Source of the DNA: an uncultured Acidimicrobiales bacterium | GTDB taxonomy: Bacteria; Actinomycetota; Acidimicrobiia; Acidimicrobiales; VFJN01 | Assembly: GCA_963842395.1 (NCBI GenBank) | Contig: CAWJGJ010000002.1 | Span: forward strand, 114,978 to 178,977 | Length of the DNA stretch: 64,000 nucleotides | Reading direction: 5' to 3' | Shown: piece by piece, positions 1 to 64,000 of the stretch | Position numbering within the stretch: the stretch's first letter is position 1 | Layout of the letters: every line of letters begins with the position of its first letter | Translations under genes and position numbers: made by a program | The notes under the pieces: generated by a model | Databases searched by the model: none | Seen by the model: the letters and a program-made list of their open reading frames with translations, nothing else | What the model was told of the DNA's origin: nothing

Positions 1-378
1 TTGCCGCAGCTCGACGCCGCCCGGTTCGGTCTCGGCGAGCCCGACCGCATGGCCCTGCCGCCGGAGGGCGGCGTGCTGCTCGCCTGGAACCATGGCGCGA
101 CGACCCTGTGGGTGCGCACGACGGCGGATCCGGCGGACACGCGCATGCGCAAGCTGTTGGACGATTCCGCCGCGGTCCGGCCGGTGGTCGACCTGGGCGA
201 GGGCGCGGTGTCCGTCACCGGCGACCACGTGCTGGCCACGCCCCACCGCCGGGTCGCCGCGGGCAGCGTGGTCCTATGGATCGACGAGGGCATCGAGTTC
301 CGGCTGGAGTCGGACCTCGGCGTGGCGGCGACGGAGGCGATCGCCCGCCGCGTGGACCCGATGCCCACCCCGCGCTAG
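1..378 (+). CDS. Hypothetical protein, C-terminal fragment (5' end outside window)
   Basis: Frame open from base 1 to TAG at 376-378. Non-repetitive, protein-like composition. No motif I can name with confidence. Confidence 0.4.
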   Translation: MPQLDAARFGLGEPDRMALPPEGGVLLAWNHGATTLWVRTTADPADTRMRKLLDDSAAVRPVVDLGEGAVSVTGDHVLATPHRRVAAGSVVLWIDEGIEFRLESDLGVAATEAIARRVDPMPTPR

Positions 379-562
379 CGGTGTCACGCGGGGCCCGGCT
401 GTCTCGACGCTCAACTGGTCTCCCGCAACGCCGCCGGAACAGCTCGGACGGTTCAGCGGCTGCCGATTCCTTGCTGGGGTGGCGGAGGTCTACATGGTCG
501 ACGGTGCGGCTCACCGAGGGGCCGGCCGCGATGAGGCAAGCCGAGGAAGAAGGTTGATCGCC

Positions 563-1555
563 GTGAGCATTCCCGCGACCATGCGCGCCCTGCAGCAGAC
601 CTCGTTGAAGGGTCCGCAGGACATGCGTCTGATCACCGACGCGCCGGTACCGAGCCCTGGCCGGGGCGAGGTCCTGATCCGGGTCGCCGCCGCCGGTGTC
701 AACTTCGCCGACATCTCGAGGGCCTACGGCACGTTCATGGGCGGCCCCCAGCCACCGTATCTGGCGGGTTTCGAGGCCGCCGGAGAGGTCGCGGCGGCGG
801 GCGAGGCGGTGACCGGTCCAGGATCGGGGACTCGCGTCGTCGGCGTCGGATACGGGGCTTTCACCGAGTACATGGTCCTGCCCGCAGCCGCGGCGGTGCC
901 GGTGCCGGCCGGCTGGACAGCCGAGCAGGCGCTGGGCCTGGTCGTGAACTGGCCCACCGCCCTTGCCGCACTCAAGCCCCTGGGCCACATCGCCACCGGG
1001 GAGACGGTGCTGGTCCACGCTGCGGCGGGCGCGACCGGCCAGGCTGCGGTGACGATGGCCAAGCACTACGGCGCGACGGTCATCGCCACCGCCTCGCCGA
1101 GCAAGCACGACACAGTGCTGGCACTCGGTGCCGACCACGTCGTCGACTCCCTCGATGGCGACCTCGCCGCCGAGGTGCTGTGGCTGACCGGTGGTGCCGG
1201 TGCCGATCTGGTGCTGGAGTCGGCGGGTGGTGCCACCTTCAATGCCAGCCTGGCCGCGGCCAAGCCGATCACCGGCCGGGTCATCGTCTACGGCCTGGCA
1301 GGCGGCGAGGTCGCGATCACCAACTGGGAGCTGGTGTACAAGCACCAGGTCCACATCATCGGCCTCAACATCGGCGTGCTGATCCAGGCCGCACCCCAGA
1401 TCTTCGGCGAGCTCATGGGTGAGCTGTCCGCCCTCATCGCCGCCGGCGTCCTTGGCCCCGCTCGCCCCACCGCTCACGACCTGGCCGACGGCCCAAAGGT
1501 CCTCGCGGAACTGGAAGCCAGGGCGACCGTGGGCAAACTGGCCCTACTGCCCTGA
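563..1555 (+). CDS. NADPH:quinone oxidoreductase / zinc-type alcohol dehydrogenase superfamily (MDR)
   Basis: C-terminal 2/3 of ORF 92..1555 reads as MDR: GEVLIRVAAAGVNFAD, VLVHAAAGATGQAAV (Rossmann GxxGxxG-like), ends GKLALLP. In-frame GTG at 563 preceded by GAGGAAGAAGG; alternative ATG at 581. Confidence 0.85.
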   Translation: MSIPATMRALQQTSLKGPQDMRLITDAPVPSPGRGEVLIRVAAAGVNFADISRAYGTFMGGPQPPYLAGFEAAGEVAAAGEAVTGPGSGTRVVGVGYGAFTEYMVLPAAAAVPVPAGWTAEQALGLVVNWPTALAALKPLGHIATGETVLVHAAAGATGQAAVTMAKHYGATVIATASPSKHDTVLALGADHVVDSLDGDLAAEVLWLTGGAGADLVLESAGGATFNASLAAAKPITGRVIVYGLAGGEVAITNWELVYKHQVHIIGLNIGVLIQAAPQIFGELMGELSALIAAGVLGPARPTAHDLADGPKVLAELEARATVGKLALLP

Positions 1556-1673
1556 CAACCCGGCCACGGCCCCGGATGCCAGCTGACCTGGGTTTCGATG
1601 ACAATCGCCTGTCGATGGACGACCGGGATGCCTTCGCGCATCCGGCCGACCGGGCGCGGCCTAGCCTCGCGGC

Positions 1674-2669
1674 ATGACCGCGCACGTGCGGGAGGCGGTG
1701 AACGAGGACCGGTTCGCCGCCGAGACCGAGCGGTTCCGCCGGGAGCTGTTGGCGCACTGCTACCGCATGGTCGGCTCGGCGCATGACGCGGAGGACCTGG
1801 TGCAGGAAACGTACCTTCGGGCCTGGCGTGCCTACGCTGGCTTCCAGGGCCGAGCGTCGATCCGGACCTGGCTCTACAAGATCGCCACCAACGTCTGCCT
1901 GACAGCCTTGGAGCCGCGCCGGCTCCGGGTGCTGCCATCGGGCCTGACAGGTCCATACGACGGACCCGATCGCCCGCCGAATCAGGCGGCGCCGGGCGAG
2001 GTCTCGTGGCTGGAACCCTTGCCGGACCGATGGATCGCCCCCGCCGCCGACGATCCGGCCGCGGCAGTGATCGCGCGCGAGTCGCTACGGCTGGCGCTCA
2101 TCGCGAGCCTGCAGCACCTGCCCGCCCGCCAGCGCGCGATCCTCATCCTGCGCGAGGTGCTGGCGTTCTCTGCCGTCGAAACTGCGGAGATCCTCGGCAC
2201 CACAACGGCAGCGGTGAAGAGCGCTCTGCAGCGCGCCCGCGCCCGGCTGGACGAACTGGAGCCAGAGCCCGAGGAACTGCTCGAACCGACCGACGAGCGG
2301 GCACGTGCGCTGCTCGACGGCTACATCGCAGCCTTCCAGCGCTCCGACGCTGAGCTGCTGGAACACGTGCTGCGGATGGACGCCACGCTGGAGGCGACGC
2401 CATTCCGCGACTGGCAGGCGGGCAGGGTGAAGTGCATCCACATGCTCGACACCTACGTGCTGGGCGCGCCGGGCGACTGGCAGATGACCGCCACCACAGC
2501 CAACGGCCAGCCCGCCGCCGCCGTGTACCACCGGGACGCGGACAACACCCTCCAGGCCCACGGCATCGTGGTGCTGGCCCCAACCGCCACCGGTGTCTCC
2601 CGCGTGGTCGAGTTCCACGATCCGGCGCTTGTCGCCACGTTCGGGTTCCCGGACGTGCTCGCAGACTGA
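1674..2669 (+). CDS. ECF sigma-70 family factor with long C-terminal SnoaL-like extension (SigG-like, about 330 aa type)
   Basis: Region 2 (HCYRMVGSAHDAEDLVQETYLRAW, IRTWLYKIATNVCL) and region 4 (LPARQRAILILREVLAFSAVETAEILGTTTAAVKSALQRAR), followed by about 130 extra residues. Confidence 0.9.
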   Translation: MTAHVREAVNEDRFAAETERFRRELLAHCYRMVGSAHDAEDLVQETYLRAWRAYAGFQGRASIRTWLYKIATNVCLTALEPRRLRVLPSGLTGPYDGPDRPPNQAAPGEVSWLEPLPDRWIAPAADDPAAAVIARESLRLALIASLQHLPARQRAILILREVLAFSAVETAEILGTTTAAVKSALQRARARLDELEPEPEELLEPTDERARALLDGYIAAFQRSDAELLEHVLRMDATLEATPFRDWQAGRVKCIHMLDTYVLGAPGDWQMTATTANGQPAAAVYHRDADNTLQAHGIVVLAPTATGVSRVVEFHDPALVATFGFPDVLAD

Positions 2670-2728
2670 TCCGAGCGGGCGTGCAGCAGGCACGCCCCCT
2701 GGCGTCCTCCCCGTACGATGCTGCTCCG

Positions 2729-3874
2729 ATGACGACCATCGACGGCAAGGTGGAGGCCGGCTGGGGCGGTGTGCGGGACGAGTTCGCCGCCAACTTCGAC
2801 GAGCGGGGCGACGTGGGCGCCGCGGTCTGCGTGTACGTGGACGGCCGCAGGGTGATCGATCTGTGGGGTGGCGTCGCCGATCCCGCCTCCGGCCGCCCGT
2901 GGGCCGAGGACACGATCGTCCCCGTGTTCTCGTCGACCAAGGGCGTCACCGCGGTCGGCGCCAACCTCGCCATCGAGCGGGGCCTGCTCGACCCCGACGC
3001 CACGGTGGCGTCGTACTGGCCGGAGTTCGCCGCCGGGGGCAAGGCGGCGATCACCGTGCGCCAGGTCCTCAGCCACCAGGCCGGGCTGCCCCTGGTCGAG
3101 GGTGACGTCACGCTGGAGGAGGCGCTGGCGTGGGAGCCGATGGTCGCGGCGCTGGCGTCGCAGGCACCGCTGTGGGAACCGGGGACGCAGCACGGCTACC
3201 ACATGCGCACCTACGGCTGGCTGGCCGGCGAGCTGCTGCGCCGCACCACCGGCCGGACGCCGGGCACGTTCCTGCGGGAGGAGGTCACCGCGCCGCTCGG
3301 CGTCGACTTCTGGGTCGGCCTACCCGACGCGGAGGAGCCCCGCGTCGCCATGCTGGTGCCGCCCGCCGACAGCCTCAAGGACGCCTTGGCACCGCTCGGC
3401 GACTCGCTGCTGTTGGCGCGCGTGTTCTCCAACCCCGGCGGCCACTTCGACTACGACGAGATGTGGAACACCCGCGAGCTGCACGCTTGCGAGCTGCCGT
3501 CGTCGAACGGGATCGGCGACGCCCGGGGCCTGGCGCGGCTGTACGCGTCCTGCATCGGCGACGGGGTCGACGGCCGTCGCACGCTGCAACCGGAAACCGT
3601 GGCGGCGGCGACCACGGAGCAGGTACGGGGGCCGGACGCGGTGATCAGGGTCGAGACGTGTTTCGGACTCGGGTTCATGCTCGGCGCCAGCTTCGGCGCC
3701 GCCAACCCGACGACCTGCTTCGGCCACGCGGGCGCCGGGGGCTCGCTGGCGTTCGCCGACCCGGCGTCGGGCCTGGCGTTCGGCTACGTGACCAACGACC
3801 TCCGCTTCGACCCCGCCGGCGACCCCCGCTCCGAGGCCCTCGTCCGCGCCGCCCGCACCGCGCTGGAGGGTTGA
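2729..3874 (+). CDS. Serine hydrolase, beta-lactamase/esterase (class C-like) family
   Basis: SxxK motif in VFSSTKGVTA plus LSHQAGLP. In-frame ATG at 2729. The upstream part of ORF 2432..3874 is Arg-rich noise. Confidence 0.9.
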   Translation: MTTIDGKVEAGWGGVRDEFAANFDERGDVGAAVCVYVDGRRVIDLWGGVADPASGRPWAEDTIVPVFSSTKGVTAVGANLAIERGLLDPDATVASYWPEFAAGGKAAITVRQVLSHQAGLPLVEGDVTLEEALAWEPMVAALASQAPLWEPGTQHGYHMRTYGWLAGELLRRTTGRTPGTFLREEVTAPLGVDFWVGLPDAEEPRVAMLVPPADSLKDALAPLGDSLLLARVFSNPGGHFDYDEMWNTRELHACELPSSNGIGDARGLARLYASCIGDGVDGRRTLQPETVAAATTEQVRGPDAVIRVETCFGLGFMLGASFGAANPTTCFGHAGAGGSLAFADPASGLAFGYVTNDLRFDPAGDPRSEALVRAARTALEG

Positions 3875-3893
3875 GCAGGCCGCCCCCCGCCCC

Positions 3894-5477
3894 CTACGGA
3901 ACCGGCTGCCAGCGGGGCCCGCCACCGATCGACTCGTCCGTCACCACGCAAGCGGACGCGGACCCGTCCGGTGCGGCGACGTAGAGGCTGCCCTTGCGCA
4001 GGAACGCGAGCCAGCGGCCGTCTGACGACATCTCGGGATACGCGTCGCTGGGGCCGTCGGTGAGCTGCCGCTCGTCCTCACCGTCGACGCCAACCGCGAA
4101 GATCGAGCCGTCGCGGACGAAGAGCACCTCCCGGCCGTCGGGTGTGAACGAGGGCGCGTACTCGTAGGCCGGGGTGCCGACCAGCGTCCGCAGGTCACCA
4201 CCGTCACTCCCGACCACGACGACGTCCTGGTTCCCGTCGCCGTCGGCGGTGACGAACACGACCGACTCGCCGTCCGGAGACCAGCGGGGGTCGGTGTCGA
4301 GCCCGGGCGTCGCCACCAGAGCGCGGGCACCCGATCCGCCCGGCCCGACGACCCAGATGTCGCTGTGGTCGCCGTCGCCGTGCTGGACGAACACGATCTG
4401 GCCGTCCGCTCCCCAGTCGGGGTGTGTCACGTCCCTCAACCCCGGGAGCGGCGTCGGCACGCCGCTGGTGGCGTCGACGAGCGCGAGCGTGCGGGGCTCG
4501 TCGACCGTGGTCGAGGCCGAGTAGACGATCTGGCGTCCGTCGGGCGACCACCCCGCACCACCGGTGAGGCCGAACGAGGTGACCACCGTTGCAACCTGGT
4601 GCGCACCGGAGACCAGCTCCACCCGGGTCGTGCCGCCACCCGGCGAAGAGCCGGTGACCAGGACCGGCCGCTCGAGCCGCAAGCCGGTGTCATCGCCCTC
4701 GCACGGCGGCCGGTACTCGCCCTCCTCGGAGACCGTCGCCGGGTTGTCCGCCAGGGTCGGCGGGGGCGCACCGACCGCGACCTGTTCGGCGGCGAAGGTC
4801 AGCTCGAACTCGATCGTCCCCTCCTCGGCGATGTTGAACCCGGCCCGGCTGTCGACGTCGATGCCGTAGTCGCCGCGCTGGATCCGGGTCGACCCGGCCG
4901 CCTGGATCGTCGGGCCGTTCCACCGGGCCCGGACGTCGAAGACGACGTCGTGGGTCTCGTCGCGCAGCGTCAGCTCCGCCGGCACGGCCAGCTCCACCAC
5001 GTCGTGCGGTCGGCCTGGGTCGAACGCCGCGATCTCGACCGGCTCCGCAAGGCGCAGCCGGCCGGTCGGGAACTCGTCGACGTCGAGGGCCTCGCCGCGG
5101 ACGAAGTCGTCCCGCCGCGAGGAGTTGCTCGTCAGAGACGCGAGGTCGACCGTCACGTCGAGCGCTGCCAGCGTCCCGGCCCGGAGGGTCGCCGTGCCGT
5201 CGACCCCACCGGTCCGCGCCACCGCGTCGCTGGGCGCGGCGATCGGCCCGAGCCGCTCCCGGACCCGGTAGCCGACGAAGTTCGTCGCTACGTCCGCCAC
5301 GACCCACGTGCCGTCGGCAGTGGCCGGACCGCCGCCGCCGCCTTCGGGCGGGTCACCCAGCGCGGCGGGCCCGGGTGCGTCGCGGTTGCCGAGAGCGACG
5401 AAGCCGTACACCCCCACCGGCACCGCGACCACGACGGCTCCGAGCCCCGCGAGCAGCAGGATCGTTCGGCGACGCAC
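3894..5477 (-). CDS. Membrane-anchored fusion protein: YceI-like domain + TolB-like (PD40/WD40-like) beta-propeller
   Basis: N-terminal TM/signal anchor (RRRTILLLAGLGAVVVAVPVGVYGF). YceI-like segment (LASLTSNSSRRDDFVRGEALDVDEFPTG ... IQRGDYGIDV). Then at least 5 PD40-type repeats (WSPDGRQIVYSA, HPDWGADGQIVFV, DPRWSPDGESVVFV, APSFTPDGREVLFV, YPEMSSDGRWLAFL). Confidence 0.8.
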   Translation of the reverse strand: MRRRTILLLAGLGAVVVAVPVGVYGFVALGNRDAPGPAALGDPPEGGGGGPATADGTWVVADVATNFVGYRVRERLGPIAAPSDAVARTGGVDGTATLRAGTLAALDVTVDLASLTSNSSRRDDFVRGEALDVDEFPTGRLRLAEPVEIAAFDPGRPHDVVELAVPAELTLRDETHDVVFDVRARWNGPTIQAAGSTRIQRGDYGIDVDSRAGFNIAEEGTIEFELTFAAEQVAVGAPPPTLADNPATVSEEGEYRPPCEGDDTGLRLERPVLVTGSSPGGGTTRVELVSGAHQVATVVTSFGLTGGAGWSPDGRQIVYSASTTVDEPRTLALVDATSGVPTPLPGLRDVTHPDWGADGQIVFVQHGDGDHSDIWVVGPGGSGARALVATPGLDTDPRWSPDGESVVFVTADGDGNQDVVVVGSDGGDLRTLVGTPAYEYAPSFTPDGREVLFVRDGSIFAVGVDGEDERQLTDGPSDAYPEMSSDGRWLAFLRKGSLYVAAPDGSASACVVTDESIGGGPRWQPVP

Positions 5478-5625
5478 GCCCCCTCCTACCCCGGGCCGAC
5501 ACTGCCGGTTCCCGCGAGACCACCCGCCGCGCCCACGCCCACAGATGCCGGCCCTGCCCCACGTGACCGACGCAGATTTCCACGCGGTATCGCCGGACGC
5601 GCAGCGATGGTGGGGCGCCCGGTGC

Positions 5626-6456
5626 TCAGGACGTGACCGGGTGCAGGAGCATCTCCTGCGCCATCGAGGCCACGATGAGACCCTGCCGGTTCCGGATCAC
5701 ACCGCGCAGCGTGCCGCGGCCGCCGGCGTTGACGAGGCTCTGCACGTCCTGGAGGTGCCAGTCGTCGGCGCGGGCGGGCCGGTGGAACCAGGCGCTGTGG
5801 TCGAGGCTGATCATGCCGGTGACGTCGCCCTCGAGGTGGAGGGGCCGGCCGCCCACGCCGGTCCAATCGGTGGCGTACCCGAGCAGGGCGGTGTGCAGGT
5901 GCGGCTCGTCGTCGAGCGGTCGGGGCAGGCGGAACCAGTGGCGGTGCGTCGCCTCACGGGTGCCGTCGGGTCGCATGGCGCTGGGCCCGACCCATCGCTC
6001 GTCCCACGGGCCGACCCCGTACTCAGGGAGGTCGGGCTCGGGGAGGTCCTCGGGCAGGGGCACGTCGTCGGGGATCCCCGACAGGTCGTAGACGTACCCG
6101 TCGGTGTCGGCGGTGAACGAGCAGGTCATCGTGATGACCGGTTTGCCGTCCTGCGATGCGGTGACGTGGTGCAGGTTGAACGCGCGTCCGGCCCTCACCA
6201 CATCGCTGCGGAACACGATCTCCTGCCCGCCCAGCACGGGCCGGAGGAAGTGGGCGTGTACCGAGTGGAGACGGCTTCCCACCGGGGCATCACCGCAGGC
6301 CGCACTGATCGTGATGGCGAGCCCGACGCCGCCGAACACGACCGGCCCGTACCAGTCGGGTGTCCGTCCCACCCACGTGTCTCCCCGCCGCTCGTGCCGC
6401 AGCAACGCGAGGAACTCGTCGATCGCCGCCTGCTGCTGGTCGACCCGGTCGGTCAC
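5626..6456 (-). CDS. Acyl-CoA thioesterase II (TesB-like, double hotdog)
   Basis: Typical TesB-like sequence (PDWYGPVVFGGVGLAITISAA, HSVHAHFLRPV, VRAGRAFNLHHVTASQDGKPV). GTG at 6456-6454 lies 1 nt after the TGA (6460-6458) of the upstream hydratase gene. Confidence 0.85.
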   Translation of the reverse strand: MTDRVDQQQAAIDEFLALLRHERRGDTWVGRTPDWYGPVVFGGVGLAITISAACGDAPVGSRLHSVHAHFLRPVLGGQEIVFRSDVVRAGRAFNLHHVTASQDGKPVITMTCSFTADTDGYVYDLSGIPDDVPLPEDLPEPDLPEYGVGPWDERWVGPSAMRPDGTREATHRHWFRLPRPLDDEPHLHTALLGYATDWTGVGGRPLHLEGDVTGMISLDHSAWFHRPARADDWHLQDVQSLVNAGGRGTLRGVIRNRQGLIVASMAQEMLLHPVTS

Positions 6457-6457
6457 C

Positions 6458-7258
6458 TCAACGCCCGCGGAACTCGGGCGCCCGCTTCTCGATGATCGCC
6501 TGCACCGCCTCCTGCCCGTCCTCGCTGTCGAGGCCGGCCAGCGCGCTGCGGATCTCATCGGTCATGCGGGCGTCGACGTCGCTGATCAACGGCGTTCTGG
6601 CGACGAGATGCTTCGTGCGCCGAACGGCGAGCGGTGCCTGGGCGGCGACCATTCCGCAGAACTCCAGGAGCCGCCGGTCGAGCTGATCGGCCGGAACCAC
6701 CTCCGACACGAGGCCGAGGCGGAGCGCCTCGTCGGCATCCACGAAGCGGGATTCGAGCAGGAAGCGCAGCGCGATCTCGTGACCGACGAGGGTCGGCAGC
6801 GACCATGTGAGTCCCCCGTCGGGCGACGTGCCCGCTCGCAGGTATCCCGGGTGCAGGCGGGCCGAGTCGGCCGCGATCCGGATGTCGGCGGCCATCGCCA
6901 GCGACAGACCCGCACCCACGGCCGCCCCGTTGATCCCGGCGACGACCGGCTTGTCGGTCTCGAACCGCAGCGCGAGCAGGAACCGTCCGACCCAGCTCTT
7001 CTCGTCGAGCATCTGCTCCTGGTCCGTCAGCCCGGTCTCGACCGGCGTGTCGTCACCACCACCCAGGTCGAGGCCGGAACAGAACGCGTCGCCGTTGCCG
7101 GTCAACGCGATGACCCGGACGTCGTCGTCCGCGTGGGCGTCTCCGACGGCCCGCACGATGCTCCAGCCGAGCGACGAGGTGAGCGCGTTCTTCCGCTGGG
7201 GACGGTCGAGCCTCAACACCCTCACGTGCCCGACGGTCTCGGCGGCCAGCTGCGACAT
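6458..7258 (-). CDS. Enoyl-CoA hydratase/isomerase (crotonase) family
   Basis: MSQLAAETVGHVRVLRLDRPQRKNAL ... VIALTGNGDAFCSGLDLGG ... KPVVAGINGAAVGAGLSLAMAADIRIA. ATG at 7258-7256. Confidence 0.85.
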   Translation of the reverse strand: MSQLAAETVGHVRVLRLDRPQRKNALTSSLGWSIVRAVGDAHADDDVRVIALTGNGDAFCSGLDLGGGDDTPVETGLTDQEQMLDEKSWVGRFLLALRFETDKPVVAGINGAAVGAGLSLAMAADIRIAADSARLHPGYLRAGTSPDGGLTWSLPTLVGHEIALRFLLESRFVDADEALRLGLVSEVVPADQLDRRLLEFCGMVAAQAPLAVRRTKHLVARTPLISDVDARMTDEIRSALAGLDSEDGQEAVQAIIEKRAPEFRGR

Positions 7259-7377
7259 CGCGCAAGGCTGCCATGCCCGACCGGCGCATGCCGTCTCCCC
7301 GAGAGCGGTGCGTGCAGCGTGTCGAACGCGCCGCACGCCATGCCGAGCCGTCGATCGTCGGCAGGCCATCGATCGGG

Positions 7378-7404
7378 TGTCACACCGACGGCCGGGCCGG
7401 TGTC
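7378..7404 (+). promoter_or_regulatory. ECF41-type promoter-like motif TGTCACA-N16-TGTC upstream of the SigJ-like gene
   Basis: TGTCACA at 7378-7384, 16-nt spacer, TGTC at 7401-7404, continuing TTCATGCCGAA. Nearly identical to the element at 46903-46929 on the minus strand. Resembles the ECF41 target promoter TGTCACA-N16-CGTC as I recall it. Confidence 0.5.
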
Positions 7405-7534
7405 TTCATGCCGAACGCCGATCGCTGGAGGTCGACATGCAGTCCAGCCCACGAGTCCCCGAGGCAGAGGATGGCGGCGTGCACGGGGCCCCGAGCGGCC
7501 GCCTGCCGAGCGGTCGCCACGTAGCCTCGCCGTC

Positions 7535-8404
7535 ATGAACGCCGACGCGTTCGCCCAGCACCGCCGCCTGCTGTTCACCGTCGCCTACGAGATGCTCGGC
7601 TCGGCGTCGGATGCCGAAGACGTCGTCCAGGAGACCTGGCTGCGGTGGGCGAAGGTCGACCAGTCGATCGTGCGCGACCCGCGCGCCTACCTGGTCCGCA
7701 TCGTCACCCGTCAGGCGCTCAACCGGCTCCGCACCCTCTCCCGGCGGCGGGAGGACTACGTCGGGGAGTGGCTGCCCGAGCCGCTCGTCACCAGCCCCGA
7801 CATCGGCGACGACATCGAGCTCGCCGAGAGCGTGTCGATCGCCATGCTGACCGTGCTCGAGACGCTGCGCCCCACCGAGCGGGCGGTGTTCGTGCTGCAC
7901 GAGGTGTTCGACACGCCGTACGACGAGATCGCCGAGGCGGTCGACAAGACGCCGGCAGCGGTGCGCCAGCTCGCGCACCGAGCCCGCGAGCACGTCGCCG
8001 CCCGCCGGCCACGGATGGATGTGAGCCGGGCCGAGCAGGAACAAGCCGTCGAGCGGTTCCTCGACGCTCTGCAGAGCGGTGACCTGCAGCGCCTGCTCGA
8101 CGTACTGGCGCCCGACGTCGTCCTCGTCTCCGACGGCGGGGGACTCGTGGCCGCGGCCCGGCGTCCGATCGAGGGGGCCGACCAGGTGGCACGCTTCCTG
8201 TCCAGGTTCCCCACCGCGGCGCCAGGCGCGCAGGTGCACACGGTGCTCCTGAACGGCGCACCCGCAGCCCGGATCGACCCGCTGGGCGCGGCGGACACCG
8301 CGGTCAGCCTCGTGGTCCAGGGTGGGCGCATCTCCCGGATCTACGCCGTGCGCAACCCCCACAAGCTGGCACGGCTCGACACGGAGACGCTGCTCACCCG
8401 CTAG
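7535..8404 (+). CDS. ECF sigma factor, ECF41/SigJ-like (fused SnoaL-like C-terminal domain)
   Basis: FAQHRRLLFTVAYEMLGSASDAEDVVQETWLRW (region 2), RAVFVLHEVFDTPYDEIAEAVDKTPAAVRQLAHRAR (region 4), about 110-aa C-terminal extension ending RIYAVRNPHKL. ATG at 7535. Confidence 0.9.
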   Translation: MNADAFAQHRRLLFTVAYEMLGSASDAEDVVQETWLRWAKVDQSIVRDPRAYLVRIVTRQALNRLRTLSRRREDYVGEWLPEPLVTSPDIGDDIELAESVSIAMLTVLETLRPTERAVFVLHEVFDTPYDEIAEAVDKTPAAVRQLAHRAREHVAARRPRMDVSRAEQEQAVERFLDALQSGDLQRLLDVLAPDVVLVSDGGGLVAAARRPIEGADQVARFLSRFPTAAPGAQVHTVLLNGAPAARIDPLGAADTAVSLVVQGGRISRIYAVRNPHKLARLDTETLLTR

Positions 8405-10601
8405 CTGCGACGCTCCGGCGTGACCGCACGAGTGCGGTGACGGACAGGCCGAACAGGGCGAGAGTCGGGATGGCCATGAGCCACAGCCGAGCGGCGCTCT
8501 CCGGGTTCTCGTAGTCATCCATGAGATAGAGGAGCTCGGCGATCAACAACATCAACGGGGTGGCGGCCACCGTGACGAGGAGCCAGCCCCCGACCTGCGG
8601 AGCGAGGAACCGCAGGCCGGCGTAGACCAGCGCAACGATGGCGACGCACGCCAGCAGGTACCAGAAGTCCGTCGCGCCGTTCGTGCCGAACAGGCCCCCG
8701 TACGGCTCGTCGTAGAGCGTGTAGAAGTCCACGTCCAGCGACAGGACGACGAGGAAGGACACGGCGATCGTTCCGACCTCGAGGCGTCTCGGCAACCAGC
8801 TCCCTCGACGCCAGGCACCGGCCCTGAGCAGCGCCAGGCCCGTCAGGCCCGAGAGCATCACGAGCCCGGCGGTCACCGTGGACCAGCCGTTGTCCTCCAG
8901 CAGCCATCCGTAGCCCGCGTGGCGCGTGGCAGCGCCGTCGCCGAGGACGAACAGGGACCACGGCACCGCGATGCCGAAGACGCAGGCCATGCTGCGCACG
9001 GCCCCGAGCGACGAGAGACGGCGCAGCCCGAGCATCGCCAGGGAGACGGCGCCGACGGTCACCAGTGCGATGCCACTCACCACCTCCGGCAGGAGCGGCC
9101 CGCCGGTGGCCTGGCGCCGCAGCGTGATGTTCTCACCGGTCTCGTACTCGATCGCGTCGATGAGACCGCCGTACGACACCACGACCGCGAGGCCGACGAT
9201 CAGGCTGGCGAGGGCCACGCCGGCGGCCCACCAACGGCGATCACGCCAGCGGGACGGGCCATCGCCGCTCGGCCCCTCCCCTGGCTCGGCGACAGCCGGC
9301 TCCGCCTCGGTCGGCGGCGGAGGCACAGCCGCCTCGGCCTCGATCGGCGGTGGCAAGGGCCGAGCTGCGGCCGGTTCCGCCTCCGCTGGCTCAGCTATGG
9401 CCGGCTCCGCTACGGCCGGTTCCGCCCCGGTGGGCTCAGCTACGGCCGGTTCCGCCTCGGTCGGCGGTGGCGACGGCGCCACCGAGCGCTCCTGGCGCGG
9501 GCTCGGCGGGGGTGAGGCCTCGCGCGGGTCGGCCACCTCGGCCGGGCGCCCGACCGGCGCGCGGACGCGCACGCTCACCCTGATCGTCTTGAGCGCCCCG
9601 CCGGCCTCGCGCACGTGGACGTTGGCCCGGTTGGGCCCGGGGCGCGGATGCAGGTGGAGCACGACGGCCCCGCCCTCGGCCACCGGTTCGACCCAGCCGG
9701 CCGTCGTCTCGACGGTCCAGTCGAGCGTTCCGCCCCCGCGGTTGATGACGGCGATGCGCTCGGGCGGCAGGTGCTCGTCGCTGCCGACCTCCCCGAGGTG
9801 GATCGCCGTCTCCGAGAGGTCGAGGACAGGTGTGGACTCCACCGGATCGACGACGTCGACGGGCGGGCGCTCGGCCTGGGTCACGGCCCGACGGGCCAGG
9901 GCGACGTCACCGTCGCCCTCGAAGCGCTTCTGGGGCACCTGACGCCCCTCGTTGGCGAGCGCCGTGCGCACATAGTCGTACAGCTCGCTCAGCGTGACGA
10001 TGCCGTCGTCGTCGTGGTCGACGGCGCCGCTCACGATGCCCTCGGCCAGGTGATGGGTGAACAGGCTGGCGTGATTGCGGACGTCGGCGTCGTTGGCCAG
10101 CTCACCTGGACGGCAGCTCGTCACGACGAACCGCCCCCGCCCCGACAGGGCCGCAGGGATGTCGCCACCCTTGAACCGGCCGCTGTGGCAGCAGTCCAGC
10201 ACGACGACCATCGTCCCCGCGGACGATGCATCCATCATGCCCCGAAGGTCCGATGCCTTGACCGCTGTCGACCTCAGGCGGTCCGAGCGTGTGTCGCGCG
10301 TGCACAGGAACAGCTCGCCGGACTGATCGAGCAGCCCGTGGCCGCTGTAGTAGATCAGCAGGGTGTCCCGACGCGTCGCGCTGACCAGGAGATCCTCTGC
10401 CTCGCTCAAGACCTCGGCCATCGTCCGCTCGGTCACCAGCCGCACGTTGTCCGGGGCGAACAGCCCGACCTCGCGTTCGCACAGCGCATCACGCAACAGC
10501 GCCGGATCGTTCCGCGGTCCCTCGAGATCGGGCAGGTTGAAGGCGTCCGCGGGGAACGTCGAGTTGGCGATCAGGACGGCTCGATAGGTCTGGGCCGTCA
10601 T
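8394..10601 (-). CDS. Caspase-family (peptidase C14) protease fused to EF-hand-like loop, beta-rich domain, Pro/Ala/Glu repeat linker and C-terminal 8-TM domain
   Basis: His/Cys dyad context YYSGHG and VVVLDCCHSG. Acidic loop DHDDDGIVTLSELYDY. Eight hydrophobic helices in the last ~275 aa. ATG 10601-10599 overlaps the TGA (10600-10598) of the upstream ORF. Confidence 0.85.
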   Translation of the reverse strand: MTAQTYRAVLIANSTFPADAFNLPDLEGPRNDPALLRDALCEREVGLFAPDNVRLVTERTMAEVLSEAEDLLVSATRRDTLLIYYSGHGLLDQSGELFLCTRDTRSDRLRSTAVKASDLRGMMDASSAGTMVVVLDCCHSGRFKGGDIPAALSGRGRFVVTSCRPGELANDADVRNHASLFTHHLAEGIVSGAVDHDDDGIVTLSELYDYVRTALANEGRQVPQKRFEGDGDVALARRAVTQAERPPVDVVDPVESTPVLDLSETAIHLGEVGSDEHLPPERIAVINRGGGTLDWTVETTAGWVEPVAEGGAVVLHLHPRPGPNRANVHVREAGGALKTIRVSVRVRAPVGRPAEVADPREASPPPSPRQERSVAPSPPPTEAEPAVAEPTGAEPAVAEPAIAEPAEAEPAAARPLPPPIEAEAAVPPPPTEAEPAVAEPGEGPSGDGPSRWRDRRWWAAGVALASLIVGLAVVVSYGGLIDAIEYETGENITLRRQATGGPLLPEVVSGIALVTVGAVSLAMLGLRRLSSLGAVRSMACVFGIAVPWSLFVLGDGAATRHAGYGWLLEDNGWSTVTAGLVMLSGLTGLALLRAGAWRRGSWLPRRLEVGTIAVSFLVVLSLDVDFYTLYDEPYGGLFGTNGATDFWYLLACVAIVALVYAGLRFLAPQVGGWLLVTVAATPLMLLIAELLYLMDDYENPESAARLWLMAIPTLALFGLSVTALVRSRRSVAASG
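9283..9472. repeat. Intragenic tandem/nested repeats (15-nt units plus a ~40-nt duplicated block) encoding AEPAV-type pentapeptides
   Basis: Units ggctcagctatggcc / ggctccgctacggcc / ggttccgccccggtg / ggctcagctacggcc / ggttccgcctcggtc. Block at 9283-9322 is repeated at about 9433-9472. Protein reads TEAEPAVAEPTGAEPAVAEPAIAEPAEAEP ... TEAEPAVAEP. Confidence 0.7.
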
Positions 10602-10984
10602 GGCCCAGCCGGCAGCTTCTGCGTCACCGTCGCCAGGAGGTCGTCGAAACGGGCGCTGTCGACCGCCGAACCGGACAGCTCGATCGACTCGACCGCACCG
10701 GAGTCGGCGGACCACGACACCTTGAGCGAGCGGGTGCGGTCGCGGCTCAGCCACGAGCGCGCCAGCTCGATCATCGCGGTCAGCCCCCCGGCGGAGACGA
10801 GCGGGATCACGATCGAATCGATGGCACCCTTGGCGCCCGGCTCCGGCGCTCGTCGCATCGCCACGCCGCCGACCCCGGCCTGCAGTTCGCCGACGAGTCC
10901 ACCGACCTGGTCCAGCCAGCGATCGTCCTGCATGTCGAAGCGCCCGCTCGCCGGTTCGAGCCGAAGCTCGACCTGCCCATCCAT
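10598..10984 (-). CDS. Small EACC1-like protein (effector-associated constant component), partner of the caspase gene
   Basis: 128 aa. AGGAGG 6 nt upstream of ATG 10984. ATGA overlap with the caspase start. Layout is a short N-terminal beta segment (VELRLEPASG), a hydrophobic core (IDSIVIPLVSAGGLTAMIELARSWL) and a C-terminal SLKVSWSADSGAVESIELSG. This matches my memory of EACC1 proteins but has not been checked with an HMM. Confidence 0.6.
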   Translation of the reverse strand: MDGQVELRLEPASGRFDMQDDRWLDQVGGLVGELQAGVGGVAMRRAPEPGAKGAIDSIVIPLVSAGGLTAMIELARSWLSRDRTRSLKVSWSADSGAVESIELSGSAVDSARFDDLLATVTQKLPAGP

Positions 10985-11111
10985 CGCGACCTCCTGGCCG
11001 CCGACGACGCCTGCCAGCGCCGTCGCCAGCCGGAAGTGTATTTCCCATTGCCGGCCAGCGGTAGGAATCGAATCCCTAGCGCCGCCCGGTCGCGGCTCGA
11101 CCCGGGTGGCG

Positions 11112-13565
11112 CTAGCCGTTGACGCGGGCGGCGAAGGCGCCCGAATGGAAGACGCTCCCTGCCAGGAACACGTCCGGGCCGGACGCGGCGAATGCGGTCA
11201 CCCAGGCCTCCTCGTCCTCGACCCGGAGCGTGCCCTCGGCGAGGCCGTCGCCGCTGAACGCCGGATCGGGTCGCCCTGACGGCAGGAGCCGGTAGACGAG
11301 CAGCGTCGGGTCGGGCTGCCTCGACATCTGGCGCACCACCGTCACCGCCCCGTCGGCGTGCGCCAGCACGCCCCGGTCGTCGAACGTGCCGGCATCGCGC
11401 GGGGTCGCGAGCGGGGTCAGCCCGGCCGTCCCGAAGGTCGTGTCGAGTCCGAGGGCCGCATCGAACCGGGCGACGAGCGGGCCGGTCGCGCCCCCGGGCA
11501 CGGCCCCGTTGCCGTACACCACCACCCGGCCGGTGCCGTCGACGGCGAGGTCCGACGGGGTGAGCGTGGCGCCGCCCGGCAGCGGGCCCCAGGCCGACAC
11601 CGTCCCGTCTGCCGCCACGCGCCGGACCTGTCCGTTGGCCAGCACGTAGGCGTCACCCGCAGGACCCACCCCGAGGGACCCGATCGAGATCGATGGCACA
11701 AAGCCGGTGACCGTGCCGAGCGTCGTGGTGCCGGCGGTCGCTCCGGACGGCGTCAGTGCCACGATCCGATCCGTGAAGGTGGCCGGAACGAACTGCCGCG
11801 GGGGGATGACCCGGGCGGGCACCACGTCGAGGACCGCCAGCAGCACGGTGCCGTCGGGTCGTACCGCGATCGACAAGGGCGCGCTCAGCCCTGAGGTGCC
11901 GGCTGCGACGCCGTCGTCGCCGAAGGAGGGGTCGACCGCGCCGTCGGCGTCGAGCTTGACCACGGCCCAGTCGAACGGGCCACCACCGAACTCCTCGAGA
12001 TGGCCTGCACCCGACTTGACGAGGATGTAGCCGGAGCCGTCACCGGCCGCGGCGACGTCGATGACGCTGTTCGCACCGCGCAGGCGCTCGGGGAGCAGAA
12101 CTGCCGGCGGGTGGTCGGTGTCGGGTTCGCCGCCGGCGTCGTAGCGGCCGGCGATCACCCCGTCGCCGGTGTCTCCGGCGACCAGCAGATCACCGCCGGG
12201 CAGAGCCGCCACGGCGACGAACCTCTCGCTCGACTCGCTCCCGATGTCGGTGCGGGCCCACCCGTCGTCGCCGAAGGTCGGGTCGGCGTCGCCGGCCGGC
12301 GTCAGGGCGAGCAGGTACTGGTCGCCCGGGTCGGCGAAGGTCCGGCGGGTGTCGCCGGCGACCAGCACCCCGCCTGGCCTCGCGAAGAGGCCGGCGGCGA
12401 TGGTCGGAGTGGCGAGCTCGGCATGGGTGGCGATCCCGCCGTCGCCCCAACCGGGGTCGAGCGAGCCGTCGGCGGCGAGTGCTGCCGTCACGAAGTCGCC
12501 GGTCGTCCGGTCCTTCCCCGCCACGATGACCCGTCCGCCGGCGTCGTCGACCAACACCTCGGTCGTCTCGAAGATCAGCTCCCCGAGGCTCGCCACGCCC
12601 CCGCTGCCGAACGAGGGGTCGAGGGCGAAGGCGGGCGTGACGCGCAGGACATACCTGGTGGGCGTGCCGAACAAGTCGCTCACCGTGAGGACGACGGACC
12701 CGTCCTCGCCGACGTCCATGTCGTCGACATCCCTGAGGGGCGTGGGGGTGCCGGCCGTCGCCAGGTCGAGGCGGGCAAGGACGTCGCCTGTCGGGGAGAT
12801 CCGCAGCACCCCGGCCGCCGTGTCCTGGGACCAGTTCCTGGAGGCGTACGACACGACGACGGCGCCGTCGGGCGCGATGCCGATCGCTCCACTGTCGCCG
12901 CCGCCCGAGATGTGCAGGATCCCGGTGCCGTCCGGGCCGAACGCCGGATCGAGCGTGCCGTCGGGGCCGAGGCCGAGCACGACCGTGTCGATGGCTCCCT
13001 CGGTCCCCTCGAACGCCCACGCCAGCAGGTAGGTGCGTTCGCCGGCGGTGGCGACGCCGAGCGTCCAGTTCTGGCCGCTGGCCCCGGCGACGTCGAGCAC
13101 GGCGACGCCATCGACGCCGAACCCCGGGTCCGGCGTGCCGTCCGGCAGGAGGCGGGCGACGCCCCATACGCCCTGTTGCCACCGGCCGGGCACGAGGACT
13201 GCGCCGTCGGAGGCCACCGCGATGTCACCCATCGCATCGACGGCCACGGTCGCGACGCCGTCGTCGCCGAAGGACCGGTCGAGCGTGCCGTCCGGCAGGT
13301 ACCGGGTGACCACCGGGAACCCGGACGTGACGACGCCGAGGGCCACGACCCGCCCGTCCGGAAGGCGGGCGGCGGAGGTCAGCGTGTCGTTGGTGCGGAT
13401 GCGCAGCCCACCGAACACAGCCCCGCCGTCGCCTCCCCCGAATCCGGGGTCGAGCTCACCCGTGGCGGTCCCCACCTCGAAGTCGCAGGCGGCCGCCAGC
13501 AGCGCCAGCGCGACCACCCCGGCGAGCATGCGCCCGCCCCGCAAGAAGGAAAACCTCGCGGTCAT
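11112..13565 (-). CDS. Exported lipoprotein with multiple delta-60-type repeats (predicted beta-propeller)
   Basis: Signal plus lipobox MTARFSFLRGGRMLAGVVALALLAAAC. At least 10 copies of the motif (L/P)D(P/T)xFGxxG(V/I)A, e.g. LDRSFGDDGVATV, PDPGFGVDGVAVL, LDPSFGSGGVASL, VDPSFGDDGVAAG. ATG 13565-13563 with GGGGGA RBS. The upstream part of ORF 11112..14900 is Arg-rich noise overlapping the MFS gene. Confidence 0.8.
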   Translation of the reverse strand: MTARFSFLRGGRMLAGVVALALLAAACDFEVGTATGELDPGFGGGDGGAVFGGLRIRTNDTLTSAARLPDGRVVALGVVTSGFPVVTRYLPDGTLDRSFGDDGVATVAVDAMGDIAVASDGAVLVPGRWQQGVWGVARLLPDGTPDPGFGVDGVAVLDVAGASGQNWTLGVATAGERTYLLAWAFEGTEGAIDTVVLGLGPDGTLDPAFGPDGTGILHISGGGDSGAIGIAPDGAVVVSYASRNWSQDTAAGVLRISPTGDVLARLDLATAGTPTPLRDVDDMDVGEDGSVVLTVSDLFGTPTRYVLRVTPAFALDPSFGSGGVASLGELIFETTEVLVDDAGGRVIVAGKDRTTGDFVTAALAADGSLDPGWGDGGIATHAELATPTIAAGLFARPGGVLVAGDTRRTFADPGDQYLLALTPAGDADPTFGDDGWARTDIGSESSERFVAVAALPGGDLLVAGDTGDGVIAGRYDAGGEPDTDHPPAVLLPERLRGANSVIDVAAAGDGSGYILVKSGAGHLEEFGGGPFDWAVVKLDADGAVDPSFGDDGVAAGTSGLSAPLSIAVRPDGTVLLAVLDVVPARVIPPRQFVPATFTDRIVALTPSGATAGTTTLGTVTGFVPSISIGSLGVGPAGDAYVLANGQVRRVAADGTVSAWGPLPGGATLTPSDLAVDGTGRVVVYGNGAVPGGATGPLVARFDAALGLDTTFGTAGLTPLATPRDAGTFDDRGVLAHADGAVTVVRQMSRQPDPTLLVYRLLPSGRPDPAFSGDGLAEGTLRVEDEEAWVTAFAASGPDVFLAGSVFHSGAFAARVNG

Positions 13566-13660
13566 GATGTCCCCCACGGCCGGTAGCTGTCCCCGCACGT
13601 ACCGACCAGAGGCTACCCGTTGAATACGCCAGCGTCCGGGCGGCCTTTCGGCGCTCGACG

Positions 13661-14950
13661 TCACATCGACGTCGAGACGGCGCCCTCCTCGTCGACAGTC
13701 GCGGTGGGGCTCGCGGCGACCCGCTGCCGCCCGGCGATCCCGTACAGGGGCGCGGCGGCGGCCAGCACCACGCCGGCCGCCGCCAGCGCCCACGGGGTGC
13801 CGGCCCGGTCGGCGAGGACGCCGAGTGAGAGGGCCGCGACGACCCCGCCGGCCCGGCTGGCCAGGCTGCCGGCGGAGAGCACGGTCGTGCGGTGGTCCGC
13901 GTCGACGGCCCGGTGCACGAGGCCGTAGTGCACGACGTTGGCGGTGCCGTGGACCAGGTAGAAGCCGAGGTAGCCCGCGACCACCGCCGCGGGCCCGCCG
14001 ACGACCGCCATGGCCAGTGCGGCGGCGCCCTGGACGATCCGCAGCCAGAAGCCGACCCGCACGGCCGATCCGCCGGCGAGCCGGGTCGCCCGCGCGGTGA
14101 GCGCGGCGCCGACGGCGGAGATCGTCCACCCGGCGGCCGAGGCGAGGGCGAAGGTGGCCACGCCCTCGGTGGCGCTGCCCACCAGGTCGACCAGCCGCGG
14201 GGCCGAGAACAGCTCCACGGCGACCAGGCCGGCGCCCCACGACAGCTCGACGGCGGTGAGCGCCAGCAGCACGGGCGACCCCGCGATGAGGCCGACCGTA
14301 CGGGCCACGACCCGGGGGGCGTCGGCGGCGGCGGAGGCCAGCGTGACCGGCTGGCCGTTCTCGGCCCTGCGCCGCGGCTCGGGCAGGCCCAGGGTCAGCG
14401 CCGCCAAGTCGACGGCGCGCAGCGCCAGGGCGACGAGGACGGGAACGAGGAGCGCGTCGAAGCCCGCCGGCGGCCAGCGGGTGAGCGCCGCGGCCAGCAG
14501 GCTCCCGCTGGCGATGGCGACACCGATGGCCGTGCCGGCGCGGGCGAGGCCGGCCTCGATGTCGGCCCCGGGATCGGCGGCCAGGCTGGCGTCGACGAAC
14601 CACGAGTCGAGCGGGCCGGACTCCAGCGCCCGGTAGACGCCCTGCACAGCGGCGGCGACCATGAAGGCTTCCGGCGAGTGGGCGAGGGCCACCAGTCCCA
14701 CCGAGACCAGGTCGAGCACGGTCGCCGCCACCAGGACGGGTCGCCGGCCGAGGGTGTCGGCCAGACCGCCAGTCGGCAGCTCCAGGGCCAGGACCACCAC
14801 GCCCTGGGTGGCCGCCACCAGCCCGACCTGGGCCAACGACAGGCCCCGGGACAGCATGAGCACCACGAGGACCGGGATGAGCACGCCGGTGGGCAGCCAC
14901 CGCAGCGCCGTGAGCACCACGAACCGCCGCCCGATGGCGGCCGCGGTCAC
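13661..14950 (-). CDS. MFS transporter
   Basis: 12-TM-like hydrophobic pattern with the MFS loop motif GGLADTLGRRPVL. 4-nt overlap with the upstream ArsR gene. Confidence 0.9.
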   Translation of the reverse strand: MTAAAIGRRFVVLTALRWLPTGVLIPVLVVLMLSRGLSLAQVGLVAATQGVVVLALELPTGGLADTLGRRPVLVAATVLDLVSVGLVALAHSPEAFMVAAAVQGVYRALESGPLDSWFVDASLAADPGADIEAGLARAGTAIGVAIASGSLLAAALTRWPPAGFDALLVPVLVALALRAVDLAALTLGLPEPRRRAENGQPVTLASAAADAPRVVARTVGLIAGSPVLLALTAVELSWGAGLVAVELFSAPRLVDLVGSATEGVATFALASAAGWTISAVGAALTARATRLAGGSAVRVGFWLRIVQGAAALAMAVVGGPAAVVAGYLGFYLVHGTANVVHYGLVHRAVDADHRTTVLSAGSLASRAGGVVAALSLGVLADRAGTPWALAAAGVVLAAAAPLYGIAGRQRVAASPTATVDEEGAVSTSM

Positions 14951-15576
14951 GGCCGGCCTCCCGCCCCGGCCTCCTCGGGCTCGTCCGGCTCGTCCGGTTC
15001 CTGAGGCAACGCGTACAGCAGGATCTCGACGGGCCGGGCCCGGCCGGCGGCGTCGACGTCGCCGGCGAGCGCGGCGACGGCCTGTTCGCGATGGCGGAGG
15101 ATCGCCGCGTGGAGCTCGTCCATCATCGCCTTGGACTGCTCGGGCGTCATCACGATCCGGTAGTCACTCTGGTCGGCGACGGCCAGCCAGGCGGCCTCGG
15201 TCTCGGGACGCCGCGCCACCCAGTCGTCGATCAGGCCGACGGCGTGGCGTCCGAGGGCGCCGGTCATCCAGTCCTCGGCGGCCCGCACGTCGGGGTCGGC
15301 CTGGAACTGGCCGGGTGTCCAGGAGGTCATGTCGTGCCCCGCCCGCCACCATCGCTCGCGGCCCCGGCCACCGTGGGCCGCGGTGTCGTCGACGACGAAG
15401 CCGTGGGCGGCCAGCACGCGCAGGTGGTAGCTGGTGGCCCCGGAGCTCTCCCCCAGCCTCTCCCCCAGCCGGGTGGCGGTGGCCGGGCCCCGGCGGCGCA
15501 GCTCACCCAGGAGCCGCATCCGCAGCGGGTGGGCCAGCGCCTTCAACGACGGGCCGTCGAGGGTCTTCACGTCCAT
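14947..15576 (-). CDS. ArsR-family winged-HTH transcriptional regulator (long form)
   Basis: LKALAHPLRMRLLGELRRRGPATATRLGERLGESSGATSYHLRVLAAHGFV. ATG at 15576 (the ORF track starts at TTG 15582). Stop overlaps the MFS start. Confidence 0.85.
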   Translation of the reverse strand: MDVKTLDGPSLKALAHPLRMRLLGELRRRGPATATRLGERLGESSGATSYHLRVLAAHGFVVDDTAAHGGRGRERWWRAGHDMTSWTPGQFQADPDVRAAEDWMTGALGRHAVGLIDDWVARRPETEAAWLAVADQSDYRIVMTPEQSKAMMDELHAAILRHREQAVAALAGDVDAAGRARPVEILLYALPQEPDEPDEPEEAGAGGRP

Positions 15577-15577
15577 G

Positions 15578-15633
15578 TGCAAAGATTACTTGCATAACTT
15601 CTTTGCAACAACTCTTTGCATGAACCGGTTGCA
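15578..15633. promoter_or_regulatory. AT-rich promoter/operator region with 13-bp-periodic TTGCA repeats
   Basis: TGCAA at 15578-15582. TTGCA at 15590, 15603, 15616 and 15629, an exact 13-bp spacing. Minus-strand TAATCT (15588-15583) lies 6 nt upstream of ATG 15576, consistent with a leaderless transcript. Confidence 0.45.
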
Positions 15634-15658
15634 TCGAGACCGCGGCCGTGCCGGCCGG

Positions 15659-16513
15659 CTACGCGAAGCGCTCGAGCACGGCGAGGGCGGCCGCGCCGTA
15701 GCGGCCGCCGAACATCACCGTGTGGGTGAGCAGGGGTTCGAGCTGCCACAGGGCGAGGCGGTCGCGCCAGCCGTCGGCGAGGGGGAACGCCTCGTCGTAG
15801 GCGGCGGCGACCGCCGGGCCAGGGGCGCCGAACAGGTGCAGCATCGCCAGGTCGGCCTCCCGGTGGCCCCCGTACGCGGCGGGGTCGACGAGCCACGGCT
15901 CGCCCCGGCGGTCGACGTGCACGTTGCCGGACCAGAGATCGCCGTGCAGTCGCGCGGGCGCCTCCGGCGGCCCCGCCCGCGCCGGCAGGCGGGCGCCGAG
16001 CCGGTCCACCAGCGCCGCCGCCCGGCCGGCGAGCGCCCCGCGATCGACGGCCTGCGCCACGAGTGGCTCGATCCGGTGGGTGACCCAGAACGTGCACCAG
16101 TCGCCGGCACCCGGGGTGTTGCGCTGGGCGAGCGTCCCGATGAAGCCGTCGCGGTGCCAGCCGAATCCCGGGGCGCCGGCGGCGTGCAGGCTGGCGAGGC
16201 TGCGGCCGAGCTGCTCGTCGGTGGCGCCGCCGGCGGGTCCCGGCTCGATCCAGGCGAGCACCAGCACGTCGGCCGTCGCCGCCACGACGCCGGGCACGCG
16301 GGCGCCGTCGACCTCGCCCAGCCACCGCAACCCGGCCGCCTCGACCTCGAGCAGCCCCGCCGGCAGCCCGGCCGCCGCCTTGGCGAACACCGTGCGGCCG
16401 TCGGCCAGCGCGACCCGCCCCGCCTCGCTGATGCAGCCGCCGCCCACCGGTGTCACGGCCCGCACCTCCACACTGAGCGCCCGGGCCACCGCGGGGGCGA
16501 GGGCCTCGCCCAC
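15659..16513 (-). CDS. Fructosamine/ketosamine-3-kinase family protein
   Basis: VTPVGGGCISEA, LHGDLWSGNV, LVDPAAYGGHREADLAM. GTG 16513 lies 1 nt after the phosphatase stop. Confidence 0.85.
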   Translation of the reverse strand: MGEALAPAVARALSVEVRAVTPVGGGCISEAGRVALADGRTVFAKAAAGLPAGLLEVEAAGLRWLGEVDGARVPGVVAATADVLVLAWIEPGPAGGATDEQLGRSLASLHAAGAPGFGWHRDGFIGTLAQRNTPGAGDWCTFWVTHRIEPLVAQAVDRGALAGRAAALVDRLGARLPARAGPPEAPARLHGDLWSGNVHVDRRGEPWLVDPAAYGGHREADLAMLHLFGAPGPAVAAAYDEAFPLADGWRDRLALWQLEPLLTHTVMFGGRYGAAALAVLERFA

Positions 16514-16514
16514 G

Positions 16515-17042
16515 TCAGCCTCGGGCGGCCCGGGCCGCGGCCACCTGGTCGAGCAACCCGCCGCAGGCCCTGTCCAGGATCTCGTACACCGCCGCGAAGC
16601 CGGCCCGTCCGCCGTAGTACGGGTCGGGGACGTCGTCGACCGTGTCGGCGTCGGGCCCGAAGGCCGTCATCCTGTGGACCTTCGCCCGGTCGGCACCACC
16701 GGGCGCGGCCCGCAACAGCGACCGCTCGACGGCACCGTCAGCCACCAGCAGCAGGTCGAACCGGTCCCAGTCGTCCGGGCGGACCTTGCGCGCCCGCTGG
16801 TCCCGCAGGTCGAGGCCACGCCGGTCGGCCTCGGCGATCGCCCGTCGGTCGGGCCGGTCGCCGGCGTGCTCGGCGCTGGTCCCCGCGCTGTCGATCTCGA
16901 CCTCGCCCGCCAGCCCGGCCTCCTCGGCCAGACGCCGGAGCACGGCCTCGGCCGTCGGCGACCGGCAGATGTTCCCCCAGCACACGAACAGCACCCGCAG
17001 GGGACGGTCGGGCGGGAACGGGGGCAACGACGCGACCGGCAT
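16515..17042 (-). CDS. Low-molecular-weight protein-tyrosine phosphatase
   Basis: P-loop VLFVCWGNICRSPTAEAV and DPYYG motif. ATG 17042-17040. The upstream part of ORF 16515..17312 is not phosphatase-like. Confidence 0.9.
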   Translation of the reverse strand: MPVASLPPFPPDRPLRVLFVCWGNICRSPTAEAVLRRLAEEAGLAGEVEIDSAGTSAEHAGDRPDRRAIAEADRRGLDLRDQRARKVRPDDWDRFDLLLVADGAVERSLLRAAPGGADRAKVHRMTAFGPDADTVDDVPDPYYGGRAGFAAVYEILDRACGGLLDQVAAARAARG

Positions 17043-17442
17043 GGTCGGCGCAGTGTAGGAGGCGGAATCGGGTCCCAATCCGATCCCAATCGCCGTCGGC
17101 GACGCTCCGCCCGTCATCCGACGAACGAAACCCGAAGGAGCGAACCCGATGGCGACCCTGCTCGACCTCACCACCGAACCGACGACGGAGCCCCGGACGG
17201 AGGCGGCGAAGGCCGGCGGCCGCACCTGGCAGGGCCGGCTGCTGCCGAGGTCGAGCTGCTCGCCCGCCCGCTCGGCAGCGACGGGGCCGAGCACCTCGAA
17301 CGTCACGAGCACCCGACAGTGATAGCAAGCCGCCCGTGTCCGGGCAGCCTTCAGCCGGGACGATCGAGCAGCCGGCCCGGCGACACGACCTCCGACACGA
17401 CCTCCGTCCCGAGGCCGCGGCCCCCGGCTCGCACGCCGGCTC

Positions 17443-18405
17443 CTAGGGGACGAGCACGACGCGACCGAAGGCCTTGCGGTCCTCCAGGTGCGCGTGGGCG
17501 GCGGCGGCCTCGGACAGGGGGAACGTCCGGTCCACCACGACCTGGAGCTGGCCGGCTGCGACCAGATCGATGAGCCGGGAGATGTTGGCGTAGGCCCGGC
17601 CGGTCGTGATCAGCTCGGCGCCGAGGAACACGCCGGTGATCGACTGGTTGCCGGCCTTGAGCCCGGAGATGTCCACGGGCTGGCGGTCGCGGCCCGCATC
17701 GCCGACATAGGAGATGCGGCCCCGGTAGGCCAGCGATCGCATGCTGCCCTCGATGGTGGTCCCGACCGAGTCGACCACCAGGTCGACACCGCGGCCGTCG
17801 GTGAGGCCGCGGGCCACGCTGGCGAAGTCGTCGGTCCGGTAGTTGATGCCGTGGTCGAGCCCGAGCGGCTCCAGGCGGGCCAGCTTGTCGTCGCTCGACG
17901 CCGTGGCCAGCACGGTCGCTCCGGCCCGCTTGGCCAGTTGGATGGCGGCGATGCCGACGCCGCCCGCGCCGGCCTGGACGAGCACGGTCTCCCCCGCCTG
18001 GAGGCGGCCGAACTCGAACAGGCAGTCGTCGGCGGTGCCGAAGGCGATCGGGATGCAGGCGGCGAGGGCGAGGTCCAGGCCATCGGGGATCGGCCAGGTG
18101 AAGCTGGCCGGCACGGCGACCAGCTCCGCGTGCGAGCCGTGCATCATCGTGCACACCACCCGCTGGCCCTCGACACGGTCGGTCACCCCGTCGCCGACCG
18201 CGACGATCGTGCCCGCGCACTGGTAACCCACGATGTGGGGGGTGGCGGGCATGTCCCCGCCGAGGCGGTTGAGCGTGTCCCCGCCCTCGATGCTGATCGC
18301 GGCCACCTGGACCAGCACACCACCGGCGGCGAGGGTGGGGTCGGGGACGTCCTCGTAGCGCAGGACGTCGGGTGCTCCGGTCTCGTAGTACACGGCGGCC
18401 TTCAT
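17443..18405 (-). CDS. Zinc-binding alcohol dehydrogenase / quinone oxidoreductase (MDR)
   Basis: MKAAVYYETGAPDVLRYEDVPDP ... VLVQAGAGGVGIAAIQLAK ... GRVVLVP. GAGGAG RBS before ATG 18405. Confidence 0.9.
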   Translation of the reverse strand: MKAAVYYETGAPDVLRYEDVPDPTLAAGGVLVQVAAISIEGGDTLNRLGGDMPATPHIVGYQCAGTIVAVGDGVTDRVEGQRVVCTMMHGSHAELVAVPASFTWPIPDGLDLALAACIPIAFGTADDCLFEFGRLQAGETVLVQAGAGGVGIAAIQLAKRAGATVLATASSDDKLARLEPLGLDHGINYRTDDFASVARGLTDGRGVDLVVDSVGTTIEGSMRSLAYRGRISYVGDAGRDRQPVDISGLKAGNQSITGVFLGAELITTGRAYANISRLIDLVAAGQLQVVVDRTFPLSEAAAAHAHLEDRKAFGRVVLVP

Positions 18406-18531
18406 CGGCGCTCCTCGGATCGGCGACCGGCACGAGACTACGGGTGCGACGGACGGACGGCGTCGCAAGCTGGTCACGCGGGTCTCACTGCGGCGCAGCG
18501 CGATGCGGGACAGAGCGCGACGCTGGTGACG

Positions 18532-18894
18532 ATGCTCGTGATCGACGCCGCCAACGTGATCGGGTCTCGGCCAACCGGCTGGTGGCGTGATCGGGCCGGC
18601 GCCACACGACGTTTCACGGAACAGGTGCGGGCAACGGTCGCCTCAGGACGGCTGGACCCGCCCGTCACGCTGGTGCTCGAGGGACGAGCCCGGGCGGGCG
18701 CCGACGAGAGCAAGGTGGACGGCGTCGAGGTTGTGCATGCGCCAGGCGAGGGCGACGACACGATCGCCGCCCTCGCCGAGGCGCACCGTGGGGCGGTCGT
18801 GGTCACCGCCGACCGGGGACTCGCCGATCGGGTACGAGCGACTGAGGCGGAGGTGGTGGGGCCGAGCTGGCTGCTGGATCAGCTCGTGGACTGA
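18532..18894 (+). CDS. NYN/YacP-like (PIN-related) domain protein
   Basis: MLVIDAANVIGSRPTGWWRDRAGA ... VVHAPGEGDDTIA ... VVTADRGLADRV. ATG 18532 (alternative GTG 18526). Confidence 0.75.
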   Translation: MLVIDAANVIGSRPTGWWRDRAGATRRFTEQVRATVASGRLDPPVTLVLEGRARAGADESKVDGVEVVHAPGEGDDTIAALAEAHRGAVVVTADRGLADRVRATEAEVVGPSWLLDQLVD

Positions 18895-19009
18895 ACCTGC
18901 CCGCTGCCCGGACCGCCCCCGCTCCCCTGCCCCGACACGCTCCCGCCGCCGGCGAGCACGGCGCGGGCGGGCCGGTGCGATCCGGCCGTGGTCACGCCCA
19001 CCAGCTGGG

Positions 19010-19441
19010 TCAGGCCCAACAGCTGTAGGCGTGCACCATGCGCCACGTGACGCCTCCCACGATGCCGTCGACAGCGATGTCGGTGCGTCCCGTGGCGGCC
19101 CGGCACCAGCTTTGGATGTCGACCACCCGCTGGCGGGTCCGGGAGCCGAAGACCCCGTCGTAGCCGCAGCATCCCCGGGACTGGCCCTCCAGCCAGATGC
19201 CGAGCCGGCACTGCAGCTCGAGCACGTCATATCCCTGGGACCCGGTCCGCACCGTCGGGTGGCCGGGATGACTGCCGTTGGTGTGGCTGCACGAGATCAG
19301 GGTGGCCTCCAGCGCGGCCGCCGGTGTCGGCGCCGACCTCCCAGGACCGGCCGCGGATGCTCCCGCCGGCCCCGACTCCCACGCAGCCAACAGGCTGCAG
19401 GCCACAACCACCATGGCGAGGACACGCTTCGTCATGACCAT
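19010..19441 (-). CDS. Small secreted Cys-rich protein with peptidoglycan-binding-like repeat
   Basis: Signal peptide MTKRVLAMVVVACSLLAAW. PG_binding-like motifs GYDVLELQCRL ... DGVFGSRTRQRVVDIQSW ... DGIVGGVTWRMV. Confidence 0.65.
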   Translation of the reverse strand: MVMTKRVLAMVVVACSLLAAWESGPAGASAAGPGRSAPTPAAALEATLISCSHTNGSHPGHPTVRTGSQGYDVLELQCRLGIWLEGQSRGCCGYDGVFGSRTRQRVVDIQSWCRAATGRTDIAVDGIVGGVTWRMVHAYSCWA

Positions 19442-19635
19442 ATCCCCCTGCTGTTCGGCGCCGAGTCCACCTAGTGTAGTGGGCGCACGACGTACCGTGC
19501 TAGAGCCACTTTCGGTGCTCAGACGACGACTCCAGCGCTATTCCGCTCACCGGAAGAGCGGAGCTGGGAAGCCGCGGCCTCCGCACGCTGAGGGGCCAGT
19601 AGGCTCCGCGCCGGCGTCGGTGCAAGGGGATCGCC

Positions 19636-20907
19636 ATGGGGATGACTCGCCGGGAGGCCACGCGCCGGCTGGGCGCGCTGGCGGTGCTCGCGCTCGTCGC
19701 GGCCGGGTGCGGCTGGACCCAGTTCCGGTCCGACCCCGCCCACACAGGCAGCATGTTCGAGACGACGCTGTCACCGGACAACGTCACCGACCTCGTGCCG
19801 CTGTGGTCGGTGACGGTCGGCGACGGCCAGTTCGAGGAGCAGGTGGGCAACCCGATCACGGTCGCCGGCGCCGTGGTGGCCCGCAGCGAGCGCGATGTCC
19901 GCGCCTTCGACGCGGTCACGGGCGCGCCCCGGTGGTCGGTCACCGTCCCGGGCCTGGGCCAGGGGTTCAACCCGACGATCACCGACCCGTCGTCGAGCAA
20001 CGGCGAGGTCCGCATCGGCTACGCCAGCCCGTTCACCTCGGGCGGGGTGACCGGCCGGGTGATGCGCCTCGACGCCGGCACCGGCGCCGACCTCGGAAGC
20101 CTGCCCAACGCATCCAACGCGGCCGTCGTCACACCCGTCTCCGAGACCGGCGAGGACACCTGGTACGGCTTCGTCGTCGTCTTCCCCATGGCCGGGGGCC
20201 GGCTGGTCGGCGTGACGGGCGTGCTGGCCAACGGCCGCACGGTCCTGAACGTCCAGAGCCAGGCCACGTCCAGCCCGATCCCGTCCGCCCCGGCCGTGGC
20301 AGGCGGCGTGATGTACGTCGGCGACCCGGACGGCGATCTCGAGGCCTACGACGCCACCGGTGTCCAGGGCTGCACCACCCAGGGCAGCTTCTGGACGTGT
20401 ACGCCGCTGTGGTCGGCCCATGTCGGGTCGGTGGCCGGCACCCCGGCCGTGGCCGGCGACACCGTCTACGCCGTGACCGGCGAGGGACTGTTCGCCCTGC
20501 CGGTCGCAGGGGCGCCCGGGCCGGGCCGCCCGCCGCTGTGGCGGGGCGCGGTCGCCGGCGGCACGGCGCCCGCGATCGAGGGCACCCGGGTGTTCGTCGG
20601 GGGTAGCGGCGGGCTCGCCGCCTTCCCGGCCGCCGGCTGCGGCAGCCCCGACCCGTGCGCGCCCGCCTGGACGGGCGACACCGGCGGCGCCGCCGGCGCG
20701 CCGACCGTGGCCAACGGCGTCGTGTACGTCACCGGCGGTGGGGAGCTCCACGCCTTCGCCGCCGCCGGTTGCGGGTCCGCCACCTGCGACCCGCTGTGGA
20801 GCGCGCCTGTGGCAGGCGGTCCGTCGTCGGACCCGGTGGTGAGCCGCGGCCGGGTCTACGTCGGTACGGCCACCGGCCAGCTCATCGCCTTCGGGCTGCC
20901 GGCCTGA
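19636..20907 (+). CDS. PQQ-like/BamB-like beta-propeller lipoprotein
   Basis: Lipobox LALVAAGCGW. Opens with FRSDPAHTGS. Repeated ...VY(V/A)G/VT... blades (GVMYVGDPDGDLEAYDA, DTVYAVTGEGLFAL, GVVYVTGGGELHAF, GRVYVGTATGQLIAF). Confidence 0.8.
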   Translation: MGMTRREATRRLGALAVLALVAAGCGWTQFRSDPAHTGSMFETTLSPDNVTDLVPLWSVTVGDGQFEEQVGNPITVAGAVVARSERDVRAFDAVTGAPRWSVTVPGLGQGFNPTITDPSSSNGEVRIGYASPFTSGGVTGRVMRLDAGTGADLGSLPNASNAAVVTPVSETGEDTWYGFVVVFPMAGGRLVGVTGVLANGRTVLNVQSQATSSPIPSAPAVAGGVMYVGDPDGDLEAYDATGVQGCTTQGSFWTCTPLWSAHVGSVAGTPAVAGDTVYAVTGEGLFALPVAGAPGPGRPPLWRGAVAGGTAPAIEGTRVFVGGSGGLAAFPAAGCGSPDPCAPAWTGDTGGAAGAPTVANGVVYVTGGGELHAFAAAGCGSATCDPLWSAPVAGGPSSDPVVSRGRVYVGTATGQLIAFGLPA

Positions 20908-21026
20908 CCCTCGGGTCCGGCGCCTGGAAGCCCAGGGTGTCACCGAGGTGGACGCTCTCCCGGCCGTCGTTCACCGTCTCCTCGATCCCGTCCTCGGCCC
21001 TCCGACCCTCAGGCGGTAATCCGGGG

Positions 21027-21057
21027 TTGACCTCGAGCGCGCTCGAACCCGTAGCGT
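21027..21057 (+). promoter_or_regulatory. Putative promoter (TTGACC-N19-TAGCGT) with a perfect 14-bp palindrome in the spacer
   Basis: TTGACC 21027-21032. Palindrome TCGAGCGCGCTCGA 21033-21046. TAGCGT 21052-21057. GAGGAGG RBS before GTG 21103. Confidence 0.4.
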
Positions 21058-21102
21058 GCCCCGGGGCAGGTGGATGGCGTGTGATCGAGGAGGCGTAGGT
21101 CT

Positions 21103-22077
21103 GTGACAAGGCTCGGCTATCAGATCCCCAACTTCAACTACCCGGGCGTCGGTCCGGACGGACTGTTCGAGGCGGTGGCGCGCCAAGCCGAGGCTGCAGA
21201 ACGGAGCGGGTTCGACACCGTCCTGGTGATGGACCACTTCTACCAGTTGCCCATGCTCGGCCCGCCCGAGAACTACATGGTCGAGAGCTACACGATCCTC
21301 GCCGCTCTGTCCCAGCGCACCTCCACGGTGCGCCTCGGCACGCTCGTGACCGGCAACACCTACCGCAATCCGGCGCTGCTGGCGAAGACCGTCACGGCAC
21401 TCGACATCGTGTCCTCCGGCCGGGCGCAGCTCGGCATCGGGGCCGGCTGGTTCGACGTCGAGCACGACGCCCTCGGCTTCGAGTTCGGCACCTTCACCGA
21501 CCGCTTCGAGAAGCTCGAGGAGGCCCTGCAGATCATCCTGCCGATGCTGCGCGACGAGCGTCCGACGCTCGATGGGAAGCACTACACGGTCAAGGACGCC
21601 GTCAACCAGCCGCAGCCCGTCGGCCGCATCCCCGTGATGATCGGCGGATCGGGCGAGCGCAAGACGCTGCGGCTCGTGGCTCAGTACGCCGACGAGTCCA
21701 ACCTCACCTGCCCGCCGGCCGAGATCCCCCGCAAGCTGGACGCCCTGGCCGCTCACTGCGAACGGCTGGGCCGCGACCGCCGCGAGATCACCGTGAGCGC
21801 CCAGCGGACCACCTGCATCGCGCCGACCCACGAGCAGGCCGAGGCGGCGGTGACCCGCTACGTCGGCGAGCGGGGCATGGACTTCGGCGATCCGGCCGTG
21901 CGCGAGCTCATCGAGTCGATGGTGGTCTTCGGCGATCCCGACGAGGTCGGCGAGCAGCTGTCCGCCGTCCTCGCGCTCGGCGTCGACGGGTTCACCTGCA
22001 ACCTGCCGGCCAACGGCCACGATCCCGCGAACGTCGAGCTCCTGGGCGAGACGCTCACCAAGGTGATCCAGGCGTAG
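21103..22077 (+). CDS. LLM-class (luciferase-like) F420-dependent oxidoreductase
   Basis: RLGYQIPNFNYPG ... FDTVLVMDHFYQLP ... LGIGAGW ... IPVMIGGSGERKTLRL. Typical of the F420-dependent LLM subgroup. Confidence 0.9.
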   Translation: MTRLGYQIPNFNYPGVGPDGLFEAVARQAEAAERSGFDTVLVMDHFYQLPMLGPPENYMVESYTILAALSQRTSTVRLGTLVTGNTYRNPALLAKTVTALDIVSSGRAQLGIGAGWFDVEHDALGFEFGTFTDRFEKLEEALQIILPMLRDERPTLDGKHYTVKDAVNQPQPVGRIPVMIGGSGERKTLRLVAQYADESNLTCPPAEIPRKLDALAAHCERLGRDRREITVSAQRTTCIAPTHEQAEAAVTRYVGERGMDFGDPAVRELIESMVVFGDPDEVGEQLSAVLALGVDGFTCNLPANGHDPANVELLGETLTKVIQA

Positions 22078-22164
22078 GGCGCGTGGCCCGACCGCCACGG
22101 GCCAGCGACCGCTCGCCCACGTCGTGACCGTCGCCTGAGCCGTCGGCCCGCCTACTCCCGCGCT

Positions 22165-23034
22165 CTACGGCCAACCGACCCCGGATGCAGGAGCGTCGAC
22201 GACGAGCACCTGTCCGGTTCTCGCCGCGACCGTGTCGTCGATGTTCTCGGGCCCGCGCCAGTCCGCGACGAGCATGAACAGCGTCCGCCGGTCCGGACCT
22301 CCGAGCATGGTCGCGAAGCACGACCGGTCGAGCTCGACCGTCTCGAGCACCTCGCCCCCCTCGCGGATGCGCGCGCAGTCGTTGATCATTACGCCGGAGG
22401 ACGCCCAGATGCACCCGTCGGCGTCGAGGCAGATTCCGTCCGGGCCAACCGGTTCGGCCCATGCCCGGCGGTTCGAGAGGCTGCCGTCGGACGCGATGTC
22501 GAAGGCGGTGAGCCGCTGGGCGAACGACTCCGCAACGATCAGGGTCGAGTTGTCCGCCGTGACGACCATCCCGTTGGGGAAGGCGATGCCGCCCGCGACC
22601 TCGCGAGCCTCGCCGTCCGGCGTCACCAGTGCGATCTTCCCGACTGCCGCGCCGGACGCGAGGACGTCGTCGAAGTCGGCGAAATCGAAGTTGATCGTGT
22701 TGACGTAGACGTTGCCGCGGCCGTCCACCGTGATCTCGTTCCAGCCGTGGGGCGAGATGTGATCGAGATCGGCATGCCGTGCCCGCGAGCCGTCAGGCTC
22801 CACGCGGCTCAGCTCGTCGCCGGTGATGAGCATCGTCCCGTCCGGTAGCCACCCGATGCTCCAGCCCAGGCCGTCTCGCCCGCGCCCCATCACCTCGCGG
22901 GAGCCGTCGAGGCCGACGGCGACGATCTCGGCTGCGCCCCAGTTGCACAGCCAGAGACGGCCATCATGCCACCGTGGAGACTCTCCGATGGCGAGGCCAT
23001 CGACGAGAACGCGGGGCGTCGCGAGGTGTCGCAT
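22165..23034 (-). CDS. SMP-30/gluconolactonase/LRE-like six-bladed propeller protein
   Basis: GESPRWHDGRLW, FPNGMVVTADNSTLIVAES, GPDGICLDADGCIWAS. Confidence 0.85.
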   Translation of the reverse strand: MRHLATPRVLVDGLAIGESPRWHDGRLWLCNWGAAEIVAVGLDGSREVMGRGRDGLGWSIGWLPDGTMLITGDELSRVEPDGSRARHADLDHISPHGWNEITVDGRGNVYVNTINFDFADFDDVLASGAAVGKIALVTPDGEAREVAGGIAFPNGMVVTADNSTLIVAESFAQRLTAFDIASDGSLSNRRAWAEPVGPDGICLDADGCIWASSGVMINDCARIREGGEVLETVELDRSCFATMLGGPDRRTLFMLVADWRGPENIDDTVAARTGQVLVVDAPASGVGWP

Positions 23035-23095
23035 CGAGCACTTCCTCCGTGTCGGATTCCGCCGGTAGTGGTGTGACGAGGCCGCTCGCGGGGAC

Positions 23096-23743
23096 TCATC
23101 GCCCGTCGCTCGCCGGCGGGTTCACGGACCTGACCCCGGCGTAGGTCGCGAACTCGGCTGTGGACGTCGTTTCAAGAACGAGGATCGTGAGGCCGCCGGG
23201 CGTCGTGCTGTTGTGGGTGACGCGCATGCCGACGGCCGGGCCCTCCTCGGGGAAGAGTCGTCGTCCTTGTCCGACCACGGCGGGGGTGACGACCAGGCGG
23301 AGCTCGTCGATCAAGCCCGCGGCCAGCAGGGTCTGCGCCAGCCGGGCGGAGCCGTGCAGCTGGAGCTCGCGCCCCGGCCGGGCCTTGAGCTGCGCGACCT
23401 GTGCGACGACGTCGCCACGCAGGATCGTGCTCGGTGACCAGGTTGCGTCCGTCAGTGTGTGCGAGGCGACGTACTTCGGGAGTCCGTTCATCCGTTCCGT
23501 GAAGGGGTCGTCGGGATCGGTGATCTGGGGCCAGGCGCGGGCGAACGCCTCGTACGTGCGGCGGCCGAGCAGCAGGGCGTCCGCGCGGGCGAGCCAGGTG
23601 GCGGCCTGGGCGATGAACGTCGGGTCCATGTGCGGCACCATCCAGCCGCCGCGGGTGAAGCCGTCGCTGGGGTCCTCATCAGGCGAACCAGGTCCCTGGT
23701 AGACGCCGTCGAGGGTGACGAACTGCGTGAGTGTGAGCCTCAT
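23096..23743 (-). CDS. Dihydrofolate-reductase-like (RibD C-terminal domain) family protein
   Basis: MRLTLTQFVTLDGVYQGPG ... LLLGRRTYEAFARAW ... ELQLHGSARLAQTLLAAGLIDELRLVV. ATG 23743 overlaps the upstream TGA (ATGA). Confidence 0.85.
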   Translation of the reverse strand: MRLTLTQFVTLDGVYQGPGSPDEDPSDGFTRGGWMVPHMDPTFIAQAATWLARADALLLGRRTYEAFARAWPQITDPDDPFTERMNGLPKYVASHTLTDATWSPSTILRGDVVAQVAQLKARPGRELQLHGSARLAQTLLAAGLIDELRLVVTPAVVGQGRRLFPEEGPAVGMRVTHNSTTPGGLTILVLETTSTAEFATYAGVRSVNPPASDGR

Positions 23744-24225
23744 CGGGAGCCTCCGGGGAGCTCGACCAGCTCGGCGAGCTGCTGGGTGACGGTTCCCCAG
23801 CCGTCGAAGAAGCCGAGCTCCTCGTGACGGGCGCATGACGCCCGGTCGCGGTGCCGCACGAGCACCCGGTAGTCGGTGCCGTCGGGATGGTCGTGCATGA
23901 CGATCTCTGCGGTCATCGACAACGGATCGGGCGCTGCCGGCCGCCATCGACTGTCGACCGCGTTGGTGAACACGATCCGTTCACCCGCCTCGACGACGAG
24001 GAAGCAGGCGTCGAGGTGGGGCACGAACTCGATCCCGTCGTCGCTCATCGAGGTCACGAACGCGCCGCCGGGGACGGTGTCGAGCCGCTCGACGCGACAC
24101 TGCGTCGGTGCGGGCAGCCACCAAAGAGCGAGGCTCGCGGGATCGGTCCACGCGTCCCACACGACCGAGCTGGGGGCGCGGATGATCCGGTCGAGGCTGA
24201 GGTCGAGGTCGGGGTCGGGGTTCAC
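23740..24225 (-). CDS. SRPBCC / AHSA1 (activator of Hsp90 ATPase homolog)-like protein
   Basis: LSLDRIIRAPSSVVWDAWTDPASLALWW ... GWGTVTQQLAELVE. Confidence 0.85.
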   Translation of the reverse strand: MNPDPDLDLSLDRIIRAPSSVVWDAWTDPASLALWWLPAPTQCRVERLDTVPGGAFVTSMSDDGIEFVPHLDACFLVVEAGERIVFTNAVDSRWRPAAPDPLSMTAEIVMHDHPDGTDYRVLVRHRDRASCARHEELGFFDGWGTVTQQLAELVELPGGSR

Positions 24226-24557
24226 GAAGGCTCCCTTGGGTTGGTGACGAACTGCTCGAGACGGTCGGTGCGGCCTTCCCAGATCGCTCGCTGCTCGGCG
24301 AGCCAGCCGTCGACGACCGCGAGGCGCTCGCGGTCGAGCGTGCAGGTGCGCACCCGCCCGGCCTTGGCGGTGTGGATGAGCCCGCTGCGCTCGAGCATCC
24401 GGATGTGCTTCATGAACGACGGGAGCGTCATCGGCGACGACCGCGCGAGGTCACCCACACTCGCCGGGCCCCGCCCGAGCTCCCCGATCACGAGACGGCG
24501 CGTCGGGTCGGAGAGCGCAGCGAACACTGCGTTCAGCCCCGCCGGATACTGTGCCAT
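24222..24557 (-). CDS. ArsR/SmtB-family transcriptional regulator
   Basis: VFAALSDPTRRLVIGELGRGPASVGDLARSSPMTLPSFMKHIRMLERSGLI. ATG 24557. 4-nt overlap with the SRPBCC gene. Confidence 0.85.
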   Translation of the reverse strand: MAQYPAGLNAVFAALSDPTRRLVIGELGRGPASVGDLARSSPMTLPSFMKHIRMLERSGLIHTAKAGRVRTCTLDRERLAVVDGWLAEQRAIWEGRTDRLEQFVTNPREPS

Positions 24558-24563
24558 GTAGCA

Positions 24564-24602
24564 AAGTATGGCGCTCGACAATACTTATCGCAAGGGATAA
24601 GT
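24564..24602. promoter_or_regulatory. Two overlapping inverted repeats between the HxlR stop and the ArsR start
   Basis: AAGTAT(24564-24569)-N11-ATACTT(24581-24586), and the perfect ACTTATC-GCAAGG-GATAAGT (24583-24602) directly downstream of the HxlR TAA (24606-24604). AT-rich island in a GC-rich genome. Confidence 0.35.
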
Positions 24603-24603
24603 G

Positions 24604-25098
24604 TTACGAGGTCCGTGTGCTCCCGACCTCGGGGGAGACCGCCGGGGCCTCGCCCCGCTCGGCGACGCGGGCGTCGTACCGCTCGCGACTGGTGGTCACC
24701 TCGTCCATGTGCGCCTCCGCCCACGCCTTGACGCCGCGCATGACGTCTTGGAGCGAGGATCCGAGGTCGGTCAGCTCGTAGGTGACCGTGACGGGCACGG
24801 TCGGCGTGACCGTGCGGGTGACCAGGCCGTCCCGCTCGAGGGAGCGCAGCGTCTGGGTGAGCATCTTCTGGCTGACCCCGGCCAGCCGGCGGGAGAGCTC
24901 GGAATAGCGCATCGAACGCGGCTCGCCGACGCAGTCCCGGCCGGGGTACGGGCCGCCACTGCCGAGCGCGGCCAGAACCAGGGCCACCCACTTGTCGGAG
25001 ATCCGGGCGAGGAGCTGGCGGCTGGGACAGCCCGCCAGAAACGCGTCGTACTCCACCTTGGCCCGCGCCCGCTTCTGCGCCGCCGTCCTCGTCGACAT
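24604..25098 (-). CDS. HxlR-family (MarR-like winged helix) transcriptional regulator
   Basis: CPSRQLLARISDKWVALVLAAL ... RYSELSRRLAGVSQKMLTQTLRSLERDGLVTR. AAGGAG RBS before ATG 25098. Divergent from an oxidoreductase gene. Confidence 0.85.
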   Translation of the reverse strand: MSTRTAAQKRARAKVEYDAFLAGCPSRQLLARISDKWVALVLAALGSGGPYPGRDCVGEPRSMRYSELSRRLAGVSQKMLTQTLRSLERDGLVTRTVTPTVPVTVTYELTDLGSSLQDVMRGVKAWAEAHMDEVTTSRERYDARVAERGEAPAVSPEVGSTRTS

Positions 25099-25213
25099 CG
25101 ACCGCTCCTTCCTGACCTCGCGGCGAGTTACGCACTTCGAGGTGCCTACTTCCCAATAGAGAGTGACTCGTTCAATGTGGAGGCGCAAGACCCAGATGTC
25201 CACAGGAGGCGAA

Positions 25214-26122
25214 ATGGCCACCACGTTCCGCGCCGCGGTCGTCCGCACGCCCGGCGGCCCCGATTCCATCGAGATCATCGACATGCCCGTCGTCGAGCCC
25301 GGGCCCGGCCAGGTCCGGGTCGAGATCGCCGGGGCCGCGGTCAACCCCGTCGACCTGGCGCTTGCCGCCGGGGTGTTCCACGGGCTCGGGCTGATCGACC
25401 AGCCCGCCCACGCCGGCCTGGGCTGGGACTTTGCCGGCACCGTCACTGCGGCCGGGCCGGAGGTCGACCTCCCGGTGGGCAGCCGCGTCGCAGGTCTGGT
25501 CGCCGGGTTCGACCGCGACTTCGGCACCTACGCCGAGCAGCTGGTCGTCCCGGCGAGCGACACCGCCCTCGTCCCCGCCGATCTCGACCTGGCCACGGCG
25601 GCCACGGTCCCGCTCAACGGCCTGGCGGCGGCCCAGCTGGTCGACCTGCTCGGCGACGGCGGCGCCCGGCGCCTGCTGGTGACCGGGGCCGCGGGCGCGG
25701 TCGGGGGGTACGTCGTGCCGCTCGCCCAGGACCGCGGCTGGCGGGTCACCGGACTGGCCCGGGCCACCGACGAGAAGTTCGTGCGCGGCCTCGGCGCCGA
25801 CTTCACCACAGAGCCCGCGGCCGGCTGGGACGCGGTCGCCGACGGTGCCGGGCTCCAGGGGCAGGGCGTGGCGCTGGTCCGCGACGGCGGCATCTTCGTC
25901 GGCCTGCTGCCGGGTGCGGCACCCGAGGAGGAGCGCGGCGTCACCGTCCGCGTCGTGGAGACCCGGCCCGACGGGGCCCGCCTCGCCCAGCTCCTCGACG
26001 CCACCGCGAGCGGCCACCTGCCGGCACGGGTGCACGCCGTCGTCCCGCTCGACCAGGTCGCCACCGCCCACCGCGCGGTCGCCCACGGCGGCGTGCGCGG
26101 GCGGTACGTGCTTCGGCCCTGA
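25214..26122 (+). CDS. NADPH:quinone reductase-like MDR oxidoreductase
   Basis: AGGAGG RBS (25204-25209) before ATG 25214. GQVRVEIAGAAVNPVD, LLVTGAAGAVGGYVVPLAQ. Confidence 0.85.
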   Translation: MATTFRAAVVRTPGGPDSIEIIDMPVVEPGPGQVRVEIAGAAVNPVDLALAAGVFHGLGLIDQPAHAGLGWDFAGTVTAAGPEVDLPVGSRVAGLVAGFDRDFGTYAEQLVVPASDTALVPADLDLATAATVPLNGLAAAQLVDLLGDGGARRLLVTGAAGAVGGYVVPLAQDRGWRVTGLARATDEKFVRGLGADFTTEPAAGWDAVADGAGLQGQGVALVRDGGIFVGLLPGAAPEEERGVTVRVVETRPDGARLAQLLDATASGHLPARVHAVVPLDQVATAHRAVAHGGVRGRYVLRP

Positions 26123-26257
26123 CGCCCGCCGGTGCGTCCGGCAGCGCTGTGCGCACACATTTGACCGCTGAATGCGATCAATATGTTGCGATTTCGTGAA
26201 GCTGGCGCGATTGTGGCAGTCAGCGTGTCGCTTCCTGCGGCACGCGAGGAGGGCGAC

Positions 26258-27181
26258 ATGTACCTGTTCACACGCTCTGGACGCTTCGCGACCGGGTCCA
26301 CCCGCGAGGTGGTCTCGTATGTCGGTGAGGTGACCGAAAAGGTCCGCCAGGAGACCGGACTGAGCGTCGACGCCTGGTCGTCGACGTTCTCGCCGGACCT
26401 CGGCACGGTCGTCTGGGCGGTCTTCGCCGAGGATCTCACCGTTCTGGAGCAGGCCAACGACAAGCTTGCGACGTCGGACAGCTTCATCGACCTGATCGAT
26501 CGGGGCGCTCAGCTCTTCGCTGGGCCGGTGTCGGACGGCCTGGCGCAGGTCATGTCCGGTGAGATCGATCCCGCGGCCCCGACCCCGCAGTACGTCTCCG
26601 TCGCCCGGGCGGTCGCGGCCAACGGGCAGCTCCGGGCCGCGCTCGCCGGCGGCGTGGAGATCGCAGAGGCGTCGACGCGGATCACCGGCGTGCCGACCAT
26701 GTTCCTCGTCGACGCCACCGGCCCGTACGGCGGCTGCGCGTGGACGAGCGGCTTCGCCGACGTCGGCGCCCTTCAGCAGGCCGAGGCGACCCTGGCCGCG
26801 GACGCCGGGTGGCTGGACCTGATCGACCGGGTCGGGCCCGCCTACCAGTCGGGAGCGTCGCAGGCGATCTACCGCCACGCCAGAGCTCGAGCGTCGAGCC
26901 GACGGGCGTCGTCAGGAGGTCGACGAGAGCGGTGCGCTCGGCGCTCGGGCGCTTGCGGTCGGCCGCGACGGCGGCGGCGAGGTGCCATCCCCTGGCGTCG
27001 GTGGCCGACGGGTCGGCGCCTGCGTCGAGCAGCAACCGGGCGATCGCGACACGATCGGCCCGGGCACCGGAGCGCAACAGGTGCCACAACGGCGTCAGGC
27101 CCCCGTCGTCCGGCGCGTTCGGATCCGCACCCGCGGCCAGCAACGCGGTTGTCGCGCCCACGAAGCCGGCCTTGGCCGTGA
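26258..27181 (+). CDS. Hypothetical protein with an internally duplicated ~100-aa domain. The last ~100 codons are an Arg-rich tail antisense to the ankyrin gene.
   Basis: GAGGAGGG RBS before ATG 26258. The two halves align (YLFTRSGRF...GLSVDAW...LAQVM versus YVSVARAVA...GVPTMFL...SQAIYR). Coding-like signal ends near 26880, but the first in-frame stop is at 27179-27181. Confidence 0.6.
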   Translation: MYLFTRSGRFATGSTREVVSYVGEVTEKVRQETGLSVDAWSSTFSPDLGTVVWAVFAEDLTVLEQANDKLATSDSFIDLIDRGAQLFAGPVSDGLAQVMSGEIDPAAPTPQYVSVARAVAANGQLRAALAGGVEIAEASTRITGVPTMFLVDATGPYGGCAWTSGFADVGALQQAEATLAADAGWLDLIDRVGPAYQSGASQAIYRHARARASSRRASSGGRRERCARRSGACGRPRRRRRGAIPWRRWPTGRRLRRAATGRSRHDRPGHRSATGATTASGPRRPARSDPHPRPATRLSRPRSRPWP

Positions 27182-28448
27182 AGTGCAACGCCGTCTTGCC
27201 GAAGGCACGGGCGTGGACGTCGGCGCCCGCGTCGACCAGCGCGGTCACGAAGGCCGGGTCGTCCTTGTTGCCGTTGTTGCCCGTGCACGACCGCCAGATC
27301 CATGACTCCCAGCGCGTGGGCGCGTGGTTGACGTCCGCACCGGCGGCGCGCAGCAGGCCGGCGCACTCCCGGTCGAGGATCCACCGGCCGGGGGTGACGA
27401 AGCGAGCATCGGCGCCGATCTCGAGCAGTGTCCGGACGGCCGAGGCGCGTCCCGCGTCCGCGGCGTGCCGGAGCAGGCGGTGCCCGTGGGCGGGACAGCG
27501 GGCACCGAGCTCGGCCAGCACCGTCAGCGTGTCGTCGGGGGCGGCACCCTGGACCGCATGGTCGACCACGGTCGCCCGGTAGAAGTCCGAGGCCGGATCC
27601 GGCTCGTTGGCGAGCGCAGGGTCCGCCACGATCGCGTCGCGGAGCTCGTCCCCGTGACCGAGGAAGGCGGCGGTGAACACGTCATCCACGGCACCGGCGT
27701 CGAGCAGCAGCGCCGCCGCCTGGTGCCTGCGATGCGCCCTGGCCCCGCACAAGGGGGTGAGCATGAGGGTGCCGTGCCCGACGCGTCCCGGCTTGTCGAC
27801 GTCGGCGCCGCGCTCGATGAGCACCCGCAACACGGGCACCCGGCCCCTGCTCGCCGCGGCGTACACCAGCTCGGCCGACCCCGGATCGCGGGGCTCGACG
27901 AGCTGCGGCCGCTCGTCGAGCAGGCGGACGAGCGCCTCGCTGTCCCCCCGCTCGCACAGGGCCACCGCCTCGCGCGTCGGTCGATAGCGCTGCTCACGCA
28001 GCGCACCACGCTCGGCCGGCGCCTCCTCGTTCACGAACGCCTCGGCGATGGGGCGCAATGCCTCCACCACGCGGGCCGCGACGGCCTCGCCCGCGACCTC
28101 GGCCAACGCCCGCCGCGCGTGACCCAGCCAGCGACCCGCATCGGCGGCGGTGATGTGGATGAAGCGGTGCGAGCCCGCCAGGTCGTGATAGGCGAACTGC
28201 GTGTTCCACTCGGGCGGGCCCCCGAAGATCTCGATCAGGAACGCGCCCAACTTGCGGCGCTCGGCTTCGAGGTCGCTCCCGAACTTCGGGCGCAGCGTGC
28301 GATCACCCTCGATGCCGTCGTAGAGGCGCTCCACCACCGCCCGGATCGCATCGGCGCCACCGATGCCACGGATGTCGGCGCCGTCGACGCCCGTCCGGGT
28401 CGCTGGCACGGCGCCGACGGCGCGATGGGCGAGGAGTGGGTGGGTCAT
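26682..28448 (-). CDS. Truncated-hemoglobin (bacterial globin) domain fused to ankyrin repeats. The last ~65 codons are an Arg-rich tail.
   Basis: N-terminus IGGADAIRAVVERLYDGIEGDRTLRPKF ... FLIEIFGGPPEW ... SHRFIHITAADAGRW is trHb-like. At least 5 ankyrin-like units follow (LIERGADVDKPG, LLLDAGAVDD, LLEIGADARF, LVDAGADVHARAFGKTALHFTAKAG, LLAAGADPNAPDDGGLTPLW, LLLDAGADPSATD). ATG 28448. Coding signal ends near 26885, stop at 26682. Confidence 0.75.
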   Translation of the reverse strand: MTHPLLAHRAVGAVPATRTGVDGADIRGIGGADAIRAVVERLYDGIEGDRTLRPKFGSDLEAERRKLGAFLIEIFGGPPEWNTQFAYHDLAGSHRFIHITAADAGRWLGHARRALAEVAGEAVAARVVEALRPIAEAFVNEEAPAERGALREQRYRPTREAVALCERGDSEALVRLLDERPQLVEPRDPGSAELVYAAASRGRVPVLRVLIERGADVDKPGRVGHGTLMLTPLCGARAHRRHQAAALLLDAGAVDDVFTAAFLGHGDELRDAIVADPALANEPDPASDFYRATVVDHAVQGAAPDDTLTVLAELGARCPAHGHRLLRHAADAGRASAVRTLLEIGADARFVTPGRWILDRECAGLLRAAGADVNHAPTRWESWIWRSCTGNNGNKDDPAFVTALVDAGADVHARAFGKTALHFTAKAGFVGATTALLAAGADPNAPDDGGLTPLWHLLRSGARADRVAIARLLLDAGADPSATDARGWHLAAAVAADRKRPSAERTALVDLLTTPVGSTLELWRGGRSPATLPTGRRARPGRSGPATRRPRPGSPRPAEGRRRRRSRSSTRSRRTGRWRRRGTWSARR

Positions 28449-28691
28449 CGAGGCGGGGCCGTACGCGGCAGGAGTCCATCGAGCGGAGCATCCCTGGTGG
28501 CGACCGTCCGAACGGCGCCTGCCAGGTGGTCTCTGGCGTAGTCGAGGCTCATCGGGTGGACAGCCTCGCACCCCCGACCGTCCGGCGCAGCGAGCGACAC
28601 GCGAGGACAGCCACGGTGTCGACCTGATGGCGCGGCGGTCCGGCCTCGTACGCTCGGGCGAGGGCGGGCGTGTCGACGAGGAGGTCGTGTC

Positions 28692-29609
28692 ATGCCGAGG
28701 GCCGTCCGGTTCGAGCGCTACGGCGATGTCGATGTGCTGCAGGTGGTCGACGTGCCCCGTCCCGTGCCGGAGGACGGCCAGGTGGTGGTGCGGGTCGAGG
28801 CGGCCGGCATCAACCCCGGGGAAGCGGCGATCCGCCGTGGCCTGCTGCACGAGAGGTGGCCGGCCACGTTCCCCTCGGGGCAGGGCAGCGACCTGGCCGG
28901 GGTCGTCGACGAGCTCGGCCCCGGGGTGGAGGGGGTGGCGGTCGGCGACGAGGTGATCGGCTTCACGCACGACCGGGCCAGCCACGCCGAGGTGGTCGTC
29001 GTCGACGTCGACCACCTGACTCCGCGCCCCGCCGGAGTGCCGTGGGAGATCGCCGGCGCGCTCTTCGTCGCCGGTGCCACGGCCCACGCCGCGGTGCACG
29101 CCGTGGCCGCAGCCGAGGGGGACACGGTCGTCGTCTCCGGCGCCGCCGGCGGCGTCGGGACGATCGCCGGGCAGCTGGCGGGCCACGGCGGCGCCACGGT
29201 GCTCGGGCTCGCCAGCCCGCCCCACCACGGCTGGCTGCGCGATCACGGCATCGTGCCGGTGGCATACGGCGACGGCGTGGAGCAACGCATCCGGGACGCC
29301 GCAGGGGCGGTGGACGCGTTCATCGACACGTTCGGCGGCGGCTACGTCGACATGGCCGTCTCCCTGGGCGTCGCCCCCGACCGCATCGACACGATCGCCG
29401 ACTTCGCCGCCGCGCAGCGCCACGGCGCCAAGACCGACGGCAACATGGCCGGCGCCCGCGCCGAGGTCATGGCCGAGCTGGCCGGCCTGATCGCGTCCGG
29501 CCGCCTCGAGGTACCGATCGCTCGCACCTATCCCCTCGCCGAGGTCCGCGCCGCCTACCGCGAGCTGGAGCAGCGCCACACCCTCGGCAAGATCGTCCTC
29601 ATCCCCTGA
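28692..29609 (+). CDS. NADP-dependent quinone oxidoreductase (MDR)
   Basis: MPRAVRFERYGDVDVLQVVDVPRP ... VVVSGAAGGVGTIAGQLA ... GKIVLIP. Confidence 0.9.
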   Translation: MPRAVRFERYGDVDVLQVVDVPRPVPEDGQVVVRVEAAGINPGEAAIRRGLLHERWPATFPSGQGSDLAGVVDELGPGVEGVAVGDEVIGFTHDRASHAEVVVVDVDHLTPRPAGVPWEIAGALFVAGATAHAAVHAVAAAEGDTVVVSGAAGGVGTIAGQLAGHGGATVLGLASPPHHGWLRDHGIVPVAYGDGVEQRIRDAAGAVDAFIDTFGGGYVDMAVSLGVAPDRIDTIADFAAAQRHGAKTDGNMAGARAEVMAELAGLIASGRLEVPIARTYPLAEVRAAYRELEQRHTLGKIVLIP

Positions 29610-29670
29610 CGTCCGACCCTCGCCGGCGCCGCGCGTGCGCCATCATCCAGCGTCCGCCGCGACCGTGGGG

Positions 29671-30543
29671 TCACGCCGATTCGAGCTGCCCGCGGACGAC
29701 GTTGAACACCGTGCCGTCCATCCGCAGCGAGTCATCGGTCTCGTATCGACTCCGCAACTCGCCGAAGCGGGCGTCGGGGTCCACGGTCAGCTCCGCCACG
29801 GTGTCGAAGCAGTCGAGCACGGCGTCGGTGGGTTGCTCGCCCGGTTCCCAGCCTGCTCCCCAGACGTCCCAGGGAAGCATCTCGACCTTGTTCAGGGACG
29901 CGAGATCGAGCCGCAGGTTGCCCGCGATCCAGTGCGCACCGTGCACGTCGATGGCGGACAGCCCGCAGCGGCCGGCGTCGAGCTCGCCGCGGCGCCACGC
30001 CTGCCAGGCATGTCCTGCGGTCACGAACTCCGTCGCCGAGATCGCGAAGCGGTCGCCCTCGAAGTCGATCATCCGTCGCCAGGTGGCATCGAGCTGCGCG
30101 TCCACCATCTGCCACCGCGCGGCCGCTGCGTCCCAGTACTCCGCGACCCAGTGATCCTCGAGCCATCCCGGCCGGAAGTACGCGCCGAACCCGCAACGCG
30201 CTCGTGCGGGTACGCCGGCTCCTCGGAGCAACGCCACCGTCAGCCGGCTGAACGCGTGGCAGCGGGCGCCGACCCGGTTGGCCGCGGGCCGGGCCTCGCG
30301 GAGCGGACGGGCGTCCACCGCTCGGGCCGCCGCCAGGAGGCGAGCCGAGTCGCGTTCGTGGATCGTGTCGGCCTGCCGGGGGGTGAGCTCGACGCCGTAG
30401 AACGGCTGGGCGACGACGTCGTAGATCAGCAGGCCCTGTACGACGTCCACGACCTCTCGGAGGTCGCCGGAGCAGAGATCGCTGTCGTCGAGGGCGGTGA
30501 AGCGGCCGGGCGTGGCATAGAAGTCGAACGTCTCCTGATCCAC
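29671..30543 (-). CDS. Transglutaminase-like (papain-fold) domain protein
   Basis: Cys/His/Asp context GARCHAFSRLTVALLRGAGVPARARCGF ... EDHWVAEYW ... WQMVDAQ. Confidence 0.8.
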   Translation of the reverse strand: MDQETFDFYATPGRFTALDDSDLCSGDLREVVDVVQGLLIYDVVAQPFYGVELTPRQADTIHERDSARLLAAARAVDARPLREARPAANRVGARCHAFSRLTVALLRGAGVPARARCGFGAYFRPGWLEDHWVAEYWDAAAARWQMVDAQLDATWRRMIDFEGDRFAISATEFVTAGHAWQAWRRGELDAGRCGLSAIDVHGAHWIAGNLRLDLASLNKVEMLPWDVWGAGWEPGEQPTDAVLDCFDTVAELTVDPDARFGELRSRYETDDSLRMDGTVFNVVRGQLESA

Positions 30544-30622
30544 GCACCAATGCTCCCACGGCCAGTCTCCTGCCGTCGTCGGGGACGAGCGTGGCGACCG
30601 GTCCGGCGCGCCACCGATGCCG

Positions 30623-31543
30623 CTACGAGGTGCGGTGGCGGACCCACCAGTAGCAGGCGAACGCGAGGGCGACGCCGAGGCAGCAGAAGATGACCGACTC
30701 CCACACCTGCAGCGTCCAGAACTGACTGCCCGGGTGGGCCTTGACCACCTCGTGGAGGCCGAGCTGGTCGGCGCACTGCATGTAGCTCGCCTCGGAGCTC
30801 GTGCGCGTCAGGTTGCACGCTTCTGTCAGCACCCGGTCGGCTGCGCCGCCGGGGAGCACATGGCCGGATCCGTCGACCGTCGAGCTCGACATCACCCAGG
30901 CGCCCGTGGTCGAGGCGTGCTCGTCGGGCGGGCCGAACAGGGTCAGGGGGCGCGTAAGCGTGACGGTGTCGACGAGCCGCGGCCTCACCACCCACTGGAA
31001 CGTGAACCGGGCCACGAAGAACCCGACGAGGGTCACGGCCATGGCGGGCAACGTCCGGCGGACGATCGCGCCGACCAGCGCGCCGAGGGCGAGGGCGAAC
31101 AGCGCGTAGGCGACGGGGGCGATGCCGCGCTGCCCGAAGTTCGCGGTGCCGATCCGGTTGCCGTGCGCGTCGAGGGGCAGCGACCACCACGTGAACAGCG
31201 CGGCGAACACCGCGGTCACCACGACCGTCGCGGCAGCGAGCACGACGAGCTTCGTCCCGAGCCACCGGCCGCGCGTGACCCCCTGTGTCCACGCGAGCCG
31301 GTGGGTCCCGAGCTCCAGCTCGCGGGCGAGCAGCGGCGCGCCCCAGAAAGCACCGATCGCAGCGGGCACCCCGATGAGCACCGTGCCCAGAAGCTGCAGC
31401 GACGAGTAGACCGTCGAGAGGTTCTCCTCGGGCGTGGATGCGATGTGATCCCGGGTGGCGACGAGGACGACGGCCACTGCCGCCACCGCCCCGACGGCGA
31501 ACAGGGCCTGGGCTCTGGCCTGTCGCCAGGCGAGCCACGTCAT
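30623..31543 (-). CDS. ABC-2-type transporter permease
   Basis: Six hydrophobic segments. 4-nt overlap with the upstream ABC ATPase gene. Typical third gene of YtrA-type operons. Confidence 0.8.
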   Translation of the reverse strand: MTWLAWRQARAQALFAVGAVAAVAVVLVATRDHIASTPEENLSTVYSSLQLLGTVLIGVPAAIGAFWGAPLLARELELGTHRLAWTQGVTRGRWLGTKLVVLAAATVVVTAVFAALFTWWSLPLDAHGNRIGTANFGQRGIAPVAYALFALALGALVGAIVRRTLPAMAVTLVGFFVARFTFQWVVRPRLVDTVTLTRPLTLFGPPDEHASTTGAWVMSSSTVDGSGHVLPGGAADRVLTEACNLTRTSSEASYMQCADQLGLHEVVKAHPGSQFWTLQVWESVIFCCLGVALAFACYWWVRHRTS

Positions 31544-32430
31544 GACCGCACCGCCGCGAGCGGCGCCGGTTGGCGCGTCGGGTCGGTGCTCGCCATGTAG
31601 GCCAGCACGAGCTCCTCGAGCCCGACGTCGGTGACGGCCCAGGACGGGTCGAGGATCGGCTCGGCCGTGCGGACGAGCACGGTGGTCTGGCGGTCGGTGT
31701 GGGTCGCCCGCACCACGGCCTGGTCGTGGGGCATCGACCGCATGTCACGGCGCGGACCGGTGAGCAGCTTGTGCCCGCTCAGGAGCTCATCGACCGAGCC
31801 GGCGAGCTGCACGTGCCCCTCGGTCATCACGATCAGGTGGTCGCACACGCGCTCGACGTCGGAGAGCAGGTGCGACGACAGGATGATGGTCGGCTGCCGG
31901 TCCGCCATGAGCTCCATGACGTCGGCGAGGAACGTGCGTCGAGCAAGCGGGTCGAGGCTGGCCACAGGCTCGTCGAGCACGAGCAGCTCGGGCTGCTTGC
32001 CGAGGGCGAGAGTGAGCGCGAGCTGGGAGCGCTGGCCGCCGGAGAGCTTGCCGGCCCGCTGGGCGAGGTCCAGCCCGAGTCGCTCGATCCGCTCGGTTGC
32101 CATCGCCGCGTCCCAGCCGGGGTTCATGTGCGCACCGAGGCGCAGGTGATCGGCGACCGACAGCCACGGGTACGCCGGTGCGTCCTGGGCGACGAAGCCG
32201 ACCTTGGCGAGCTGTGCGGCATCCGCTCCCGGGCGCCCGCCGAGCACGACGAGCGAGCCCTCCGTGGGTTCCAGCAGCCCGGCGGTGAGGTGGAGGAGCG
32301 TCGACTTGCCTGCGCCGTTGGCGCCGACCACGCCGACCACGGACTCCTCGGGGATCCTCAGCGTGCAGTCCCGTAGTGCCCACCGCCTGCCGTAGCGCTT
32401 GCCCAGGGCTTCAGCGACGATCGCGCTCAC
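31540..32430 (-). CDS. ABC transporter ATP-binding protein
   Basis: Walker A GANGAGKST, signature LSGGQRSQL, Walker B LLVLDEP. Confidence 0.9.
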   Translation of the reverse strand: MSAIVAEALGKRYGRRWALRDCTLRIPEESVVGVVGANGAGKSTLLHLTAGLLEPTEGSLVVLGGRPGADAAQLAKVGFVAQDAPAYPWLSVADHLRLGAHMNPGWDAAMATERIERLGLDLAQRAGKLSGGQRSQLALTLALGKQPELLVLDEPVASLDPLARRTFLADVMELMADRQPTIILSSHLLSDVERVCDHLIVMTEGHVQLAGSVDELLSGHKLLTGPRRDMRSMPHDQAVVRATHTDRQTTVLVRTAEPILDPSWAVTDVGLEELVLAYMASTDPTRQPAPLAAVRS

Positions 32431-32835
32431 TCACGCCACCCCCTTGTCGGAGGAGGCGTGAAAGGTGCTCTCGAACAGCGCGGAGATGCTGGCGTCGTCG
32501 AGCCCCGCCCGGCGGGCCTTCTCCAGCCACCGGCTCAGCTCCGACCGCAGCCCCTTGTGGGCGGCGACCGATTCCTGCGCGAGGGACCTCGTGACGAACG
32601 TGCCCAGTCCCGGGCGACCCGCCGCGAGACCCTCGTGCTCGAGCTCCCGGTACGCCTTGAGGACAGTGTTCGGGTTGATAGCCACCTGGCCCACGACGTC
32701 CTTGACCGTCGGGAGCTGATCGCCCTCCCGCAACAGCCCGAGGTGGAGCGCCTGCCGCACCTGGTGAACGATCTGGCGGTACGGCGGCACCCCGGAATGG
32801 AGGTCGATGCGGAACTCGATCACCCGCTCCACCAT
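32431..32835 (-). CDS. GntR-family regulator, YtrA subfamily
   Basis: PPYRQIVHQVRQALHLGLLREGDQLPTVKDVVGQVAINPNTVLKAYRELEHEGL. Short C-terminal domain. Stop abuts the ABC ATPase start. Confidence 0.9.
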   Translation of the reverse strand: MVERVIEFRIDLHSGVPPYRQIVHQVRQALHLGLLREGDQLPTVKDVVGQVAINPNTVLKAYRELEHEGLAAGRPGLGTFVTRSLAQESVAAHKGLRSELSRWLEKARRAGLDDASISALFESTFHASSDKGVA

Positions 32836-32914
32836 TCATCTATTGTCATAGAGGAATAGTGGAATCCAGGTGGGCCCGCTGTCAACCCCTGCGGGTGGCG
32901 GCGACCGCGCGGGG

Positions 32915-33463
32915 TCAGGGCTGGTAGGTCGCCAGGATGATCCCGTTGCTCAGGACCCTCGAGTCGGTGAGCTCGAAGGTCGCCGTCGTCCCGGGGCGGT
33001 ACAGCAGGTCGGCGGCGTCGCTGGGCCCGACCAGCTGCGGATGGATCCACAGCTGGAGCTCGTCGACCAGGCCGTTGTCGAGCAGGAGGCGGGAGACGTC
33101 GCCGAAGCCGTAATGCACGATGTCGCCGCCGTCCTCGCCCTTGAGGTCGCGGACACGCCCGACGACGTCGCCGGCGATCACCTCGGTGTTCGCCCACTGC
33201 GGATCGGTGAGCGTGGTGGAGACGACGACCTTGCGCATCGTGTTGATGCGGTCCGAATACGGGTCGCCGCTGCGGCTCGACCAGGCGGGGGCGAACCCGT
33301 CGTAGGTGCGGCGCCCCATCAGGACGATGTCACAGGTCTCCAGCAGGTCGGTCTGGATCCGGTCGCCTTCGCCCGACGTCCCGGCCTTCAACGGGGGCCA
33401 GAGGTGCGGGCCTTCGACCACGCCGTCGAGCGTGATGTACATGGAGTTGATCAGCTGTCGCAT
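32915..33463 (-). CDS. Dihydrofolate-reductase-like (RibD C-terminal domain) family protein, second copy
   Basis: MRQLINSMYITLDGVVEGP ... IVLMGRRTYDGFAPAW ... DELQLWIHPQLVG. ATG 33463. Confidence 0.85.
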   Translation of the reverse strand: MRQLINSMYITLDGVVEGPHLWPPLKAGTSGEGDRIQTDLLETCDIVLMGRRTYDGFAPAWSSRSGDPYSDRINTMRKVVVSTTLTDPQWANTEVIAGDVVGRVRDLKGEDGGDIVHYGFGDVSRLLLDNGLVDELQLWIHPQLVGPSDAADLLYRPGTTATFELTDSRVLSNGIILATYQP

Positions 33464-33514
33464 CGGATGTGGTCTAGCCGCGGTCGGACGCGCCGTCTTG
33501 AACGCCAGCGACAA

Positions 33515-34216
33515 CTATCGGTCCGGCGCCGAGCCCGCGATGTGCGACGGGGTCTGCCCGACGAAGCGCTTGAGGGATCTCGTCAGGTGGGGCTGGTCGG
33601 CGTAGCCGGTCCGGCGCGCCACGTCGGGCGCGGGCACGTTCCGGGACAGCAGCTCGACCGCCTGCTCGGCCCGCCGGATCCGCCCGATGGCGCCCCGGCT
33701 CAGGCCCATGGCCCGTGCGATCCGTCGTTCCAACGAGCGGGTGGAGAAGCCCTCGACGTCCCCCCGCAGGGCCTCGGCCACGATCGGGTCGTGCACCAGC
33801 AGGCCCGCGCTGACGAGCTTGTCGACGAAGGCGTCGGCGGTGTCCGGGCCCGGGAGCTCCCAGGCCGACCCGTCGAGCCGGAACGACATGGGCGTCGTCT
33901 CCGGCATCGTCAGCGCGCGGTCGACCAGCCGGCCCGGCGGCAGGCTGGGCATGAACGTGCCGGTGCTGAACTCGATGCCGAAGAACTCCGCGTCAGGGGG
34001 GATCGGCACGGTCGTCGCCCTCGTCTCGGGTCCCCGCACGGTCAGCCACGCTGCGCCCCGTTGCCGCGTGACGACCATCTCCCAATGGGCGGCGGCCACC
34101 GAGATGAACGACTCCTCGGGTTCGCTCCGGGACCGCCACGTCACGTCGACCAGGGTCGAGCGTGACGAGCGAGCCTCCAGTGCGAACAGCTCGACGGCGC
34201 GCTTCATGGCCACCAC
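33515..34216 (-). CDS. AraC-family transcriptional regulator
   Basis: C-terminal HTH pair (STRSLERRIARAMGLSRGAIGRIRRAEQAVELL ... VARRTGYADQPHLTRSLKRFVGQTP). Alternative ATG at 34207. Confidence 0.8.
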   Translation of the reverse strand: MVAMKRAVELFALEARSSRSTLVDVTWRSRSEPEESFISVAAAHWEMVVTRQRGAAWLTVRGPETRATTVPIPPDAEFFGIEFSTGTFMPSLPPGRLVDRALTMPETTPMSFRLDGSAWELPGPDTADAFVDKLVSAGLLVHDPIVAEALRGDVEGFSTRSLERRIARAMGLSRGAIGRIRRAEQAVELLSRNVPAPDVARRTGYADQPHLTRSLKRFVGQTPSHIAGSAPDR

Positions 34217-34313
34217 GACGGACGGCGGGCGGGGAACTCATCGCTCCCCCGCCGTGACCGTCGGCTCGACCGGCCGCCGCTGCCCGCCTGCAGAAAGGTC
34301 ATAGGTTCGTGGG

Positions 34314-34874
34314 ATGCATCTCGCGATCTACTTCCCCGGAGGGTCCATCCCGGGGCAGGACCCGTTCGACGACCGCCTCGCATGGGTCACGATGCGCGCC
34401 CTCGAGCAGGCCGGCGCCCTCGTCGTGCCGGTGCACTACGACGACTCGGTGATCGCCGGCGACCGTGATCGGTTCGAGTCCGGTGTACGACGCGAGATGC
34501 GCGGGGCGTTGGCGCACTACCAGCCGGAGCGCCTCACCGTCGCCGGGAAGTCGCGTGGCACTCATGCGCTGCGCCTGCTGTGCGTCGAGGACTTCGCCCT
34601 GCCGGCGGACACCCGCTTCATCTGGCTCACGCCGGTCTGGCGGTCGGACGAGTCGTGGCGGGCGGCGTGCTCGTCGACGATACCTGCGCTCCACATCGTG
34701 GGTGGGGCCGACCACCAGTATCACGACCCCGAACGGCACGATGCGGTGCCTGGCGACACGGTCGAGATACCGGATGCCGACCATCGTCTGGAGGTCGAGG
34801 GGGACGTGTTCGCAACGTTGCGCTCCTGGCAGACGATGGCCGAAGCCGTTCACCGCTTCGCCGCCCGCGTGTGA
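34314..34874 (+). CDS. Alpha/beta-hydrolase-like protein (short)
   Basis: Nucleophile-elbow-like VAGKSRGT. C-terminal IPDADHRL fits the catalytic His region. Assignment is weak. Confidence 0.55.
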   Translation: MHLAIYFPGGSIPGQDPFDDRLAWVTMRALEQAGALVVPVHYDDSVIAGDRDRFESGVRREMRGALAHYQPERLTVAGKSRGTHALRLLCVEDFALPADTRFIWLTPVWRSDESWRAACSSTIPALHIVGGADHQYHDPERHDAVPGDTVEIPDADHRLEVEGDVFATLRSWQTMAEAVHRFAARV

Positions 34875-34902
34875 CGCCGAGTCGAGGCGACAGGATGGCG
34901 AC

Positions 34903-35568
34903 GTGCGTCGCCTTCCTCACGGCTACACGAACCTCACCCGCCGGCTGCCCGGTGCGCGGGTCGAGAAGCGCTACGAGGGGTCGGACCGCTCCGAGCGAGC
35001 CGATCGCGAGTACACCTGCCTGGTGAGCCTGGCTCATCGTCTTCCCGTGCCGGACGTGGTCGAACGGGACCGTGCGGTACCGCTCCTCATCGTGCGCGAA
35101 GCATCCGGAACGCACGGCCAGGAGATGATCGACGCAGGTCGGGCCGCGGAGGTACTGCGACTGCTGGGTGCACTGCTGGTCACCCTCCAACAGGTTCCGA
35201 CCGGGGCCGTGCCCGGCCTCGTCGGCACGGGGCCCGTGATCGTCCACGGCGACTTCGGCCCCCAGAACGTGCTGATCGAGGGCGACAGGATCACCGCGCT
35301 CCTGGACTGGGAGTTCGCGCACATCGGCCGGGCTGTCGAGGACCTCGCATGGGCGGAGTGGATCATTCGCACACATCACCCTGCTGCTGCGGACGACCTC
35401 CCCGAGATGCTCGACGCCTCCCACCTCGGCATGACGTGGTCGGCTCGTCATCAGGCGATGATCGCGAGGTGTGAGGAGCTGGTGGAGCTCTCGACTGTCT
35501 CGGGATCGCCTGACGCCGCCGCGCTCTGGAGGGACCGGCTGCGGGCCACCGAACGATGGAACGAGTGA
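34903..35568 (+). CDS. Aminoglycoside/choline-kinase-type phosphotransferase (APH family)
   Basis: HGYTNLTRR ... VIVHGDFGPQNVLIEGDRITALLDWEFAHIG (Brenner plus DxD-like motif). GTG 34903. Confidence 0.75.
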   Translation: MRRLPHGYTNLTRRLPGARVEKRYEGSDRSERADREYTCLVSLAHRLPVPDVVERDRAVPLLIVREASGTHGQEMIDAGRAAEVLRLLGALLVTLQQVPTGAVPGLVGTGPVIVHGDFGPQNVLIEGDRITALLDWEFAHIGRAVEDLAWAEWIIRTHHPAAADDLPEMLDASHLGMTWSARHQAMIARCEELVELSTVSGSPDAAALWRDRLRATERWNE

Positions 35569-35620
35569 GCCTCCCAAGAACCCGCGTCGCTCGGCGCCGA
35601 CCAGGGGGCCTCGTCCTCGG

Positions 35621-36601
35621 TCACCCGGTGGAGCGCCCCAGGGTGTCGGCCGCGTAGGCCTCCCGCTCGCCGAGGGGCCGGGCGGCGCCGGTGGTCGTGT
35701 CGGCGACGGTCTGCCGCTCGAGCTCGCAGTTGAGCTCGGCGCCGAGGATGACGACGTAGGCGGTGATGTACAGCCACAGCATCACGACGACGATCGCGCC
35801 GAGCGAGCCGTAGGTCTCGTTGTAGTTGCCGAAGTTGGCGGTGTAGAGGGAGAACGCGATGGAGCCGGCGACCCACACGACGGTGGCGAGGATCGCACCC
35901 GGCGACACCCAGTCGAGGCGCGCGGCGTCACGGTCAGGCGCCCAGCGGTAGAGCAGCGACAACGTCACCATCGCCACGACGGCCACCACCGGCCACCGGA
36001 CGACCTGCAGGACGGAACGCAAGGTGCCTGCGGTCCCCGAGTCGTCGAGGGCGGTGGGTGCCACCATCCCCGCGACGACGAGAGCGAGCACCGCGATGCC
36101 GCCGAGCGTCAGGGCCAGCGCCAGGCCGCGGAGCCGGAGGAACTTCCGGTCCTCGGTCTCGTCATACGCCAGCGTCAGTGCACCCATCAGGTGCTTCATC
36201 CCGCTCGATGCGGACCACAGGGCGAGGAGCGCACCGCCGATCACGCCGAGCCGCAGACCCGAGGGATCGCTGTTCACCACGCTCTCCAGCTGCGAAGACA
36301 CGAGATCCCGGACCTCGGCGGGCGCCGCCCGGAGGGCGTCGTCGACCGTGCTCTGCACGTCCGCCGGGTCGGCGATCAACCCGTAGATCGACACCAGCGC
36401 CACCAGCGACGGCACGAGCGCGAGCAGGCCGAAGAAGGCAACTCCTGCGGCGAGCAGCGGCACGTCGTCCTCCTGCAGCTGTCGCTTCAGCCGGACCGCC
36501 ACGTCCTTCCAGCCCCGACGCGGGACCTGGCCCGGCGTGGCGGCCTCCCGGCCCCTTCCGGGCTCGCGGCGGACCTCGGAGTACGGCGCGTTCTGGCTCA
36601 T
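35621..36601 (-). CDS. YihY/BrkB (virulence factor BrkB) family membrane protein
   Basis: LLAAGVAFFGLLALVPSL ... YGSLGAIVVVMLWLYITAYVVILGAELN. Confidence 0.9.
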   Translation of the reverse strand: MSQNAPYSEVRREPGRGREAATPGQVPRRGWKDVAVRLKRQLQEDDVPLLAAGVAFFGLLALVPSLVALVSIYGLIADPADVQSTVDDALRAAPAEVRDLVSSQLESVVNSDPSGLRLGVIGGALLALWSASSGMKHLMGALTLAYDETEDRKFLRLRGLALALTLGGIAVLALVVAGMVAPTALDDSGTAGTLRSVLQVVRWPVVAVVAMVTLSLLYRWAPDRDAARLDWVSPGAILATVVWVAGSIAFSLYTANFGNYNETYGSLGAIVVVMLWLYITAYVVILGAELNCELERQTVADTTTGAARPLGEREAYAADTLGRSTG

Positions 36602-36760
36602 GCCGTACTGCTACCCGCAGATGCGCGGCTGACGCATCGTCCTGGCCCGCCGAGGAGGCGGCCGCCGGCGCCACCGCTTCCCCGGCCGTCGCCGACCGGC
36701 GGGCCCGACCGGCCGACCGGCGGGCCGATGGGCGGGCCGATGCCCGCTCCCGGCAACGCA

Positions 36761-37785
36761 TCAGCGCTCGGCGCGCTCCACCACATCGACCTCATGGTGA
36801 TCGGCCCGGCGTGGCACACCCGGGGTGGCACGCCGCACCGCCTGCTGCCACGTGGCCGCCGACCGGCCCCGGTAGTAGGCCGGGGTCAGGCCTGACGACG
36901 GTGCGGTCAGCCGCTCGGGCCGCATGACGTAGAGGTCGCCGGCCCGCACCTCGACCAGCCGATCGAGCACGGCGTCGAGGTCGTCGTGCACCGACAGGTG
37001 GCGGCCGGACAGGGCATCGCCGTCGCCGGCCGCCAGCCGCAGGATCAGCTCGACGGCCTCGCCCGGCTCGGCGCCGCGGCCCTCCGCCAGCTCGCGCAGC
37101 GCCCAGTCCCGGACGTGCGCCTCGTAGGCGTCGACCGGCGGCCGGTGCCGCGAAGTCCTCGGACATGCCGATGGGCAGCAGCCCGGGGTGCACGCTGAAG
37201 ACCCGGACGCCGTGCCGGCCGACCTCGTGGGCGAGGTTCTCGGTCAGCTTCACCACCGCGGCCTTGGACACCGAGTAGGCGGACACCAGCGGCCAGCGGT
37301 AGGTGCCGGCCTGGCTCGCCATGTTGATGATCCGGCCGCGGCCGCGGGCCACCATCTCGGGTACCACCAGCTGGGTGGTGAGCAGGAGGCCCCGCAGGTT
37401 CACGTCCATGGTCGTCCACCAGTCCTGCGGGTCGGTCATCCACATCGGCCCGATGGGGCCGACGATGCCGGCGTTGTTGACCAGGAGATCGACGGGGCCG
37501 AGCCGCCGGCGCAGCTCCGCCAGGGCGCCGGCCAGCGCGTCGCGGTCGGTGACGTCGGCGGGGACCGCGGCCGCGGTGCCGCCGGCGCGGCCGACCAGCT
37601 CGACCGTGCCGGCCAGCTCGTCGGGCGACCGGGCCACGAGGCCGACGGCCATGCCCCGGCCGGCCAGGGCCTGCGGCCAGCAGGCGGCCGATGCCGCGGC
37701 CGCCGCCGGTGATCAGGGCCACCGGTCGCTGCGGACCGGTGACGGTGGTGGCAAGGGTGACGGGGAGCGGGGTGGAAGGGAACAT
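36761..37785 (-). pseudogene. SDR-family oxidoreductase interrupted by two frameshifts
   Basis: N-terminus VALITGGGRGIG (frame of ORF 37045..37896), core NNAG ... YSVSKAAV (ORF 36792..37652), C-terminus PPVDAYEAHVRDWALRELAE ... DDLDAVLDRLVEVRAGDLYVMRPERL (ORF 36761..36991 frame). Shifts near 37667-37669 (G3 run) and 37131-37146. Confidence 0.8.
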
Positions 37786-37834
37786 GCGCCCAGGGTGCGA
37801 CCGCGGGCCCGCCGCAGTCCTGAGCAGCCGTTGC

Positions 37835-40617
37835 TCAATCGCCGGCCGTCTGCCGGCGGGCAGCCGGCGATTGCTCAGCCTCCCCCGCCGGGCCATCGAT
37901 GCCGAGGGCCCCGGCCAGCTGGCGGCGGCCGCTGACGCCCAGCTTGGAGTAGGCGCTCTGCAGGTGGTTGTTCACCGTGCGGACCGACAGGTACAGGCGG
38001 TCGGCGATCTCCTTGCTCGACTCGCCCTGGGCGGCCAGCGCCGGCGATGTCCCGCTCCCGGTGGGTGAGCGGCACGACGACGACCGGCGCGGCCAGGCCC
38101 GGCGTGCGGGCCCCCTCGCAACCACGCCGCCAGGGTCGTGGCCCGCACGCCGAGGGCGGCGGCCCGTCGCCGGTGGCCCTGGCGGCGCAGCGCCTGGGCG
38201 GCCTCGGTGGCCGCCTCGGCCGCCAGCAGCAGCGCCCCCAGCGCCTCGAACCGGTCGGTGGCGGCCACGAGGCCCTCGGCGTCACCGGCGGCGGCCGCCG
38301 CGGCGTGGGCGGCATACGCGCCGACCAGGTCGCCCTCGCACCGCTCGGCCAGACCCGGCCAGGCGAGCGGCCACCGCCGCCGGCTCGCCGAGGCGGGCCA
38401 CGTCGTGGAGCATCCACGCCTCGCACACCCGGTAGCCGTCGGCCGCAGCGCGGTCGGCCGCAGCCAGCAGCACCTGGCGGGCGCCGGGCAGGTCGCCGGC
38501 GGCCACCTTGGCCCAGGCCCGGCCCAGCTCCTGCTCGGGCCGGGTGAAGGGGAACTCCGGCAGCCGGTCGAGCTCGCGCACCGCGGCCTGGGCCGCCTCG
38601 CTGTCGCCCGACGCCCGGCCGCGGCGGCGGCCAGGGCGGACAGCACCAGGCACCGGGGACCGTCGATGCCGTGGGCCTCGGCCCGGGCCGCGGCCTCGCC
38701 CAGCCAGCGCTGGGCGGTCGCCAGCTGCCCGGCCAGCAGCGCGCACGCGGCCGATCTGGTGGGCCAGCCACATGCGGGCGTCGGGCGGCGCGGTCGCCGG
38801 CGTGGCCTCGTAGGCCGCGGTGGCCAGCGCACGGGCCTCGGCCAGCCGCCCGCACTCGGCCAGCGCGTAGGCCCGGATGAGGATGTGGTTGCCGGGGCCG
38901 GGGATGGCGATCTGGTCGGGCAGCTCGGACTGGTCGACGAACGCCTGCGCCAGGCCCTCGGCGGCCGGTGGCGCACCGGCCCGGTCGCCACCAGGGCCGG
39001 CAGCTCGGCCAGCGCCCGCAGCGCCCGGGCCCGGGGGTCGGGATCGTCGGGCACCGGCCTCAGCACCTCGAGGGCGTCGCGCGGCCGGCCGGAGTAGGTG
39101 AGCAGCAGCGCCTCGTTGAGCGTCGAGCTCCCGGACGCCCGGCCGGGTCGGCGACCCGCTGCGCGGGTCTCGTCGTTGACGGCCAGGGCCTCGTCGTGGC
39201 GGCAGCAGGCCCCACATCAGGTTCCGGGTGCGGATCTCGGTGATGTAGACGAGCAGCGCCTCGTCGTCGGGGTCGGTGCACGCCTCGTGCGCGGCGTGGA
39301 GGACGTCCGCGGCCTCGGCGAACCGGCCCAGCTCGTGGAGCGCCTCGCCCAGCAGCAGCCCGGCCTCCGGCGTGATGCCGTCGGCCACCGCGGCCCGGGC
39401 CAGCCGCTCGACCTGCGGGAAGTCCTGGCCGTAGCGGGCCAGGCGGGCGGCCCGGACCAGCAGGGCGGGGTCGGCCGCGCCGGACGGCGTCGAGCCGGGC
39501 GGTGGCGACCCGGATGGCGTCCTCCCGGCGGCGGGCGCCGTAGCCGTCGATGCGGTCGGCGTGCTCCAGCAGGAGGCGGCGGCGGGTCAGGGCCGGGCAT
39601 GCGATCCCGGAGGATCTCGCCGTAGAGCGGGTGGGCGAGCCGCACCTCCTGGCGGCGGCCGTCGGTCCGCACCGTGAGCAGGCCGTGGCGGTCGAGCAGC
39701 TCCAGCTGGGCGGCACCGACGATGGCCTCGAGCGTGGCGAGGCCGGCCGGCTCCCACACCGCCAGCATGTCGAGCGCCGCGACCGTCGCCGGCGGCAGGC
39801 GGCCGAGGCGGGCGGCGATCAGCTCCCGCAGCCGGGGCGTGGTGACCAGCGGCCCGACCAGGCGCCACACGCCCCGCTGCTCGACCAGGTGGCCGCGGTC
39901 GAGGGCGCCGAGCACCAGCTCGCGGACGAGCAGGACGTTGCCCTGGCTGGCCGTCCAGATCTCGGCCACGCTGGCTCGCCTCGACCGGTCCGCGCAGCAC
40001 CAGGTGCGAGCAGCGTGCCGACCGCGGCCCGGTCCAGGTCCTCCAGGTCGACCCGCCGCACCCGGGCCCGGTGCCACAGCGCCTCGACGCCCGCCGGCAG
40101 CGGGGCTCGTCCGATCGCACGGTGGCCACCAGGAAGACGAGGTCGGCATCGACGAGCTGGGACACGAGCGTGGCCGAGGTGGCGTCGAGCAGGTGGAGGT
40201 CGTCGACGAACAGGACCAGCGGGCCTGCCGGCGTCTGGTCCTCGGAGCACCGGGCGCAGCTCGGCCACCACCGCCACCAGGTCGCACCGCTCGTCGCCGA
40301 TGCCCGGCGGCAGCAGGTGGGCCAGCGCGCCGAGCGGCGCCGACTGCGGACCCCTCGGTGGCCGTGGCCCGGGCCACGTTGCGGCCGTGCTGGTCGGCGA
40401 GGGCCAGGCACTGGTCGGCCAGGCGGGTCTTGCCCACGCCCGGGCGGCGCCGTGGATGACGAAGCCGTGGGCCCGGGGGTCGCCGAGGCCGGCGACGAAC
40501 AGGTCGAGCTCGTCGTGGCGGCCGACGAGGGGCCACTGGAGCGGGCGGCGGGCTCGCGGCGGGGGCGGAGCGTGCCCTGGCCATCGGTGCCACGGTACCG
40601 GCCGCCGCGCTGCTCAT
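37835..40617 (-). pseudogene. LuxR-family regulator with N-terminal AAA/STAND-like ATPase (LAL type), fragmented by many frameshifts
   Basis: Recognisable pieces are scattered over all three minus frames. They include Walker A (HGA-PGVGKTRLADQ, with a shift inside it), Walker B (LVLFVDDLHLLD), a winged-helix part (QGNVLLVRELVLGALDRG...LAHPLYGEILRDRMP), TPR-like helices, and the C-terminal HTH (LTHRERDIA / LAAQGESSKEIADRLYLSVRTVNNHLQSAYSKLGV). I count at least 12 frame switches. Confidence 0.8.
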
Positions 40618-40782
40618 GCCGGGGCGACCAAAAGTTCGGCAACCGCGACCCGGGTCCTCGAGTCCCACATCGGGTCCCCCCGGGTACCCGGCCTGGCCCG
40701 ACGCCGTACGCTGAGGTGGTGACGGCGGGGCGCGATCTGTGGGCCACCGCCGAGCGGGCGATCAGGCACTGAAGGGACGGAC

Positions 40783-41713
40783 GTGGAGTTCGGCGCGCAC
40801 CTGCCCCTGATGGACTTCGGTGGGCACCCGTTCACCCTCGACCACCTGACCGGCTACGCCCGGCGGGCCGCCGAGCTCGGGTTCGCCACGCTGGCCGCCA
40901 ACGATCATCTGGCCTTCGCGGTCCCGTGGTTGGACGGCCCCACGGCCCTCGCCGCGGTGGTCGGCTCGTCGGGCTCCATGACGCTGGCCACGACGGTGGC
41001 ACTGCCGGTCGTGCGGGGACCGGTGGCGCTGGCCAAGGCGGTGGCTGCCATCGACCGGCTGTCCGGCGGCCGGGTGGTGGTGGGTGTGGGGCCGGGATCG
41101 TCGCCGCTCGACCACGCCGCGGTCGGCCTCGACTTCGACGAGCGCTGGCGGCGCCTCGACGAGGCGGTGCGGGCGCTGCGGGCGCTCTGGCAACCGGACG
41201 GCGAGCCGTTCGTCGGCCGGTTCTACTCCACCGCCGGCATCGAGCTGCGGCCCGGGACCAGCCCGGCCGTCGGGCCCCCCGATCTGGATCGGCAGCTGGG
41301 GCTCCGACGCCGGGCTCCGCCGCACCGCCCGCCTGGCCGACGGGTGGCTGGCCTCGGCCTACAACACGACGCCGGCGACGTTCGCCCGCGCCTGGACGGC
41401 GTTGCGGGGGCTCCTCGCCGATGAGGGCAAGGACGCCGCCACGTTCCCCAACGCGCTGGCGACGATGTGGTTCCACATCACCGACGATCCGGTGGAGGCC
41501 GACCGGGTCATGCGGGACCGGGTCGTCCCGGCGGTTCACCGGCCGGAGGCGGTGCTCCGGGAGCGACTGCCGGTGGGGCCCGCCGGCGCGTTCGCCGAGA
41601 AGCTGCACGCATTCCGCGAGGCCGGGGTGCAGCAGGTGCTCGTGTGGCCGGTCGCCGACGAGGCCCGCCAGCTCGAGCTCTTCCGCGACCGGGTCGTCCC
41701 TCTGCTCGGCTAG
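40783..41713 (+). pseudogene. LLM-class F420-dependent oxidoreductase with one frameshift
   Basis: N-terminal half in the frame of ORF 40783..41424 (up to ...STAGIELRP). C-terminal half in the frame of ORF 41084..41713 (GPPIWIGSWGSDAGLRRTARLADGW...). Shift between about 41245 and 41280 (C6 run 41275-41280). Confidence 0.8.
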
Positions 41714-41740
41714 GCAGCGCGGGCGCGGCGGGCGCTCAGC

Positions 41741-42289
41741 TCATGGCGGTGGGGACGCAACCGGTGCGCTCGAAGCAGAGCCGACCGGGTCGCCACCCGA
41801 CCCGGCGCCATCCGCCGCAAGCTTGCGCATCGCGGGCGAGGGACGGTTGGCGAGCGTCCACCGGGGCGGGCGCGCCGGCCTGTCGCGGGGCGTCCGCACC
41901 GTGACGGCCGCGACGAGGAACACCACGCCGCCGCCCAGGAGCGCCAGGGCGGTGGCGCGCCGCCCGGCGAGCCCGCCCTCGATGCCGCAGGTCTCCGGGC
42001 TGCCGGCGTCCTCGGCGGAGAACGGCGAGCCGCACTGGAGGTCCCCGGCGTTGACGGGCGTCATCCCGATTAACAGGCCCATGGCCAGCAGCGCCACGCC
42101 GATCACCGTGAACCAGTGCACCGTGAGCTGACGCAGGGGGTCGGGCGCGGGCTCGGGCTGTAGGTCGTCGGTCGGGTCCACGGCGCCGGAGCGTACGCGC
42201 CGGGCCCGCCGGGCGGACCGCGGGAGGACTCGGGCCGCCCAGGTCGAGAAGCGCCCACGACCCAGGTCGCGGTCGGTCCTCCGTCGCAC
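41741..42289 (-). CDS. Hypothetical 2-TM membrane protein
   Basis: Two hydrophobic helices (VHWFTVIGVALLAMGLLIGM, ALALLGGGVVFLVAAVTV). GTG 42289 lies 1 nt after the ABM gene stop. Both termini are low-complexity. Confidence 0.4.
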   Translation of the reverse strand: MRRRTDRDLGRGRFSTWAARVLPRSARRARRVRSGAVDPTDDLQPEPAPDPLRQLTVHWFTVIGVALLAMGLLIGMTPVNAGDLQCGSPFSAEDAGSPETCGIEGGLAGRRATALALLGGGVVFLVAAVTVRTPRDRPARPPRWTLANRPSPAMRKLAADGAGSGGDPVGSASSAPVASPPP

Positions 42290-42290
42290 C

Positions 42291-42617
42291 TCAGCGCGGC
42301 CGGATCTCCCCCATCGGCCCCCAGCCGTCGACCTGCGGCGCGTCGATGTAGATGATGCTGGGCTGCTCGGCCACGAGGTCGGGACCCCTGTCGATCAGCT
42401 CGGCGAAGTGGGCGGTGCCGACGTGGGCCTCGCCGGCGCCGGCATCACGGAAGCCCTCGACGGCGACGAACACGGTGGGGTCATCGAGGCTGCGTGACCA
42501 CTCGAAGAACAGACAACCCTCTTCGGCCTCCACCGCCTCGGCGTAGGCCGTCGCCAGGCTGATCCACTCGTCCACCTTCTCGGGGCGGACCGGGAACTTC
42601 ACGTTGATGAGGATCAT
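42291..42617 (-). CDS. Antibiotic-biosynthesis-monooxygenase (ABM, dimeric alpha/beta barrel) family protein
   Basis: MILINVKFPVRPEKVDEW ... CLFFEWSRSLDDPTVFVAVEGFRDAGAGEAHVGTAHF. Confidence 0.85.
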   Translation of the reverse strand: MILINVKFPVRPEKVDEWISLATAYAEAVEAEEGCLFFEWSRSLDDPTVFVAVEGFRDAGAGEAHVGTAHFAELIDRGPDLVAEQPSIIYIDAPQVDGWGPMGEIRPR

Positions 42618-42729
42618 GCCGCTGTCTTACACGCCCTCGCCCCGGGCCCGACCACCGGGCAGCCGTCGGCCGTGCTGACCGGCCGCCGTCTCCGGCTCGA
42701 TCGGCCCAGACCCCGGCGGGACGTCCGCT

Positions 42730-43188
42730 TCAGGGGAAGGGCTGGAGGTTGATCTGGAGGTCGTGGACCCGGACCTCCTGGCTCGCCGAGTCGAGTCGGC
42801 CGCAGTCGTCGGTGACGGTCAGGGTGACCGTGTGGAGGCCGACATCGTTCATGCCGAATTCGGCCCACATCCAGGGAGCGGGCGGGCCGTCCCAACCCAC
42901 GGTGCCCTCCCACTCCGTCCCGCGATCCAGCCTGACCTCCTGATGGACGATGCGGCCCGTCGACCGATCGGCGACGACGAGGAGCGGCTCCCCCAGATGG
43001 ACAAAGGTCGCCACGTCGCCGAGGACCGCCACCGGCCGCTCGAAGAACGGCGAACAGGCAACCGTGGCCGGGGGGACCGACGGTCCGGGCGGTCGCTGGC
43101 TGGCGTGAGCGACCGTCGGCACACCCGCGACCGACGCGATGGCAACGAGAGCTCCGACGAGCCCACGGCCCGCCCGATGGATGCGCAT
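42730..43188 (-). CDS. Secreted protein with PKD-like domain
   Basis: AGGAGA RBS before ATG 43188. Signal peptide MRIHRAGRGLVGALVAIASVAGVPTVAHA. PKD-like motif GLHTVTLTVTDDCGRLDSASQEVRV. Confidence 0.6.
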   Translation of the reverse strand: MRIHRAGRGLVGALVAIASVAGVPTVAHASQRPPGPSVPPATVACSPFFERPVAVLGDVATFVHLGEPLLVVADRSTGRIVHQEVRLDRGTEWEGTVGWDGPPAPWMWAEFGMNDVGLHTVTLTVTDDCGRLDSASQEVRVHDLQINLQPFP

Positions 43189-43359
43189 GACGATCGTCTC
43201 CTGCGACGTGGTGGTGACGCCGCGGTGTACGCACCCATCGCCGACGCGGTTCACGACCATCTACCAATCTGGGTTGATGCATCGAATCCCCTTGATGTAA
43301 GTTCGGGGTGTGAGCGCATCGCATGACCGGTCTGCATCGACTCCTGCTCGGCGGGCCCC

Positions 43360-43906
43360 ATGAGCGCCACCGCAGAGGGGCTCCCGCTGCTGCTCACCCC
43401 CGGGCACCACGATCCCGACATCGACCGGGTGCTCCAGACCGTCCTGTTCACCGACATCGTCGGCTCGACGGAGTGGGCCGCGCAGCTCGGCGACCGGCGA
43501 TGGCGCGACCTGCTCGACGCGCACGACGCTGCCGTTCGCCGTGCGCTCGAGCGCTATCGGGGGGTCGAGGTCAAGGCGACCGGTGACGGGTTCCTCGCCG
43601 CGTTCGACGGGCCGGCACGCGCGATCCGCTGCGCCCAGACGATCATCGAGGATGCCCGACTGCTCGGACTCGCGGTCCGGACGGGCCTCCACACAGGCGA
43701 GTGCGAGGTGCGAGGCGAGGACCTCACCGGCATCGCCGTGCACACCGGCGCTCGCGTCGCCGCCCTGGCGCGTTGCAGGCGAGGTGCTGGTCACGAGCAC
43801 CGTGCGCGACCTGGTCGCCGGCTCGGGGATCGAGTTCACCGACCGGGGCCGCCATGTGCTCAAGGGTGTTCCCGGTGACTGGCGGATCCTGGCGGTGAAC
43901 GCGTGA
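43360..43906 (+). pseudogene. Class III adenylate/guanylate cyclase catalytic-domain protein with one frameshift
   Basis: [12 protein letters not shown] ... [11 protein letters not shown] ... [31 protein letters not shown], then the frame switches near 43768-43778 to [40 protein letters not shown]. Confidence 0.8.
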
Positions 43907-43990
43907 CGGAGGCGACGCGGACGCAGTGTGAGCGTGATCGGCCAGGTCGGGTTCGAGCGGAACACGCGTAGCCTCTGACTCTGCGAGCCC

Positions 43991-44365
43991 ATGGAACTCG
44001 AGGTCCGAATGACCCCAGCCGAACTTCGTGACTGTTGTCTGAGCAAGCCCTGCACGTCGGAGGACTTCCCGTTCGGCGAGCAGGTCTCGGTGTTCAAGGT
44101 CGCCGGCAAGGTGTTCGCGATCACCGACCTCGACGGCCTCCCGCTCGAGGTGAGCGTGAAGTGCGATCCGGATGTGGCGGAGGCGCTCCGGTCGACGCAC
44201 ACGGCGATTCGTCCGGGCTACCACCTCAACAAGCGGCACTGGAACACCGTGACCCTTGACGGCTCGATCAGCGACGGCGAGATCGAGGACATGATCCAGG
44301 ACTCGTACGACCTCGTCGAGGCCAAGCTCACGCGCGCCCAGCGCGCGGAGATCGGCCTTTCCTGA
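43991..44365 (+). CDS. MmcQ/YjbR-family protein
   Basis: FPFGEQVSVFKVAGKVFAI ... KCDPD ... PGYHLNKRHWNTV. Alternative start ATG 44009. Confidence 0.85.
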   Translation: MELEVRMTPAELRDCCLSKPCTSEDFPFGEQVSVFKVAGKVFAITDLDGLPLEVSVKCDPDVAEALRSTHTAIRPGYHLNKRHWNTVTLDGSISDGEIEDMIQDSYDLVEAKLTRAQRAEIGLS

Positions 44366-44462
44366 ACGAGGCCGCCCCCAGCGTCCGCACCTCAAGGCCG
44401 CTCCGGACAGCGCACGGCCAGCAGATCGCCGATCGGGCGCGACGTCGATCAGCCGCTGGGAT

Positions 44463-45254
44463 TCAGCCCACGTTCCTCACGAACCGGCGTATCTCCGTCG
44501 CACACGCCTCGGGGTCTTCCACCACGCACGCGTGGCCGAGCCTCGGGAGTGCCGCGAGCTGCGACGCCGGGATCGCCGCGTGGAGCATTTCGGCGTTCGC
44601 GAGCGGCGACCGAGCGTCGGCCTCGCCGTGCAGAACGAGTGTCGGTACGTCGACCGTGGGCAGCACCGGGCGGAGGTCCGTCTCCGCGCCGATGTGGCCC
44701 GCCGCTCGAATGGTGTCCGGGCGTATGTTCTCTCGCATCATCGTGACCAGCGCCGCGGCGCGGTCGGCCGGTATGAGCTCCGTGAACAGGCCCGGGTAGG
44801 ACGTCGGGTCGAACGCGTCACCCAGGTCGGCCATGCCGAGGAACATCTCGAGCCGTCGTGCCACCTCCTCTGGTGGCAGAGACCCTGCCCAGCCCGCATA
44901 GCCACCGATGAGCACGAGACCGGCCGGCACCGCCGGGTGGTGCTGGAACAGCGAGAGGGCGACCATCGTCCCGAACGAGTGGCCCACCAGGTACGGCCGC
45001 TCGAGGCCGAGCGCGGCGATGAAGGCGGCGAGGGCATCGGCGAACCACGCGGCGCGCCAGGTGTCGTCGATGTCGGACGACTGGCCGAAGCCCGGTGCGT
45101 CCCAGGCGATGACGGTGTGGTCGCGTGAGAGGTCCGGGAGCATCCACTGCCACGTGCGGCTGTCGGCCGGTGCGCCGTGAAGCATCACGAGCGGCGGGCC
45201 GGAGCCCGCGTGGGCGTAGGCGATCCGGGTCCCGCCGACGTCAACGTGCTCCAT
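44463..45254 (-). CDS. Alpha/beta hydrolase
   Basis: PPLVMLHGAP, nucleophile elbow LVGHSFGT, C-terminal LGHACVVEDPE. ATG 45254. Confidence 0.9.
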   Translation of the reverse strand: MEHVDVGGTRIAYAHAGSGPPLVMLHGAPADSRTWQWMLPDLSRDHTVIAWDAPGFGQSSDIDDTWRAAWFADALAAFIAALGLERPYLVGHSFGTMVALSLFQHHPAVPAGLVLIGGYAGWAGSLPPEEVARRLEMFLGMADLGDAFDPTSYPGLFTELIPADRAAALVTMMRENIRPDTIRAAGHIGAETDLRPVLPTVDVPTLVLHGEADARSPLANAEMLHAAIPASQLAALPRLGHACVVEDPEACATEIRRFVRNVG

Positions 45255-45376
45255 GCGTGAATCCTGCCGCAGAACCGACGCCGGCGCAGCGCGCGCCGAT
45301 CCTCGTCCACCGCTGAGGAGCTGGACGTGGACGGCGTCCCGACGGTCGAGGGACCCGGCGGACGGTCGGTCGTCGT

Positions 45377-45781
45377 CTACTCGCCGTGCAGGAACAGGCA
45401 GAGCGGATGACCGGCCGGGTCGAGCATGATGCGCAGGCGGTCCTGGTTGCGGTCGGGCGGTTGCCATGACGCCTCGGTGCCGCCCGCCTCGACCGCACGG
45501 GCCACGGCGACCTCCAGGTCGTCGACCTCCACCTCGAAGTGCATCATCTTCGCCTGCTGCTCGGGCTTCTCGGGCCAGGTGGGCGGCACGTACCCCTTCA
45601 TGCCTTGGATGTTGAGGTGGACGCCGCCCGCCGGGTCCGACAGCTGCGCCCAGAACGGACCCACCTCGCGGACCTTGAAGCCGAGCAGGGCCTCGTAGAA
45701 GTGCGCCATCGGCGGCGCCTCCGCGCAGTCGATCGCGAGCCCGACCCACCGCACCGTCGCACCAGACGTCTCACCGGTCAT
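45377..45781 (-). CDS. VOC (glyoxalase/bleomycin-resistance/dioxygenase) family protein
   Basis: FYEALLGFKV ... HFEVEVDDLEVAVARAVEAG ... MLDPAGHPLCL. Confidence 0.8.
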   Translation of the reverse strand: MTGETSGATVRWVGLAIDCAEAPPMAHFYEALLGFKVREVGPFWAQLSDPAGGVHLNIQGMKGYVPPTWPEKPEQQAKMMHFEVEVDDLEVAVARAVEAGGTEASWQPPDRNQDRLRIMLDPAGHPLCLFLHGE

Positions 45782-45833
45782 GAACCGAGAGTCTCGCCAA
45801 CGCGAGCTACGCGAGCAACAGGTCCGGCGACCA

Positions 45834-46214
45834 TCAGAGCGGCCAGCGGATGATGCAGAACTCGTTGCCGAACGGGTCCTTCATGACGGCCCACTCGAGG
45901 AGATCCCTGCCCTCCGGGGCGTACATGCCCGGCCACCTCACGACGACGCCGCCGATCGCCTCGATCTCTGCGACCGCAGCGCCGACGTCGTCCACCCGGA
46001 AGTCGACATGGGTTCCTCCTGGCCCGCTCTGCTCGGGGACCAGCTGCAGCAGGATCCACCCGTCTGACTCCGCGGGGTCATCCGCGTCGAGGACGGAGAA
46101 CTGACCATGTCGCCCCTGAGGCGACAGCCCGGACACCGCCGACCAGAACCGCTCGCCCTCGTCCAGGTCGGTCACGTTGATGACGGGCTTCCAGAGCTTC
46201 GCGATACCGGCCAC
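45834..46214 (-). CDS. VOC family protein (second, adjacent)
   Basis: INVTDLDEGERFWSAVSGL ... THVDFRVDDVGAAVAEIEAIGG ... MKDPFGNEFCII. GTG 46214 chosen as start. Confidence 0.7.
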   Translation of the reverse strand: MAGIAKLWKPVINVTDLDEGERFWSAVSGLSPQGRHGQFSVLDADDPAESDGWILLQLVPEQSGPGGTHVDFRVDDVGAAVAEIEAIGGVVVRWPGMYAPEGRDLLEWAVMKDPFGNEFCIIRWPL

Positions 46215-46278
46215 GGGAACACGATGCCCCGTGGCCGGCGCGTCCTCAATGTGCGTTCGGCGGTGAACCCGTCGTCGC

Positions 46279-46869
46279 TCACGCCGACGTCGCGGACCTG
46301 GCGGAGGGTTGCGCCAGCGGCAGCGCGCACACCTTGGAGAACCCTTGGGACTCGATCCCCAACGCCGTGTTGCCCCTCGTCGTCGAGTTCGCGAATCCGA
46401 CAACGGCCGTGAGCTCCACCAGGGCCGGCGCTCCCAGCTTCTTGAGCAGCCGGGCGGACAGCTCGTCGGTGACCCGCGGGGGCGTCTCGCTCATCGCCTC
46501 GGCGTACTCCATGACGTCACGCTCGAGCGGCGTGAACACGGTCGACTCACGCCACCGGGGCACCTCGCTGGCCTTCGCCTCGTCGAGTCCCTCGTTGTGG
46601 GCCTTGAAGTAGTTGAAGTCGAGGCACCAGGAGCATCCGACCAGCGAGGCGACCGCCATGTGGGCGAAGGTCTTCAGGTCGGGATCGAGCTGGTCCCACT
46701 TCTCGACCTTGCGGCCGAACCCCATGGAGCTGAAGAGCACCGCCCGGTTGTGCCACATCACTCCGGCCCCCTCGGGGACCTCACCGAGAAGCTTTCGGCT
46801 GAATCGCTTCAGCATCCACCCGTAGAAGCCGGTGATCTCGGCCTTGGGAATCCGAGGTGTGCTCGCCAT
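46279..46869 (-). CDS. Carboxymuconolactone decarboxylase (AhpD-like) family protein
   Basis: AGGAGG RBS before ATG 46869. AHMAVASLVGCSWCLDFNYF (CxxC-type AhpD-like core) and VELTAVVGFANSTTR. Confidence 0.85.
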   Translation of the reverse strand: MASTPRIPKAEITGFYGWMLKRFSRKLLGEVPEGAGVMWHNRAVLFSSMGFGRKVEKWDQLDPDLKTFAHMAVASLVGCSWCLDFNYFKAHNEGLDEAKASEVPRWRESTVFTPLERDVMEYAEAMSETPPRVTDELSARLLKKLGAPALVELTAVVGFANSTTRGNTALGIESQGFSKVCALPLAQPSARSATSA

Positions 46870-46902
46870 TCTTGTTCCTCCTGTCGATGTCTTCGACATG
46901 AA

Positions 46903-46929
46903 GACACCGCCCGCGTCCCGTGTGTGACA
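46903..46929 (-). promoter_or_regulatory. ECF41-type promoter-like motif TGTCACA-N16-TGTC upstream of the CMD gene
   Basis: Minus strand reads TGTCACA(46929-46923)-cacgggacgcgggcgg-TGTC(46906-46903)TTCATGTCGAAGACA, about 30 nt upstream of the CMD RBS. The -10 side (cggTGTCTTCATGnCGAA) is identical to the element at 7398-7415. Confidence 0.55.
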
Positions 46930-47230
46930 GCCAGGCACGCCCGCCCCACGACCCCTGAACGTCCTCATGCGGGAAGGCGGCCCGACCACGAACCGTGGCG
47001 AAGGCATCTGCGTACGACCACTCGGTAGAGCGCACGCTTTGCGCAGCCACGTGAGCATCGGAGCCGATCATGCCTGCACATGTCGTTCACACCAACGCCC
47101 GCACTGTCGCCGCCCGCAGGGGGCGAGGCGCCCGGCTGGCCGACGACTTCACCGATGCGGCCGCCATGCCGCGCATCTGGTCGTGGCCTCCGGCCCGTCT
47201 GTGGCCGCCACCCGCTGAGCTGATCGAGGG

Positions 47231-47251
47231 AGCGTCGGCTTAGCCGACGCT
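47231..47251. other. Perfect 9-bp stem / 3-nt loop hairpin in a ~400-bp unassigned intergenic region
   Basis: AGCGTCGGC-TTA-GCCGACGCT. Confidence 0.4.
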
Positions 47252-47277
47252 GGCGGGCCGGTGATGAGCCCCATCCG

Positions 47278-48018
47278 ATGTGGCGCGTTCGGGAAGGCTC
47301 GTCCCCGGGTCCTAGAGTCGCATCGGTGGTCCTGTCAGTTGACGATGTCGTGCCGTTGCACCTCGCCGACGTGACCTTTCCGGACGGGCATCCCTTGCAC
47401 GGTGCGACGGGAGCGGTGCTGGCGTTCGCCTTGCGACACCCGACCGGCTTGCTGCTGTTCGAGACCGGCATCGGCACCGGCAATCAGTTCATCGACGACC
47501 TCTATCAGGTGCAGCAGCGGCCCATCGACGGCGCGCTCGCCGCGCACGGTCACGACGTCGACGACGTGCGGCTGATCGTCAACTCGCACCTGCACTTCGA
47601 CCACTGCGGCAACAACTCCCGCTTCCCGGGCGTGCCGATCTATGTCCAGGCCGCCGAGTACCAGGCGACCCGGGAGCCGTACTACACCGTGCCCGAGTGG
47701 GTCGACTTCGACGGCGCCGAGTACGCCGTCATCGACGGTGACGCACAGGTCGCCGAGGGCGTGCGCGTCCTGTCGACTCCTGGTCACTCACCCGGCCACC
47801 AATCCGTCGTCGTCGACACTGCCGATGGCGGCGTCGTGCTCGCGGGACAGGCGATCTACTCGAGGGCCGAGTACGAACTCCTGCAGGCAACCACCAGTGG
47901 GTCCGAGGACGCTCCCCCGCCCGACCGCGAGCACTACCTCGCATCAGCGGCTCGCCTCATGCAGCTGCGGCCCCGTCGCGTCCACTTCAGTCACGACACG
48001 GCCGTGTGGGAGCGGTAG
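47278..48018 (+). CDS. MBL-fold metallo-hydrolase (N-acyl-homoserine-lactonase-like)
   Basis: HLHFDHCGN zinc motif and STPGHSPGH. Exact start uncertain. Confidence 0.8.
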   Translation: MWRVREGSSPGPRVASVVLSVDDVVPLHLADVTFPDGHPLHGATGAVLAFALRHPTGLLLFETGIGTGNQFIDDLYQVQQRPIDGALAAHGHDVDDVRLIVNSHLHFDHCGNNSRFPGVPIYVQAAEYQATREPYYTVPEWVDFDGAEYAVIDGDAQVAEGVRVLSTPGHSPGHQSVVVDTADGGVVLAGQAIYSRAEYELLQATTSGSEDAPPPDREHYLASAARLMQLRPRRVHFSHDTAVWER

Positions 48019-48092
48019 CCGCGCCAACCTCCGCCAGCGGGGGCCCACGTAGGGTGCCTTGACGGTGACTCGTTGCGCGGTGAACGGCTCGA

Positions 48093-48923
48093 TCAACCGG
48101 CCCCTTCCGCGGCCCGGGGGTAGTCGTCGAGGACCCGCTCGTAGTCCCGGGGCGGAGCCACGGCGGACGGGTCGTAGTCGGGCTGGTACACCCACTCGCG
48201 CGCCTTGGCGGAGAGGGCCGCGACCGCGGCGGCCGCTTCCAGCGCCCGGTGGTTGGACGCCTCCCGCTCCTCGTCGGACATCCCCGCCCGGTCGATCTCG
48301 GTGATGTGGACGGCGGCGGCGAGGACGTGCTCGGCGTTGTGCTGCCGGTTGAAGGTGGCCCCCTCGGTGCGGAGCCGGAACGCCTCATCGGGCCCGCAGA
48401 GCCGGCGCAGCACGTCGTGCACGACCGCCCGGTGCTCGAACTCCTCGGCCATGTGCCACGTCCATAGCCGCATCGGCGTGGAGCCGTGGTCGCCGCAGAT
48501 GGCTGCGATCCCGCCGTCGATGAAGCCCCCGGCCAGGGCGCAGCCGGTGGACTCAAAGCCCTCGCAGTAGGCCAGGTTCCAGGCCAGCGAGCGGTTCTCC
48601 AGGAAGTCCTCGAGGTCGGCGGCGAAGGCGGCCTCGAACTCGCGCAGGCGTGGGTAGCGGGTGGTCAGCATCTCCATCAGGCCGTTGTGCAGCTTGTGGT
48701 GCTGGCCCTCCTGCTTGTTGAAGAGGTCGATCTCCTCGATGAGGTCGGCGTCGGCGACCGGGTCGAGCTGCTGCTTGGCCAGCCGCATCACCCGGATCAG
48801 GTACCGCTCGATCGGCGACGGGATGATCGCCCCGGCGTTGAAGATGGTCACGGCCTCGACGTTGTCGCCCCAGTGCGGGACGCTGTCGGAGAAGTCGAAG
48901 TCGGGGCGGCGGACGGTCAGCAT
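48093..48923 (-). CDS. Predicted metal-dependent hydrolase family protein
   Basis: GAGGAG RBS before ATG 48923. FNKQEGQHHKLH ... WHMAEEFEHRAVVHDV (His/Glu-rich helical motifs). Confidence 0.75.
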   Translation of the reverse strand: MLTVRRPDFDFSDSVPHWGDNVEAVTIFNAGAIIPSPIERYLIRVMRLAKQQLDPVADADLIEEIDLFNKQEGQHHKLHNGLMEMLTTRYPRLREFEAAFAADLEDFLENRSLAWNLAYCEGFESTGCALAGGFIDGGIAAICGDHGSTPMRLWTWHMAEEFEHRAVVHDVLRRLCGPDEAFRLRTEGATFNRQHNAEHVLAAAVHITEIDRAGMSDEEREASNHRALEAAAAVAALSAKAREWVYQPDYDPSAVAPPRDYERVLDDYPRAAEGAG

Positions 48924-48934
48924 CGGGTGTCTCC

Positions 48935-49130
48935 TCAGGCGCTCGATCGGGCGCGCCGGACGAGCCGGCCGGGCCAGCGCGTCGGTGCGGTCATCGTGGT
49001 CGATCGTCGGGACGCCGTCGACGAATGTCGCCACGTAGCCGACCACGCGTCGCGCGAGGCGGCCGGCGCCGCCGGGCAGGCTCAGCAGCGCATCGCCCAT
49101 CACCGGGGTTGCGATCACCGCTCCCTCCTC
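48935..49130 (-). pseudogene. 3' remnant of an N-acyl-D-amino-acid-deacylase-type amidohydrolase gene
   Basis: SLPGGAGRLARRVVGYVATFVDGVPTIDHDDRTDALA, then after a 1-nt shift PGRLVRRARSSA-TGA (48937-48935, overlapping the next gene's RBS). This matches the conserved C-terminus of that family as I recall it. No N-terminal ~450 aa are present. Confidence 0.45.
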
Positions 49131-49239
49131 GACTCGCTCGCCACCCGGCTGGCGGACGAGATTACCTACCGCGGGCGCCCCACCCGCGTCAGGCGCGAAC
49201 CCGGTTGCCGCGGGTCCTTCACGTTGAGAGCATCCTTCG

Positions 49240-49830
49240 ATGTCCTCCGATCTATCCGGCTGCGTCATCGTTACGGGAATGCCCGGCGCTGGGAAGTCGA
49301 CCGTCACCGGTCTCGCCGCGAGCTTGCTGCCGAAGGCAGCGCAGGTGAAGGGCGACGACATGACCCAGATGATCAGGAGCGGCTACGTGGGGTGGATGGG
49401 CGAGCCAGCTGACGAGGCGCTCCGCCAGGACGAGCTGTGCAACCGCAACATGTGCGACCTCGCCAACAACTTCCTCGACTTCGGGTTCACCGTCATGATG
49501 GACACCGTCCTCGCGGACCGGGCGGAGCTCGACTTCTTTCTGGCGCTGCTCTCCCCGAGGTCGGTGCGCCTGGTGGTCCTCACCCCGGGAATCGCAGTCT
49601 GCAAGCACCGGAACGAAGCTCGGGATCCCGCCGAACGCTTTGACTTCGATGGCTACGAGCGACTTCAGGACGACATGAACCGCGAGTTCGGCGACTCCGG
49701 ATGGTGGTTCGATACATCGGCGCTCACGCCCGCCGAGACGGCGGAACGAGTGGTCACCGAGGCGGTCGCTCGCACGGAGCCGCTCGCCGCCGGCTGGCAC
49801 GCCTGGCTCCGACACCTCCACGACGTGTAG
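49240..49830 (+). CDS. P-loop kinase (AAA_33 / chloramphenicol-phosphotransferase-like)
   Basis: Walker A VTGMPGAGKST. Size and layout of small-molecule/nucleotide kinases. Confidence 0.7.
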   Translation: MSSDLSGCVIVTGMPGAGKSTVTGLAASLLPKAAQVKGDDMTQMIRSGYVGWMGEPADEALRQDELCNRNMCDLANNFLDFGFTVMMDTVLADRAELDFFLALLSPRSVRLVVLTPGIAVCKHRNEARDPAERFDFDGYERLQDDMNREFGDSGWWFDTSALTPAETAERVVTEAVARTEPLAAGWHAWLRHLHDV

Positions 49831-49839
49831 GGCGGCGTG

Positions 49840-50628
49840 TCAGAGGAGGGCGGCGGCGAACTGGTCGTTGTGGTCGATCCACCAGCGGCGCCGGCGGTCA
49901 TAGCGCTCGCTGCCACCGGTCCGGTTCCACAGCGCGATGGCGTTCGGGGCACCAGCGTCGACGCTGCGCCGGACGGCCGACTCGATGCGGGCGATGGCAT
50001 CGCTCACGGCGGTGAGCAGCTCTGTCCGACCGTCCCGGTTCAGTCCGTAGGCGTCGGCGACGAGTCGTAGCCGTGCCGGCCGGTCGGCGGGTCGCCAGCC
50101 GAGCCGGGCCTGGTCGACGTCGTCGTCGATCGGTACGCAGAGACGGGCCAGCTGGGCCAGGTCGTAGACGGGTCGTCCAGGGGCAGCGAACTCGAAGTCG
50201 AGCAGCGCGACGGCGATGCCGCCACGGAAGACGACGTTCTCGGGACACACGTCGTTGTGGCACACGAGCGTCCCGCCCGCAGGGTCGGCCAGAGCGTCGT
50301 CCCAGGTGAGACCGTGAGGATCGAAGCCGCGGGCGGCGTCGTGCAGCCCGCGCAGCAGCCTGGCGACGGACGCCAGCGCGGTGTCGGACTGGCCCCAGTC
50401 CGGATAGGGCGGCACGGGGACCTCGCCGTCGATGAACACGAGGCGCTCGCGTCCGTCCTCGTCGATGCCGACTGGTGACGAGGCGCCCTCGAAGCCGGCG
50501 TGTCGCACCGCCCGCAGGAAGACGTGGATCGAACCCGAGTGCGGCGTCGCCGGGCGAAGCACGTGCGCACCGACGCGGACGACCTTGCCCGCGTTCGCGA
50601 TCCCGCCCTCGAGCTGCTGCTCGGTCAC
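49840..50628 (-). CDS. Aminoglycoside-phosphotransferase-family kinase
   Basis: LVCHNDVCPENVVFRGGIAVALLDFEFAAPG (HxDxxxxN ... D motif). GTG 50628. Confidence 0.8.
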   Translation of the reverse strand: MTEQQLEGGIANAGKVVRVGAHVLRPATPHSGSIHVFLRAVRHAGFEGASSPVGIDEDGRERLVFIDGEVPVPPYPDWGQSDTALASVARLLRGLHDAARGFDPHGLTWDDALADPAGGTLVCHNDVCPENVVFRGGIAVALLDFEFAAPGRPVYDLAQLARLCVPIDDDVDQARLGWRPADRPARLRLVADAYGLNRDGRTELLTAVSDAIARIESAVRRSVDAGAPNAIALWNRTGGSERYDRRRRWWIDHNDQFAAALL

Positions 50629-50791
50629 ACCGCCACTGTGACAGGCGAATGGTGCAGCGGCAGCTCTGTCGACCGGACGGATTCCCGCATCCACGCTGGC
50701 CGCGCGGCCCGCTGTCCGCGCGGCGAGGCAGATCGGAGCCAGTGGGTGCGAGCCGTCTTGGCGCCGACGTCCGACGGTGGATCCGTGACGT

Positions 50792-50953
50792 TCAATAGAC
50801 GTCGGTGTTCTCGGCGTTCGGGTCGTAGAAGATCCGACCGGGGTCTCGCTCGGCGTGATCCGTGTCGCCGGGCGACGGGTCGAGCATCCCGCCGGCGGTC
50901 GCGCCGACTGCGGCGAGCGCCAAGGCCGCCAGAACGATTCCGAGCTTGCGCAT
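50792..50953 (-). CDS. Small secreted protein (53 aa)
   Basis: GGGAGGGA RBS before ATG 50953. Signal peptide MRKLGIVLAALALAAVGATAGG. Acidic mature part DPSPGDTDHAERDPGRIFYDPNAENTDVY. Confidence 0.5.
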   Translation of the reverse strand: MRKLGIVLAALALAAVGATAGGMLDPSPGDTDHAERDPGRIFYDPNAENTDVY

Positions 50954-51175
50954 GGTCCCTCCCGAGGAACGATTCGTCGCCCTGCGTTCGAGCCTGCCCG
51001 GAACGCCGGATGTCGGCTCGCCGTGCGAGCGGTCGCCTGCACCGATGAGTGGTCGGCCCCTCGAGGGCCCGATCGAAGATCTGGGCGACGGTCGCTTCCG
51101 AGCGGTGCTCGCCTCTGCACTCGACCAGACCAACCGTCGCCAGATGCGCGGATGCGTCGAGGACTGGGCGGTCGA

Positions 51176-51910
51176 TCACGCCCTCGTGGACGTCGTCAGC
51201 CTCGGGCCCGGCTGAGCCGCCTGCGGGCTCCGCTGAGCCGCCTGTGGGCATGGCGACCGGCCCGCATGCCTGGAGCGCACGAACCGTTCAGCGCCGGCGA
51301 CGCCGAGCACCGCCAGCAGCAAGCCGCCCACCACATCGGACGTCCAGTGGACGCCCAGCCAGACGCGGCTGACCGCGACCGCGCCGGCGAGGAGCCAGAC
51401 TCCGATGGCGACCGTCCACCACACCAGCCGGCGGCGCGTGTAGAGCGCGACGACGAGCGGCAGCATCCCCCAACTCGCCGCCGTCGCGAGCGGATGGCCA
51501 CTCGGGAACGACGGGCCGTTGCCGGGGACGAGACGGTCACCCGCGGGCCGGTCGCGCGAGACCAGCTCCTTCAGGCCCCACTCCGCAAGCGGTCGGGCGA
51601 GCGCGATGACCACGATCGCGATGGCAAGCTGCGGGCACCGCCGCCAGGCAAGCAGGGCTGCGACCGCTGACACTGCGAGCACGACGCGCGTCGACCCGAG
51701 CGACGACACACGGAGGAACAGCCAGTCGACCTCCGGGCCCCGGGCATCGACGGCAGCGCCCGTGATGGGACGGTCCCACGGCAGGGCGTCCGCCCACGCG
51801 CCCACCGCCAGGGCGAGGAACACCGCGCCCACAACCGGCAGCAGCCACCGATGCCGGGCCTGCACCTGCATCAGCGTCATCGGTGCGTCGACGTGGAGGT
51901 TCGCCGCCAT
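51176..51910 (-). CDS. PAP2-family phosphatase (membrane)
   Basis: KELVSRDRP ... PSGH ... SRVWLGVHWTSD (the three PAP2 motifs). Confidence 0.85.
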   Translation of the reverse strand: MAANLHVDAPMTLMQVQARHRWLLPVVGAVFLALAVGAWADALPWDRPITGAAVDARGPEVDWLFLRVSSLGSTRVVLAVSAVAALLAWRRCPQLAIAIVVIALARPLAEWGLKELVSRDRPAGDRLVPGNGPSFPSGHPLATAASWGMLPLVVALYTRRRLVWWTVAIGVWLLAGAVAVSRVWLGVHWTSDVVGGLLLAVLGVAGAERFVRSRHAGRSPCPQAAQRSPQAAQPGPRLTTSTRA

Positions 51911-52062
51911 GGCACGCCCACACTACGACGGACCAACGGAGTGCGGGCAAAGCCGCGCGCCCGGCTCCAGCGCCGTCAACCCCTTATCGCATTGCCGGAC
52001 CCTGCTCAGGCAGGCGCGCCGCCGGGACGGTGGCCCTCGCGGTCGAGCGACGTGTCAGGCCA

Positions 52063-52096
52063 CGTTCGTCCGGCGGACGCCCGGTGTTCGTCCGGC
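52063..52096. repeat. 12-nt direct repeat GTTCGTCCGGCG x2, 22 bp apart, in a 370-bp leader
   Basis: Copies at 52063-52074 and 52085-52096. A degenerate third copy GTTCCGGCG lies near 52125. Confidence 0.4.
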
Positions 52097-52281
52097 GTTC
52101 CCGTCGCGGCGCCCGGGTCGGCACCGTTCCGGCGATCCGACGCCTGAAGCACCCATTCAGGGTGATGTTCCGGCCCCCGTTCGGGTGGACAGTCGACCCG
52201 GGTGGCTGCGGTAGCCCTGAACGAGACCAGACCATCAGCGCCGCGCTCAGCCTCGAACCCAATGACAAACGGAGGCTCGAC

Positions 52282-52557
52282 ATGATGCGTCGTCGTAGGC
52301 CCATCGCTCGAATGGCAACCACCGCAGTCGTCGCGGGAACCGCAGCCCACATGGGGGCCAGGTCGGCTCAGCAGAGCGCGGCCGCCCAGGCGCCGGCTGC
52401 CCCACCCGCCCCGTATCCAGAGGCGGCACCGGTCGCACCCGCGCCTCAGGAGAGCCCGCAGATCGAAGAGCTCAGGCAGCTCGCCGCCCTCAAGGACCAG
52501 GGCATCCTCACCGAGGAGGAGTTCGCCGCCAAGAAGGCACAGATCCTCGGAATCTGA
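52282..52557 (+). CDS. SHOCT-domain small protein
   Basis: ACGGAGG RBS before ATG 52282. Pro/Ala-rich middle. C-terminal IEELRQLAALKDQGILTEEEFAAKKAQILG is a SHOCT motif. Confidence 0.75.
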   Translation: MMRRRRPIARMATTAVVAGTAAHMGARSAQQSAAAQAPAAPPAPYPEAAPVAPAPQESPQIEELRQLAALKDQGILTEEEFAAKKAQILGI

Positions 52558-52626
52558 TCCGACCGCCGGAGAGGCGCAGCTCTTGACTGGCAGCCAACCC
52601 TGCCGGTGCTGACGCGTCGACCCTGT

Positions 52627-53377
52627 TCACGACGGTGAGGGAGCGGCTTGCCGCCCCATGACCTCCTCGAACAGGTCGAGCATCGCCCGCCACGCCCGGT
52701 CGGCGGCCACCGGGTCGTAGGCGAGCCCGGGGATCCCGGCCCGGTCTGCGCGTGGGTGGGTGAAGCTGTGCTGCACCCCGCCGTACAGGTGCATGCGCCA
52801 GTCGACGCCACCGGCCCGCATCTCGGCCTCGAACGCGGCACGCACGTCGCCGTCGACGTAGGGGTCCTCGGAGCCGACGCAGACCAACACCGTGCCGGTG
52901 ATGTTGCGAGCGTCGTCGGGCCGGGCGGTGCCGAGGCCAGGGTGGAACCCGACCACGGCCCGCAGGTCGGCCCCGCCGCGGGCGAGCTCGATCACCAGGG
53001 TGCCGCCGAAGCAGTAGCCGATGGCGGCCATCCGGGACGCGTCGACCCGGGGATGGCTGCCGCAGCACCCCGAGCGCCCGGTCGGCGATGGCGCGGGCCC
53101 GCTCGGGGTCGTTGCTGATGGCGGCCACCCGCTCGCGGATGCGGGGATCGCCGAGCCGGGATCGCCCGCCGCCGTGGGCGTCGAGGGCGAACGCGACGTA
53201 ACCAAGCTCCGCCAGCCGGTCGGCACGCTCACGATGCACGTCGTCGAGGCCGGGCGCCTCGTGGGCCACCAGCACGGCGGGCAGGGCCGCACCGGCGTCG
53301 TCGTCCGGCACCGCCAGGTGCCCGACCATCACGAGCCCGCCGTCCGCCTCGTACTCGACCTCGCTCGTCGTCACCAT
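52627..53377 (-). pseudogene. Dienelactone hydrolase family protein with one frameshift
   Basis: N-terminal half in the frame of ORF 52508..53407 (PAVLVAHEAPGLDDVHRERADRLAELGYVAFALD ... ALGVLRQ). C-terminal half in ORF 52627..53292 (HPRVDASRMAAIGYCFGGT ...). Shift near 53052-53058. Confidence 0.8.
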
Positions 53378-53447
53378 CCACCCGAACCTACGCCCGGAGC
53401 GGCACAACGCGCAACCAAACTGTTGCGTATTCGGCCCGCCACGGCCG

Positions 53448-53834
53448 TCAGGTCCTGCGGTCGGCGGCCGCCTTCTTCACGAAGAGCGCCGGCAGGATCA
53501 GCCCGGCCACCAGTGCCCCCGCCCAGACGATGACGGTCGCGAGCAGCCAGGTCATGGCGCCGCTGATCGACAGCCCGTCCGAGACGAGCGTCGTGACCAC
53601 GAGCCCGACGAAGGTGGCGATGAGCGCGGAGCTCCCGAGGATCGCTCGGCTGTGGCGCACGCCGATCTGGGTGATCAGCGGCTGGATCACGACCTCGACG
53701 ACCGTGAAGATCACGACCGCGAGCACGAACGCGCCGCCGTCGATCGTCACGTCGTCCAGCACCGCGTTGGTGATCAGCAGCGCGATGGCGTTGGCGACGA
53801 GGTAGATCACCGCCGAGACCAGCAGCCGGATCAT
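53448..53834 (-). CDS. Small 4-TM membrane protein (DUF360 / phage-holin-4-like family)
   Basis: MIRLLVSAVIYLVANAIALLI ... four hydrophobic helices, basic C-terminus. Confidence 0.75.
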   Translation of the reverse strand: MIRLLVSAVIYLVANAIALLITNAVLDDVTIDGGAFVLAVVIFTVVEVVIQPLITQIGVRHSRAILGSSALIATFVGLVVTTLVSDGLSISGAMTWLLATVIVWAGALVAGLILPALFVKKAAADRRT

Positions 53835-53983
53835 CGGACCCCAGCCTGTCCACGCCGGCGCATGAGCCGACGATGGGCTCCCGGGCTTCGGGGAGCGTCA
53901 CCCCCGTCGGGTGATCTCCGAGCCCGCGTGCGATGTGCATCAGGAGCCGAGCGGCGCCGCTCGGGTCAGCACATACTGTCCGC

Positions 53984-54502
53984 GTGGAGGCCGTACTGCT
54001 CACCGGTTTGTTCGGTGTGGGCAAGTCGACGATCGCTGCCGAGATGGCCGACCTTCTGGAGGAAGCAGGCCTGCCGCACGCGGCGCTCGACCTCGACTGG
54101 CTGACGTGGTGCAACGTCGGCGACGGTGACCGAGCCAGCGAACACTCCATGTTGTTGCGCAACCTCGACGCCGTCGTGGCCAACTATCGCGAGGCCGGTG
54201 TGCGCTACTTCGTGCTCGCTCGATGGGTCCAGGATCGCGACGAGCTTGGAAGCCTCACTGCCACGATGGCGATGCCGGTGCACACGGTTGAACTGCTGGT
54301 GCCGCTCGACGAGATCAAGCGGCGCCTCGCGACCGATCCGACGGCCGGACGGCGTGATGACCTCGCCGAGTCGGCCGCGTGGGTGGAGCAGGGACGCGGC
54401 GGGGGCTTGGCCGACTACACGGTCGACAACGATCGTCGCGTTCGCGACGTCGCGGCCGACGTTCTCCGGAAGCTGTCTTGGCCACTGCAGGCAGGCGGGT
54501 GA
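53984..54502 (+). CDS. P-loop NTPase/kinase-like protein
   Basis: Walker A LTGLFGVGKST. GTG 53984 (the ORF track starts at 53933). Confidence 0.65.
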   Translation: MEAVLLTGLFGVGKSTIAAEMADLLEEAGLPHAALDLDWLTWCNVGDGDRASEHSMLLRNLDAVVANYREAGVRYFVLARWVQDRDELGSLTATMAMPVHTVELLVPLDEIKRRLATDPTAGRRDDLAESAAWVEQGRGGGLADYTVDNDRRVRDVAADVLRKLSWPLQAGG

Positions 54503-54659
54503 CGACGCCCCAGGGTCCACACCGCCGCAACGCTGGGCCACGGACGCGTTATCGCCCGGGCCCGGGCGCTTACCTGCCGGCGCTTGCGTCGTCGTGAAGC
54601 ACAGCACGTTGCCGGGCAGACCATCCCGCCGCGCACCGGCGGCCCGGTAGCGTTCCGGC

Positions 54660-55079
54660 ATGACCGTGCTCACCCCGGAGGCCCGGGACGTTCTGACCAG
54701 CGGGCGGCTCGCCCACCTCGTGACGGTCAACGCCGACGGCAGCCCGCAGGTCAGCATCGTCTGGGTCGGCCTCGACGGGGACGAGATCGTGAGCGGCCAC
54801 CTCGCTGTCCGCCAGAAGCTGCGCAACGTCGAGCGCGACCCCCGAGTGGTGCTCTCCCTCGAGAGCGGGCACCGAAACGCCATGGGTCTCGACGAGTACC
54901 TCGTCGTGCGCGGCACCGCCCGGGTGACCGCGGGCGGTGCGCCCGAACTGCTGCAGCAGCTCGCACACGTCTACCTCGGCGCCGACGTGAGGTTCCCGCC
55001 GGTCGACGATCCGCCGCCCGGCTATGTGCTGCGCATCACGCCCGAAAGCATCGGCGGCGTCGGGCCATGGTCGAGCTGA
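54660..55079 (+). CDS. PPOX-class (pyridoxamine-5'-phosphate-oxidase-like) probable F420-dependent enzyme
   Basis: LTSGRLAHLVTVNADGSPQVSIVWVGLDGDEIV ... RKLRNVERDPRVVLSL ... YLVVRGTARV. Confidence 0.85.
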   Translation: MTVLTPEARDVLTSGRLAHLVTVNADGSPQVSIVWVGLDGDEIVSGHLAVRQKLRNVERDPRVVLSLESGHRNAMGLDEYLVVRGTARVTAGGAPELLQQLAHVYLGADVRFPPVDDPPPGYVLRITPESIGGVGPWSS

Positions 55080-55246
55080 CGCCAGCCGGCGCCGGCTCCC
55101 GGCCCGAGCGCGGTGGGCGCGCCGACCAGCACTGAACCACACGCCGCCACGGCCGCCCGCCGTTGCCTGTGCGGGCAGACGCGAATCCCGCAGCACGACG
55201 ATGGCGTGGCGAGCGCCTCCTGGGTAGCACCGCGGGGACGTGGCGC

Positions 55247-56737
55247 TCATCCGATGGTGCGTAGGAACGGGACAAAGGTCTCGACCAGTGGATTCTGCGA
55301 GGTCTCGACCCCCATCGGGTCGGTGTGGGTGAGCCGATCGCTCTCGTCGACCAGCGTGAGCTGGCTGTCGGGGATGCCCGACTGCTGGGCCAGCAGCCGG
55401 GCGCCGTTCAGCACCCGGCCCTTCCCGAAGGTCGTCTCCAGGGCGTAGATCGGCAAGTCCAGTTCGGTGCCGTGGATCGCTCGCACACCCAGCAGCTCCT
55501 GGGCCGGGTTCTCGACGCCGCCGTTGACTGCCCCGCTGTCGATCGACAGGCGCCTCGGGTGGTACCAGGCGGTGCCGTCGATGCCGAGGCTCTCGTCTCC
55601 GTCGGCGCCCTCCACCAGGCCCGAGAACATGCGAGCAGCACGCTCGACCGGCACCAGATCGTCGTCGACCCAGCCGCGAGGATCGCCGCTGTCGGCCAAG
55701 CGGCCGATGTGCATCTGGACCAGCTCGAGGCCGTCGGGGCTGGTGTCGACGTCGAGCGCGTAGCCGTACTCCGCGGCGTTGGTCGGTGCCACCGGCGGCT
55801 TGAGGTTCTGCGGGATGAGCGGCGACGCGTAGCCGATCGACGGCTCGTCGGGCTCGAGCACGGTGGCGGTCGATCCCAGCGAGTTGAACACCCCTGCCGC
55901 CCACGGCAGCCCCAACCCGACGATGTCGTTGAACGCCGACCCGGTCTCCAGCTCGGTCAGTTCGGCCTGCGCCTCCTCCACCGTGGGTGCCTGGCCGGAT
56001 CCGCTGCCCCCGTCGATGAGCGCGAGCCCGCCAGGTCCTCAGCACCCGCACGGCCCTCGAAGTCCCAGGTGGCGTAGGCAACCGTGATCGACCCGCCCAG
56101 CGAGTGCCCACCCAGCACCACCTCGCCGCCAAGGCTCGCCGCCTCCTCGATGACGGCGTGTAGGTCGTCGATCGCGACCGCCATGCCCCACTCGCGGGCG
56201 AAGTCCACTGACGCCTGGTCCCCGCCCACGCCACCGACCGGCTCGAAGTGCTCGGCGATGCTGTCGTCGCCGAGCCAGCCGAGGTAGTAGTCGAACGTCT
56301 CCTGCGTGGTGGCGTCGCCGGCCACCCGGTCGTCCAACGTGCTGTGGTCTTCGAGCAGGTTCTCGCGGCGGTCGATGGACCACACCTGCCAGCCGTCGAG
56401 CACGTCGACGATGTCCAGCGCGACCGGCGTGAAATAGGCGGCGCCCGCCGACGTGCCGGGCACGAGCACCAGCACGTTCTCGGCCTCGGCGGGGCCATGC
56501 TCGATGACCCGCACCCGGTTGTACTCAGCCGGCCCAGGACCGGCCTCCACCTCGACCGTCTCGACCCGCACCTGGGGACCAGAGGTCTCGGCACCCGTGG
56601 CGCCGTCGTCATCACCAACCGGCGGTTGGGCAGCCCCGTCGTCATCCCCGCCGTCGTCACCCCCGCCGCAGGCGCCGGCTACCAGCACCGAGCGCGGCGC
56701 TCACCGCCATCAGCCGTCGCCCGGTCGTTCGCACCAT
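55247..56737 (-). pseudogene. Secreted alpha/beta-hydrolase lipoprotein interrupted by two frameshifts
   Basis: GGGGGA RBS before ATG 56737. Signal n- and h-region MVRTTGRRLMAVSAALG, then a shift near 56680-56692 to (V)LVAGACGGG (lipobox). GHSLGG nucleophile. Second shift near 56024-56030 joins ...EDLAG to LALIDGGSGSGQAPTVEEAQAELTE.... Confidence 0.75.
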
Positions 56738-57385
56738 CCTGTCGTCCCCCTCTCGACAAAACAGTACACTGGTGTGCCACAACGCGGCGGCAGGTCCCCG
56801 GTCGTCAGCGGCCGACGCGCCGCTGGCGAGCACGGACGAGACGATCGCCCGCACATCGGCATCGGAGGTGCGGCCGCGGCGCAGCAGCTGGCGATAGAAG
56901 ATCGGCCCCGACAGCAAATCGACCATGAGGCCGGCATCCGCGTCCGGCGAGATCTGACCCTCGGCGATGGCCACCAGCAATCGCTCGACGATCGGCGCAC
57001 GTCGATCCTCCACAAACGCTGCGTGCAGCGCCGAGATCACCGGGTCACGCTGCGCCGCCACCAACAGCGCCGGCAGCGAGCGCCGCATCGTCGCCGACTC
57101 CACCACGTCGCGCACACCCACGAACAGCCCCACCAGGTCCTCGGCCAGATCGTCGGTGTGCGGCACCCGGTTCGACGGCGCCACTCTCCCCCACGCCTCC
57201 GAGATCAACTCCGACGGGCTCGACCAGTGCCGGTAGAGCGTCGTACGCGACACCCCCGTCTCCCTGCTCACCCGACCGAACGTCACGCTCCCCAGGCCCT
57301 CGGTCCTGAGCAACCGCTGCACGGCATCGAGCACCTTGGCCACAGTGCGCTCGACACGCGCGTCCCGCCGATCCGTGATCGCCAT
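56657..57385 (-). CDS. TetR-family transcriptional regulator (3' end uncertain)
   Basis: VTFGRVSRETGVSRTTLYRHWSSPSELI HTH. ATG 57385. The ORF has no stop before the hydrolase ATG and runs in frame through its signal peptide. A TGA in another frame at 56807-56805 would give a normal ~193-aa TetR. Confidence 0.75.
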   Translation of the reverse strand: MAITDRRDARVERTVAKVLDAVQRLLRTEGLGSVTFGRVSRETGVSRTTLYRHWSSPSELISEAWGRVAPSNRVPHTDDLAEDLVGLFVGVRDVVESATMRRSLPALLVAAQRDPVISALHAAFVEDRRAPIVERLLVAIAEGQISPDADAGLMVDLLSGPIFYRQLLRRGRTSDADVRAIVSSVLASGASAADDRGPAAALWHTSVLFCREGDDRMVRTTGRRLMAVSAALGAGSRRLRRG

Positions 57386-57621
57386 CGCCCGGCACCGTAC
57401 AAGCACGCCGCGCAGAGTGACCGACGTCACTGTTCTCTCCCGAGCGACTGCACCACGCGTCGCGCCCTCGTCCCGTGGCTGGGAGGACCCGTCTCCTCGG
57501 ATGACCTCGAACCGTGCGGCGGCGGTCGACGCGTACAGGCGTACCGATTCGCGTACCGGTCACCTCGGGTGGTCGAGTCGACAACACCGAAATTTGTACC
57601 GTGGCCAGGGAGTTTGTGTCG

Positions 57622-57694
57622 TGGGCCCGGTGGGGATCGAACCCACGACCTAGCGATTATGAGTCGCCTGCTCTGACCACTGAGCTACAGGCCC
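57622..57694 (-). tRNA. tRNA-Met (anticodon CAT), elongator-like
   Basis: Minus strand GGGCCTGTAGCTCAGTGGTCAGAGCAGGCGACTCATAATCGCTAGGTCGTGGGTTCGATCCCCACCGGGCCCA folds as a cloverleaf (7-bp acceptor, GTTCGATCC T-loop). It lacks the three G-C pairs of initiator tRNAs. A lysidine-modified tRNA-Ile2 cannot be excluded. Confidence 0.85.
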
Positions 57695-57707
57695 AGGTCG
57701 TGACCAG

Positions 57708-57780
57708 CTCCGGGGGTGGGGCTCGAACCCACGACCCACGGATTAACAATCCGTTGCTCTGCCAACTGAGCTACCCCGGA
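57708..57780 (-). tRNA. tRNA-Asn (anticodon GTT)
   Basis: Minus strand TCCGGGGTAGCTCAGTTGGCAGAGCAACGGATTGTTAATCCGTGGGTCGTGGGTTCGAGCCCCACCCCCGGAG. Perfect acceptor, anticodon and T stems. Confidence 0.95.
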
Positions 57781-57818
57781 AGGGAAGTCAGACCATAGCA
57801 GCACCCGCCAGCGGAAAA

Positions 57819-59183
57819 TCAGGCGCCCTCGAGGTACTCGCGCAGCTTCTGCGACCGGTGAGGATGGCGCAGTTTGGCGAGCGTCTTCGACTCGATCTGG
57901 CGGATCCGCTCGCGGGTCACCCCGAAGTGCTTGCCCACTTCTTCGAGCGTGCGGGGCTGCTCGTCGTCGAGGCCGAACCGCATGATGACGACGTCCTTCT
58001 CGCGCTCGTTGAGCTCGCCGAGGACGTTGCGGACCTCGTTCTGGAGCATCTGGCGGGTGGCGGCGTCGTCGGGCTCCTCGGCCCCGTCGTCCTTGATGAA
58101 GTCGGCGAGGTACGAGTCGTCCTCCTCGCCCACCGGCGAGTCGAGCGACAGGGGGTCGAGGGAGATGCGCTGGATCTCGCGCACCCGGTCGGGCGTCATG
58201 CCGACCTCCTCGGCCAGCTCGTCGACCGTGGGCTCGCGCTCGAGCTGCTGCACCATCTGGCGCTGCACCCGGTGCACCCGGTTGATCGACTCGACCATGT
58301 GCACCGGTATCCGGATGGTGCGCGCCTGGTCGGCGATGGACCGGGTGATGGCCTGGCGGATCCACCAGGTGGCATAGGTCGAGAACTTGAAGCCCTTGGT
58401 GTAGTCGAACTTCTCGACCGCACGCATGAGGCCCATGTTGCCCTCTTGGATGAGATCGAGGAGCTGCATGCCCCGACCCACGTAGCGCTTGGCGATCGAC
58501 ACGACCAGCCGCAGGTTGGCCTGGATGAGGCCGCTCTTGGCATCGTCGCCGTCGTCGGCCAGGTGCTGCAGCCGGCGGGCCTCGTCGGCGTCGAGGCGGA
58601 CGAGCTCGCCGGCGGCGTCGAGCTCGGCGAGCTGCACCGACGCCTCGACCCCGGCCTCGATGCGCTTGGCCAGCGACACCTCTTCCGCGGCCACCAGCAG
58701 GGGCACCCGGCCGATCTCGCGCAGGTACATGCGCACCGGATCGGACGTCCCGGTGGCGCCGCGCTCGGCCGCCTGGGAGGCGTTGAGGCGGCTGCGCCGC
58801 CGGAGACCGGCCGACGTGCGCCGGATGTGGGCCGGATCGGTGATGCGGGGACCAGCACCGGCGTTGAAGACCACCACGGTGGCTTCGCCGCTGTCGGCGT
58901 CGGCCAACACGACGTCGCCCACGGGCGAGCCGCCGGAGCCGATCTCGGTGACCGCGGCGTCGCCGAGGTCGACGTCGTCGAGCTCCTCGACCTCGATGCC
59001 CGCGGCCCGGCACCGCCGGTAGATCTCCTCGAGCACCTCGGGCGTCATCTCGACGTGCTGCAGGGCGTCGACCAGGTCGTGCTGGGAGATCCGACCTGAC
59101 TCGCGTGCGCTCTCGACCAGCTTGGTCAGCTCGGCCTCGGCCAAGCCGTTCCATGTGTCGAGCCTCGATGGCACGTCGCTCAC
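57819..59183 (-). CDS. rpoD: Principal (group 1-like) RNA polymerase sigma-70 factor
   Basis: Regions 1.2-4.2 intact ([78 protein letters not shown]). GTG 59183 overlaps the dnaG TGA (GTGA). Confidence 0.95.
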
Positions 59184-61102
59184 CCCTCGTCTCCGACCCG
59201 TTCTGCCAGCCAGGCTAGCAACCGCTCGGCCGAGCCCGCCGCCGATTGCCCGTTGCGCAGGCCGTCCACCACCCGCGTCAGGGTCGCGAGATCGGTCAAC
59301 GCCTGGGTGCCGTCGGCCTCGCTGGCACCTACCAGGCGCACGGCCGCGATCTCCCGGCGGGCCACCTCCATGTGCAGCAGGCGCACGGCGTCGAACGGCT
59401 GGGACTCGGGCTCCGCCACCAGCAAGCGGGCCAGCAGGTCGGCCACCTCGGGCGGCGCCGAGGCCAGCGCGTCGGCGTGGGTGTCGGCGTCCAGCAGCGC
59501 CTGGTACACGCCCATCTGGACCGGGTCGTCGAACATCGCCGGGGCGAGCCAGCGGGCCACGGCACCGGGGTCGTGGACGGCGTGGCGCAGCACCTCCAGC
59601 GCCGGGCCGTCGCGGAGCGGCGGCCGGGCGGCGGGCGGTGTGCCGGATGCGGCCGAGCCGCCGGGCGGGGGAGCCTCGCCGTCGGGACGGTTCTCGACCG
59701 CCCGGCCCCCGCCGGAGCCGCCCGATGCCCGGCCCCCGCCGGAGGCGCCCGCCCGCCCGGCGCCCGACGCCCGGCCCCCGCCGGCGTCGGCGGGCCGGCG
59801 GGCGGGCCGCCGGCGTTGCTCGTCGAGCATCGTCCGCAGGCGGTCGGGCTCGACGCGGCACCGGGAGGCGACATCCATCAGGTACTGGTCGCGCACGAGC
59901 TCGGTCGGGTGCTCGGCCACGATCTCGAGCGCCCGCTCCGCCGCCCGGGCCCTCCCCTCGTTGCTGGCCAGGTCGGCGGCGGCGAACACCCGGTCGAGAC
60001 GGAAGCGCAGGAACGGCGTGGCACCCTCGACCGCGGCGGCGAGGCGGGCCGGGTCGGTGCGGGCCACGTCGGCCGGGTCCTGTCCCACGGGCAGGTCGGC
60101 GACGGCCACCTCGAGGTCGTGGTCACGCTCCCACCGGTAGAACCGCTCGGCGGCTGCCTGACCGGCGCCGTCGGCGTCGAACGCCAGCACCAGGCGCTGG
60201 GCCGCGAACCGTGTGAGCAGGGTGACGTGCTCGTCGGTGAGCGCCGTGCCGCACGTGGCGACGGCCAGCGGGACGCCCGCCCGGTGGAAGCCGATGACAT
60301 CGGTGTAGCCCTCGCAGACGACGGCCGTGCCCTGGCTGACGATCGAGGTCTTGGCCCGGTCGAGCCCGTACAGCACCTTCGACTTGTTGTAGAGGCGCGT
60401 CTCGGTGGTGTTCTTGTACTTGCCCTGGTTGCCCGGGCCCTCGCCTCCCGGCAGGATGCGCCCGCCGAAGCTGATGGGATCGCCCCGGTCGTCGTTGATG
60501 GGGAACACGATGCGGGCCCGGAAGTGGTCGTTGAGCCGGCCCCGGGAGTTCTCGCGGGCCAGCCCCGTGCCCTCGCCCAGCTCCTTGTCGAGCCGCAGCG
60601 CGCGGGTGAGGGCGTCCCAGGCGTCGGGGGCCCAGCCGATCTGGAAGTCGCGCACCACGTCGCCGTCGAGGCCCCGTTCGCGGAGGTAGCGGCGGGCGGC
60701 CCCCGCGTCGGGCCCGGTCAGCAGCCGCTCGTGGTACCAGGCGACGGCCCGGGCCAGCGTGTCGACGTAGCGGGCCCGGCGCTTGCGGCTCTCGCCCTGG
60801 TCGCGGTCGGTGTAGCGCAGGGTGATGCCCGCCTTGGCGGCCAGCCATTCGACGGCGCCGGTGAAGTCGAGCTGCTGGCGCTCGCGCACGAAGGTGATGG
60901 CGTCGCCCTGGGCCTGGCAGCCGAAGCAGTAGTACAGGCCCTCGCCGGCGTTGACCGAGAACGACCCGGTCTTCTCGGTGTGGAACGGGCACAGGCCCAC
61001 CCAGCGTTGCCCCACGCGCCGCAGCGGCGTGTGCTCGCTGATGATGGCCACGATGTCGGACGCGGCCTTGACCGTGGCGACGTCCTCGTCGTGGATGCCC
61101 AT
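59180..61102 (-). CDS. dnaG: DNA primase
   Basis: Zinc ribbon [35 protein letters not shown]-polymerase core, TOPRIM ([10 protein letters not shown] ... LAFDADGAG). Confidence 0.95.
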
Positions 61103-61112
61103 CGAGGCGAGG

Positions 61113-61913
61113 TTACCGGCGCCTGCGCTGGGCCTTGAGCTTCTCCACCAGCTCGTCCCGCACGCCCTTGACCTGCGCCTTGGCCGCCTCCTTGGCGGCC
61201 GCCTTGGCGTCGTCGATCGGCTGGCGGGTCTCGGCCTTGATGTCGGCCTTGGCCTGGTCGGTGGCGAGCCGGGCCTGCGCCTTGAACTCGTCGCGGATGC
61301 GGGCCAGCTCGTCCTTCAGGCTGGCGATCTCCTCGCGGTGCGCCTCGAAATGCTCCTTCCAGCCGCCCGGGGAGCCGTGCCCGCCCTCCCGCCCGCCGCC
61401 CCGGTGCTGGCGCGTGCGCTGGGCGGCGGCCCGACGGGCCGTGGCGCGCGCATCGGGCTGGTCGGACAGGGTGGCGTCGTAGTCGGCCTGGGCGGCCGCC
61501 ATCTTGGTGAGGAGCCGGGCCACCGTCTGTTGCTCGCTCGCGGTGAGGGCGTCGAAGCCGCTCCGCGGCCCGTAGACCTCGGTGAGGGCCCACTCCCGGG
61601 CGTCGATGCCGGCGGGCGTGAGCTCGACGGTCTTGATGCGCCGGTCGTAGGGCGCGACCCGGCGCTCGGCCAGGCCCGCCGCCTCGAGGCCGTCGCTCAC
61701 GACGGTGACGAACGAGGCGTCGCACTGCCACTGCTCGGCCAGGTCGCGCATGGGGACCGCCGAGCCCGGCTCGAGCTCCAGCAGGGCCTTGAGCGCCGGG
61801 GGCTGGAGGCCGAGGGCGTCGGCGGCGCCGTGGAACTTCTGCTGGTTCTCGGCCGAGAAGAAGAGCTGGGTGACCGCCTCGATGATCTGGCGCGCCACCG
61901 CGTCCCGGTCCAT
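61113..61913 (-). CDS. MarR-family regulator with ~110-aa charged helical C-terminal extension
   Basis: Winged HTH PMRDLAEQWQCDASFVTVVSDGLEAAGLAERRVAPYDRRIKTVELTPAG. Tail rich in K/A/E/D heptad-like repeats (KDELARIRDEFKAQARLATDQAKADIKAE...). Stop lies 10 nt before the dnaG ATG. Confidence 0.8.
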   Translation of the reverse strand: MDRDAVARQIIEAVTQLFFSAENQQKFHGAADALGLQPPALKALLELEPGSAVPMRDLAEQWQCDASFVTVVSDGLEAAGLAERRVAPYDRRIKTVELTPAGIDAREWALTEVYGPRSGFDALTASEQQTVARLLTKMAAAQADYDATLSDQPDARATARRAAAQRTRQHRGGGREGGHGSPGGWKEHFEAHREEIASLKDELARIRDEFKAQARLATDQAKADIKAETRQPIDDAKAAAKEAAKAQVKGVRDELVEKLKAQRRRR

Positions 61914-61943
61914 GGGGCCGATGCTACCGGCGGCACCACTTCG

Positions 61944-61986
61944 TTGACAGGCTCGATCATTGTGACATAGGTATCGTTGACTCAAC
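61944..61986. promoter_or_regulatory. Divergent MarR / ABC promoter region with consensus -35 hexamer and palindrome
   Basis: TTGACA at 61944-61949. TGTGACA at 61961-61967. Palindrome GTTGA-C-TCAAC at 61976-61986. AT-rich relative to the surroundings. Confidence 0.35.
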
Positions 61987-62013
61987 TCAACAATTGGCGC
62001 GAGGGTGACCGAC

Positions 62014-63030
62014 ATGACTTCCCCCGCCTCCCTGCCGGGTGCCACGCCCGGCGCACGACCGGCCATCCGGGTCGAGGGCCTCACCAAGCGTTTCGGTGAG
62101 GTCGAGGCCCTGCGCGGTGTGGACCTGTCGGTCCCCGCCGGCACCGTCCTCGGCCTGCTGGGCCCGAACGGCGCCGGCAAGACCACGGCCGTCCGCATCC
62201 TCACCACCATCCTCCGGCCCGACGGTGGCCACGCGGAGGTGCTCGGCCTCGACGTCGCCAGCCAGCCCCAGGCGGTGCGCGAGTCCATCGGCCTGGCCGG
62301 GCAGTACGCGGCCGTCGACGAGAACCTGACCGGCCGCGAGAACCTGCGGCTCGTCGGGCGGCTCGCCCACCTCCCCCGGGGCGAGCTGCGCCGGCGGGCC
62401 GACGAGCTGCTCGACCGCTTCGGGCTGACCGACGCCGCCGACCGGACCGCCAAGACCTACTCCGGCGGCATGCGCCGGCGGCTCGACCTGGCGGCCGCCC
62501 TGGTGCACCGCCCGCCCGTCCTCTTCCTCGACGAGCCCACCACCGGGCTCGACCCTGCCAGCCGCAGCGACCTGTGGCAGGTCATCGAGGAGCTGGTGGC
62601 CGACGGCACGACCCTCCTGTTGACCACCCAGTACCTCGAGGAAGCCGACCGGCTGGCCGACCGCGTCGCGGTGATCGACCAGGGCGTGGTCATCGCCGAG
62701 GGCACCCCCGCCGAGCTCAAGTCGGCGCTGGGCGGCACGGTGGTGGAGATCGCCCTGGCCGACCCGGCTGCCGCCGCCCGGGCCGCGTCCCGGCTGGCGT
62801 CGGCGCTGGCCCTCGACGCCGACCGCGACGGCAGCCATCTCGAGGTGACCGTGGCCGACGGCCCCAGCGCCGTGGTCGAGATCCTGCGGACCCTCGACGC
62901 CGCCGACCTGGCGCCGGTGGGCCTGACCGTGCGGGAGCCCAGCCTCGACGACGTGTTCCTGTCGCTCACCGGCCACCGGGCCGAGGCGGGCGACGCCGAC
63001 GACTCCGACCTGCAGCGAGGTGCGGCATGA
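62014..63030 (+). CDS. ABC transporter ATP-binding protein, DrrA-like (daunorubicin-resistance type)
   Basis: Walker A GPNGAGKTT, signature YSGGMRRRL, Walker B VLFLDEPTTGLD, C-terminal DrrA-type extension. ATG 62014 (GTG 62005 is also in frame). Confidence 0.9.
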   Translation: MTSPASLPGATPGARPAIRVEGLTKRFGEVEALRGVDLSVPAGTVLGLLGPNGAGKTTAVRILTTILRPDGGHAEVLGLDVASQPQAVRESIGLAGQYAAVDENLTGRENLRLVGRLAHLPRGELRRRADELLDRFGLTDAADRTAKTYSGGMRRRLDLAAALVHRPPVLFLDEPTTGLDPASRSDLWQVIEELVADGTTLLLTTQYLEEADRLADRVAVIDQGVVIAEGTPAELKSALGGTVVEIALADPAAAARAASRLASALALDADRDGSHLEVTVADGPSAVVEILRTLDAADLAPVGLTVREPSLDDVFLSLTGHRAEAGDADDSDLQRGAA

Positions 63031-63866
63031 CGGCCACGACCTTCCCCTCCCCCGTCGCGCCGGTTCCCGTCCGGCCGGCGACGACCCCCCGCCGCAGCGC
63101 CCGCAGCTACGCCGTGTCCGACGCGGTGGCGGTCACCTGGCGCAACCTGCTCGCCTACGTGCGGCTGCCCGAGCTGCTGGTGTTCTCCACCATCCAGCCG
63201 GTCATGTTCGTGCTGCTGTTCCGTTATGTGTTCGGCAACTCGATCGTGCTGTCCGACCCCTCGATCGCCTACGTCGACTACCTGATGCCCGGCATCATGG
63301 TGCAGACGGCCGTGTTCGGCGCCGCCGGCACCGGCATCGGGCTGGCCGAGGACATGGCCAAGGGGCTGATCGAGCGGTTCCGCTCGCTGCCCATGGCCCG
63401 GTCGGCCGTGCTGGCGGGCCGGACGATGGCCGACTCGGTGCGCAACGTCTTCGTGATGGTGCTCATCACGGCCATCGGCATGGTGGTCGGGTTCCGCATC
63501 CACGACGGCGTCCTCGCCTATGTGCTGGCGGTCGGCCTGATCCTGCTGTTCGCCTTCGCCCTCTCGTGGGCGGTCGCCACCGTGGGCCTCGGCGCCCCCA
63601 ACGGCGAGGCGGCCCAGGCCGCGATCTTCCCCATCCTCTTCCCGCTCACCTTCGCCTCGTCGGCCTTCGTCGACACGGCGTTCATGCCGGGCTGGCTCCA
63701 GGCGTTCGCCAACCACCAGCCGGTGACCGTGACCGTGAACGTCGCCCGCGACCTGGTCCTGGGGCAACCGGTCGGGTGGGGTGTCGTGGGCTCGGTCGCC
63801 TGGTCGCTCGGCATCCTGGCCGTGTTCGTCCCCTTGGCCGTGCGGCGCTACCGCAGGGCGGCCTGA
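63027..63866 (+). CDS. ABC-2-type permease, DrrB-like
   Basis: ATGA overlap with the ATPase stop. Six TM segments. RNLLAYVRLPELLVFSTIQPVMFVLLF is typical of ABC-2 permeases. Confidence 0.85.
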   Translation: MTATTFPSPVAPVPVRPATTPRRSARSYAVSDAVAVTWRNLLAYVRLPELLVFSTIQPVMFVLLFRYVFGNSIVLSDPSIAYVDYLMPGIMVQTAVFGAAGTGIGLAEDMAKGLIERFRSLPMARSAVLAGRTMADSVRNVFVMVLITAIGMVVGFRIHDGVLAYVLAVGLILLFAFALSWAVATVGLGAPNGEAAQAAIFPILFPLTFASSAFVDTAFMPGWLQAFANHQPVTVTVNVARDLVLGQPVGWGVVGSVAWSLGILAVFVPLAVRRYRRAA

Positions 63867-63933
63867 CTCCCACCAGCGCCGCCCGCCGGCCGGGCCACCC
63901 ACCCGCCTGGTGGTCCGGCCGGTCCCCCTCGCA

Positions 63934-63973
63934 GGGCGGGCACCCGTGACGCGGCGGTCGCGGGTGCCCGCCC
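63934..63973 (+). terminator. Strong GC hairpin downstream of the ABC-2 permease gene (13-bp stem, no U-tract)
   Basis: GGGCGGGCACCCG (63934-63946) ... CGGGTGCCCGCCC (63961-63973), 68 nt after the stop codon. Confidence 0.45.
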
Positions 63974-64000
63974 TCGAAACGCGCGCCGGGAGGCGTGGCA

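Follow-up and report, generated by a model that had tools for sequence, protein, structure and literature searches.

The locus described here raises two questions: (i) why an ECF41 sigma factor gene that has no intact carboxymuconolactone-decarboxylase-family (CMD) gene beside it should be preceded, at a short distance, by a promoter of its own family's type; and (ii) which sigma factor reads that promoter. The window, by which we mean the entire 64-kb stretch of DNA that was analysed, contains the following elements at this position:

7535..8404, + strand: ECF41/SigJ-type sigma factor gene ("sigma A"), 289 aa, ATG start
6458..7258, - strand: enoyl-CoA hydratase gene, divergent, given as context (domain search)
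7378..7384, + strand: -35 element TGTCACA of site A, an exact match to the published ECF41 -35 element (PMC3426412)
7397..7414, + strand: extended -10 block CGGTGTCTTCATGCCGAA, matching the family consensus CGGTGTCTtCATGTCGA
7401-7404, + strand: core -10 element TGTC of site A

Sigma A is assigned to the ECF41 family by its domains and its linker. The protein contains Sigma70_r2 (residues 6-70) and Sigma70_r4_2 (residues 103-153), that is, regions 2 and 4 with no region 1 or 3, and these are followed by a C-terminal extension matching SnoaL_2 at residues 172-235 (33.7 bits, cut-off 27); ECF41 proteins are recognized by such an extension of ~100 aa with a SnoaL-like fold. It passes TIGR02957 (352.7 bits, cut-off 323.25) and NF007214, the model of the SigJ subfamily (323.9 bits, cut-off 271), and its translation includes the WLPEP linker motif (...YVGEWLPEPLV...), an ECF41 characteristic according to Wecke et al. 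(PMC3426412). Its closest relatives come from MAGs of Acidimicrobiales/Acidimicrobiia. The gene is flanked by the divergent enoyl-CoA hydratase gene and a convergent caspase-domain gene, neither of which encodes an anti-sigma factor, and a domain scan of the immediate neighbours (enoyl-CoA hydratase, thioesterase and caspase-domain protein) gave no anti-sigma domain. A sequence-only reading of this DNA had described the gene as an ECF41-type sigma factor with regions 2 and 4, a fused SnoaL-like domain and no anti-sigma gene nearby, a description that the domain searches bear out. The second sigma factor encoded within the window is ECF56-like, not ECF41. With respect to linkage with a COE gene (carboxymuconolactone decarboxylase, oxidoreductase or epimerase), the CMD gene adjacent to sigma A is a 33-codon relic, and an intact CMD gene lies 39 kb away; such linkage is typical of the family rather than obligatory, with more than 30% of ECF41 genes being orphans (Wecke et al. 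2012, PMC3426412).

Site A can be read directly from the sequence as TGTCACA (7378-7384), a 16-nt spacer and TGTC (7401-7404) on the + strand, with 131 nt separating its -10 element from the sigma ATG at 7535; the earlier reading had given the same coordinates and a distance of about 130 nt. The target promoter TGTCACA-n16-CGTC was defined experimentally in B. licheniformis and R. sphaeroides (Wecke et al. 2012, PMC3426412). Site A has the exact -35 element, a spacer of 16 nt where 16 +/- 1 is allowed, and TGTC, an accepted variant, as its -10 element. TGTC differs from the published consensus CGTC and is the norm across the related operons of the matrix set described below; a further variant, TGTT, is functional in B. 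licheniformis (PMC3426412). Because the "G" start mapped by Wecke et al. (2012) precedes a 22/23-nt UTR, transcription from site A is predicted to begin at the G at ~7410. Reading of the sequence between the -10 element and 7535 gave no in-frame start codon, and a scan of 7150-8600 showed the + strand to be free of terminator-like sites from 7404 to 7535. The sigma gene is preceded, then, by a promoter of its own type without an intervening terminator, which is the sequence arrangement looked for in a positively autoregulated ECF sigma gene.

A short bipartite motif could in principle arise by chance in GC-rich DNA, and the bare heptamer does not argue otherwise, as TGTCACA occurs 6 times in the window against 4.3 expected. 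Because the heptamer alone is unenriched, the signal resides in the bipartite arrangement. The pattern TGTCACA-N16-YGTC, which the sequence-only reading had proposed as a genome-wide search and which we ran on both strands of the 64-kb window, is present twice, at 7378(+) and 46929(-), against 0.06 occurrences expected from dinucleotide shuffles, and thus exceeds chance here. A position weight matrix of 44 nt, trained on 68 promoters of related operons (training range 32.8-60.5 bits), gave 43.2 bits for site A (7378) and 59.9 bits for the second copy, site B (46929(-)), with the next best of ~128,000 window positions at 5.3 bits. The score of site A is therefore ~38 bits above the best background site and falls inside the range for promoters of intact operons. 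As the sequence-only reading had noticed, the -10 side of site A is identical to that of the copy 39 kb away; the two share the 13-nt block CGGTGTCTTCATG over the -10 element, and in the related promoters the consensus is the same block. The homology to promoters of related operons moreover continues from the -35 element into CMD coding sequence: when 114 loci were used to build an nhmmer profile covering the promoter, the UTR and the initial 90 nt of CMD, the profile matched the window at 7370-7490 with E=1e-14, its alignment extending ~54 nt into the CMD coding region of the relic. In light of the pattern counts, the matrix gap and this match, we reject a chance origin of the motif as wholly improbable.

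The first question turns on the ~130 nt that separate site A from sigma A. These contain the following features:

7427..7431, + strand: Shine-Dalgarno sequence GGAGG of the relic ORF, the former CMD ribosome-binding site (anti-SD duplex -11.2 kcal/mol)
7437..7538, + strand: relic ORF of 33 codons, remnant of the operon's CMD gene, with ATG at 7437 and a TGA that overlaps the sigma ATG (ATGA)
~7437-7490, + strand: 5' part of the relic, CMD codons 1 to ~18 (nhmmer profile match)
~7492-7534, + strand: 3' part of the relic, last ~14 CMD codons (alignment to L081 and L084)

The first 17 codons of the relic, MQSSPRVPEAEDGGVHG, are similar to the N-terminal sequence of CMD, MASTPRIPKAEITGFYG, and the DNA alignment runs from the -35 element into this coding region. 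When the window was scored with a matrix of CMD codons 2-11, position 7440 ranked second of ~128,000, and only the intact CMD gene (CMD-B, below) ranked above it. The 3' part was identified only by pairwise alignment to the close relatives L081 and L084, and it was missed by an nhmmer profile made from the final 90 nt of CMD across the broad family. L084, whose sigma is 85% identical to sigma A and whose CMD gene is full, aligns to the window in two blocks, of which 7371-7439 corresponds to its promoter and ATG, and 7492-8405 to the last 42 nt of its CMD gene together with its sigma gene; where L084 has ~540 nt of CMD sequence separating the two blocks, the window has 52 nt. For L081, which retains CMD and has a sigma 90% identical to sigma A, the alignment begins at 7493. 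In the alignment of the 3' part, a 1-nt insertion is offset by the deletion junction, such that the net reading frame is kept. Judged from these alignments, the "leader" before sigma A is the remnant of a deleted CMD gene.

The ancestral arrangement can be seen in the relatives of sigma A. We collected 162 loci encoding sigma factors 69-90% identical to sigma A from genome and metagenome collections. In 133 of these a full CMD gene lies directly upstream of the sigma gene on the same strand, and in a further 14 the CMD gene is cut by a contig end, so that 147 of the 162 have the CMD-then-sigma layout; 8 loci are too short for a decision, and 7 are without CMD. A motif search that allowed TGTCAC[AG] and a spacer of 15-17 nt placed the promoter ahead of CMD in 107 of the 133 loci with full CMD, the median distance to the downstream sigma gene being 649 nt. 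The CMD stop codon overlaps the sigma start codon, as ATGA or GTGA, in 145 of 152 loci, and the sigma genes of these operons lack a Shine-Dalgarno sequence (median anti-SD energy -4.5 kcal/mol). From the locus counts, the position of the motif and the stop/start overlap, it follows that the normal state of this sigma lineage is an operon of promoter, CMD and sigma with translational coupling. Wecke et al. (2012, PMC3426412) likewise report COE followed by ECF, with the promoter on COE, as the predominant type of ECF41 locus.

We consider it likely, therefore, that site A is the promoter of an ancestral bicistronic CMD-sigma (COE-ECF41) operon whose CMD gene collapsed to a relic, and that the sigma gene is now probably self-transcribed. 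An internal deletion of ~490-540 nt would have cut the CMD cistron down to the 33-codon relic ORF, while sparing the promoter, the 5'UTR, the strong Shine-Dalgarno sequence with its ATG, and the ATGA stop/start junction. It is because the CMD cistron was deleted internally that the sigma gene would now have a promoter of its own type only 131 nt upstream. The sequence-only reading had missed the ancestral CMD-sigma operon to which the promoter motif belongs, the nature of the leader as a CMD remnant, and the expected COE-type target, a CMD gene, downstream of the second copy of the motif.

If this explanation is correct, ECF41 holoenzyme would initiate transcription near G7410, and ribosomes would load at the GGAGG/AUG at 7437, translate the relic, terminate at the UGA at 7536-7538 and reinitiate at the overlapping AUG at 7535. 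The sigma gene is without a ribosome-binding site of its own: the anti-SD duplex energy at the sigma A ATG is weak, at -0.3 kcal/mol, compared with -11.2 kcal/mol for the relic ORF and -12.1 kcal/mol for intact CMD-B. The relic stop at 7538 overlaps the sigma ATG at 7535, and this overlap together with the lack of a Shine-Dalgarno sequence is what would be expected of translational coupling. The outcome would be positive autoregulation of sigma A. Self-transcription of the sigma gene, with its translation coupled to the relic ORF, is thus the likely mechanism.

Other CMD-less relatives have comparable remnants. Mini-ORFs that end at the sigma start codon, as ATGA or GTGA, are present in L083 (29 codons), L030 (26 codons), L018/L114 (26 codons, ending in GTGA) and L013 (5 codons), and in L071 and L148 the old start codon is apparently joined in frame to sigma. 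Their retention would fit a need for coupling, and in statistical terms is only suggestive: the coupling frame is kept in five of seven architectures (p ~0.045, a binomial estimate made by hand), where the cases are possibly non-independent and the assemblies prone to indels. Given the marginal p value, the doubtful independence and the indel errors in MAGs (L030, L082), frame retention is not relied on here as evidence of selection; frameshifts are seen in the CMD genes of L081 and L011 and in the L030 sigma gene. In a neighbour-joining tree of the sigma genes, the window groups with L081, in which CMD is present (69% bootstrap), and L082 pairs with L083 (100% bootstrap); outside that pair branch L084, which has CMD, and L018, which has a relic. 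The tree points, with weak support, to more than one CMD excision event.

The persistence of translatable mini-ORFs ending at the sigma start in several CMD-less relatives, and the keeping of the net frame in the window through an insertion offset by the deletion junction, could also be taken to mean that the 33-codon ORF was recruited as a regulatory leader peptide, for example as a signal-sensing uORF, rather than serving merely as a passive coupling device. We regard this as very improbable, because neither the sequence nor the length of the ORF is conserved: the relics range from 5 to 33 codons, and their nucleotide identity is 47-62%, with indels. The leader RNA (7410-7560) is in addition no more structured than shuffled sequences (folding z = 0.01), and no Rfam family matches near the sigma locus; on the same two results, a structured RNA or riboswitch in this leader was rejected.

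The pattern of conservation bears on whether site A still functions. Between the window and its CMD-less close relatives L083, L082 and L030, identity is 89-93% in the region from the -35 to the -10 element, 86-89% from the -10 element to the ATG (including the UTR and Shine-Dalgarno sequence) and 89% in the sigma gene, compared with 47-62% in the body of the relic, where there are also indels. These values indicate constraint on the promoter and the translation-initiation signals, in contrast to the drifting former coding sequence. The suggestion of autoregulation in the sequence-only reading gains comparative support in this way, in that the promoter and 5'UTR (86-93%) are as conserved as the sigma gene; the accompanying view that the arrangement is unusual was mistaken, because it is the expected state for ECF41.

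An alternative explanation is that site A is a fossil, left over from the operon and no longer functional, with the sigma gene transcribed from another promoter of housekeeping type within 7259-7534. The adjacent CMD gene has clearly decayed, which means that the locus has tolerated loss of function, and an autoregulated sigma gene still requires basal transcription from some other source. A promoter, UTR and Shine-Dalgarno sequence as conserved as the sigma coding sequence, next to a relic body that has decayed, are not what a fossil would be expected to leave, and the matrix score of site A lies within the range of intact-operon promoters. There is no sigma-70-type promoter consensus in 7150-8600, although searching with an E. 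coli-type consensus has little power in a high-GC actinobacterium, and because the upstream gene is divergent there is no read-through into sigma A from that side. We consequently find the fossil interpretation improbable.

The second copy of the motif lies in a locus with a complementary organization:

46903..46929, - strand: site B, second ECF41-type promoter, TGTCACA-N16-TGTC (pattern and matrix, 59.9 bits)
46279..46869, - strand: CMD-B, intact CMD/AhpD-family gene, 196 aa, with a CxxC motif (PF02627)
46250..46282, - strand: 5' stub of a lost second sigma gene ("sigma B"), whose GTG overlaps the CMD-B stop codon (GTGA), ~10 codons, VSDDGFTAER

The ATG of CMD-B is ~34 nt downstream of site B, and the gene is a canonical COE-type target of ECF41 sigma factors. 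It is 60-85% identical to the sigma-linked CMD genes of related operons, with 80-85% identity to CMDs linked to "B-type" sigmas and only 60% to that of L084, a member of sigma A's own clade. In an alignment of 12 operon junctions, the 27-33 nt that follow the CMD-B stop codon (VSDDGFTAER...) match the beginning of sigma (MSEDGFARHR...) in those operons that have the CMD most similar to CMD-B. In one of these relatives, L163, a CMD gene 91% identical to CMD-B is followed by a full sigma gene of 289 aa; the DNA of L163 and locus B is 92.8% identical over a stretch that opens with the first base of the -35 element and breaks off 17 nt inside the sigma gene. With a matrix of sigma codons 2-10, the sigma B stub ranks second of ~128,000 positions, behind the real sigma start. 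The L163 sigma is only 72% identical to sigma A, and two CMD-sigma operons (L011 and L026) occur together in one MAG. At the level of sequence analysis, the motif, the homology of both relics, the operon ancestry and the differential conservation can be regarded as demonstrated.

The simplest reading of the two loci is that two paralogous operons appear to have decayed reciprocally, with A losing its CMD gene and B its sigma gene. Locus B may instead be a transposed partial copy rather than the site of an in-place loss of sigma B. Its flanks are not syntenic with those of L163, the DNA homology being confined to the stretch between the -35 element and the first 17 nt of sigma, and the downstream Glyoxalase_6 genes of the two loci are only 29% identical; because of this lack of synteny, an in-place deletion and a transposed copy are indistinguishable at locus B.

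With regard to the second question, we infer both the sigma dependence of site A and the sigma factor that reads site B. Sigma A most likely controls CMD-B as well, in which case it would drive an unlinked CMD gene at 46.9 kb in addition to its own transcript. A competing possibility is that the main reader of both sites is a different ECF41 paralogue whose gene lies outside the window, with sigma A downstream in a cascade. Actinobacterial genomes often contain several ECF41 copies (PMC3426412), as does the MAG with two CMD-sigma operons, and 64 kb is a limited view of a genome. There is also an experimental precedent in M. tuberculosis, where sigma-J activates the promoter of sigI, another ECF41 gene (Goutam et al. 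2017, PMC5766207). Such cross-regulation seems unlikely to us, because the ancestral operon has the sigma gene behind the same promoter, which makes reading by sigma A itself the simplest assumption, and because the sole other trace of ECF41 in the window is the dead stub, its second sigma factor being ECF56-like. The sigma-J/sigI pair is nonetheless a useful comparison to self-reading by sigma A. Both would involve an ECF41 sigma factor transcribing an ECF41 sigma gene, in the M. tuberculosis case dependent on the SnoaL_2 domain; that case is experimentally established cross-regulation between paralogues, whereas the relation proposed for the window is probably self-directed.

Several other known systems have parallels with the locus. 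The ydfG-ecf41Bli type of B. licheniformis, with COE followed by ECF41, has in common with the window the -35 element TGTCACA, the 16-nt spacer and a YGTY -10 element. More generally, the COE-ECF41 operon type has a CMD-family first cistron and a sigma with a fused C-terminal domain and no anti-sigma, which is the layout of the great majority of the relatives described above; the window differs from it in that the CMD gene is a 33-codon relic, the promoter is 131 nt rather than ~650 nt from the sigma gene, and the working CMD gene is unlinked, 39 kb away. In the ecf41Rsp-RSP_0606 locus of R. sphaeroides, the sigma gene lies within its own target transcript (Wecke et al. 2012, PMC3426412), as we propose for the window, and there too the genes overlap and are served by a single promoter of TGTCACA-N16-CGTC type. 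Unlike in the window, the order is sigma then CMD, and the CMD gene is intact and co-transcribed.

Sigma A is best placed among the orphan ECF41 genes that carry the family promoter, having no adjacent COE gene and the motif in front. This is a known type, and self-regulation is already known for the ECF41 family. In the sequence-only reading, the published motif was taken to belong to the COE gene rather than to the sigma gene; this is incorrect, as Wecke et al. (2012, PMC3426412) report it upstream of ECF41 genes, of COE-ECF41 operons and of ~30% of orphan ECF41 genes. The origin of the orphans is unexplained in that work, whereas the window preserves a relic of the COE cistron and a reciprocal sigma stub at an unlinked CMD gene. 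We found neither an origin of orphans from a collapsed COE cistron nor a reciprocal sigma stub described in Wecke et al. (2012) and later ECF41 papers. We therefore put forward, with about even confidence, the proposal that orphan self-regulated ECF41 genes arise repeatedly through near-precise excision of COE, in which the promoter, the ribosome-binding site and a minimal coupling ORF are kept by selection, together with the reciprocal decay of operons A and B in this genome.

Finally, we consider what the locus means for the family. The general picture of ECF41 regulation is unchanged, because target transcripts that include the sigma gene itself, and ECF41-type promoters before ECF41 genes, were described in 2012. 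For annotation, the 130-nt "leader" should be read as the remnant of a CMD pseudogene, and sigma A as an operon-derived orphan. Within ECF41 biology, the locus would show concretely how orphan ECF41 genes with the family promoter, a class already published, can originate. The relic ORFs, which range from 5 to 33 codons across the relatives, provide a natural experiment on whether sigma translation depends on coupling. If the explanation proposed here is true, the surviving sigma factor would control a CMD gene that evolved under a different sigma, and we suggest that this would be an example of regulatory rewiring by complementary gene loss.

The sequence conservation around the ECF41-type promoters continues 3′ of the TGTC, past the published CGTC -10 element. 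Among 68 promoters of operons in which a carboxymuconolactone-decarboxylase-family (CMD) gene precedes the sigma gene, a stretch of approximately 10 nt, TtCATGTCGA, directly following the -10 element, is strongly conserved, with individual positions reaching 2.6 bits; when the TC of TGTC is counted in, the conserved block reads TCTtCATGTCGA. There are two possible scenarios for these nucleotides: they may represent the start site together with the initially transcribed region, or else they may be a binding site for another factor.

7405-7414 (+) and 46902-46893 (-): block directly 3′ of the -10 element; also in operon promoters among the related loci L001-L080

Three other features of the window are listed here.

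8394-11048 (-): 884-aa ORF with a caspase (Peptidase_C14) domain, convergent with the ECF41 sigma gene
1698-2624 (+): gene for a second sigma factor, which is extended at its C-terminus; TIGR02960 / PRK08241 match
57621-57780 (-): adjacent tRNA-Met (CAT) and tRNA-Asn (GTT) genes, found with Rfam

The caspase-domain ORF and the ECF41 sigma gene overlap by 11 nt at their 3′ ends. The second sigma factor shares only 29% identity with the ECF41 sigma factor, and its TIGR02960 / PRK08241 score exceeds the cut-off, a match that we take to indicate the SigG/ECF56 type as a putative group; a promoter matrix scan of the window found no ECF41-type site close to this gene. The Rfam search of the window gave no matches besides the two tRNA genes.

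A glyoxalase-fold gene follows both CMD-B, the intact CMD gene of the window, and the sigma gene of the related locus L163.

45834-46214 (-): Glyoxalase_6 gene, next after CMD-B
L163:4548-4991: Glyoxalase_6 gene, next after the sigma gene

The two share only 29% identity over 90 aa, and their presence in both places either is coincidental or reflects a loose link of glyoxalase-fold genes with this type of operon.

One gene call of 413 aa (P0053), on a 399-kb contig, joins a CMD domain (PF02627) to a full sigma factor (79% identical). The fusion of CMD and sigma may be genuine, or read-through at the ATGA junction may have produced it as an artefact.

Apparent frameshifts are seen in two sigma-linked CMD genes: that of L081 (L081:1-394), the closest relative, whose sigma factor is 90% identical to that of the window, and that of L011 (L011:3413-4001). 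In L030 there is a frameshift within the sigma gene as well. The CMD frameshifts of L081 and L011 may reflect early pseudogenization of the same cistron, which the window has lost by deletion; alternatively, they may be assembly errors. Finally, we note that L011 and L026 are two separate CMD-sigma operons in one genome (MAG CAWAQO01, MFD02840.bin.2.225), and thus the ancestral state of two operons proposed for the window does occur in relatives.

What the first reader, a model, noticed from the sequence alone, without database searches (positions are those of the whole stretch)
37835..40617. LuxR/LAL-type ATPase regulator shattered into a dozen or more frame segments
All the parts of a ~930-aa large ATP-binding LuxR regulator are present in the right order: Walker A, Walker B, winged helix, TPR-like helices and the LuxR HTH. 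They hop between the three minus-strand frames at least 12 times, which is about one indel per 200 bp. Several junctions sit in short C or G runs; for example HGA|PGVGKT needs one extra C near 40440. I saw no in-frame stops inside the recognisable segments and little obvious amino-acid decay. That is odd for an old pseudogene and equally odd for random sequencing error, given the intact neighbours further away.
Basis: seen in the sequence. Interest (0 to 1): 0.55.

Follow-up and report, generated by a model that had tools for sequence, protein, structure and literature searches.

The report
Regulator gene broken by assembly errors
A large LuxR-type regulator gene looks shattered by 23 extra single bases, but the pattern of those bases indicates an error of long-read metagenome assembly, not a decaying gene.

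Summary
The minus-strand gene at 37835-40617 encodes a 919-aa LAL-type regulator (AAA_16 ATPase, TPR-like helices, GerE/LuxR HTH). It is broken by 23 frame hops, not about 12.

Every break is a surplus single base in the window. This holds against four short-read (Illumina-style) metagenome contigs from two related lineages, all with an intact gene. There are no coding deletions.

Removing the 23 bases gives a stop-free protein 92% identical to the nearest ortholog, with dN/dS 0.23.

The breaks are not specific to this gene. Two more lie in the SDR gene downstream, and four isolated frame hops lie elsewhere in the window.

The decisive result concerns the reading frame. Of the 25 coding insertions, 22 can be read as a synonymous alternative allele of the adjacent third codon position (chance expectation 10-15, P ≤ 2e-4). 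Neither random read noise nor real insertion mutations should track the frame this way.

My best explanation is that two co-occurring sequence variants were collapsed into one long-read consensus, and both alleles were written at wobble SNP sites.

The window's proteins sit on a 1.59-Mb NCBI/ENA contig. Related Nanopore-only assemblies show mostly +1 hops in the same gene.

Verdict: an assembly artefact of low interest. Checking the raw reads would settle it.

The parts
37835..40617 (-). LAL-type (large ATP-binding LuxR family) regulator gene. It would be 919 codons plus a stop once 23 surplus single bases are removed.
   Evidence: Three-frame translation. Intact 928-aa ORF in L001:3394-6180. 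Corrected protein is stop-free and 92% identical, with dN/dS 0.23. Pfam AAA_16 and GerE.
40426..40454 (-). Walker A / P-loop (HGAPGVGKT), interrupted by two surplus C's at 40447 and 40438.
   Evidence: Alignments. Coordinates were mapped from L001 by hand and are approximate to a few bases.
40184..40219 (-). Walker B region (LVLFVDDLHLLD).
   Evidence: AAA_16 match covers residues 18-145 of the corrected protein. Coordinates were mapped from L001 and are approximate.
37913..38072 (-). C-terminal GerE/LuxR helix-turn-helix, split by a surplus C at 38044.
   Evidence: Pfam PF00196, E=2e-15, residues 831-883 of the corrected protein. Insertion column.
38044..40542 (-). The 23 surplus single bases inside the regulator gene, in + strand coordinates: 40542, 40447, 40438, 40347, 40245, 40109, 40108, 40007, 39976, 39592, 39487, 39203, 39160, 39142, 39124, 38984, 38966, 38743, 38610, 38609, 38358, 38124, 38044.
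   Evidence: Five-way MAFFT alignment with L001, L035, L037 and L039. Every one of these columns is filled only in the window. A pairwise blastn gives the same sites within 1-2 bases.
36761..37785 (-). Short-chain dehydrogenase/reductase gene downstream of the regulator. It is the other half of the conserved two-gene module and carries 2 surplus bases (37674, 37146).
   Evidence: Corrected protein is 91% identical to L001, stop-free, with dN/dS 0.26.
36845..40656 (-). Block of nucleotide homology (the regulator + SDR module) shared with relatives. All 25 clustered insertions lie inside it, between 37146 and 40542. The flanks are not homologous to those relatives.
   Evidence: blastn of L001, L035, L037 and L039 ends at the same window coordinates. 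More distant relatives share the same module.
40783..41713 (+). Luciferase-like (LLM-class) oxidoreductase gene with one +1 frame hop, located by frame comparison to about 41270-41290, where the window has a C6 run (from 41275).
   Evidence: Pfam Bac_luciferase profile positions 20-159 lie on one frame and 161-267 on the next. C6 run listed.

Best explanation
The gene is most likely intact in the organism, and the breaks were introduced when the contig's consensus sequence was built.

The window appears to come from a long-read metagenome-assembled contig of an Ilumatobacteraceae/Acidimicrobiales bacterium. Across the conserved regulator + SDR module, reads from two closely related variants were apparently piled into one consensus. 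The variants could be strains of the same population, or a co-occurring relative that shares only this module.

At some sites where the variants differ, the consensus or polishing step wrote both alleles side by side instead of choosing one. Such sites are mostly synonymous third codon positions. Each event adds one base and shifts the frame by +1.

Shown directly:
- All breaks are single surplus bases.
- They track wobble positions.
- Selection on the gene is intact.
- Relatives from short-read (Illumina-style) assemblies are intact.

Inferred:
- That the contig is a long-read assembly.
- That two variants were present.
- That the polisher emitted both alleles.

The protein itself is an ordinary LAL-type transcriptional regulator: an N-terminal STAND-type ATPase, TPR-like helices and a C-terminal LuxR HTH. 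It probably regulates the adjacent SDR or nearby genes, which I infer only from the conserved gene pairing.
For: 1. Indel direction. Against L001 the alignment is 91.4% identical, with 297 mismatches and 30 gaps, each of 1 nt. In the five-way alignment, 25 coding columns are filled only in the window and there are no coding deletions.
2. Control pair. L001 and L039 are just as diverged from each other (91.6%) and have 0 coding indels. L001, L035 and L037 are independent assemblies of one species (99.5-99.7% identity) with 0 gaps between them.
3. No decay. The corrected LAL protein has 0 stops, 92% identity and dN/dS 0.23. The SDR gives dN/dS 0.26. The window's own branch has 78 unique substitutions, against 98 and 63 on the other two branches, and 52% of its coding changes are at position 3.
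4. Reading-frame signal. 22 of 25 insertions are readable as a synonymous alternative allele of the adjacent third codon position. The null mean is 10.5 (P<5e-5). With ±1 nt context preserved P<5e-5, and with ±2 nt preserved P=2e-4. None is confined to the junction between codon positions 1 and 2 (P=0.016). Ten sit unambiguously just after position 3 (P=0.001).
5. Allele spectrum. The implied allele pairs are 68% C/G. Real wobble differences among the lineages are 58-68% C/G.
6. Not gene-specific. Breaks also occur in the SDR, the LLM, a cyclase, a dienelactone hydrolase (DLH) and an α/β-hydrolase gene.
7. Source. The window's intact proteins are held by NCBI and ENA on a 1,591,189-bp contig. 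In the same 90% cluster, ABC-permease copies from long ENA contigs are 69-252-aa fragments, while most JGI, Logan and NCBI-MAG (Logan) copies are the full 306 aa.
8. Assembly type. The LAL gene is single-frame in every isolate and short-read-style (k141, NODE, Ga-named) locus. It hops frames in 7 of 11 MFD/ERZ long-read loci, about 15 times by +1 and 3 times by -1. MFD MAGs are Nanopore-only, assembled with Flye and one Medaka round (PMC12313526).
9. Precedent. Collapsing alleles introduced INDEL errors and apparent frameshifts in a long-read assembly (PMC8445201). R10.4.1 assemblies of a high-GC actinobacterium had more insertions than deletions.
Against: - No reads or coverage data are available, so neither the second variant nor the polisher's behaviour was observed.
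- I could not retrieve the record name or the sequencing technology of the window's own contig.
- The nearest intact references are 92% identical lineages, not the same strain. A real lineage-specific pseudogene is therefore not formally excluded.
- The window's terminal branch has a somewhat lower share of third-position changes than the other branches (52% against 65-66%). That could mean slight relaxation of selection, or extra consensus substitution errors.
- Why the errors cluster in this 3.4 kb is not shown. One of the isolated hops is a -1.
Confidence: 0.68

Rival explanations
1. This is still an artefact, but of a simpler kind. Uncorrected long-read insertion errors were left in a stretch that was hard to call or thinly covered, for example the sustained 77-81% GC stretch. 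No second variant was involved.
For: The cluster lies in the most GC-rich 3 kb of the window. The contig has a background of isolated frame hops, one of them at a C6 run. R10.4.1 assemblies of a high-GC actinobacterium had more insertions than deletions. Related Nanopore loci show clusters of mostly +1 hops (heuristic only).
Against: Random or context-driven read error should not track the reading frame, yet 22 of 25 insertions mimic synonymous wobble alleles even under context-preserving nulls. Other 500-nt bins at 79-81% GC in the window have no hops. In related loci the hop clusters do not follow GC. Most insertions are not homopolymer extensions.
Confidence: 0.22
2. It is a genuine, recently inactivated pseudogene. 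The organism's DNA really carries 23 one-base insertions in the regulator and 2 in the SDR.
For: The sequence as deposited says so. No same-strain reference is available. The window's branch has a slightly lower third-position share.
Against: - 25 insertions against 0 deletions, whereas bacterial mutation is generally deletion-biased (established knowledge, not tested here).
- No nonsense mutation, and dN/dS 0.23 with no excess substitutions on the window's branch.
- After the first frameshift, selection could not keep later insertions at synonymous wobble positions.
- Breaks cross into neighbouring and distant genes.
- Equally diverged intact lineages have 0 coding indels.
Confidence: 0.05
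3. The gene is expressed through programmed recoding, meaning ribosomal frameshifting or transcriptional slippage at each junction.
For: None beyond the absence of stop codons in the used frames.
Against: It would need 23 recoding sites in one gene with no shared slippery motif. The junction contexts are heterogeneous. Orthologs encode the same protein in one frame. The same kind of break occurs in unrelated genes.
Confidence: 0.01

Closest known systems
Gene-fragmenting indel errors in long-read (Nanopore or PacBio) assemblies, including indels created when alleles or strains are collapsed into one consensus
   Same: Single-base indels split genes into pseudo-fragments. They are absent from the short-read-style assemblies of relatives and scattered over unrelated genes of the same contig. 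The problem is described in PMC12007338 (abstract) and PMC8445201. PMC8445201 states that nearby allelic variants led to INDEL errors in a collapsed assembly.
   Different: The density here is unusually high, at 25 in 3.4 kb against about 4 in the other 60 kb. The errors are insertions only, mostly not in homopolymers, and sit at synonymous wobble positions. I did not find that last signature described in the papers I read.
LAL family (large ATP-binding regulators of the LuxR family; MalT-like STAND regulators of actinobacteria)
   Same: About 920 aa. N-terminal AAA_16 P-loop ATPase with Walker A and B motifs, a central helical TPR-like region and a C-terminal GerE/LuxR HTH. Intact homologs of 880-930 aa occur in Streptomyces, Micromonospora, Mycolicibacterium and Kribbella.
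   Different: Nothing about the protein itself stands out. As deposited, the reading frame is broken. Targets and ligand are unknown. The only contextual clue is the conserved pairing with an SDR gene.
True bacterial pseudogenes, such as those of reductive genome evolution
   Same: Multiple frameshifts within a recognisable gene.
   Different: True pseudogenes accumulate deletions, nonsense mutations and non-synonymous changes. This locus has insertions only, no stops and dN/dS 0.23, and its insertions are tied to the codon frame.

Membership tests
LAL-type LuxR regulators (applied to the corrected gene product) | N-terminal P-loop NTPase (AAA_16 / STAND type) with Walker A and Walker B motifs | tested here: met
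   Pfam AAA_16 E=2.5e-11 (44.8 bits, cut-off 32.6) on residues 18-145. GAPGVGKT and LVLFVDDLH are visible in the corrected protein.
LAL-type LuxR regulators (applied to the corrected gene product) | C-terminal LuxR/GerE helix-turn-helix DNA-binding domain | tested here: met
   Pfam GerE E=2e-15 (56.6 bits, cut-off 23.5) on residues 831-883.
LAL-type LuxR regulators (applied to the corrected gene product) | Large size (about 900 aa) with a helical TPR-like middle region, colinear with family members | tested here: met
   919 codons. Single-HSP tblastn colinearity with 880-930-aa homologs in about 25 loci. The TPR_14 and TPR_16 hits are below Pfam's cut-offs, so the TPR assignment is weak.
LAL-type LuxR regulators (applied to the corrected gene product) | ATP-dependent transcriptional activation of target genes | not testable with these tools
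   No expression or binding data. The function is inferred from the domains only.
Long-read consensus artefact (collapsed-variant indels) | The frame breaks are absent from independent accurate assemblies of close relatives | tested here: met
   L001, L035, L037 and L039, which are short-read-style k141 and Ga-named metagenome contigs, are all single-frame. All 25 coding insertion columns are unique to the window.
Long-read consensus artefact (collapsed-variant indels) | The breaks are not gene-specific and occur in unrelated genes of the same contig | tested here: met
   SDR, LLM, cyclase, DLH and α/β-hydrolase genes also hop frames.
Long-read consensus artefact (collapsed-variant indels) | The underlying gene shows undisturbed purifying selection | tested here: met
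   dN/dS 0.23, no stops and no excess substitutions on the window's branch.
Long-read consensus artefact (collapsed-variant indels) | The inserted bases correspond to alternative alleles at polymorphic sites | tested here: inconclusive
   There is indirect support. 22 of 25 insertions mimic synonymous wobble alleles (P ≤ 2e-4), and the implied allele spectrum matches natural wobble differences. The second haplotype itself was not observed.
Long-read consensus artefact (collapsed-variant indels) | The contig comes from a long-read assembly, and the reads do not support the surplus bases | not testable with these tools
   Only indirect evidence is available. The contig is 1.59 Mb and held by NCBI/ENA. 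Sister Nanopore MAG loci show the same kind of hops. The record name and reads could not be obtained.
Genuine pseudogene | Relaxed selection: nonsense mutations, raised dN/dS and mixed or deletion-biased indels | tested here: not met
   0 stops, dN/dS 0.23, and 25 insertions against 0 deletions.

The most novel reading that the evidence does not exclude
The surplus bases are really in the genome. An unknown insertion-prone process would then have peppered a 3.4-kb regulator + SDR module with +1 insertions very recently, without any other decay. A milder reading keeps the artefact but takes it as a marker of real biology: two co-existing haplotypes that differ specifically over this regulator module, for instance through a recombination tract.
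Probability: 0.04. Interest if true: 0.6.

Novelty: not a real feature. Interest (0 to 1): 0.07.

Why it matters
For biology it matters little. The organism very probably has an ordinary, working LAL-type regulator.

The practical value is a warning. Long-read-only metagenome assemblies of high-GC Acidimicrobiia can contain local bursts of insertion errors. These turn intact genes into strings of fragments and fill protein databases with 70-250-aa pieces.

The wobble-position signature may be a useful read-free diagnostic for collapsed-variant consensus errors. The signature is that inserted bases look like synonymous alleles of the neighbouring third codon position. It would need validation on data with reads before anyone relied on it.

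Tried and rejected
- GC content as a sufficient cause. Other bins at 79-81% GC in the window are free of hops. In related Nanopore loci the hop clusters do not follow GC.
- A chimeric join. The homology with relatives ends at the same coordinates (36845 and 40656) in four contigs. More distant relatives show this is simply the edge of a conserved two-gene module with variable flanks.
- A mosaic of the L001-type and L039-type lineages. At informative sites the window matches the two in an interleaved pattern and has 78 changes of its own, so it is an independent third lineage.
- A shared sequence motif at the insertion sites, such as a methylation motif or a slippery site. Inspection of the contexts showed none.
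- Identifying the source record. Only the contig length and the holding archives came back.
- Close short-read references for the other Nanopore loci. None is above about 79% identity, so their indels could be typed only by frame direction.
- The gaps near 36904/36896 and 40625-40631 from the pairwise blastn. The first pair disappears in the multiple alignment. The second is a 2-nt difference upstream of the conserved ATG. The intergenic G at 37810 is shared with L039. I treat all three as real differences, not errors.
- The frame-plot counts of hops in other loci are heuristic and were not individually verified.

Full report
**1. What is in the sequence**

The window is high-GC DNA, 72% overall and 77-81% across 37.5-40.5 kb. 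Translating the minus strand of 37700-40800 in three frames shows colinear pieces of one large regulator that hop between frames. No minus-strand ORF spans the whole gene.

A GC3 frame-plot HMM and a test for stop codons at segment ends gave the wider picture. Frame changes without stops are packed into about 36.85-41.4 kb. Nearly every other coding segment of the 64 kb ends at a stop. I checked the genes at 30.6-36.6 kb by eye and they are intact.

**2. An intact ortholog and the nature of the breaks**

A scan of species-representative genomes found L001, a k141-named contig of an Acidimicrobiales MAG. It has an uninterrupted 928-aa ORF at 3394-6180.

blastn of L001 against the window aligns 3380-7167 to 40656-36845. 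Identity is 91.4%, with 297 mismatches and 30 gaps, every gap 1 nt long. Of these, 27 are surplus bases in the window.

A scan of JGI metagenomes added three more contigs:
- L035 and L037 belong to the same species as L001 (99.5-99.7% identity, no gaps between them).
- L039 is a third lineage, 91.6% identical to L001 and 92.6% to the window.

All four relatives read in one frame. In a five-way MAFFT alignment, 25 coding columns are filled only in the window: 23 in the regulator and 2 in the downstream SDR gene. There are no coding deletions.

Three other differences look real and not erroneous:
- An intergenic G at 37810 is shared with L039.
- A 2-nt difference at about 40625 lies upstream of the conserved ATG at 40617.
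- L001 and L039, which are equally diverged, have no coding indel between them.

**3. The gene is not decaying**

Deleting the 23 bases gives a stop-free protein 92% identical to L001. Nei-Gojobori dN/dS is 0.23 (dS 0.18). For the SDR it is 0.26. Mismatches by codon position are 38/35/132 for the regulator.

In the 2-kb stretch covered by three lineages, the window's branch carries 78 private substitutions. L001 has 98 and L039 has 63. On the window's branch 52% of coding changes are at third positions, against 65-66% on the other two. There is thus no burst of neutral change to accompany 23 frameshifts, though the window's share is somewhat lower.

Pfam on the corrected protein finds AAA_16 and GerE above their cut-offs, plus weak TPR hits.

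**4. The breaks are not gene-specific**

Besides the SDR (37674, 37146), four other genes are affected:
- The luciferase-like oxidoreductase at 40783-41713 changes frame by +1 at about 41270-41290, where there is a C6 run. Pfam profile positions 20-159 and 161-267 lie on different frames.
- A cyclase gene hops +1 at about 43770.
- A dienelactone hydrolase hops +1 at about 53070 (profile 5-73 and 92-216).
- An α/β-hydrolase hops -1 at about 56050.

The contig therefore has a background of roughly one frame error per 15 kb, plus a hot cluster of 25 in 3.4 kb.

**5. The insertions track the reading frame**

Of the 25 coding insertions, none is confined to the junction between codon positions 1 and 2 (null mean 3.8, P=0.016). 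Ten sit unambiguously just after position 3 (null mean 3.6, P=0.001).

More specifically, 22 of 25 can be read as a synonymous alternative allele of the adjacent third position, for example CCC/CCG, GCG/GCC and CTC/CTG. Random insertion gives a mean of 10.5 (P<5e-5). Nulls that keep the flanking context give means of 12.0 for ±1 nt (P<5e-5) and 15.4 for ±2 nt (P=2e-4).

The implied allele pairs are 68% C/G. Real third-position differences among the three lineages are 58-68% C/G.

Random read noise has no access to the reading frame. Real insertion mutations would not stay at synonymous sites once the frame was already lost. Synonymous polymorphisms between two co-occurring variants do sit at such positions. 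Writing both alleles next to each other adds exactly one base.

A published case reports the same class of error: nearby allelic variants led to wrong read alignments and INDEL errors, seen as apparent frameshifts, in a collapsed long-read assembly (PMC8445201).

**6. Source and sister assemblies**

Seven intact window proteins are in the protein collection. All are held by NCBI and ENA on one contig of 1,591,189 bp. A cluster mate is named Ilumatobacteraceae. A contig of that size from this kind of organism suggests a long-read assembly, but I could not obtain the record itself.

Three further observations point the same way:
- In the same 90% cluster of an ABC permease, copies on long ENA contigs are 69-252-aa fragments. 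Most JGI, Logan and NCBI-MAG (Logan) copies are the full 306 aa.
- All 20 database relatives of a 126-aa piece of the regulator are fragments of 76-207 aa.
- tblastn with the intact protein gives one HSP in every isolate and short-read-style locus. It gives frame hops in 7 of 11 MFD/ERZ loci, about 15 by +1 and 3 by -1.

MFD MAGs are Nanopore-only, assembled with Flye and polished with one Medaka round (PMC12313526). A frame-plot heuristic suggests clusters of mostly +1 hops in those loci and 0-1 per 20 kb in isolates. I did not verify those calls one by one. A preprint on R10.4.1 assemblies of a high-GC actinobacterium reports more insertions than deletions.

**7. What remains open**

Why the errors concentrate in this block is not shown. 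GC alone does not explain it.

The block coincides with a regulator + SDR module that is conserved at 78-92% identity among related soil lineages, while its flanks vary. Reads from a relative could therefore be recruited here and nowhere else. A strain-level recombination tract is an equally possible source of the second variant. Only the reads can decide between these.

**8. Verdict**

The gene identity is correct. The 'shattering' is best explained as a consensus artefact: about 0.9 for an artefact of any kind, and about 0.68 for the collapsed-variant mechanism specifically. A genuine pseudogene stands at about 0.05. Interest is low. The only transferable point is the wobble-allele signature as a possible read-free flag for this kind of assembly error.

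Noticed in passing
window 41270-41290 (gene 40783-41713, + strand): The luciferase-like oxidoreductase gene changes frame by +1 at about this position, where there is a C6 run. Pfam profile positions 20-159 and 161-267 lie on different frames. This looks like an ordinary homopolymer-length error and is separate from the cluster.
   Followed up: partly
window about 43770 (+), about 53070 (-), about 56050 (-): There are isolated frame hops in a nucleotide cyclase gene (+1), a dienelactone hydrolase gene (+1, Pfam DLH profile 5-73 and 92-216) and an α/β-hydrolase gene (-1). They indicate a background of roughly one frame error per 15 kb in this contig.
   Followed up: partly
window 37810 (intergenic, between the regulator and the SDR gene): A one-base G difference from the L001 lineage is shared with the independent L039 lineage. 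It is a real indel polymorphism and not an error.
   Followed up: yes
window 27360-28118 (-), inside the long ORF 26682-29642: There is a weak tblastn match (27% identity, E=4.5e-4) to the helical middle part of the LAL protein. It may be a second, distant TPR/LAL-like regulator. It appears single-frame in the frame plot.
   Followed up: no
L006 8.0-11.8 kb and 16.5-18.4 kb; L028 9.7-14.6 kb; L019, L034, L009, L032: Related Nanopore-derived MAG loci show clusters of putative, mostly +1, frame hops by the frame-plot heuristic. The clusters cover the LAL gene and its neighbours. Isolate genomes show 0-1 per 20 kb. This suggests a recurring assembly problem in this clade.
   Followed up: partly
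protein clusters of window genes, e.g. the ABC permease at window 30623-31543: Members of the same 90% cluster that sit on long ENA contigs are 69-252-aa fragments of a 306-aa protein, while most JGI and Logan copies are full length. Fragmented gene calls from long-read assemblies are entering protein databases.
   Followed up: no
window 36845 and 40656: Nucleotide homology to four related contigs stops at exactly these two coordinates. They are the edges of a conserved regulator + SDR module whose flanks differ between lineages. In L001, L035 and L037 an acyl-CoA synthetase lies upstream, where the window has the LLM oxidoreductase.
   Followed up: partly

Follow-up and report, generated by a model that had tools for sequence, protein, structure and literature searches.

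The stretch of DNA analysed here, which we call the window, is 64 kb long and represents ~4% of its 1.59-Mb source contig. It carries, on opposite strands, a CMD/AhpD-like gene and a gene for an ECF41/SigJ-family sigma factor, each preceded by a copy of one and the same promoter motif. We refer to the promoter at the CMD locus as P_A and to that at the sigma locus as P_B, where A and B denote two paralogous operon lineages, and to the two genes correspondingly as CMD_A and sigma_B.

The CMD and sigma loci

CMD_A (46279–46869, minus strand) encodes a protein of 196 residues that scores 38.9 bits against Pfam PF02627, above the gathering cutoff of 23, and whose translation contains a CxxC motif at residues 79–82 (C79-S-W-C82), which together place it in that family. 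Its Shine-Dalgarno sequence, AGGAGG (46877–46882, minus strand), lies 7 nt 5' of the ATG (46869) and is kept in the relatives L001–L004. Further upstream is P_A, TGTCACAcacgggacgcgggcggTGTCTTCATGTCGAA (46929–46892, minus strand), which begins 60 nt 5' of the ATG and is composed of an exact TGTCACA −35 element (46923–46929), likewise present at this position in L001–L004, L130 and L131, which are orthologous loci, and an extended −10 block, CGGTGTCTTCATGTCGAA (46892–46909), also kept in relatives, with the −10 core TGTC at 46906–46903. From ECF promoter geometry and the 22- and 23-nt leaders mapped for ECF41 promoters (Wecke et al., 2012, PMC3426412), transcription from P_A is predicted to start near A46893, with a leader of ~24 nt, about as short as those of the mapped systems.

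At the 3' end of CMD_A lies a 20-nt sequence, GTGAGCGACGACGGGTTCAC (46263–46282, minus strand), that aligns with the starts of the L001, L003 and L004 sigma genes and which we interpret as what remains of the 5' end of a sigma gene of lineage A that was deleted. Directly downstream of CMD_A follows a Glyoxalase_6 (VOC) gene whose start codon is uncertain (45834–46214, minus strand; PF18029, 66.6 bits), then, after a gap of 52 nt, a second Glyoxalase_6 gene (45377–45781, minus strand; PF18029, 70.5 bits), and an alpha/beta-hydrolase gene (44463–45251, minus strand; Pfam Abhydrolase_1, 89.5 bits). Scans of positions 44300–47300 for intrinsic terminators and sigma-70 promoters found none, and the two glyoxalase genes and the hydrolase gene are possibly co-transcribed with CMD_A, with the hydrolase gene possibly the last of the unit.

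The sigma factor gene, sigma_B (7535–8404, plus strand), encodes 289 residues comprising sigma2, a WLPEP linker, sigma4 and a SnoaL_2 C-terminal domain. It is recognised by the family models TIGR02957 (352.7 bits, cutoff 323.25) and PRK09636 (SigJ; 323.9 bits, cutoff 271), and its domains by the Pfam models Sigma70_r2 (58.9 bits), Sigma70_r4_2 (52.8 bits) and, at residues 172–235 of the C-terminal extension, SnoaL_2 (PF12680, 33.7 bits). The linker, GEWLPEPLV (residues 77–85), is invariant in our alignment and contains the WLPEP motif that is conserved between sigma2 and sigma4 in ECF41 proteins (Wecke et al., 2012, PMC3426412). No co-transcribed anti-sigma gene is found at the sigma locus, which is flanked by a divergent enoyl-CoA hydratase gene upstream and a convergent gene for a caspase-domain protein downstream. 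A COE gene adjoins ~66% of ECF41 genes, the remaining 34% being orphans (Wecke et al., 2012, PMC3426412); such a neighbour is typical of the group, if not strictly defining, and sigma_B, upstream of which there is only a 99-nt CMD remnant, is an 'orphan' in these terms.

This remnant is contained in a mini-ORF of 33 codons (7437–7538, plus strand) with a GGAGG Shine-Dalgarno sequence of its own (7427–7431), whose TGA overlaps the ATG of sigma_B (ATGA). P_B, TGTCACAccgacggccgggccggTGTCTTCATGCCGAA (7378–7415, plus strand), begins 59 nt 5' of the mini-ORF ATG and 157 nt 5' of the sigma ATG. The TGTCACA −35 element of P_B (7378–7384) can be aligned with the promoter of L007, where the lineage-B operon is intact, and the extended −10 block, CGGTGTCTTCATGCCGAAC (7398–7416), is identical to that of L007; the −10 core TGTC lies at 7401–7404, and the predicted start site is near A7414.

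The original prediction held that the CMD/AhpD-like gene stands behind a copy of the promoter of a sigma gene 39 kb away, with the same −35 element, an equal spacer and a shared −10 block. This is borne out: both strings are present, with the two genes ~39 kb apart, and they agree in the −35 element, in a spacer of 16 nt and in the block GGTGTCTTCATGnCGAA. Only the coordinates given for the CMD promoter need correction, the 42-nt string ending at 46888 and not at 46890. Within the window, TGTCACA-N16-TGTCTTCATG[Y]CGAA occurs exactly twice, and the shorter TGTCACA-N16-TGTC also has two exact matches, P_A and P_B. The same two sites alone are recovered with the relaxed ECF41 pattern TGTCACN-N15-17-YGTY and with the 17-nt block when up to 3 mismatches are allowed, for which 0.19 matches are expected in 64 kb. 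Both sites fall within the ~250 bp in front of a COE or ECF41 gene where ECF41 promoters are expected, and both combine TGTCACA, N16 and TGTC, in line with the 16 ± 1 nt spacer and CGTC/TGTT-type −10 element of ECF41 promoters. The core TGTC is intermediate between the two experimentally verified −10 elements and is also found in Bcav_0284; the published consensus at this position is CGTC, a difference that counts against the ECF41 reading.

Conservation of the promoter across Actinobacteria

In all six lineage-A relatives, which were fetched by protein homology (L001–L004, L130 and L131), the sequence TGTCACA-N14-GGTGTCTTCATGTCGA is located 60 nt 5' of the CMD ATG, and behind the CMD gene each of them has a gene for a 289-residue sigma factor, with an ATGA overlap where called. 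The DNA homology between the CMD locus and L001 starts exactly at the −35 element of P_A. The promoter is also present at the orthologous position in the lineage-B loci L007–L009.

The motif extends well beyond these relatives. Its exact 19-base version, TGTCACA-N14-GGTGTCTTCATG, has matches in the genomes of at least 120 actinobacterial species, where we estimate ~4 chance matches on the assumption of a uniform base composition. Among the matches listed, the motif is followed by a CMD gene in 108 of the 115 evaluable loci, and 97 loci show the order CMD-then-ECF41-sigma. Two bases outside the search pattern are conserved in other species as well, the C before GG (110 of 116 loci) and the C after ATGn (102 of 116). 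Conservation across these loci includes the flanking C21 and C35 but not the spacer, and it ends ~8 nt past the ATG, a pattern that fits a promoter; P_A and P_B agree with the resulting consensus at every conserved position. Orthologous loci and cross-species matches thus strongly back the predicted ECF41-type identity, and in the explanation that we consider likely as a whole, both copies would be genuine ECF41-type promoters that descend from the promoter heading an actinobacterial CMD-then-ECF41-sigma operon.

The ATG within the conserved TTCATG does not mark the start of CMD on a leaderless mRNA, as the CMD frame relative to this ATG is split 40/36/32 over the 108 loci, which is uniform, and TTCATG is followed in these loci by a Shine-Dalgarno sequence and a second ATG. 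Gene callers often misassign the CMD start to the ATG within the promoter block, a start-codon error that should be corrected. The conservation of the actinobacterial promoter beyond the published TGTCACA-n16-CGTC, through GGTGTCTTCATGnCGA, also provides a longer block that is usable for regulon prediction.

Remnants of two paralogous operons

Six relatives have an intact CMD-sigma operon to which the CMD locus is orthologous. CMD_A is 91–93% identical to the CMD genes heading such operons in lineage A and 68% identical to those of lineage B. The stub behind CMD_A aligns with the L001, L003 and L004 sigma genes (ATGAGCGAGGACGCGTTCGC) over their first ~20 nt, homology ends there, and the ATGA by which the sigma gene ancestrally overlapped the stop codon of CMD now reads GTGA. 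Because sigma_A is intact in relatives whose CMD is 93% identical, its deletion is recent. A simple internal deletion of sigma_A that kept the original downstream gene is not supported, since the glyoxalase gene behind CMD_A is not orthologous to the one behind the L001 operon and there is no flanking synteny.

The sigma locus bears the marks of the opposite loss. Aligned to L007, it retains the promoter, the leader and ~25 CMD codons, and, after a gap of ~470 nt, the last ~60 nt of CMD; the 3' end of the mini-ORF also aligns with the 3' end of CMD in L005. We read the mini-ORF as the remnant of the lineage-B CMD gene after an internal deletion. That sigma_B might be a relocated copy of the sigma factor missing at the CMD locus is excluded by its identity of 84–90% to lineage-B sigmas, as against 72–74% to lineage-A sigmas; the lineage-A sigmas of the closest CMD relatives are 89–90% identical to one another.

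In the light of these alignments, the window is best described as holding complementary halves of two paralogous CMD-sigma operons, and the two promoter copies and the 39-kb separation between target and regulator can be traced to two related operons that each lost the opposite gene. This cause had been missed in the original prediction, which had the arrangement itself right, as it did in naming CMD as an ECF41 target class (Wecke et al., 2012, PMC3426412). Sigma factor, type of promoter and class of target all belong to established ECF41 biology and the arrangement is unusual; what is new is the origin of the two copies as complementary remnants of two paralogous operons.

Both remaining genes are under purifying selection (dN/dS of 0.31–0.48 for CMD_A and 0.25–0.30 for sigma_B), although selection on the split state is not demonstrable from these values, since most of the divergence behind them predates the split.

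Proposed control of the CMD gene in trans

Between the two lineages, the sigma factors are 82–89% identical in sigma2 and 84–85% in sigma4, but only 57–60% in the C-terminal domain. The segments DPRAYLVRIVTRQ and AAVRQxAHRAREHV are nearly identical between lineages, and the −35 and −10 elements are common to both.

We propose that the genome once carried the paralogous operons A and B. Operon A (46929–46263, minus strand) would have kept its promoter and CMD and lost its sigma gene save for the 20-nt stub, and operon B (7378–8404, plus strand) would have kept its promoter and sigma gene and lost ~470 nt inside CMD. Together with core RNA polymerase, sigma_B would recognise TGTCACA at −35 and (C)GGTGTC at −10, and transcription would begin ~10 nt past the C of TGTC. 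Acting at P_B, it would promote its own gene in a positive autoregulatory loop, with translation of the sigma factor probably coupled to that of the mini-ORF; acting at P_A, 39 kb away, it would most likely drive the orphaned CMD_A in trans, on a transcript that the two glyoxalase-fold genes and the hydrolase gene may share. The SnoaL_2 domain presumably gates the activity of sigma_B, as it does in other ECF41 proteins. Taken as one explanation, the split of the operons, the autoregulation of sigma_B and its control of P_A in trans seem to us likely, the regulatory part being read from sequence features. A second sigma factor encoded in the window (1674–2669) is not a candidate driver of CMD, as it belongs to the TIGR02960 family and is not an ECF41 protein.

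P_A could also be a genuine ECF41 promoter that is served by another ECF41 sigma factor, encoded outside the 64-kb window, with sigma_B contributing little or nothing. Several ECF41 paralogues are common in actinobacteria (Wecke et al., 2012, PMC3426412), one related MAG carries two operons with this promoter (L031, L113), any of the lineages could recognise P_A given their common −35 and −10 elements, and the window shows only a small part of its contig. On the other hand, the operon's own sigma_A is deleted, the only ECF41 sigma factor of the window has DNA-binding regions near-identical to those of lineage A and an intact autoregulatory promoter, and the window's other sigma factor is of a different family, and we rate service by an outside sigma factor as unlikely, while giving it some weight.

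Considerably less probable is that one or both loci are decaying relics, in which these promoters no longer drive expression of the orphan CMD or sigma gene and the motif is still there only because little time has passed since the deletions. The deletion of sigma_A is indeed recent, and irregular loci occur among the relatives: L006, which has a comparable remnant-plus-sigma layout, combines a degenerate promoter (TGTCACG and an extra T) with an out-of-frame remnant, which could reflect decay or Nanopore indel errors, in L042 the promoter is followed by a sigma fragment only, and L002 and L005 contain frameshifts. Against this, both promoters of the window match the cross-species consensus at every conserved position, both ORFs are of full length with all domains and with dN/dS of 0.25–0.48, and the mini-ORF still has the Shine-Dalgarno sequence, the start codon and the overlapping ATGA that coupled translation of the sigma factor requires.

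P_A also contains a perfect 7-bp inverted repeat, TGTCTTC-N5-GAAGACA, which exists as predicted but lies at 46906–46888, 1–2 bases off the 46889–46907 first given for it. P_B lacks the second arm of the repeat, as do the six orthologous CMD promoters, all of which read TCGATCAC, and a perfect GAAGACA occurs nearby in only 2 of 119 loci from other species, at varying positions; the repeat is probably incidental, and its lack of conservation rules it out as an operator. The idea that the shared block is no promoter at all, but the operator of a dimeric repressor binding this inverted repeat or part of a dispersed repeat, is effectively refuted, given that the window holds two copies rather than many, with diverged spacers and no contiguous similarity outside the −35 element and −10 block, and that the block sits at the orthologous position in relatives and keeps a constant distance to the CMD-sigma operons that it precedes in other genomes.

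In the preferred reading, with both promoters of the ECF41 type and served by sigma_B, the two loci resemble the ECF41 systems RSP_0606/0607 of R. sphaeroides and ydfG/ecf41 of B. licheniformis, in which an ECF41 sigma factor acts on the promoter of a COE target (Wecke et al., 2012, PMC3426412). They share with these the succession of sigma2, WLPEP linker, sigma4 and a C-terminal extension of ~100 residues without an anti-sigma factor, the TGTCACA element spaced by 16 nt from a YGTC/YGTT −10 element, and a CxxC CMD target. In those systems, however, the CMD gene adjoins or overlaps the sigma gene in what is the only target operon, whereas here the two genes lie 39 kb apart, on opposite strands, and stem from two paralogous operons, and the −10 core, here TGTC, is embedded in a longer block, GGTGTCTTCATGnCGA, that is not described in the text of Wecke et al. 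(2012, PMC3426412). Bcav_0284 of Beutenbergia cavernae, listed as 'CMD> ECF>' in Table S1 of the same study, has a CMD of the same subfamily (MSTTRVPPTEITG...) and the same promoter subtype (...TGTCACGccggggagccgggcGGTGTCTTCAT), but its operon is intact, not split, and its −35 element has one mismatch. A precedent for action in trans on the promoter of an unlinked ECF41 locus, as proposed for sigma_B, is M. tuberculosis SigJ at the sigI promoter, where the target is a sigma gene and not a COE gene and where there are neither gene remnants nor complementary loss (Goutam et al., 2017, PMC5766207). S. meliloti RpoE9/SMb20029 likewise has a single CxxC CMD target and a TGTCACA-N16-CGTC promoter followed by ATGG, but this proteobacterial operon is intact and its promoter is without the TTCATG extension (Lang et al., 2018, PMC6180224).

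With a regulator and a target that are separated and come from different paralogous operons, the window offers a natural test of cross-recognition between ECF41 paralogues, and also of whether the divergent C-terminal sensor domain sets the timing of CMD induction. The situation resembles the duplication-degeneration-complementation model, which Force et al. in 1999 reportedly proposed for regulatory subfunctions of single eukaryotic genes, in that each duplicate loses a complementary part, so that both loci are needed for full function; the units lost here are, in contrast, whole genes of a bacterial two-gene operon. For annotation, it follows that an 'orphan' ECF41 sigma factor or CMD may be half of a former operon, detectable by short gene remnants.

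More tentatively, and with somewhat less than even confidence, we suggest that complementary deletions have repeatedly split paralogous CMD-ECF41 operons in Actinomycetota, that the sigma factor of one lineage, with its different SnoaL_2 sensor domain, may take over the CMD of another in trans, that the signal inducing CMD_A may have been rewired in this way, and that the mini-ORF may be kept by selection for coupled translation. If so, the two glyoxalase-fold genes and the hydrolase gene might come under ECF41 control. Three loci of other genomes are independent parallels: L091 and L103, in which CMD is followed by a sigma stub, and L117, in which a mini-ORF of 11 codons overlaps the sigma ATG.

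Two copies of an ECF41-type promoter

Both promoter strings of the original prediction were recovered by exact sequence match, TGTCACAccgacggccgggccggTGTCTTCATGCCGAA at 7378-7415 of the plus strand (P_B, ahead of the ECF41 sigma gene sigma_B) and TGTCACAcacgggacgcgggcggTGTCTTCATGTCGAA at 46929-46892 of the minus strand (P_A). They are the two exact matches to TGTCACA-N16-TGTC in the 64-kb window; the 17-nt block GGTGTCTTCATGnCGAA, searched with up to three mismatches, has only these two sites in the window against 0.19 expected, and a relaxed ECF41 pattern gave no window-wide site beyond P_A and P_B. The two copies have the same -35 element and the same -10 block, and the spacer has diverged. 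The ECF41 promoter is defined as TGTCACA-n16(+/-1)-CGTC, with TGTT and CGTC as the experimentally verified -10 elements (Wecke et al., PMC3426412).

As predicted, P_A lies just 5' of a Shine-Dalgarno sequence (AGGAGG, 46882-46877, minus strand) and of CMD_A (46869-46279, minus strand), a 196-residue protein of the carboxymuconolactone decarboxylase (CMD)/AhpD family (PF02627, 38.9 bits) that carries a CxxC motif and for which a protein search returned thousands of close homologues. The proposal that P_A drives CMD_A is backed as far as sequence analysis reaches, and the alternative that the shared block is a dispersed repeat unrelated to promoters found no support, the promoter being widespread before CMD-sigma operons and not a local repeat. 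An inverted repeat that had been noticed in the same region, TGTCTTC-N5-GAAGACA, is indeed present, at 46906-46888, one to two bases away from where it had been placed. Neither P_B nor any of the six orthologous CMD promoters has it; among the matches listed it recurs as a perfect match, at varying positions, in two of 119 loci of other species, and it is probably incidental.

Conservation of the promoter across Actinomycetota

Exact matches to TGTCACA-N14-GGTGTCTTCATG, a pattern of 19 fixed bases, were sought in one genome per species and occurred at at least 120 loci (L010-L129), where we estimate about four by chance under uniform base composition. Almost all of the matches listed belong to Actinomycetota and extend from Streptomyces to Acidimicrobiia and Rubrobacteraceae. 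In 97 of the 120 listed the promoter is followed by CMD and then sigma, in six by a CMD gene cut by the block end, in one by CMD with sigma further downstream, in four by CMD without sigma, in two directly by sigma and in five by other genes; five were too short for evaluation. At positions outside the pattern, and hence unbiased by it, a C precedes GGTGTC in 110 of 116 and follows ATGn in 102 of 116 of the matches listed, with a weaker g-a-a-c after the latter C, and conservation is absent in the spacer and past about +8 after the ATG (116 of the matches listed). This profile fits a -10 element followed by a discriminator and a start-site region, and the CMD-ECF41 promoter of actinobacteria is conserved well past the published TGTCACA-n16-CGTC. 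The extended block, C-GGTGTCTTCATG-n-C-g-a-a (7398-7416 and 46909-46892 in the window), is common to at least 120 species, and no description of it was found in the literature searched; a Beutenbergia promoter listed in Table S1 of PMC3426412 ('CMD> ECF>') ends in ...GGTGTCTTCAT.

The ATG within the block was ruled out as the start of CMD, whose reading frame relative to this ATG is split 40/36/32. Gene callers often begin CMD there, giving 205-213 aa instead of 196 aa, as in the homologues P0001 and P0025/26/28/36/39 and in the lineage-B relative L007 (5363-6004), whose usual CMD start position is ACG, not ATG. With the C of TGTC at -10, as in ECF promoter geometry, +1 would lie at the A of CGAA, for a predicted CMD_A leader of ~24 nt. 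Leaders mapped by Wecke et al. are close to this, at 22/23 nt (PMC3426412). The extended promoter also stands before a Flavodoxin_5 protein gene (L097), two Pyr_redox_2 oxidoreductase genes (L101 and L109, the latter followed by a sigma gene) and a methyltransferase gene (L025).

Origin of the two loci

Six lineage-A loci related to the CMD locus (L001-L004, L130, L131) were picked by protein identity alone, their CMDs being 82-93% identical to CMD_A. In all six, TGTCACA-N14-GGTGTCTTCATGTCGAtcac..GACAGGAGGA starts 60 nt before the CMD ATG, and a lineage-A ECF41 sigma gene directly follows CMD. An intact sigma ORF was called in four of them (L001, L003, L004, L130), and there the CMD stop and the sigma start overlap as ATGA; in L002 the sigma gene (6588-7457) is full length with three frameshifts. 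L001 (9941-10605) matches window positions 46929-46265 at 92.8% DNA identity, from the -35 element through the first ~18 nt of the sigma gene, and in a gapped alignment the stub GTGAGCGACGACGGGTTCAC (46282-46263, minus strand) aligns with ATGAGCGAGGACGCGTTCGC, with no homology beyond. Together, the end of the match and the gapped alignment argue that the CMD locus is a former operon whose sigma gene was deleted to a 20-nt stub; the deletion is recent, because relatives with a 93% identical CMD keep the gene. Flanking synteny around the operon was seen neither in the window nor in any of the six relatives, and the genomic surroundings of the unit thus differ from genome to genome, as for a cassette. 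DNA homology between the window (46929) and L001 (9941) sets in exactly at the -35 element.

The sigma locus belongs to lineage B. Its product, sigma_B (7535-8404, plus strand, 289 aa), is a SigJ/ECF41 factor (TIGR02957 and PRK09636 above cutoff) with a WLPEP linker and a SnoaL_2 C-terminal domain, and shares 90, 87 and 84% identity with the sigmas of L005, L006 and L007-9, respectively, and 72-74% with those of lineage A. L007-9 have an intact CMD-sigma operon behind a promoter, TGTCACAaccgaggggcgggcGGTGTCTTCATGCCGAAC, with the same extended -10 block as P_B. Aligned to L007 (5333-6030), window positions 7378-7560 comprise the promoter, leader, Shine-Dalgarno sequence and ~25 CMD codons, then a ~470-nt gap, the last ~60 nt of CMD and the sigma start. 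The CMD 3' end in L005 likewise aligns to the 3' part. The CMD remnant forms a 33-codon mini-ORF (ATG at 7437 to TGA at 7536-7538, plus strand) with its own GGAGG and a stop that overlaps the sigma ATG. Since this ATG lacks its own Shine-Dalgarno sequence, in the window as in L001, the one intact operon inspected, coupled translation of sigma_B may depend on the mini-ORF and its ATGA overlap. An 11-codon mini-ORF overlaps the sigma ATG via ATGA in the same way in L117 (Streptomyces sp. NPDC052101); these two independent cases (n = 2) are suggestive and statistically not significant. L006 has a comparable remnant-plus-sigma layout, but with the remnant out of frame and a degenerate promoter (5860-6001; TGTCACG and TGTCTTTCATG), and CMD_B of L005 (1-391) has one frameshift. 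The frameshifts in L002 and L005 and the defects in L006 may reflect either genuine decay or indel errors of long reads.

CMD_A is 91-93% identical to lineage A versus 68% to lineage B, and CMD_A and sigma_B derive from different paralogous operons, the opposite gene having been lost at each locus. CMD-ECF41 operons headed by the same promoter occur twice (L031 and L113) in at least one related MAG, CAWAQO01 (Acidimicrobiia MFD02840.bin.2.225), indicating that paralogous copies coexist in relatives. This coexistence, with the derivation of the two loci from paralogous operons, argues that the shared promoter reflects common descent and continued constraint. For CMD_A and sigma_B, dN/dS is 0.25-0.48, in line with purifying selection, the divergence behind these values mostly predating the split. 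That the two paralogous operons survive as complementary, unlinked halves is the sole unusual aspect; the mechanism is standard ECF41 biology.

Probable recognition in trans and operon break-up elsewhere

P_A is without its own sigma gene, and the -35 and -10 elements do not differ between lineages. Identity between lineages is 82-89% in sigma2 and sigma4, with almost identical DNA-contacting segments, and only 57-60% in the C-terminal sensor domain. From these comparisons we infer that sigma_B probably recognises P_A in trans. The second sigma factor of the window (1674-2669, plus strand, 331 aa), ECF-type with a long C-terminal extension, falls into the TIGR02960/PRK08241 family (341 and 400 bits), is 29% identical to sigma_B, and is ruled out as an ECF41 factor by its TIGR02960-type assignment. 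Adjacent COE genes, the target class that includes CMD, were the sole detectable ECF41 targets in the earlier survey, in which 34% of ECF41 genes were orphans without a neighbouring COE gene and about 30% of these orphans carried the promoter (PMC3426412). M. tuberculosis SigJ acts on the sigI promoter (PMC5766207), a precedent for trans regulation between ECF41 loci.

In R. maanshanensis (L091, MTEDTEDPFVARRGLL...stop) and Micromonospora sp. (L103, VSEEPFVA...), a stub of the sigma 5' end follows the promoter and an orphan CMD, an indication that break-up of the operon by deletion recurs. R. jostii (L100) and Rhodococcus sp. WS4 (L111) are among the independent cases, and in a Streptomyces sp. 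(L042) the promoter is followed by a sigma fragment only. One protein of 413 aa (P0173, on a 399-kb contig) combines CMD and ECF41 sigma Pfam domains and is either a true fusion or the product of a frameshift where the two genes overlap at ATGA.

Downstream of CMD_A, in its orientation and at gaps of 52-125 nt, come two Glyoxalase_6 genes and an alpha/beta-hydrolase gene, with no terminator prediction across this 3' region; all three may now be transcribed from P_A. Convergent with sigma_B lies a large ORF (8394-11048, minus strand) that encodes an N-terminal caspase domain (Peptidase_C14, 60.4 bits), then a repeat region rich in proline and alanine, and a C-terminal part that is hydrophobic.
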